Part shown: piece by piece, positions 1 to 4,300 of the stretch
Layout of the letters: every line of letters begins with the position of its first letter
How positions within the stretch are numbered: the first letter of the stretch is position 1
Virus record (IMG/VR): IMGVR_UViG_3300029459_000083
Direction: 5' to 3' (one strand)
DNA from: a virus
Lineage: Duplodnaviria > Heunggongvirae > Uroviricota > Caudoviricetes
Length of the DNA: 4,300 nt
Translations under genes and position numbers: made by a program
Notes under the pieces: generated by a model
What the model was told of the DNA's origin: nothing
Seen by the model: only the letters and a program-made list of their open reading frames with translations
Databases searched by the model: none

Positions 1-2685
1 TACCATATCCGCGGTCGTATCATCCAGGTGCCGTCAAACTATGACCCGGAAAAACGCACGTACAGTGGTATCTGGGACGGCAGTCTGAAACCGGCATACA
101 GCAACAACCCGGCCTGGTGCCTGTGGGACATGCTGACTCACCCGCGCTACGGCATGGGAAAACGTCTGGGGGCGGCGGATGTGGACAAGTGGGCGCTGTA
201 TGCCATCGGGCAGTACTGCGATCAGACGGTCCCGGATGGTTTCGGGGGGACCGAGCCGCGGATGACCTTTAATGCGTACCTGGCACAACAGCGTAAGGCG
301 TGGGACGTTCTCAGTGATTTCTGCTCGGCGATGCGCTGTATGCCGGTATGGAACGGCCAGACGCTGACGTTCGTTCAGGACCGCCCGTCGGATGTGGTGT
401 GGCCGTACACCAACAGCGATGTGGTGGTGGATGATAACGGCGTGGGATTCCGCTACAGCTTCAGCGCCCTGAAGGACCGCCACACGGCGGTGGAGGTGAA
501 TTACACCGACCCGCAGAACGGCTGGCAGACCTCCACGGAACTGGTGGAAGACCCGGAAGCCATACTGCGCTACGGACGCAACCTGCTGAAGATGGATGCG
601 TTCGGCTGTACCAGCCGCGGTCAGGCCCACCGTGCCGGACTGTGGGTGATAAAGACCGGACTGCTGGAAACGCAGACGGTGGATTTCACGCTCGGGTCAC
701 AGGGGCTGCGGCACACGCCCGGAGACATCATTGAAATCTGTGATAACGACTACGCCGGAACCCTGACCGGCGGACGTATCCTGTCCATCGACGCCGCCAG
801 CCGTACACTGACGCTGGACCGTGAGGTGACACTGCCGGAGACCGGTACCGCCACGGTGAACCTGATTAACGGCAGCGGTAAGCCGGTGAGTGTGGACATC
901 ACCGCACACCCCGCGCCGGACCGGATACAGGTCAGTACCCTGCCTGATGGCGTGGCGACATACGGTGTGTGGGGACTCTCCCTGCCGTCACTGCGTCGTC
1001 GCCTGTTCCGTTGTGTCGCCATCCGGGAAAACACGGATGGCACCTTTGCCATCACGGCAGTGCAGCACGTACCGGAAAAAGAAGCCATCGTGGATAACGG
1101 GGCCAGCTTTGAGCCGCAGTCAGGCACCCTGAACAGCGTTATTCCTCCGGCAGTGCAGCACCTCACGGTGGAGGTGAGTGCCACAGACGGCCAGTATCTG
1201 GCGCAGGCGAAATGGGACACGCCGCGGGTGGTGAAAGGTGTGCGCTTCAGTCTGCGTCTGACCAGCGGAAGGGGGGATGACAGCCGCCTGGTGACCACCG
1301 CCATCACCGCAGACACGGCGCACCGTTTCAGTGGTCTGCCGCCCGGGGAATACACCCTGACGGTCAGGGCGATTAACAGCTACGGCCAGCAGGGCGAACC
1401 TGCCACCACCACGTTCCGGATTGACGCCCCGGCAGCGCCTGCCACCATTGAACTGATACCGGGGTATTTTCAGATAACGGCGGTCCCGAAACTGGCTGTA
1501 TATGACCCGACGGTACAGTTTGAATTCTGGTTTTCGGAACAGCAGATTGCGGATATCAGGCAGGTTGAAACCTCCGCCCGCTATCTTGGCACGGCGCTGT
1601 ACTGGATAGCTGCCAGTATCAATATCAAACCGGGCCATGATTATTACTTTTATATCCGCAGTGTCAACCTGGTGGGCAAATCGGCATTTGTGGAGGCCGT
1701 CGGCCGGGCCAGCGATGATGCCGAAGGCTACCTGAATTTTTACAAAGGGCTGATTAATAAAACACATCTCGGTAAAGAGCTGCTGGAAAACGCTGAACTG
1801 ACGGAAGATAACGCCAGCAGACTGGATGAGTTTTCGAAAGAGTGGAAAGACGCTAACGATAAATGGAATGCCATGTGGGGCGTCAGAATTGAGCAGACCG
1901 AAGACGGTAAGCATTATGTCGCTGGGCTTGGCCTCAGCATGGAGGACACGGAGGACGGTAAACTGAGCCAGTTTCTGGTTGCCGCTAACCGTATCGCGTT
2001 TATTGACCCGGCAAACGGGAATGAAACGCCGATGTTTGTGGCGCAGGGCAATCAGATATTCATGAACGACGTGTTCCTGAAATACCTGACGGCTCCCACC
2101 ATTACCAGCGGCGGTAATCCTCCGGCATTTTCCCTGACACCGGACGGGCGGCTGACGGCGAAAAATGCTGATATCAGCGGTAACGTGAATGCGAATTCCG
2201 GGACGCTCAACAACGTCACGATTAACGAGAACTGTCGGGTTCTGGGAAAATTGTCCGCGAACCAGATTGAAGGCGATCTCGTTAAAACAGTGGGCAAAGC
2301 TTTCCCCCGGGACTCCCGTGCACCGGAGCGGTGGCCATCAGGGACCATTACCGTCATGGTTTATGACGATCAGCCGTTTGACCGGCAGATTGTTATTCCG
2401 GCGGTGGCATTCAGTGGCGCTAAGCATGAGAGAGAGCATACTGATATTTACTCCTCATGCCGTCTGATAGTGCGGAAAAACGGTGCTGAAATTTATAACC
2501 GTACCGCGCTGGATAATACGCTGATTTACAGTGGCGTTATTGATATGCCTGCCGGTCACGGTCACATGACGCTGGAGTTTTCGGTGTCAGCATGGCTGAT
2601 GAATAACTGGTATCCCACAGCAAGTATCAGCGATTTGCTGGTTGTGGTGATGAAGAAAGCCACCGCAGGCATCAGTATCAGCTGA
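1..2685 (+). CDS. J: Tail-tip host-specificity protein J (central tail fibre), 5'-partial; C-terminal ~894 codons present
   Basis: Open frame runs from base 1 (codons [27 protein letters not shown]...) to TGA at 2683-2685. The ORF track's start at 28 is an internal GTG; there is no stop in 1-27, so the gene begins upstream of the window. The translation closely resembles what I recall of lambda gpJ ([69 protein letters not shown]). Two fibronectin-III-like segments are visible (~1144-1440 and ~1441-1720). GC content falls from about 60% in the 5' part to about 42-50% in the 3' part. Confidence 0.93.
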
Positions 2686-2703
2686 ATTTTATAACCCATA
2701 TAC

Positions 2704-2730
2704 GGGCGCCAGAAATGGCGCCTTTTTTAT
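2704..2730 (+). terminator. Rho-independent terminator downstream of J
   Basis: GGCGCC (2705-2710), loop AGAAAT, GGCGCC (2717-2722) forms a perfect GC-rich hairpin, followed directly by TTTTTT (2723-2728). It starts 19 nt after the J stop codon. Confidence 0.6.
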
Positions 2731-2741
2731 TGCAGAAAAGC

Positions 2742-2747
2742 GAGAGG
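2742..2747 (+). promoter_or_regulatory. Ribosome-binding site for lom
   Basis: GAGAGG lies 5 nt upstream of the ATG at 2753. Confidence 0.55.
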
Positions 2748-2752
2748 TAATT

Positions 2753-2824
2753 ATGCGTAAAGTTTGTGCAGCCATTTTGTCCGCAGCCATCTGTCTGTCC
2801 GTATCCGGTGCGCCTGCATGGGCG
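2753..2824 (+). other. Sec signal peptide of Lom (24 aa, predicted cleavage after AWA)
   Basis: MRK, then a hydrophobic core AAILSAAICLSV, then SGAPAWA / SEHQ: an n-h-c layout with an A-x-A signal-peptidase-I motif. Confidence 0.7.
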
Positions 2825-3356
2825 TCTGAACATCAGTCCACACTGAGCGCGGGGTATCTTCATGCCCGTACGAACGCCCCCGGCAGCGATAATCTGAACG
2901 GGATTAACGTGAAATACCGNNNNNNNNNNNNNNNNNNNNNNNNNNNNNNNNNNNNNNNNNNNNNNNNNNNNNNNNNNTGAGGATGAGCAAAAAACGCGCT
3001 ACAGAGATACCCGCTGGCATGAAGATTCCGTGCGTAACCGCTGGTTCAGCGTGATGGCGGGGCCGTCTGTACGCGTGAATGAATGGTTCAGCGCGTATGC
3101 GATGGCGGGTGTGGCTTACAGCCGTGTGTCGACTTTCTCCGGTGATTATCTTCGCGTAACTGACAACAAGGGGAAAACGCACGACGTGCTGACCGGAAGT
3201 GATGACGCTCGCCACAGCAACACGTCTCTGGCGTGGGGGGCTGGCGTGCAGTTTAACCCGGCCGAATCCGTGGCCGTTGATGTCGCTTATGAAGGCTCCG
3301 GCAGTGGCGACTGGCGCACTGACGGTTTCATTGTGGGTGTCGGTTATAAATTCTGA
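2753..3356 (+). CDS. lom: Outer-membrane protein Lom (Ail/Lom/PagC/OmpX-family beta-barrel), interrupted by an assembly gap
   Basis: ATG at 2753 with an upstream RBS. The N-terminal 55 codons (MRKVCAAILSAAICLSVSGAPAWASEHQSTLSAGYLHARTNAPGSDNLNGINVKY) and, after the N-run, 125 codons (EDEQKTRYRDTRWHEDSVRNRWFSVMAGPSVRVNEWFSAYAMAGVAYSRV...GDWRTDGFIVGVGYKF, stop 3354-3356) both closely match lambda Lom as I recall it. The ORF track splits the gene into 2753-2980 and 3030-3356 only because of the gap; the pre-gap frame (mod 3 = 2) and post-gap frame (mod 3 = 0) differ, so the gap length is nominal. The C-terminal ...GYKF ends in an aromatic residue, as is typical of beta-barrel outer-membrane proteins. 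Confidence 0.88.
2920..2977. other. Assembly/scaffold gap (58 N) inside lom
   Basis: A run of 58 'n' characters. The flanking lom reading frames are out of register, and the TGA at 2978-2980 in the upstream frame is an artefact. Confidence 0.99.
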
Positions 3357-3383
3357 TTAGCCAGGTAACACAGAGTTATGACA

Positions 3384-3409
3384 GCCCGCCGGTTCTGGTG
3401 GGCTTTTTT
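3384..3409 (+). terminator. Rho-independent terminator downstream of lom
   Basis: GCCCGCC (3384-3390), loop GGTTCT, GGTGGGC (3397-3403) gives a 7-bp stem with one G-U pair, followed by TTTTTT (3404-3409). It starts 28 nt after the lom stop codon. Confidence 0.5.
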
Positions 3410-3418
3410 GTGGGGGGA
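3410..3418 (+). promoter_or_regulatory. G-rich Shine-Dalgarno region for stf
   Basis: GTGGGGGGA sits immediately upstream of the ATG at 3421; the purine-rich GGGGGA portion can act as an SD, though the spacing is short. Confidence 0.4.
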
Positions 3419-3420
3419 AT

Positions 3421-4300
3421 ATGTCAGTACAGATTTCAGGTGTGCTGAAGGATGGTACAGGAAAACCGGTACCGAACTGCACCATAGAGCTGAAAGCCGT
3501 GAGAACCAGCGAGACGGTGATAGTCACCACGGTGGCGGAGTGTCAGCCAGGGGAAACAGGCAGTTACACCATGCAGGTTGAGCCGGGGCGTTATCGTGTG
3601 ACCCTGTGCGTGGAAGGCCGTCAGCCGGCATGCGCTGGCGAGATTGATGTCATGGCAGACGACGAGCCGGGCACACTGAATGCGTTTCTGCTGCGTGAGC
3701 AGGACAGCACTTATTACCCTGAATCGCTGAAAAAACTGGAAGACGCGGCGGATGCGGCTGTCAGCAGGGCAGAGGAAGCGGCGAGGAAAGCGGAAACGGC
3801 GGTTGGGCCACAGGGACAGAAAGGCGACACCGGGGCAACGGGTCCGCAGGGACAGAAGGGAGACAAGGGTGATACAGGCCCACAGGGGCCAAAGGGTGAT
3901 AAAGGAGACAAGGGCGATAAGGGGGATACCGGCCCGAAAGGTGAGCAGGGCGACCCGGGAGGTCCACAGGGACCGAAGGGCGACAAGGGGGATACAGGAG
4001 CTGCAGGCCCGGCAGGACCGCAGGGACCGAAAGGGGATACAGGAGCCACAGGTCCGGCAGGACCGCAGGGACCGAAAGGGGATACAGGAGCCGCAGGCCC
4101 GGCAGGACCGCAGGGACCGAAGGGAGATACGGGAGCTGCAGGCCCGGCAGGACCACAGGGTCCAAAAGGGGATACGGGAGACACAGGCCCGGCAGGACCA
4201 CAGGGACCGTCAGGAAGTCCTGACAGCGGACTGTTTGGTGTCGGTTCTTTTGTCCTTGCGGCGTATTATGCGACGAGTTATTCGGGGGATATGGCACCGG
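3421..4300 (+). CDS. stf: Side tail fibre protein (Stf-like) with a collagen-like Gly-X-Y domain, 3'-partial
   Basis: ATG at 3421 opens a frame that stays open to the window end; it is absent from the ORF track because no stop is reached. The N-terminus [26 protein letters not shown]... resembles the lambda Stf (orf-401) N-terminus [26 protein letters not shown]... as I recall it. The 64-nt spacing after lom matches the lambda layout. An Ala/charge-rich linker ([23 protein letters not shown]) precedes about 45 uninterrupted G-X-Y triplets ([80 protein letters not shown]...), after which a non-collagenous segment begins ([28 protein letters not shown]). Confidence 0.88.
3805..4215 (+). repeat. 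Collagen-like triplet repeat tract (about 45 G-X-Y triplets, 9-bp GGN-CCN-NNN periodicity)
   Basis: Reading in the stf frame gives Gly at every third residue from codon 3805 to codon 4213, with Pro, Gln, Lys, Asp and Thr in the X and Y positions. Confidence 0.9.
3991..4209 (+). repeat. 45-bp direct tandem repeat, about 4.9 copies, in-frame (encodes [15 protein letters not shown])
   Basis: Units GATACAGGAGCTGCAGGCCCGGCAGGACCGCAGGGACCGAAAGGG begin at 3991, 4036, 4081, 4126 and 4171 (the last partial), each differing from its neighbours by only a few substitutions. Confidence 0.85.

Follow-up and report, generated by a model that had tools for sequence, protein, structure and literature searches.

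A lambdoid tail fibre gene J with a receptor-binding module of the 1A2/VT1-Sakai class, probably directed at OmpC

Gene content of the window

The analysed stretch of viral DNA (hereafter the window) is 4,300 nt long and carries, all on the plus strand, genes in the order J, lom and stf, as in the lambdoid tail modules of lambda, 434 and VT1-Sakai. J encodes a lambda-J-type central tail fibre (tip attachment) protein and occupies nt 1–2685. Its 5′ end runs off the window, the stop codon lies at 2683–2685, and the 894 C-terminal codons are read without interruption. Pfam domains were recognised at window residues 96–260 (PF13550), 374–477 (PF24421), 479–581 (PF24489), 609–735 (PF09327) and 764–894 (PF12421), the first four preceding PF12421 in the same order as in lambda J. 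The match to PF12421 (Ig_GpJ_C) at the extreme C-terminus reached 128.8 bits (cut-off 26.2; E = 1.9e-37).

Between J and lom lies a terminator-like hairpin with a T-run behind it (nt 2704–2728); phages 21 and 434 have an annotated terminator at the equivalent place. The lom gene (nt 2753–3356) codes for an Ail/Lom outer-membrane beta-barrel, with PF06316 matching on both of its halves. It is broken by a masked run of Ns at 2920–2977 (58 nt; 54 nt in relatives), and its DNA is 94–97% identical to the lom of 434 and VT1-Sakai. Further downstream, a stf-like side tail fibre gene (nt 3421–4300) starts with an N-terminal PF08400 domain, continues with collagen-like G-X-Y repeats (PF01391) and is cut short by the 3′ end of the window. 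A 45-nt tandem array lies within it at 3988–4209. Among complete E. coli genomes, the one closest to the window over its whole length matches it at 97.7%.

The C-terminal domain of J

The last ~150 residues of J are the gpJ receptor-binding domain (nt 2230–2682), as recognised by alignment, Pfam, structural modelling and Foldseek. A phmmer search against the PDB aligned this domain over its full length with A8 gpJ (9wca, 1.2e-76) and lambda gpJ (8xcj, 7e-56; 8iyk, 4e-55). The AF2 monomer model, with pLDDT values of 80–97 over most residues, has the fold of an Ig-like beta-sandwich. Structure prediction of this region had been proposed in an earlier note made from the DNA sequence, and the resulting model indeed matches the solved lambda and A8 domains: Foldseek returned 9wca, 8xck, 9wcb and 8xcj at a probability of 1.0 (E from 1e-18 to 3e-20; TM(query) 0.67–0.69). 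Entry 9wcb is A8 gpJ with the OmpC of EDL933, while 8xcj is lambda gpJ with LamB. A literature search for the paper on 9wca and 9wcb gave only the 2024 lambda paper.

Compared by BLASTP with lambda J (NC_001416), the J of the window is 72% identical over 894 aa, which correspond to lambda residues 236–1131. This average conceals large differences between segments: identity is 80% for lambda residues 236–500, 67% for 501–750, 90% for 751–980 and 44% for 981–1132. In tblastn the last 150 aa gave 42%. A maximum-likelihood change-point in the DNA comparison with lambda was placed at nt 2210. Identity falls there from 89% to 57%, a drop far greater than chance would give in both DNA (Fisher p = 8e-36) and protein (p = 5e-22). 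The earlier note had described a C-terminus of about 150 residues that differs from lambda J, keeps its length and layout and follows an upstream part that tracks lambda closely. The divergence was borne out (42–44% identity versus 90% for the 230 aa directly upstream), far from the more than 90% identity that would have spoken for an ordinary lambda-type tip. The preserved length and layout were borne out as well, with indels of only 1–3 aa in the C-terminal region, and all three peptide strings quoted in that note were found in frame 1. The close resemblance of the upstream part holds for the adjoining ~230 aa. Farther upstream it does not, as identity to lambda falls to 67–80% there and the sequence is instead 92–99% identical to J of O157-type prophages.

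Divergence from lambda is not confined to the loops of the domain, since strands and loops are affected alike (41% and 44% identity, respectively). Drift of the loops alone was thus rejected in favour of replacement of the whole module.

Mosaic structure of J

Sliding DNA identity revealed that the J of the window is a three-part mosaic. The first segment (nt 1–1500, plus strand) is an O157-type prophage J backbone, 92–99% identical in DNA to J of Stx1_131719, Stx1_14040, WGPS6 and PhiR5_1 and only 57–90% to lambda. According to informative sites, the switch to the second segment falls at nt ~1485–1540. This second segment (nt 1501–2150, plus strand), delimited by sliding identity and informative sites, is lambda/434-like with 88–96% DNA identity, and 47–73% identical to PhiR5_1, A8-like J and Stx1_14040. 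It corresponds to lambda J residues ~751–950, which form the alpha-helical shaft and the central straight fibre (Ge & Wang 2024).

The third part begins within a linker of 40 residues (nt 2110–2229, plus strand) that is conserved in all J alleles aligned. Informative sites place the switch from lambda/434-like to VT1-Sakai/PhiR5_1-like sequence at nt ~2145–2170, inside this linker. The recombination junction lies ~60 nt ahead of 2220, where the earlier note let the divergent region start. Homologous recombination inside the linker, around a stretch of 13 residues and the motif NNVTINE, would have joined the module to a lambda/434-like shaft. That J residues 960–1132, the "specificity region", are exchanged as a module was described in 2018 (PMC6646904), and the point at which Brödel et al. 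fused natural C-termini to lambda J (lambda residue 964) falls in the same conserved linker (PMC11338833).

Allele class of the receptor-binding module

The module is 97–98% identical to the J of VT1-Sakai, of the Stx2a_WGPS2 and PPompW prophages and of PhiR5_1. Over the domain, identity is 97–98% to VT1-Sakai and PhiR5_1, 69% to phage 21, 63% to A8 and phi330, 44% to lambda and 43% to 434. Four residues differ between the window and VT1-Sakai (window residue first): M786/R, R811/K, M867/V and S892/T.

The same module was found in gpJ 1A2, a chimera in which a natural C-terminus takes the place of lambda J from residue 964 onwards (Brödel et al. 2024, PMC11338833); about its origin, these authors state that it comes from a private strain collection and nothing further. 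The 1A2 sequence is available in their Supplementary Information as OCR-damaged DNA text with ~10 frameshifts, which we aligned with a custom frameshift-tolerant procedure. Seven of its 191 positions are unreadable and six of the readable ones are corrupted. In this text, 178 of the 184 readable codons agree with VT1-Sakai and 175 (95.1%) with the window, so that, read through the OCR damage, the module appears at least 95% identical to the characterised 1A2. Identity of 1A2 to the others is far lower (phage 21, 72%; A8, 66%; lambda, 51%). Three of the four differences from VT1-Sakai can also be read in the 1A2 text, where position 786 is OCR-damaged.

By its sequence, the module belongs to the 1A2/VT1-Sakai allele class and is not a new allele. 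It fits neither the lambda-type LamB-binding allele (44% identity over the domain, 30% in the loops) nor that of A8 and phi330 (63% and 37%, L1 and L2 containing 9 gap columns). 1A2, VT1-Sakai, Stx2a_WGPS2, PPompW and PhiR5_1 share with it the allele, the loop indel pattern and the linker as junction. Apart from the substitutions, the shaft differs: that of PhiR5_1 (lambda residues 751–950) is of another type, with ~60% identity, whereas that of the window is lambda/434-like, and VT1-Sakai, whose J is frameshifted, has a shaft only partly in common with the window.

The module is widespread. It was present in 3,350 of 5,426 complete E. coli genomes (62%), with a median of 2 and a maximum of 10 copies per carrier genome. 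Modules that match that of the window at 99% identity or more were present in 23 records of complete E. coli genomes.

Predicted receptor-facing loops

We located four bottom loops from strand alternation in the monomer model combined with alignment, not from coordinates of a complex; all four are predictions on the plus strand. L1 (nt 2299–2343, 15 residues) has approximately the length of its lambda counterpart and shares WPSG with it, while that of phage 21 and A8 is 4–5 aa shorter. It corresponds to lambda residue ~1012, a known indel site (Maddamsetti 2018, PMC6646904). L2 (nt 2416–2448, 11 residues) has the length of lambda's; phage 21, A8 and 434 carry an insertion of 5–6 aa here that it lacks. 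It holds R811, where VT1-Sakai, PhiR5_1 and 1A2 have K. L3 (ALDNTL) lies at nt 2506–2523. L4 (nt 2596–2631, 12 residues) resembles that of phage 21 and A8 and, as in these two, 1 aa of lambda is missing near residue 1107, a position that aligns just ahead of the predicted start of the loop. L4 holds M867, a V in VT1-Sakai, PhiR5_1 and 1A2. Over L1–L4, 42 of 44 residues are identical to VT1-Sakai and PhiR5_1 without any gap column, the differing positions being R811/K and M867/V.

Loop identity by itself does not reveal the receptor. Two LamB users, phage 21 and lambda, share 24% of loop residues and two OmpC users share 23%, while phage 21 (LamB) and A8 (OmpC) have 83% in common. We therefore rejected sequence distance as a guide to the receptor. 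The step taken in the earlier note, from a divergent C-terminus to another receptor, is likewise invalid alone: the phage 21 domain lies just as far from that of lambda (49% identity), and its native receptor is LamB.

OmpC as the probable receptor

Evidence on the receptor comes from published experiments on 1A2. In MG1655 ΔlamB ΔompC supplied with ompC in trans, 1A2 delivered DNA through 20 of the 23 natural variants of OmpC, the EDL933 type included, and delivery through the accepted variants amounted to 76–99% at the highest MOI (PMC11338833). With G1 (the K-12 OmpC), G2 and G40 it was ~2% or below, and on wild-type MG1655, which is lamB+ and has the K-12 OmpC, 1A2 failed (5% at MOI 50; PMC11338833). 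Given the ~97% identity of the two modules, OmpC is the most likely receptor for the module described here as well. We thus consider it very probable that modules of this allele class use OmpC and not LamB, the exact variant of the window being assigned to the class by that identity. The suggestion in the earlier note of a receptor other than LamB is in this way supported by experiments on a near-identical module. In the literature searched, we found no receptor named for VT1-Sakai, WGPS2, PPompW, JLK-2012 or the PhiR phages. The PhiR phages come from Brenes & Laub 2025.

A8 and phi330, whose domains share 99% identity, have the same fold as the window, the same trimeric porin-binding architecture and the receptor class that we propose for the window. 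OmpC use was demonstrated independently for A8 by Brödel et al. (2024, PMC11338833) and for phi330 by a Keio knockout plus complementation. The genome of phi330 is WGPS6-like, and a tip of the WGPS6/434 type was considered for it and rejected because the alignment places its domain with A8 at 99%. A8 and phi330 differ from the window in an L1 that is 4 aa shorter and an L2 that is 5 aa longer, and A8 accepts the K-12 OmpC while 1A2 does not. The J of 434 and Stx2a_WGPS6 also belongs to the family, shares the fold, uses OmpC and has a shaft segment 89% identical to that of the window, but its loops are only 13% identical, L1, L2 and L3 being longer and L4 shorter. Judging from these sequences, it seems to have arrived at OmpC independently. 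Lambda J (8xcj, 8xck) has the family, domain order and fold in common with the window but binds LamB.

Nucleotides ~2150–2685 encode the receptor-binding part of J, which, like its relatives, would act as a trimer and form the central tail fibre of the lambdoid prophage. Its three Ig-like beta-sandwich domains would each insert the distal loops L1–L4 into a trimeric porin at its extracellular mouth. This porin would be OmpC and not LamB; the majority of natural E. coli variants of OmpC would serve, among them that of O157, while that of K-12 would not. Trimer formation and porin binding are predicted here by analogy. By analogy with the solved lambda–LamB and A8–OmpC complexes, binding would spread the bottoms of the three domains. 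According to the mechanism in the literature, such spreading may twist the fibre and flip the helical shaft, and the tail tip would then open for DNA ejection.

Alternative explanations

A different possibility is that this J belongs to a defective prophage and no longer serves as a receptor-binding protein, its sequence reflecting only past recombination. Many prophages with this allele are degraded, the VT1-Sakai J is split by a mutation, and carrier genomes hold several copies of the module; the masked run in lom, 58 nt against 54 nt in relatives, may point the same way. However, the 894 codons of J are intact, lom, stf and both terminator-like hairpins flank it in canonical order, and PhiR5_1, PhiR55_1 and PhiR47_1, which carry the module, were deposited as complete phage genomes with E. 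coli C and ECOR13 as hosts. Loss of function is therefore unlikely, though it deserves some weight.

The four substitutions relative to VT1-Sakai raise another question. The exact variant of the window is taken, from its sequence, to behave like the 1A2 class. An OmpC-directed module might nevertheless accept other OmpC variants or have gained a second porin such as OmpF. R811 and M867 fall in predicted contact loops L2 and L4, and 1A2 and A8 do accept different OmpC variants. Small changes can matter, since a single J mutation adds a receptor in phage 21. More generally, phage 21 can gain OmpC and OmpF, and lambda OmpF, through one or a few changes in J; lambda residue 1107, critical for OmpF use, aligns just before L4. 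Against this, the exchanges are conservative (K/R, V/M), any role of these positions in specificity is putative, and the 23 genome records with nearly the same module suggest ordinary standing variation. A shifted range of this kind seems to us quite doubtful, and there is a slim chance that the substitutions open the way to, for example, the K-12-type OmpC or to a second porin. If they did, this would be a natural case of receptor expansion by few mutations, so far known mainly from laboratory evolution of lambda and phage 21.

Finally, it is highly improbable that the module binds LamB, its divergence being another solution to the same receptor or fitted to another LamB allele spectrum. In favour of LamB, phage 21, its nearest classical relative, with a lambda-like body and a swapped C-terminal module too, uses LamB natively (OmpC only once mutated), the lengths of L1 and L2 are close to those in lambda, and low identity to lambda does not speak against LamB, which phage 21 and lambda both use. 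Against it, the ~97%-identical 1A2 failed on lamB+ MG1655 and worked in ΔlamB hosts given a suitable OmpC, and identity to phage 21, 73% outside the loops, is just 41% within them, with other L1 and L2 lengths.

Biological significance

The components of the preferred reading, an OmpC-directed module of the 1A2 class, have already been published: exchange of the J specificity region in 2018, the sequence of the allele in 2000 and OmpC use in 2024. Our addition, based on sequence comparison, is only a small one: it connects 1A2 explicitly with the VT1-Sakai-type module. Which strains a lambdoid prophage can enter is set by the receptor-binding tip of its J, and this includes the Stx1- and Stx2a-converting phages that carry this module. 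That such a common module is of the OmpC-directed 1A2 type would explain how these phages spread in wild E. coli and yet plate poorly on K-12. It would also make the receptor predictable from sequence in genome annotation.

Organization of J and the tail-end genes

Frame 1 of the window reads without interruption from nt 1 up to the stop codon at 2683–2685. The resulting 894 codons align end to end with residues 236–1131 of lambda J (NC_001416), and the same series of Pfam domains is found as in lambda J: Phage-tail_3, two Ig_J, Phage_Tail_Tip and Ig_GpJ_C, the last of which ("C-terminal receptor binding domain") covers J residues 764–894. On the plus strand, J is followed by a terminator-like hairpin with a T-run (2704–2728), lom (2753–3356, by Pfam and alignment), a second such hairpin with a T-run (3383–3409), and a side-tail-fibre gene (stf) with collagen-like repeats that starts at 3421 (Pfam and repeat search). 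Phages 21 and 434 have terminators annotated at both hairpin positions. The order J–lom–stf is the canonical lambdoid tail end, as in lambda, 434 and VT1-Sakai. In VT1-Sakai, the reference prophage for the receptor module, J is broken (AP000400, 181–3653; the annotation gives two overlapping CDSs, 'truncated by a mutation'), whereas all 894 codons of the window J are intact.

The lom gene is interrupted by 58 masked N at 2920–2977, where lom of VT1-Sakai and 434 has 54 nt. Should the masked length be real, the first half of lom would be in frame 2 and the second in frame 3, a mismatch that could be a real frameshift or a masking artefact. Within 3421–4300, stf consists of a conserved N-terminal domain (PF08400) and a long series of collagen-like G-X-Y repeats, with 4.9 copies of a 45-nt unit at 3988–4209. 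Past its first ~100 nt, the gene is divergent from all ten reference phages (47–78% identity). The repeats also produce long spurious ORFs on the opposite strand.

The receptor-binding module of J appears to be replaced as a whole

The earlier note proposed that the J C-terminus (2220–2685) is unlike that of lambda, with a conserved upstream part, and the peptides it cited are present in the frame 1 translation. In pairwise alignment, identity to lambda J was 80% over lambda residues 236–500, 67% over 501–750, 90% over 751–980 and 44% over 981–1132; tblastn gave 42% for the last 150 residues, far from the >90% that the note had named as refuting it. Thus, the C-terminal divergence stands, and length and layout are retained with small indels only. 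The upstream similarity holds for ~230 residues directly before this region but not further upstream, where identity falls to 67–80%. The maximum-likelihood change-point against lambda DNA was placed at nt 2210 (89% identity before, 57% after), and the drop is highly significant for both DNA (Fisher p = 8e-36) and protein (p = 5e-22). Since the divergence is even across the domain (predicted strands 41%, loops 44% identical to lambda), the alignment speaks for an exchange of the entire module rather than for local drift.

A sliding comparison with ten reference J genes at the DNA level revealed a three-part mosaic. Nucleotides 1–1500 are 92–99% identical to J genes of O157-type prophages (A8-like Stx1_131719, Stx1_14040, WGPS6, PhiR5_1). 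The stretch of ~1500–2150 is 88–96% identical to lambda and 434, and 47–73% to PhiR5_1, the A8-like J and Stx1_14040, while ~2200–2700 matches VT1-Sakai and PhiR5_1 at 97–100%. J is therefore an O157-type backbone with a lambda/434-like shaft and a VT1-Sakai/PhiR5_1-type receptor module. From informative sites, the junctions map to nt ~1485–1540 and ~2145–2170, the second inside a linker ([13 protein letters not shown]…NNVTINE) that is kept in every allele compared. The same stretch holds the fusion point of engineered chimeras, lambda residue 964 (Brödel et al. 2024, PMC11338833). Maddamsetti et al. 2018 (PMC6646904) described a "specificity region", J residues 960–1132, which recombines separately from the remainder of J and whose indels at 1012, 1048–49, 1077–78 and 1107 define lineages; Stx2a_WGPS2, which carries the module of the window, was among the phages they compared. 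The whole-module replacement indicated here is exactly what they described.

The module is also a very common, long-sequenced allele. Its 466-nt region is 97–98.5% identical to J of VT1-Sakai, many Stx2a- and Stx1a-converting phages, PPompW prophages, JLK-2012 and PhiR5_1/PhiR55_1. At a coverage of at least 80%, it was found in 3,350 of 5,426 complete E. coli genomes (median two copies per carrier), and the junction-spanning 936 nt in 795 of the 5,426; protein clusters with the module run to thousands of members. In 23 records of complete E. coli genomes, the module is at least 99% identical to that of the window. For the whole 4.3-kb window, no match of at least 99% was found in complete E. 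coli genomes; the best (97.7%) was strain PM4-5, from cecum, and several other top matches are pig isolates.

Predicted structure of the domain

By sequence, the nearest solved chains are "A8 gpJ 713" (9wca/9wcb; E 1.2e-76), A8 being an engineered gpJ, and lambda gpJ (E 7e-56). For the last 191 residues, AlphaFold2 gave a model with a mean pLDDT of 78.7 (80–97 across most of the domain). Foldseek matched it with probability 1.0 to closed A8 gpJ, closed lambda gpJ, lambda gpJ with LamB, and the "open state of A8 gpJ 713 with OmpC G17 from E. coli EDL933". Upon receptor binding, the bottoms of the domains spread, the fibre twists and the tail tip opens (Ge & Wang 2024). Strand alternation in the model delimits four distal loops, L1–L4 (residues 767–781, 806–816, 836–841 and 866–877), which presumably form the receptor-facing side. 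L1, L2 and L3 coincide with the indel sites 1012, 1048–49 and 1077–78, and site 1107 lies directly before L4 (PMC6646904). Three proximal loops (DDQxFD, NG, MPAGxG) are conserved across all alleles compared.

Sequence distance does not predict the receptor

The window domain is 69% identical to phage 21, 65% to Stx1_14040, 63% to A8 and phi330, 47% to Fels-1, 44% to lambda, and 43% to 434 and WGPS6. Published receptors are LamB for lambda and OmpC for 434, A8 (Brödel et al. 2024, PMC11338833) and phi330 (Keio knockout and complementation); phage 21 (GenBank OL657228) natively uses LamB, and one J mutation adds OmpC. In phi330 (PV189401, 17482–20610), the receptor module is 99% identical to engineered gpJ A8, so these two independent OmpC assignments concern one allele; the phi330 paper compared it with 434 and lambda only (35–40% identity).

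Phage 21 and A8, with LamB and OmpC as native receptors, share 82% identity over the domain and 83% in the predicted contact loops. Few substitutions thus separate natural LamB from natural OmpC use in this clade, which agrees with the laboratory gain of OmpC by a single mutation. Loop identity was 24% between the two LamB users and 23% between two OmpC users. As it does not follow the receptor, we rejected distance as a predictor, and the suggestion that a divergent end may mean another receptor needed direct evidence.

The module most likely targets OmpC

Such evidence is provided by 1A2, a second natural C-terminus amplified from a private-collection strain, the DNA of which is printed in the Supplementary Information of Brödel et al. 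2024 (PMC11338833). The text is OCR-damaged and plain tblastn split it over three frames, so a frameshift-tolerant protein-to-DNA alignment was used. 1A2 matched VT1-Sakai at 178 of 184 readable codons, with all mismatches at visibly corrupted spots, and the window at 175 of 184, a comparison that excludes residue 786, unreadable in 1A2. Identity was 72% to phage 21, 66% to A8 and 51% to lambda. Together with the VT1-Sakai marker residues HEKEHT, WLVNNW and AGITIS, all present in 1A2, these sequence matches assign it to the VT1-Sakai/window allele class.

When ompC was supplied in trans to MG1655 ΔlamB ΔompC, delivery by 1A2 at the highest MOI was 76–99% via 20 of 23 natural OmpC variants, G17 (EDL933 type) among them, and ~2% or less via G1 (K-12 OmpC), G2 and G40. 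In lamB+ wild-type MG1655 at MOI 50, delivery was 5% for 1A2 versus 98% for lambda J (all Brödel et al. 2024, PMC11338833). This profile shows that the 1A2 module depends on OmpC, works without LamB and discriminates among OmpC variants.

The idea of a receptor different from that of lambda is thus supported by the published OmpC use of 1A2, and, judging by its allele class, the module of the window most likely has OmpC and not LamB as its receptor. Both the modular exchange and the receptor of the module are already known from the literature. Four conservative substitutions separate the window domain from VT1-Sakai (M786/R, R811/K, M867/V, S892/T), with residue 811 in predicted L2 and 867 in predicted L4. 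Receptor shifts by few mutations are documented in the J family (phage 21; Maddamsetti et al. 2018, PMC6646904), and the window may carry a variant with a modified OmpC-variant spectrum.

Follow-up and report, generated by a model that had tools for sequence, protein, structure and literature searches.

Does the lom gene that lies between the tail-tip gene J and the side-tail-fibre gene stf of a lambda-like prophage form a self-contained element with a terminator at either end, and, if not, where does the unit that comes and goes begin and stop? This question is raised by a stretch of 4,300 nucleotides of tailed-phage DNA, here called the window, for which an earlier analysis, made from the letters alone (the sequence-only reading), had proposed a moron cassette composed of terminator, ribosome-binding site, gene and terminator, inserted between J and stf. 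Our answer, to which we assign a probability of about 0.75, is that window positions 2732-3409 represent an accessory-gene module, that of lom, in a lambda-like Escherichia coli prophage, promoter-less and placed behind a separate terminator that belongs to J and to the phage backbone.

The window contains three genes, as judged from the list of open reading frames and from Pfam matches, all on the plus strand: the 3' part (2.66 kb) of the tail-tip/host-specificity gene J at 28-2685, the window starting within this gene; lom at 2753-3356; and the 5' part of stf at 3421-4300, which runs past the window end. The J product carries the domains Phage-tail_3, Ig_J, Ig_J_second, Phage_Tail_Tip and Ig_GpJ_C, its gene ending at 2685 in the last of these, while the stf product starts with the prophage tail-fibre N-terminal domain phage_tail_N (4.5e-39), followed by Collagen (2.5e-21), the collagen-like part being made of Gly-X-Y repeats, with a 45-nt unit repeated 4.9 times at 3988-4209. 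The only two intergenic gaps, of 67 nt between J and lom and of 64 nt between lom and stf, account for approximately 3% of the window. Prophages of E. coli, by the hundreds, and Stx-converting phages contain DNA nearly identical to the window, the best match (98.7%) being the chromosome of a pig E. coli, where the three genes are annotated as gpJ, Ail/Lom family protein and prophage tail fibre. None of the loci retrieved for comparison matches the window exactly in its spacers.

That the gene between J and stf encodes an outer-membrane protein of the Ail/Lom family, as the sequence-only reading had it, is borne out by the Pfam matches and by the gene order. Positions 2920-2977 of lom are occupied by 58 N, with the readable parts on either side in different frames, and both of these fragments match Ail_Lom (PF06316), at 3e-28 and 6e-76, over profile positions 1-55 and 75-199, respectively; their scores, 99.4 and 255.1 bits, are well clear of the cut-off of 23. 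The closest relative, which is full-length, scores 417 bits over profile positions 1-199 (E = 1e-125), and the structure of lambda Lom (PDB 9wso_C) is matched at 5e-50. The protein is an eight-stranded beta-barrel. As read from the translation, the protein begins with a signal peptide, MRKVCAAILSAAICLSVSGAPAWA|SE, continuing SEHQ, and it ends in ...GFIVGVGYKF, a beta-signal with a final aromatic residue. The protein clearly belongs to the Ail/Lom family. The masked stretch measures 54 nt in all 107 of the 107 relatives, versus 58 N in the window; either its length has not been preserved by the mask, or lom carries a +4 frameshift, and the lom of the window could be frameshifted.

A hairpin with a T-tract was found on both flanks of lom, at 2704-2731 and at 3383-3409, where the sequence-only reading had placed them. 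The upstream stem, GGGCGCCA/TGGCGCCT at 2704-2723, has eight pairs, six of them G-C, and a GAAA loop, and it is followed by TTTTTTATT at 2723-2731; the downstream stem, at 3383-3404, has nine pairs, also with six G-C, and is followed by TTTTTT at 3404-3409. Folded as RNA, the segments 2700-2732 and 3380-3412 are both stable, at -15.7 kcal/mol each (z = -4.4 and z = -3.0, respectively), with none of 200 shuffles as stable in either case. Both elements fit the anatomy of intrinsic (Rho-independent) terminators, i.e., a G+C-rich stem-loop and a T-run, on the coding strand and downstream of a stop codon, and both are directional, the minus strand having no T-run after either stem. The total number of terminator-like matches in the window, 6 versus 3.0 +/- 1.6 in shuffles, is unremarkable; these two are set apart by how strong they are and by where they lie, as they carry six T each and are the top two matches, one per intergenic gap. 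An Rfam scan of the window (E <= 1) recognized no known RNA family at threshold, and the two sub-threshold chance matches, ncr1175 and Qrr, both overlap the downstream terminator.

Which of these elements belongs to lom can be read from relatives that do not carry the gene. A search with a chimeric query, the end of J joined to the start of stf, recovered phages in which stf comes directly after J, and with the junctions found in IMG/VR there are 64 lom-less loci, all of which retain the J stop codon, the upstream hairpin and TTTTTTATT. In the four annotated lom-less phages (4A7, ev087, PhiR57_1, and PhiR47_2) the order in the spacer is the stop codon of J, ATTTTATAACCCAGATAC, GGGCGCCAGAAATGGCGCC, TTTTTTATT, TGTGGAGTGAAT and the ATG of stf, so that the stf ribosome-binding site, TGTGGAGTGAAT, abuts the J T-tract; its counterpart in the window is GTGGGGGGAAT, at 3410-3420. 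The exact empty junction is found in 60 IMG/VR stretches, with the stf start directly after it in 60 of the 60, and the occupied junction, with lom, in at least 120. When an empty locus (L162) is compared to an occupied one (L274), the final ~800 nt of J are 98.2% identical and the initial ~600 nt of stf 98.8%, and the homology spans the entire upstream terminator, ending right after TTTTTTATT. The presence/absence unit thus delimited is 2732-3409, comprising a leader of 21 nt (2732-2752) with a strong ribosome-binding site (Shine-Dalgarno sequence GAGAGGT, at 2742-2748), lom itself, a 3'UTR (3357-3382) and a single terminator (3383-3409), with both junctions falling in T-runs. As the lom-less relatives keep the upstream terminator, and as its variants track the J-end type, this element, at 2704-2731, most probably belongs to the J/backbone module and not to the lom module, and the proposed cassette of terminator, ribosome-binding site, gene and terminator has to be given up in its upstream part. 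A terminator after J is not a general rule, HK97 being without a canonical one at this position. All of the 60 IMG/VR empty sites show a single junction and a single stf type, a uniformity that is partly enforced by the search pattern, and they may derive from one event. A side observation is that the lom unit has the appearance of a complete transcript, from the 21-nt leader to the T-run, joined exactly at the end of the T-run of another terminator.

The same division is suggested by a comparative set of 155 lom loci that fall into three Lom classes, with protein identities ranging from 46 to 62% overall (~46% between the window type and the lambda type, ~61% between the third class and lambda Lom). 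Nearly all of the loci that have J upstream possess a hairpin with a T-tract at a distance of 27-32 nt from the lom ATG. The sequence of its stem varies according to the type of J end, and unrelated stems are present at the same spot in lambda and in a Citrobacter homologue. The lom leader is homologous in all three classes and in Citrobacter. Among the 14 distinct alignable variants of the upstream hairpin found in relatives, compensatory changes are seen at three stem pairs, 96% of the cells are paired, and the covariation score is reached by none of 500 shuffles, showing that the structure of the J hairpin is under selection; the T-tract is invariant in all 14. The downstream hairpin shows one-sided G-C/G-U changes only, with no compensatory change across the lom loci; this variation speaks neither for nor against a structure, and the element appears simply conserved. 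In approximately 30 of the 155 lom loci, and in the Citrobacter homologue, the lom-stf hairpin has no T-run, and a canonical terminator downstream of lom thus appears to be common, not universal. No other segment of the region is as conserved as the lom-stf spacer with its near-invariant 3'UTR (92% nucleotide identity between classes, compared to 61-64% for the lom bodies), as one would expect at a mosaic joint or in a 3'UTR under constraint.

Base composition does not delimit the lom module. It had been pointed out that lom has a lower GC content than J has in its 5' part, and numerically this is correct (56.6 versus 62.2%), but as a mark of the module it fails: the 3' part of J is at 51.3% and stf at 57.9-61.6%, and the sole sharp change, from 62 to 51%, is found inside J, near position 1450. 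GC content is uninformative as to the lom unit because the drop falls within J. The GC3 values of lom and of its neighbors are likewise comparable.

As to the transcription of lom, the earlier remark that no convincing sigma-70 promoter is visible holds. A promoter scan of the whole window detected no sigma-70 promoter on the plus strand, a position-weight scan of 2253-2770 gave nothing better than 5.6 bits, and in the position-weight scan no candidate shared its position among the window, lambda and a locus of the third class (L095). The distance from the J T-tract to the lom ATG is 21 nt, leaving no room for a promoter, and no sigma-E or PhoP-box motif was recognized by eye. Some individual candidates can be dismissed. 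TATAAC at 2690-2695, if taken for a -10 element, has no -35 element, reads TAAAAC in some lom-less variants (and TATTAA in the 61% class) and has no counterpart in lambda. In the pair TTTATT-17-AATTAT the -10 element overlaps the start codon, and such a promoter cannot make lom mRNA. A near-consensus promoter on the minus strand, at 1667-1640, is absent from 399 of 399 loci and is most likely due to chance.

The published evidence on lysogenic expression of lom is mixed. The gene was reported to be transcribed in lambda lysogens (PMC1151598; PMC7067206), and in phi24B its expression was reported to be uncoupled from induction (PMC3342100). It went undetected in an array study under other growth conditions, where the authors suggest possible repression (PMC2147009). 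On the mapping of a promoter for lom, or of terminators in the late operon, our literature search returned a single statement, that the lom promoter is little known (PMC2147009); Osterhout et al. are cited on this point. The gene is non-essential for plaque formation by lambda (PMC10695390). By analogy with lambda, and only by this, the lysogen considered here might display Lom.

What follows on termination, on read-through and on the origin of lom transcription in a lysogen is inferred, and the scheme is modeled on lambda. In lambda late transcription, Q antitermination overrides terminators, and tandem late-operon terminators (t'J1-4) were reportedly described beyond J by Luk and Szybalski in 1983. 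In the lytic cycle, both terminators would be read through by RNA polymerase that has started at the late promoter and been modified by Q, and lom would be made as part of a J-lom-stf late transcript. In the lysogen, the J terminator would block stray transcription into lom, and the lom terminator would keep a lom transcript out of stf. As the J terminator precedes a promoter-less lom, lysogenic expression would require either leakage through this terminator or a weak or activator-dependent promoter not recognizable by consensus. The insulator role of the upstream hairpin may not be general, as the hairpin in lambda is weak, at approximately -8 kcal/mol alone (centroid fold of the 61-nt spacer, z = -0.5).

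A number of other readings need to be weighed against a promoter-less lom unit joined to a resident J terminator. One is the original one, of the two terminators, the ribosome-binding site and lom having moved together as an insulated cassette. Both terminators do flank lom tightly, and for the lambda-type hairpin no empty site was found, 18 of the 18 lambda-type loci carrying lom. However, this reading is largely refuted by the 64 lom-less loci, in which the upstream hairpin and T-tract are kept and joined to stf, while the form of the hairpin goes with the 3' end of J and not with the lom allele, and the homology between empty and occupied sites includes the whole of the upstream terminator; we regard it as very improbable. 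A different matter is the polarity of the event, as the word "inserted" in the earlier proposal presumes a direction that cannot be told from a deletion in the lom-less lineage. Possibly, if at somewhat less than even odds, lom was originally present between J and stf, and lom-less phages arose by a deletion between the two T-tracts through microhomology, in which case "moron insertion" has the wrong polarity. Three diverged classes, along with Citrobacter, have the gene at the same site behind a homologous leader, with a near-identical 3'UTR in the three E. coli classes, which together suggests long residence; the one junction sequence and one stf N-terminus at 60 of the 60 IMG/VR empty sites fit one event, and both junctions are in T-runs. 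With three diverged alleles and a single type of empty junction, one T-run deletion would seem at least as compatible with the data as an insertion. On the other hand, the same data would fit a single insertion at an empty site with later exchange of alleles, and the junction being fixed by the search pattern introduces a bias toward uniformity. The choice would, in any case, alter only the history of the module, not its nature or its working.

The remaining alternatives concern function. One holds that the scans have missed a lom promoter, activator-dependent or dependent on an alternative sigma factor and situated in the 3' end of J, with the J hairpin serving as an attenuator that leaks, or as an element of the 5'UTR, instead of as a plain terminator, and lysogenic expression being regulated. 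The reports of transcription in lambda lysogens and of uncoupling in phi24B would agree with this, as would the suggestion by the authors of the array study that non-detection may reflect repression, and the weakness of the lambda hairpin. Nevertheless, we consider such a promoter unlikely, given that the last 500 nt before lom offer no candidate above 5.6 bits and none conserved in position among the window, lambda and L095, that identity among the three classes at the 3' end of J is no more than 64-67%, making a promoter common to them improbable there, and that the lom of phi24B resides in a different genomic context. It is also conceivable, if distinctly doubtful, that the hairpins serve mainly as stabilizers of RNA 3' ends or as processing barriers in the late transcript, or else as linkers for module exchange, termination in the lysogen being incidental. 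The contrast between the conserved lom-stf spacer and the diverged lom bodies is typical of a mosaic joint, the hairpin is kept without its T-run in some loci, and termination would be overridden anyway under Q antitermination. Full canonical terminator anatomy, including the 6-T runs, is nevertheless present in most loci for both elements, the T-tract after the J hairpin does not vary, and these roles are not mutually exclusive. A more far-reaching proposal, highly speculative and with very little probability in our estimate, would be either that accessory genes are captured at terminator T-tracts (through microhomology, template switching or an RNA-mediated copy) or that the display of Lom in the lysogen is controlled by how far the J terminator is read through under given conditions. 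The data are explained equally well by ordinary recombination at T-runs, illegitimate or homologous, and by leaky transcription.

Overall, the reading we favor is that of a leader, lom and a terminator as the unit that comes and goes, promoter-less and directly behind J's own terminator. As a gene, lom is a textbook case of lysogenic conversion, already listed among moron products, and the locus itself adds nothing new in this respect. The corrected boundary does sharpen the long-standing question of how lom is transcribed in the lysogen, and it carries a caution, that flanking terminators or a difference in GC content are no proof of a "self-contained" element.

The closest known system is the J-lom-stf (orf-401) region of lambda itself (NC_001416, 18903-19650), which has the same gene order as the window and similar spacers (61 and 64 nt in lambda), a hairpin with a T-tract 29 nt before the lom ATG and a leader homologous to that of the window, and in which the segment that runs from the 3' end of lom through its 3'UTR and terminator to the start of stf is almost identical to its counterpart in the window (92% for the spacer). 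The differences are in the Lom protein, with only ~46% identity to the Lom of the window, in another type of J end and in a much weaker hairpin (CGTCCG/CGGGCG, TTTTATT). Another example is phi24B, a Shiga-toxin phage with a lom orthologue, for which a small RNA, 24B_1, has been claimed just downstream (PMC4426718). This phage, however, is short-tailed, and its spacer of 428 nt has no predicted intrinsic terminator, while the 64-nt spacer of the window holds the terminator only; the differing context speaks against a 24B_1 micro-RNA downstream of the window lom. The chromosomal genes ail, ompX, pagC and rck encode proteins of the same family and fold as Lom (PF06316; OmpX and Ail structures matched at ~1e-19). 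One of these, ail of Yersinia pestis (L391), resembles lom in having a canonical terminator downstream, but it differs in its long AT-rich upstream regulatory region, with no terminator 30 nt before the start, and protein identity is ~31%.

Lambda Lom is explicitly named as a moron-encoded protein (PMC3594210; Cumby, Davidson & Maxwell 2012), and a moron in the Juhala/Hendrix definition consists of a promoter, a gene and a factor-independent terminator, with a deviant composition (PMC3594210); the gene is moreover one that the repressed prophage expresses, that benefits the host and that the phage can do without. The match claimed by the sequence-only reading holds for a part of this definition. 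Unlike the definition, the lom unit shows no promoter of its own by consensus scans, which can miss activator-dependent or alternative-sigma promoters inside J; its GC content is not unlike that of the surrounding genes, lying between those of its neighbors; and it is directly preceded by a resident terminator. What does agree is its presence in some phages and its absence from the same site in close relatives (64 empty versus at least 120 occupied), as well as a downstream terminator of its own, at 3383-3409, with six T and inside the presence/absence unit. Similar observations apply to the morons of HK97 and HK022, one example being HK97 gp22, upstream of J (Juhala et al. 2000; PMC3594210): like the lom unit, these are extra DNA in the late/tail operon, each with one accessory gene, its own factor-independent terminator and a product that acts in the host envelope.

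The 64-nt spacer between lom and stf is better conserved than either of the coding regions that flank it: across the three Lom classes compared, represented by the window (3357-3420) and by comparison loci L002 (4587-4650) and L095 (2125-2188), it retains 92% identity, whereas the lom bodies of the same classes are just 61-64% identical. A different spacer is found in about 30 of the 155 lom loci compared (the L016 type) and in the Citrobacter homologue L368. There it forms a long hairpin that carries no T-run, and lom in these phages and in Citrobacter is therefore without a canonical downstream terminator; in the L016-type loci stf apparently starts at a TTG adjoining the spacer hairpin.

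Variation is also seen on the other side of lom, at the J terminator. One example is presented by three loci (L015, L047, and L056) in which, approximately 50 nt 5' of lom, the terminator loop is inverted (AGAAAT to ATTTCT) between palindromic GGCGCC arms; the entire hairpin has been flipped in these loci, with the structure retained. Another example is locus L138, in which, approximately 45 nt 5' of lom, unrelated sequence stands in place of J and of the upstream hairpin's left arm. As the breakpoint falls within the hairpin stem, it suggests a rearrangement or a mobile-element junction.

As to the composition contrast, credited to lom by the sequence-only reading, its true source is a sharp drop in GC inside J, from 62 to 51% at approximately 1400-1550, with GC3 falling from 0.76 to 0.60 across the same step, suggestive of a mosaic recombination joint within J. 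A near-consensus (11/12) sigma-70-like site, TTGACA-16-AATAAT, is also present antisense in J (1640-1667, minus strand). However, this pattern is missing from all of the 399 fetched loci, and thus the site is probably a chance occurrence.

Within lom, positions 2920-2977 are represented by 58 N, versus 54 nt at this position in all of the relatives examined (107/107), and the readable parts on either side do not share a reading frame. The mismatch is due either to a mask that is not length-preserving or to a +4 frameshift in the window's copy of lom. A solved structure is available for Lom, PDB 9wso (206 aa, two chains in the entry), deposited as 'Outer membrane protein lom', whose chain C matches at 5e-50; our literature search found no paper describing it. 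Among the genome contig matches, loci L370-L383, from Neobacillus, Kitasatospora, Pseudomonas, Shewanella, Bradyrhizobium, and others, are identical to lambda Lom in their match to the window-type query (44-45% identity), several of them on contigs of about 1x coverage, and almost certainly represent contamination of these assemblies with lambda control DNA.

Downstream, stf (3421-4300, plus strand) carries collagen-like Gly-X-Y repeats at 3808-4209, including a 45-nt unit in 4.9 copies (89% match). The match to Pfam Collagen is at 2.5e-21, and all matches to the NCBIfam collagen-like adhesin models are under their respective cut-offs.

In HK97 (L400), J and stf are separated by a spacer of 207 nt, which lacks a canonical terminator and contains (L400 5050-5159) a perfect 17-bp inverted repeat, its arms, GGAAGGTGCGAATAAGT and ACTTATTCGCACCTTCC, lying approximately 76 nt apart.

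Follow-up and report, generated by a model that had tools for sequence, protein, structure and literature searches.

The stretch of DNA analysed here (the window; 4,300 nt of the Caudoviricetes record IMGVR_UViG_3300029459_000083 in IMG/VR) holds three genes, two of them cut by its ends, in the order gpJ, lom and a Stf-like side tail fibre gene, and it is within the collagen-coding tract of the last of these that five tandem copies of a 45-nt unit are found. The features are as follows, with residues (aa) of the fibre product counted from the ATG at 3421:

28..2685, + strand: C-terminal 885 codons of gpJ (central tail fibre / tip attachment), an ORF whose gene begins left of the window, with Pfam matches Phage-tail_3, Ig_J, Ig_J_second, Phage_Tail_Tip and Ig_GpJ_C
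2753..3356, + strand: lom (Ail/Lom outer-membrane beta-barrel) gene, with Pfam Ail_Lom at 217 bits on its 3' part, interrupted by a run of 58 N at 2920-2977
3421..4300, + strand: Stf-like side tail fibre gene, 293 codons seen and open at the window end; Pfam PF08400 at 134 bits (cut-off 26.6) and Collagen PF01391 at 75.6 bits (cut-off 27.2), PHROG 366, J-lom-stf order
3421..3693, + strand: N-terminal collar domain (aa 1-91), by phmmer match to Ur-lambda gpStf
3694..3804, + strand: linker and short alpha-helical stretch (aa 92-128) from the collar domain to the collagen, inside the PF08400 match and placed with the help of a low-confidence model of a relative
3805..3960, + strand: proximal collagen segment of 17 triplets (aa 129-180), in which periodicities of 9, 27 and 36 nt are weakly present and whose length is nearly constant in relatives
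3949..3972, + strand: single G-X-Y register break, G-D-P-G-G-P-Q-G (aa 177-184), conserved in all relatives
3961..3987, + strand: partial unit GPQGPK (3961-3978, matching the 3' end of the unit), then a GDK triplet leading into the array
3988..4212, + strand: five in-frame 45-nt tandem units (aa 190-264), from TRF, the in-frame layout and lag analysis
4063..4091, + strand: breakpoint interval of a 270-nt (6-unit) difference from E. coli PM4-5, with 28 nt of shared identity across the junction of units 2 and 3
4213..4300, + strand: end of the collagen, a GSP triplet at 4213-4221, followed by 26 residues from the start of a non-collagenous C-terminal domain; identical to PM4-5 at 88 of 88 nt

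Terminator-like hairpins were also seen at 2704-2733 and 3383-3414, either side of lom.

By the homology of its collar domain and its position downstream of J and lom, the fibre product is probably of the lambda Stf type. Its residues 1-91 align with residues 1-91 of Ur-lambda gpStf (PDB 9E7M; phmmer E 1.8e-28), the whole product matches PHROG 366, 'tail fiber protein', at E 3.6e-79, and J-lom-stf is the annotated order in 16 of 18 relatives, with an IS66 element in place of J in L014 and L015 (L numbers denote related arrays). The gene downstream of the fibre in relatives is DUF4376 / PHROG 1141, with no other Pfam family above cut-off. If the part beyond the window matches PM4-5, the full-length fibre would have about 352 residues; an exact look-up of this reconstructed protein and of the proteins of seven relatives returned none of them in the collection searched, and the relatives' full C-terminal domain (~85 aa, ending GLFQRIS) matched no Pfam family. 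Among the isolated phages of INPHARED, none carries the fibre gene, the best match being 86% identical over 20% of the query, and neither the window nor the relatives' annotated flanks gave any indication of a diversity-generating retroelement or of an invertible segment. An AlphaFold2 monomer model made from an alignment of eight sequences of relatives has a mean pLDDT of 38, and at this low confidence places a helix at residues 95-127 of a relative. Two antisense ORFs (3714-4184 and 3761-4297; 156 and 178 aa) were rejected as genes, as they lie wholly inside the collagen-coding tract, whose sense frame has the strong Pfam, PHROG and PDB matches; the codon periodicity of this G/C-rich tract would suppress stops in all frames.

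The repeat lies within the Pfam collagen triple-helix match, downstream of the prophage tail fibre N-terminal domain. Glycine occupies every third position from aa 129 to aa 267 with a single break in register, at aa 180/181, which is a possible kink or hinge. The distance from the start of the collagen to the GPK triplet after this interruption (aa 129-186 in the window) is 58 or 61 residues in 19 of 19 genes, and since the proximal collagen and the interruption are thus constant, length variation sits in the array. TRF reports the array with a period of 45, a span of 3988-4209, 4.9 copies, 89% matches, 0% indels and a score of 346; laid out in frame, it consists of five full head-to-tail units, each encoding 15 residues, or five G-X-Y triplets, with the unit peptide GDTGA(A/T)GPAGPQGPK and K or S as last residue. 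One version of this peptide is present in three of the five units and two other versions occur once each. The preliminary description of this DNA had recognised about five in-frame 45-bp units of 15 residues at 3991-4209; the number, the frame and the array itself are borne out, whereas the extent needs widening by 3 nt at each end. Unit-to-unit DNA identity is 82-96% (2-8 differences per 45 nt), units 1-3 being 93-96% alike and units 4 and 5 more diverged, and most departures from the unit consensus (10 of 16) are synonymous third-position changes. The 45-nt repeat is far above the collagen-coding background: self-identity is 0.88 at a lag of 45 and 0.87 at a lag of 90, whereas lags of 9, 36 and 54 give 0.56-0.60 and out-of-frame lags about 0.25.

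The preliminary description had also held that the array grows and shrinks in frame by complete 15-residue units, a view that a single fixed copy number across related prophages would contradict. Copy number was clearly not fixed. Across 26 related arrays (18 from complete E. coli genomes and eight from IMG/VR contigs) it ranges from 4 to 12, always in steps of 45 nt, with arrays of 4-6 units present in complete genomes, and relatives in protein databases have as few as two units. Protein lengths fall into the corresponding series, 307, 322, 367, 382 and 397 aa for 2, 3, 6, 7 and 8 units, with further series in relatives at 373/388 aa and 339/354 aa; the relatives' coding sequences measure 1008-1329 nt, and genes with the same type of C-terminus differ by multiples of 45 or small multiples of 9. 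With head-to-tail units and copy-number polymorphism in one-unit steps among close relatives, the tract is a coding minisatellite, or VNTR.

Further evidence comes from near-identical alleles that differ by multiples of 45 nt. Aligned to the fibre gene of PM4-5, the window shows no mismatch over 880 nt and one gap of 270 nt, or six units, such that its five units, taken in order, match base for base those numbered 1, 2, 9, 10 and 11 in the 11-unit array of PM4-5. L100 differs from L099 by one mismatch and a 90-nt gap and L102 differs from L099 by one mismatch and a 135-nt gap, with the proviso that this series (L099-L102) comes from short contigs (7-9 kb), whose copy numbers could themselves be assembly errors; the pairs L014/L007 and L009/L015 each combine 5-7 mismatches with a 45-nt gap. 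The sixth unit of L001 begins with the 5' 22 nt of L003 unit 6 and continues with the 3' 23 nt of L003 unit 7, a hybrid that is just what in-register exchange would be expected to produce. At the other extreme, L011 and L013 have identical arrays, and match lengths are equal within four pairs that look near-clonal from their names and record lengths (ZH48/ZH49, ST865/ST866, 1504D004/1604D011 and OkiPb01678/OkiPb01712), which argues against a very high rate of copy-number mutation. Four of the five window unit alleles recur in other prophages, with exact copies of unit 2 in 11 further arrays and of unit 5 in three. The 70 DNA alleles of the unit translate into no more than 21 peptides, and synonymous changes make up 74% of the differences between codons; this pattern points to selection on the unit peptide, whose strong conservation would suggest a structural role and not merely a role as DNA. 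As a separate observation, present counts lean toward units clustering by position or allele across prophages and not by array.

We therefore regard the repeat, with a probability of about 0.8, as a coding minisatellite in a lambda Stf-type side tail fibre gene of a lambdoid prophage of the E. coli group, one that changes in whole units. In the model proposed here, the collar domain of residues 1-91 would fix a trimeric fibre to the tail, and the shaft would be a collagen-like triple helix, as its G-X-Y sequence predicts, made up of a constant proximal part, the conserved one-residue register break and a distal part built of 15-residue units; the small C-terminal domain, cut by the window end, would be the presumed receptor-binding or trimerising tip. 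Units that share exact stretches of up to ~40 nt could pair out of alignment, and whole units would then be added or removed, whether by slippage during replication or by unequal homologous exchange inside one prophage or among prophages resident in the same cell, with both the frame and the Gly-X-Y register kept. Each unit would change the shaft by about 4.3 nm (15 x 0.286 nm), so that the collagen would be about 40 nm long in the window allele and about 65 nm in the 11-unit relative. Such differences in shaft length might affect adsorption or host range.

It is possible, if tentative, that the key property of the array is a different one: it might supply the shared homology through which C-terminal receptor-binding domains are exchanged between lambdoid prophages, with change in copy number a neutral by-product. 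Several observations are consistent with this. The C-terminal ends found beyond the shared N-terminal domain and array are of at least five unrelated kinds, namely the window's own, AQQVSAGDIGS..., TELLTTANTW... with a Peptidase_S74 chaperone domain, EGISPDGVLRS... (P0010) and RLVPGEIYSIG... (P0161), and BLAST homology to many relatives ends where the array does, at query position 848-849 (window 4208-4209). The window is itself a mosaic: between about 3016 and 4300 it matches PM4-5 exactly, but over the 5' half of lom identity is only ~74%. Desiere et al. (as cited in PMC7242381) suggested that collagen-like repeats act as hot spots of phage recombination, and modular architectures were put down to inter-prophage recombination by Ghosh et al. 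(PMC3368898). However, domain exchange is compatible with unit gain and loss and does not exclude it, and the allelic series in which N- and C-terminal flanks are identical and unit number alone differs indicates that copy number changes without any exchange; the conservation of the unit peptide is likewise not what a purely DNA-level role would lead one to expect. The array marks a boundary for swaps of C-terminal receptor-binding domains between prophages.

Whether the count of five is real has to be asked separately, as the window could represent a longer array, for example one of 11 units as in PM4-5, that collapsed during short-read assembly. The preliminary description had warned that the tract is an assembly hazard, and rightly so: many relatives are deposited as 'partial' proteins that break off within the collagen on short contigs, many draft assemblies break in this region, and the IMG/VR contig L105 ends within its array. 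For the window itself, the fibre gene is that of PM4-5 base for base minus six internal units, and all of its k-mers up to k=38 are present in the PM4-5 gene; a search of 5,426 complete genomes of E. coli did not find the five-unit junction, the nearest match reaching 98.1%, and an exact search of IMG/VR and JGI metagenome contigs for the window-specific 94-nt junction of units 2, 3 and 4 gave no match. The source is also probably a draft assembly, as the run of 58 N, which occupies a place where the closest lom alleles have 54 nt and thus is not length-true and breaks the lom frame, looks like a scaffold gap. Nevertheless, we consider collapse unlikely. The k-mer across the junction of units 2 and 3 is missing from the PM4-5 gene at k>=39, and a de Bruijn assembler working at k>=39 could not have built it from PM4-5-like reads, whereas a true five-unit array should assemble cleanly, the longest exact repeat internal to the window's fibre gene being 39 nt and current short reads being longer than that. 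Arrays of similar size are, as noted, known from complete genomes, and one in-register deletion across the 28 nt of identity at the breakpoint explains the difference from PM4-5 equally well.

The near-identity of the units had initially been taken to imply recent duplication or ongoing concerted evolution, in which frequent gene conversion or unequal exchange homogenises each array and keeps its units alike. Taken alone, the resemblance does not establish this, as units are about as alike between arrays as within them: mean identity within the window array is 0.876 against 0.86 to the units of other arrays, and across 27 arrays the corresponding ranges are 0.82-0.92 and 0.83-0.87. Because within-array identity barely exceeds between-array identity, unit turnover appears to be slow relative to point mutation, and the sharing of exact window alleles with other prophages suggests that units behave as old, exchangeable alleles. 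In favour of homogenisation, long arrays are more alike internally (0.912 in PM4-5, 0.917 in L099 and 0.904 in L011) and contain identical neighbouring units, and the arrays of L104 and L106 are dominated by one unit-peptide variant that is rare elsewhere. Only long arrays with identical neighbouring units (PM4-5 and L099) look recently expanded, however, and as a general account of why units resemble one another we find concerted evolution improbable.

It is tempting to speculate that unit number is an adaptive length dial, with selection tuning the reach of the side fibre against that of the gpJ fibre and the thickness of the host O-antigen or capsule, and so helping to decide which E. coli strains can be adsorbed; the register break would then be a hinge between a fixed proximal rod and an adjustable distal one. 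We give this a low probability. On/off phase variation was rejected, as 45 nt is divisible by three and every length variant stays in frame.

For coding-minisatellite change in whole units, the relatives supply a natural series of 2-12 units, at ~4.3 nm each, with which lambdoid and Stx-related phages could be tested for an effect of side-fibre length on host range or the rate of adsorption, and the same series could guide the engineering of fibre length. A practical consequence concerns draft genomes: because short-read assemblies break at the tract, or may collapse it, the lengths they give for tail fibre genes are not to be relied on. BclA of Bacillus anthracis is the nearest functional parallel for a repeat number that sets fibre length; here Sylvestre and colleagues, in 2003, reportedly found that the number of in-frame tandem repeats in the collagen-like region varies between strains and sets the length of surface filaments. 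BclA differs from the window fibre in being a spore exosporium glycoprotein of a Gram-positive bacterium, in its repeat unit and in having no homology outside G-X-Y.

Among phage proteins, lambda Stf shares with the window fibre a homologous collar domain and the position downstream of J and lom. Twelve copies of the gpStf collar domain form the collar at the gpV/gpM junction of lambda (PMC12617516), and by analogy the window fibre would be a trimeric side fibre, reaching out from a collar where tail tube and tip meet and touching the cell first. The two differ beyond the collar: where the window fibre has a linker and a short helical stretch, lambda Stf has a flexible linker followed by a coiled coil (PMC12617516), and its shaft, a long hinged coiled coil, carries a receptor-binding tip for OmpC, whereas the shaft of the window fibre is collagen-like and its C-terminal domain is unrelated and belongs to no Pfam family. 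Collagen-like repeats are associated with host range elsewhere. ORF8 of the Guarani/Sputnik virophage underwent a spontaneous 81-nt in-frame deletion across 27-nt collagen-like tandem repeats, with host-range expansion (PMC7242381), and in the antireceptor of Streptococcus thermophilus phages such repeats separate domains, among which the variable region VR2 is the main determinant of host range (Duplessis and Moineau 2001, as cited in PMC5601072). These are unrelated viruses and proteins with other unit lengths (27 nt).

The nearest precedents are the EHEC prophage proteins EPclA-D (Ghosh et al. 2012, PMC3368898), which, like the window fibre, consist of PfN (PF08400) followed by (Gly-X-Y)n and are encoded by side tail fibre genes of lambdoid prophages in E. 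coli. Experiments on EPclA and EPclB demonstrated trimers that have a stable triple helix, and collagen length varies within an architecture in multiples of three residues, from 63 to 144 aa in EPclA (PMC3368898). That collagen length differs among the tail fibres of E. coli prophages is thus already published, and current understanding of it is unchanged by our results; the passages of Ghosh et al. 2012 (PMC3368898) drawn on here do not include a 45-nt tandem unit, an allelic series at the level of units or copy number as the variable. In contrast to EPclA and EPclB, the window protein lacks the 109-116 aa PCoil, its collagen starting at aa 129 right after PF08400, and its full-length relatives lack PfC (PF06820). 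It fits instead the rarer EPclC, as described in the passages drawn on, which combines PfN and Col, usually with no PCoil, and has a G-X-P-G-G-P-X-G interruption and a C-terminus unrelated to PfC, the C-terminus here being judged on that of PM4-5, which is 100% identical to the window over their overlap.

The window (4300 bases) represents the distal end of the tail gene cluster of a lambdoid prophage, in which the following genes were recognized.

28-2685: C-terminal 885 residues of gpJ, the central fibre protein (Pfam Phage-tail_3, two Ig_J domains, Phage_Tail_Tip and Ig_GpJ_C)
2753-3356: lom, an Ail/Lom outer-membrane protein gene, broken by 58 N at 2920-2977
3421 (ATG) to the window end: fibre ORF, 293 codons, open (PF08400 then PF01391)

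Residues 1-127 of the fibre ORF match the Pfam domain PF08400, the N-terminal domain of prophage tail fibres, at 134 bits, and behind them come collagen triple-helix repeats (PF01391, 75.6 bits). Among PHROG families the ORF fits 'tail fiber protein' best (E 3.6e-79), and its first 91 residues align over their whole length with the first 91 of the lambda side tail fibre in PDB 9E7M (E 1.8e-28). In the Ur-lambda structure, twelve copies of this N-terminal domain make up a collar at the gpV/gpM junction from which four trimeric side fibres extend, longer than the central fibre and thought to be first to contact the cell (PMC12617516). Terminator-like GC-rich hairpins with T runs lie just after gpJ (2704-2733) and just after lom (3383-3414), three such sites being found where 0.6 are expected, and lom is therefore flanked by two terminators, resembling an inserted cassette that is self-contained; a simple scan picked up no sigma-70-type promoter. 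Two antisense ORFs over the collagen-coding DNA (minus strand; 3714-4184, 156 aa, and 3761-4297, 178 aa) are most likely by-products of its G/C-rich triplet periodicity and not genes.

The preliminary description had placed roughly five 45-bp in-frame repeats at 3991-4209. Tandem Repeats Finder places the array at 3988-4209, with a period of 45, 4.9 copies, 89% matches, a score of 346 and no indels, and the reading frame gives five full units at 3988-4212, so the repeats are confirmed and the description is otherwise accurate, the coordinates denoting the same tract but being 3 nt too narrow at each end. Self-identity of the array DNA reaches 0.88 at lag 45, as opposed to 0.56-0.60 at lags of 9, 36 and 54 nt, as in any collagen-coding DNA. 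The 45-nt period thus stands well clear of background and is real. Units 1, 3 and 4 encode one identical 15-residue sequence, unit 2 a second and unit 5 a third; their DNA is 82-96% identical pairwise, with 10 of 16 departures from the consensus synonymous at the third position.

Glycine occupies every third position of residues 129-267 with one exception, the sequence G-D-P-G-G-P-Q-G at residues 177-184 (window 3949-3972), which is a one-residue break of the Gly-X-Y register. This break is kept in 19 of 19 genes compared, in all of which residue 129 through the break to the first following GPK spans 58 or 61 residues. As the proximal stretch is thus near-constant and the break conserved, the variable part is specifically the 45-nt array distal to it; the break, which may be a hinge, lies between a proximal collagen segment whose length is constant and a distal one whose length varies. 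It corresponds to the G-X-P-G-G-P-X-G interruption that Ghosh et al. (PMC3368898) describe in the collagen of the EPclC architecture. Three relatives from the protein database (P0005, P0013 and P0170) are without both the proximal collagen segment and the break, and the collagen start, GPQG(P/Q)KGDTGATG, is unit-like, so that deletions between it and the array seem to occur. In two others (P0121 and P0144), an additional GPA triplet extends some units to 18 residues, which shows a second, 9-nt scale of slippage within the 45-nt unit.

That the array is a length-variable module is borne out by the comparison of copy number across related prophages that had been proposed as a check: the counts clearly differ. 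Among 5,426 complete E. coli genomes, 31 matched at least 80% of 3361-4300 (best 98.4%, so that the source of the window is not among them), and in the 18 of these loci that were fetched, with fibre coding sequences of 1008-1329 nt, the array has five units six times, six, eight and nine units three times each, and four, ten and eleven units once each. Eight IMG/VR contigs, retrieved using the N-terminal domain alone as query, have 7 to 12. A collection of 5.8 billion proteins yielded 264 matches at E <= 1e-40, the named ones nearly all being of E. coli and a small number of Salmonella or Citrobacter origin, and full-length proteins with the same flanks form an arithmetic series of 307, 322, 367, 382 and 397 aa, corresponding to 2, 3, 6, 7 and 8 units; further series are 373/388 aa and 339/354 aa.

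The gene order J, lom, fibre gene, DUF4376 gene is found at several chromosomal sites in 16 of the 18 loci. The exceptions, L014 and L015, have an IS66 element upstream of lom: in these pig isolates from Quebec and Lacombe, Canada, the IS66-family ISCro1 (1-1839) stands in place of gpJ, directly upstream of lom, and the prophages are therefore defective, although their fibre arrays differ by one unit. The DUF4376 protein of ~200 aa encoded downstream of the fibre gene (L002 5397-6005, with equivalents in the 17 other loci) belongs to PHROG 1141, 'tail fiber protein', and has no other Pfam family above its cut-off; it may be a chaperone or a component of the distal fibre.

The fibre gene of E. 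coli PM4-5 (NZ_CP096834.1) has eleven units, of which units 1, 2, 9, 10 and 11 are identical to window units 1-5. Identity is complete in the intergenic region (64/64), the N-terminal domain (384/384), the proximal collagen (183/183) and the post-array sequence (88/88), and single-gap alignment of the two fibre genes gives 0 mismatches over 880 nt and one 270-nt gap, with a breakpoint anywhere in window 4063-4091, a 28-nt stretch common to both junctions. Two IMG/VR contigs, L100 and L102, each differ from a third, L099, by one mismatch and a gap, of 90 nt and 135 nt respectively, and the E. coli pairs L014/L007 and L009/L015 differ by 5-7 mismatches and a 45-nt gap. Near-identical alleles that differ by multiples of 45 nt (window/PM4-5, L100/L099, L102/L099) uphold the earlier suggestion that whole units are added or removed in frame. 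These patterns are consistent with changes of unit number by replication slippage or by unequal homologous exchange between units; in the allele list, the sixth unit of L001 joins 22 nt from the 5' part of L003's sixth unit to 23 nt from the 3' part of its seventh, and is the hybrid expected of in-register exchange removing one unit.

It had also been cautioned that the tract is a hazard for short-read assembly, and the general hazard is borne out: among deposited relatives, many are 'partial' proteins of 172-232 aa, which stop in the collagen region on contigs of 0.2-3 kb, and IMG/VR contig L105 terminates within its array. A longer array might have been collapsed to five units in the window. 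Its fibre gene is identical to that of PM4-5 except for six absent internal units, window k-mers up to k=38 are all present in the PM4-5 gene, and the exact unit 2-3-4 junction was not found in the 5,426 complete genomes of E. coli (best match 98.1%), IMG/VR or JGI metagenome contigs. Moreover, the N run in lom (2920-2977) measures 58 nt, whereas the closest lom alleles, 98.8% identical on either side of it, have 54 nt at this place. The run is thus no mask of true length; it shifts the lom frame and has the look of a scaffold gap with an estimated size, in which case the source would be a draft assembly. However, at k=39 and above the junction k-mer is lacking from a PM4-5-type array, exact repeats within the window's fibre gene reach no more than 39 nt, and arrays of 4-6 units occur in complete genomes. 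We consider an artefactual count unlikely.

Mean unit identity in 27 arrays is about equal within an array (0.82-0.92) and to the units of other arrays (0.83-0.87). Only PM4-5, L099 and L011, with long arrays containing identical neighbouring units (within-array identity 0.912, 0.917 and 0.904), seem to have expanded recently. The window array, at 0.876 within and 0.86 to others, does not in itself show the suggested recent duplication or concerted evolution; its unit 2 recurs unchanged in 11 other arrays and its unit 5 in three. Match lengths are equal within each of four seemingly near-clonal isolate pairs, and the tract is therefore polymorphic between lineages, not hypermutable. The unit peptide is under constraint, as 70 DNA alleles give 21 peptides and synonymous changes make up 74% of the codon differences.

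In different prophages (including L006, L016, P0010 and P0161), the same N-terminal domain and array precede at least five unrelated C-terminal ends, one of them carrying a Peptidase_S74 intramolecular chaperone domain, and BLAST homology to many relatives ends at window 4208-4209, the array end. The window itself is a mosaic with a junction inside lom (~2753-3015 versus 3016-4300): it is identical to PM4-5 from ~3016 to its end, whereas over the 5' half of lom its identity to PM4-5 and to all 18 relatives fetched is only ~74%, and a different lom allele, at a second locus of strain HCP4S3_I4, matches at 98.8%. Taken together, the array also marks a boundary for exchange of receptor-binding modules, which is compatible with length variation and does not replace it. 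Module exchange has been proposed for collagen-like repeats in other phages (as cited in PMC7242381) and for these prophage proteins by Ghosh et al. (PMC3368898).

Judged by its homology to the lambda structure that has been solved, the N-terminal collar domain fixes a trimeric fibre to the tail, and the collagen region would be its shaft, as suggested by its sequence and by experiments on the related EPclA and EPclB, which form trimers with a thermally stable triple helix (Ghosh et al., PMC3368898). The C-terminal domain of relatives (~85 aa, ending GLFQRIS), which matches no Pfam family, is presumed to be the distal tip. At a rise of 0.286 nm per residue, the predicted length is ~4.3 nm per unit, and the calculated collagen region is ~40 nm in the window and ~65 nm in PM4-5.

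In the features that were tested, the fibre protein agrees with collagen-repeat proteins, with lambda Stf-type fibres (N-domain and gene position) and with the EPclC architecture of Ghosh et al. (PMC3368898); it falls outside EPclA and EPclB because it has neither a PCoil nor a PfC domain. That source already reported in 2012 that collagen length varies in E. coli prophage fibres by multiples of three residues (PMC3368898). The present analysis adds that what varies is a discrete coding minisatellite of 45 nt on the distal side of the conserved register break, with copy numbers from 2 to 12 and near-identical alleles differing in unit number only; the original finding is correct and its interpretation holds. 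Among the nearest precedents, going by its title, is a study of BclA, which reportedly concerns filament-length polymorphism in Bacillus anthracis. Alongside it stands the Guarani virophage, in which an 81-nt deletion across collagen-like repeats, of 27 nt as opposed to 45 nt here, accompanied an expansion of host range (PMC7242381).

Follow-up and report, generated by a model that had tools for sequence, protein, structure and literature searches.

A collagen-like side tail fibre gene, very probably of EPclC architecture, in the stf position of a lambda-like Escherichia coli prophage

Here, we report that positions 3421 to 4300 of the window, by which we mean the whole 4,300-base stretch of DNA analysed, very probably hold the 5' five-sixths of a side tail fibre gene that occupies the stf position of a lambda-like E. 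coli prophage and has the EPclC architecture, namely a prophage tail fibre N-terminal domain (PfN), a collagen-like region and a C-terminus unrelated to PfC. The open reading frame starts with an ATG at 3421 on the plus strand and stays open to 4300, giving 293 uninterrupted codons, and RefSeq annotates the same start codon in the closest relatives. A first-pass annotation made without database searches had divided this frame into a lambda-like attachment region, an Ala-rich linker, a collagen-like shaft and an unrelated distal part. All four segments are present close to the positions proposed for them, and the profile searches that it had called for place both the fibre N-terminal family (PF08400) and the collagen family (PF01391) well above their curated cut-offs. 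Its remark that collagen-like fibres of prophages were already known is also borne out: Ghosh et al. described them in 2012 (PLoS One 7:e37872, PMC3368898) as "EHEC prophage collagen-like proteins" with four architectures, assembled from the domains PfN (PF08400), PCoil, Col, Pf2 and PfC. Collagen-like side fibres of E. coli prophages are thus an established class and RefSeq annotates near-identical proteins, so that another example matters little; the sole mildly new point is the C-terminal tip, a common phage tail fibre module with neither a curated family nor a solved structure.

The surrounding genes follow the lambda arrangement. Three genes lie on the plus strand of the window in the order J, lom and fibre, which is the order J, lom, stf, tfa of lambda. 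The first is represented by the C-terminal 894 codons of J, the central tail fibre or tip attachment protein (1 to 2685), which run without interruption and carry five J-specific Pfam domains (Ig_J, Ig_J_second, Phage-tail_3, Phage_Tail_Tip and Ig_GpJ_C); identity to lambda J is 72% for the protein as a whole and falls to about 35% over its last 95 or so residues. The second is lom (2753 to 3356, plus strand), encoding an Ail/Lom outer-membrane protein, both halves of which match Pfam PF06316 (E 1.9e-28 and 3.6e-64). This gene is broken by 58 N at 2920 to 2977 and its frame differs on either side of the run, although the N letters may do no more than mark a gap whose length is arbitrary. Downstream of lom and ahead of the fibre gene, a consensus scan found a terminator-like plus-strand element (3383 to 3409) that consists of a hairpin at 3383 to 3404 with nine pairs, six of them G-C, followed by TTTTTT, and has a fold energy of -16.1 kcal/mol (z -2.3). 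The lom-stf spacer is conserved relative to lambda, with the same hairpin in the same place, and a role in transcription termination appears likely; an Rfam scan of the window gave no match. Two long minus-strand reading frames (3714 to 4184 and 3761 to 4297) are the G+C-rich Gly-X-Y codons read in reverse and are without support as genes.

The N-terminal part of the fibre protein is closely related to that of lambda Stf. PF08400 matches residues 1-127 with an E-value of 4.5e-39 and 134 bits against a cut-off of 26.6. The likeness to lambda Stf had at first been limited to about 25 residues, and it is indeed strongest there (22 of 26 identities in residues 1-26), but it reaches much further, with 17 of 34 identities in residues 27-60 and 16 of 30 in residues 61-90, or 61% over residues 1-90 in an ungapped alignment. 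Moreover, residues 1-91 (3421 to 3693, plus strand) match the chain of PDB entries 9E7M and 9MGH, which comprises Stf 1-91, with an E-value of 1.8e-28, and we therefore list them as the tail-attachment or collar domain. The structure of this domain was solved in the Ur-lambda virion, where it consists of a six-stranded beta sheet and one helix, and where 12 copies ring the junction of gpV and gpM to attach four fibres per virion (PDB 9E7M, 9MGH; PMC12617516). By homology, three chains would make up one fibre of the window type, and 12 of the 91-residue beta domains would form a collar at the junction between the last tail-tube ring (gpV) and the gpM ring, again with four fibres per virion.

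In lambda Stf, the collar domain is followed by a flexible linker of about ten residues (92-101) and then by a trimeric coiled coil (PMC12617516). Residues 92-101 of the window protein (3694 to 3723, plus strand) occupy the same position and are a probable flexible linker. The following Ala/Glu/Lys-rich segment, residues 102-128 (3724 to 3804, plus strand), had been taken for a separate linker. The segment itself is present (about residues 102-127), but it lies within the PF08400 match (1-127) and aligns by position with the start of the proximal coiled coil of lambda Stf; in the domain scheme of Ghosh et al. (PMC3368898), its counterpart is the base of PCoil. It is probably a short stub of helical, trimeric coiled coil, and the linker of about ten residues together with some 26 residues of this Ala-rich stub could bring the three chains together.

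Residues 129-267 constitute the collagen-like shaft. They contain 46 Gly-X-Y triplets, where about 45 had been estimated, and match Pfam Collagen PF01391 with an E-value of 2.5e-21 and 75.6 bits against a cut-off of 27.2, a score because of which we regard the region as far beyond chance. The triplets are arranged on the plus strand in a first segment of 18 (residues 129-182, 3805 to 3966) and a second of 28 (residues 184-267, 3970 to 4221), separated by a single extra residue, Q183, within the interruption GDPGGPQG (residues 177-184, 3949 to 3972), which is also found in the related loci L001 to L003. Collagen-like proteins of E. coli prophages have a conserved interruption of the form G-X-P-G-G-P-X-G (PMC3368898). 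Across the 46 triplets, the X position is occupied by Pro 21 times, Asp 15 times and Ala five times, and the Y position mostly by Lys, Ala, Thr and Gln. These counts agree with what Ghosh et al. (2012, PMC3368898) reported for such proteins, in which Pro and Asp/Glu are strongly favoured at X, and Lys/Arg, Ala, Gln and Thr at Y.

Most of the second segment is made up of a 45-nt tandem repeat encoding a unit of 15 residues (3988 to 4209, plus strand; Tandem Repeats Finder, 4.9 copies, 89% matches). In the ten relatives that have the same 128-residue N-terminal region and the same tip as the window, the collagen region is longer than that of the window by 0, 45, 60 or 90 residues, all of them multiples of 15, and because the alleles differ in this way we take the 45-nt repeat to expand and contract. 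The repeat explains why assemblies frequently break or collapse at the fibre gene. Many database copies of the collagen-like fibre protein are partial and broken within it, and the repeat number in the window could itself be the product of an assembly collapse. A collagen triple helix rises by about 0.29 nm per residue. The 139-residue Gly-X-Y region is predicted to form such a helix, and the resulting stalk would be about 40 nm long, with a probable kink or hinge at the one-residue interruption, and would grow or shrink with the repeat in steps of 15 residues, or about 4.3 nm. A model for these properties is the related protein EPclA: in the part of PMC3368898 that deals with the recombinant protein, it is described as forming trimers with the circular dichroism (CD) signature of collagen, high thermal stability and a C-terminal trimerisation domain, and as appearing in the electron microscope as a dumbbell with a hinged stalk. 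By analogy, the window fibre may likewise be a trimer with a triple-helical stalk.

The collagen region gives way to the non-collagenous part at 4222, close to the previously proposed 4216, and this part runs past the end of the window at 4300. The window holds the first 26 residues (268-293, 4222 to 4300, plus strand) of an 85-residue C-terminal tip domain, and these are identical to the corresponding residues of locus L001, in which the tip ends with GLFQRIS 59 codons beyond the point where the window stops. The window covers no more of the tip than these 26 residues, and the 3' end of the gene, its stop codon and the chaperone gene are predicted from relatives whose identity to the window does not exceed 98.5%. 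The closest of these is a prophage of E. coli PM4-5, with a nucleotide identity of 97.4% over positions 1-2919 and 98.5% over 2994-4209; its fibre protein of 442 aa has the same N-terminus, six additional 15-residue units and a tip identical over the 26 residues that the window contains. Among 5,426 complete E. coli genomes, none carries an exact copy of the fibre allele of the window, and the fibre proteins of PM4-5 and O104:H4 had no exact match in the protein collection.

A conserved 85-residue C-terminal domain (...GTWRACGP...GLFQRIS), with the frame open throughout, is present in all 16 related loci, which we drew from complete genomes and from IMG/VR prophages. The first-pass annotation had placed the receptor-binding tip downstream of the window; the frame does continue in 16 of 16 relatives, although the distal part is only 85 residues long. 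It had also named an early stop just past the window as the sign of a truncated product. This is not what the relatives show, because in them the frame leads through the tip to the chaperone gene, and an early stop was seen in none of the 16 loci. If the window follows suit, its protein would have 352 aa, like WP_101973536.1 of strain STEC299. In addition, a search downstream for a tfa-type chaperone gene revealed a gene of about 202 codons, starting about 10 nt after the tip, in 14 of the 14 loci that extend far enough. Residues 81-188 of its product match DUF4376 (E 7.7e-17), and the protein falls into phrog_1141 of PHROGs, among the "tail fiber protein" families (E 5.6e-80), while a sequence search of the PDB returned no match. 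DUF4376 is presented as the conserved C-terminal domain of tail-fibre chaperones in passages of PMC7882524, citing North et al. (2019), and of PMC10579305. The pair of tip and chaperone occurs in 33-56 of the 5,426 complete E. coli genomes and is chromosomal every time.

The tip itself falls outside the curated families. No Pfam family matches the tip of PM4-5, and none is common to 25 members of the wider tip family; PF06820 (PfC) does not match the tips of the relatives either. A tblastn search of 50,697 phage genomes with the tip gave no match, and at that sensitivity this tip type is therefore absent from sequenced isolated phages. When the E. coli tip was the sole query, a word-indexed search of proteins gave no more than five matches, all of them partial proteins from E. 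coli. A profile built from diverse tips was needed to recover the wider family. By searching 1.84 billion representative proteins, with two of 12 matches set aside as repetitive with many short matches (P0006, of 3,658 aa with 28 stretches, and P0008), and then searching with the profile, we obtained a family of C-terminal domains that are 75-100 residues long and have the conserved motifs VGSF-FA, AGS-L, LSGTWRCLG and LFQRIS; its members come from Escherichia, Citrobacter and Acinetobacter, and many are metagenomic. One match of the profile (E 1.2e-10) is to the C-terminal 79 residues of gp47, the 962-aa long tail fibre of Pseudomonas phage Pa193. In the structure of that fibre (PDB 9B45), gp47 is built for residues 1-340 only, and the part homologous to the tip is absent from the model. 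Immunoglobulin domains of KIR proteins also appeared in the profile search (E about 1e-3); the match covers only the GTWRC-G motif and we regard it as chance.

Structure prediction points in the same direction as the profile. AlphaFold2 modelled the tip monomer as an all-beta domain with a pLDDT of 78 and a pTM of 0.72 when given an alignment of 25 sequences (a three-sequence alignment gave a pLDDT of 41). Foldseek found nothing better than E = 1 for this model in the PDB, but matched it to predicted structures of annotated phage tail fibre proteins from Pseudomonas, Aeromonas, Roseobacter, Sinorhizobium and Campylobacter phages with a probability of 1.0 and TM scores of 0.5-0.77. It is because of the profile match to Pa193 gp47 and these predicted-structure matches across phages that we regard the tip as a common module of phage fibres. 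For this common tip, which is missing from curated families and from solved structures alike, an experimental structure together with the chaperone would fill a small gap. In the fibre considered here, the 85-residue beta domain may trimerise and, together with the DUF4376 chaperone, set the register of the chains from the C-terminal end. A broader proposal, which we put forward tentatively and rather doubt as a whole, is that the tip is a widespread, uncurated C-terminal beta domain that caps collagen, coiled-coil and beta fibres of sipho-, myo- and podoviruses alike and would act with DUF4376 chaperones as a general starter of folding at the C-terminal end and as a receptor binder, with the 45-nt repeat serving as an adaptive means of tuning reach in 4.3-nm steps.

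Comparison of the related fibres supports the suggestion that the gene was assembled by domain shuffling. The same tip is joined to another shaft in strain 55989 and in O104:H4, where it follows a lambda-like N-terminal domain and a 116-residue coiled coil. Conversely, SHP24 has the same PfN and collagen region, with 95% nucleotide identity up to position 4199, and carries another tip, of 74 residues, which is 33% identical to the window-type tip and has motifs in common with it. The combination is extended further in a 652-aa enterobacterial protein, in which PfN is followed by two collagen domains, Pf2-like repeats and the same tip, and fibres of unrelated phages share just the tip, at their ends. 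The gene thus illustrates fibre modularity well, combining a collar domain with a shaft that varies in length and with tips that can be exchanged, and such modularity is relevant to host-range engineering of lambdoid phages.

According to the mechanism that we favour, contact with the host would be made by a surface that the tip bears or itself makes up. It is also conceivable that the tip is only a knob for trimerisation and docking, and that the DUF4376 protein stays bound to it in the virion and recognises the host. Named precedents for such an arrangement are TfaMu on the fibres of Mu and, going by the title of PMC10579305, the chaperone "caps" of Alteromonas phages; a passage of PMC7882524 (citing Haggard-Ljungquist et al., 1992, and North et al., 2019) has TfaMu remaining bound to the fibre. 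The placement of the downstream protein among the "tail fiber protein" families (phrog_1141) would be in keeping with this reading, and so would the fact that the DUF4376 proteins of SHP24 and PM4-5 are 96% identical despite their tips being only 33% identical. On the other hand, the fibres of many phages end in a member of the tip family. The PfC domain of EPclA is reported, in the part of PMC3368898 concerned with trimerisation, to be a trimerisation module by itself, which fits both readings. On balance, we consider it unlikely that host recognition lies with the DUF4376 protein and prefer the tip as the receptor-binding element. The two readings do not exclude each other.

The data also bear on whether the gene is functional. 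Defective lambdoid prophages are numerous in E. coli and several copies of EPclA have lost their frame (Ghosh et al., PMC3368898), and the gene could in principle be a decayed remnant in such a prophage, with the architecture of a fibre but with no fibre made. The frame shift across the N run in lom just upstream and the "incomplete" label that RefSeq gives to the SHP24 homologue would suit such decay. However, that run may be a gap of arbitrary length, and the SHP24 copy reads through as an intact ORF of 350 aa. Moreover, the 293 fibre codons and the 894 J codons of the window are uninterrupted, and full-length genes with a chaperone gene are kept in 14 of the 16 related loci, and we therefore judge decay to be quite improbable. 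Finally, that the protein is a collagen-like surface adhesin or virulence factor of the lysogen and no part of a virion would be reminiscent of the collagen-like surface proteins of Gram-positive pathogens (PMC3368898) and of the lysogen-expressed Ail/Lom family to which the adjoining lom belongs, but we dismiss this as exceedingly improbable, given that the fibre sequence has no evident signal peptide or anchor, that the protein begins with the domain by which lambda Stf is fastened to the tail, that the gene stands in the stf position with a fibre chaperone gene next to it in relatives, and that a terminator-like hairpin separates it from lom.

Among the architectures of Ghosh et al., the fibre is closest to the EPclC type. 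EPclC and EPclD are the types whose C-termini show no relationship to PfC, and EPclC proteins frequently lack PCoil; canonical EPclC entries have 479-520 aa and two collagen domains, and EPclC* variants have one or two (PMC3368898). Their table lists EC55989_1078 as EPclC*, with 467 aa, a PCoil of 116 and a Col of 140 residues (PMC3368898), and the 467-aa fibre protein of E. coli 55989 matches this entry in total length and in domain lengths. Like this type, the window fibre passes from PfN into collagen with a G-X-P-G-G-P-X-G interruption and the typical X/Y preferences, and its relatives end in a non-PfC tip with GLFQRIS; as is frequent in EPclC, it lacks the long PCoil. It differs from the 55989 protein, which has the 116-residue coiled coil and an N-terminal domain nearer to that of lambda, and from canonical EPclC with its two collagen domains, since its single collagen domain is split by only one residue, which we see as a variant within the type. 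From the interruption, the X/Y preferences, the absence of PF06820 and the tip in common with the 467-aa 55989 protein, where 26 of the 85 tip residues compared come from the window and the rest from its relatives, we therefore file the gene as a putative EPclC-type fibre that lacks PCoil and has a single, interrupted collagen domain, an indirect assignment by way of the tip shared with an EPclC* entry.

The relationship to the side fibre of lambda (Ur-lambda) lies in the position after J and lom, in the collar domain (61% over 90 residues) and in the hairpin of the lom-stf spacer. In contrast, the shaft of lambda Stf is a long alpha-helical coiled coil where the window fibre has collagen, and the lambda tip is T4 gp37-like and binds OmpC (PMC12617516), whereas the window-type tip belongs to another family. 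A gp37-like distal domain is not found in the tips of the relatives; it is a feature that defines lambda Stf and not the wider PF08400 family. The chaperones are also named differently, as the relatives of the window encode a DUF4376 protein and the lambda gene is annotated only as "tail fiber assembly". By analogy with lambda Stf, which speeds up the first adsorption (PMC12617516), the window fibre would be expected to make the first contact quickly and reversibly, with J binding its own receptor afterwards.

EPclA of the E. coli O157:H7 prophages (ECs2717 and its copies; Stx phage tail fibre, L018) shares PfN and a collagen region with the window fibre, but it has a 116-residue PCoil and a PfC domain (PF06820), in place of which the window fibre has about 26 presumably helical residues and no match to PF06820. 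The C-terminus of EPclA and the gene downstream of it are likewise unlike the window-type tip and the DUF4376 gene. The opposite pattern is seen in Pa193 gp47, a myovirus baseplate fibre with neither PfN nor collagen, whose last 80 or so residues are homologous to the tip and share with it the motifs VGS-, GTWRC-G and LFQR-.

The tip of the side tail fibre, the C-terminal domain of which 26 residues lie in the window, belongs to a family of C-terminal domains that is widespread among phage tail fibres and for which there is neither a Pfam model nor a solved structure. The family extends to Pa193 gp47, the long tail fibre of Pseudomonas phage Pa193, whose residues 883-961 are homologous to the tip; the chain sequence deposited with PDB 9B45 includes this end of gp47, but the structure leaves it unmodelled. 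A further member is found in E. coli SHP24 (NZ_CP104788.1), where the fibre gene (positions 1909-2961 of the extracted locus L005) is labelled in RefSeq as an incomplete pseudogene. Its frame is nevertheless open throughout and encodes an intact 350-aa protein, in which N-terminal and collagen parts as in the window are joined to a different tip from this family, 74 residues long. As in the window's relatives, the gene for the DUF4376 chaperone comes next.

In the protein cluster of WP_101973536.1, the fibre protein of strain STEC299, most database members are partial and start or stop within the collagen repeat. Short-read assemblies have evidently broken in the underlying 45-nt repeat (window 3988-4209) and may also have collapsed there, and the number of copies counted in the window therefore calls for caution. 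Two long, Pro-rich minus-strand ORFs overlap the collagen region (3714-4184, 156 aa; 3761-4297, 178 aa); they arise from Gly-X-Y codons read in reverse and are unsupported as genes.

Overall, the central fibre J (1-2685) shares 72% identity with lambda J, but the figure falls to only about 35% over the last ~95 residues (chiefly about 2400-2685), the C-terminal receptor-binding domain. J of the window probably recognizes a receptor different from LamB, the receptor of lambda J.

Between the two fibre genes, lom (2753-3356) is interrupted by a run of 58 N (2920-2977), and its two halves are in different reading frames. From codon 55 to the resumption of the frame there are 61 nt in the window versus 54 nt in the closest relative, the prophage of E. 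coli PM4-5, and the frame change reflects either an arbitrary length of the N gap or a real frameshift of lom in the window's genome. Terminator-like hairpins with T runs bracket lom (2704-2723 and 3383-3404), suggesting that lom transcripts end ahead of the fibre gene, which would then be read only by antiterminated late transcription; the hairpin at 3383-3404 is conserved in lambda, in the identical place.
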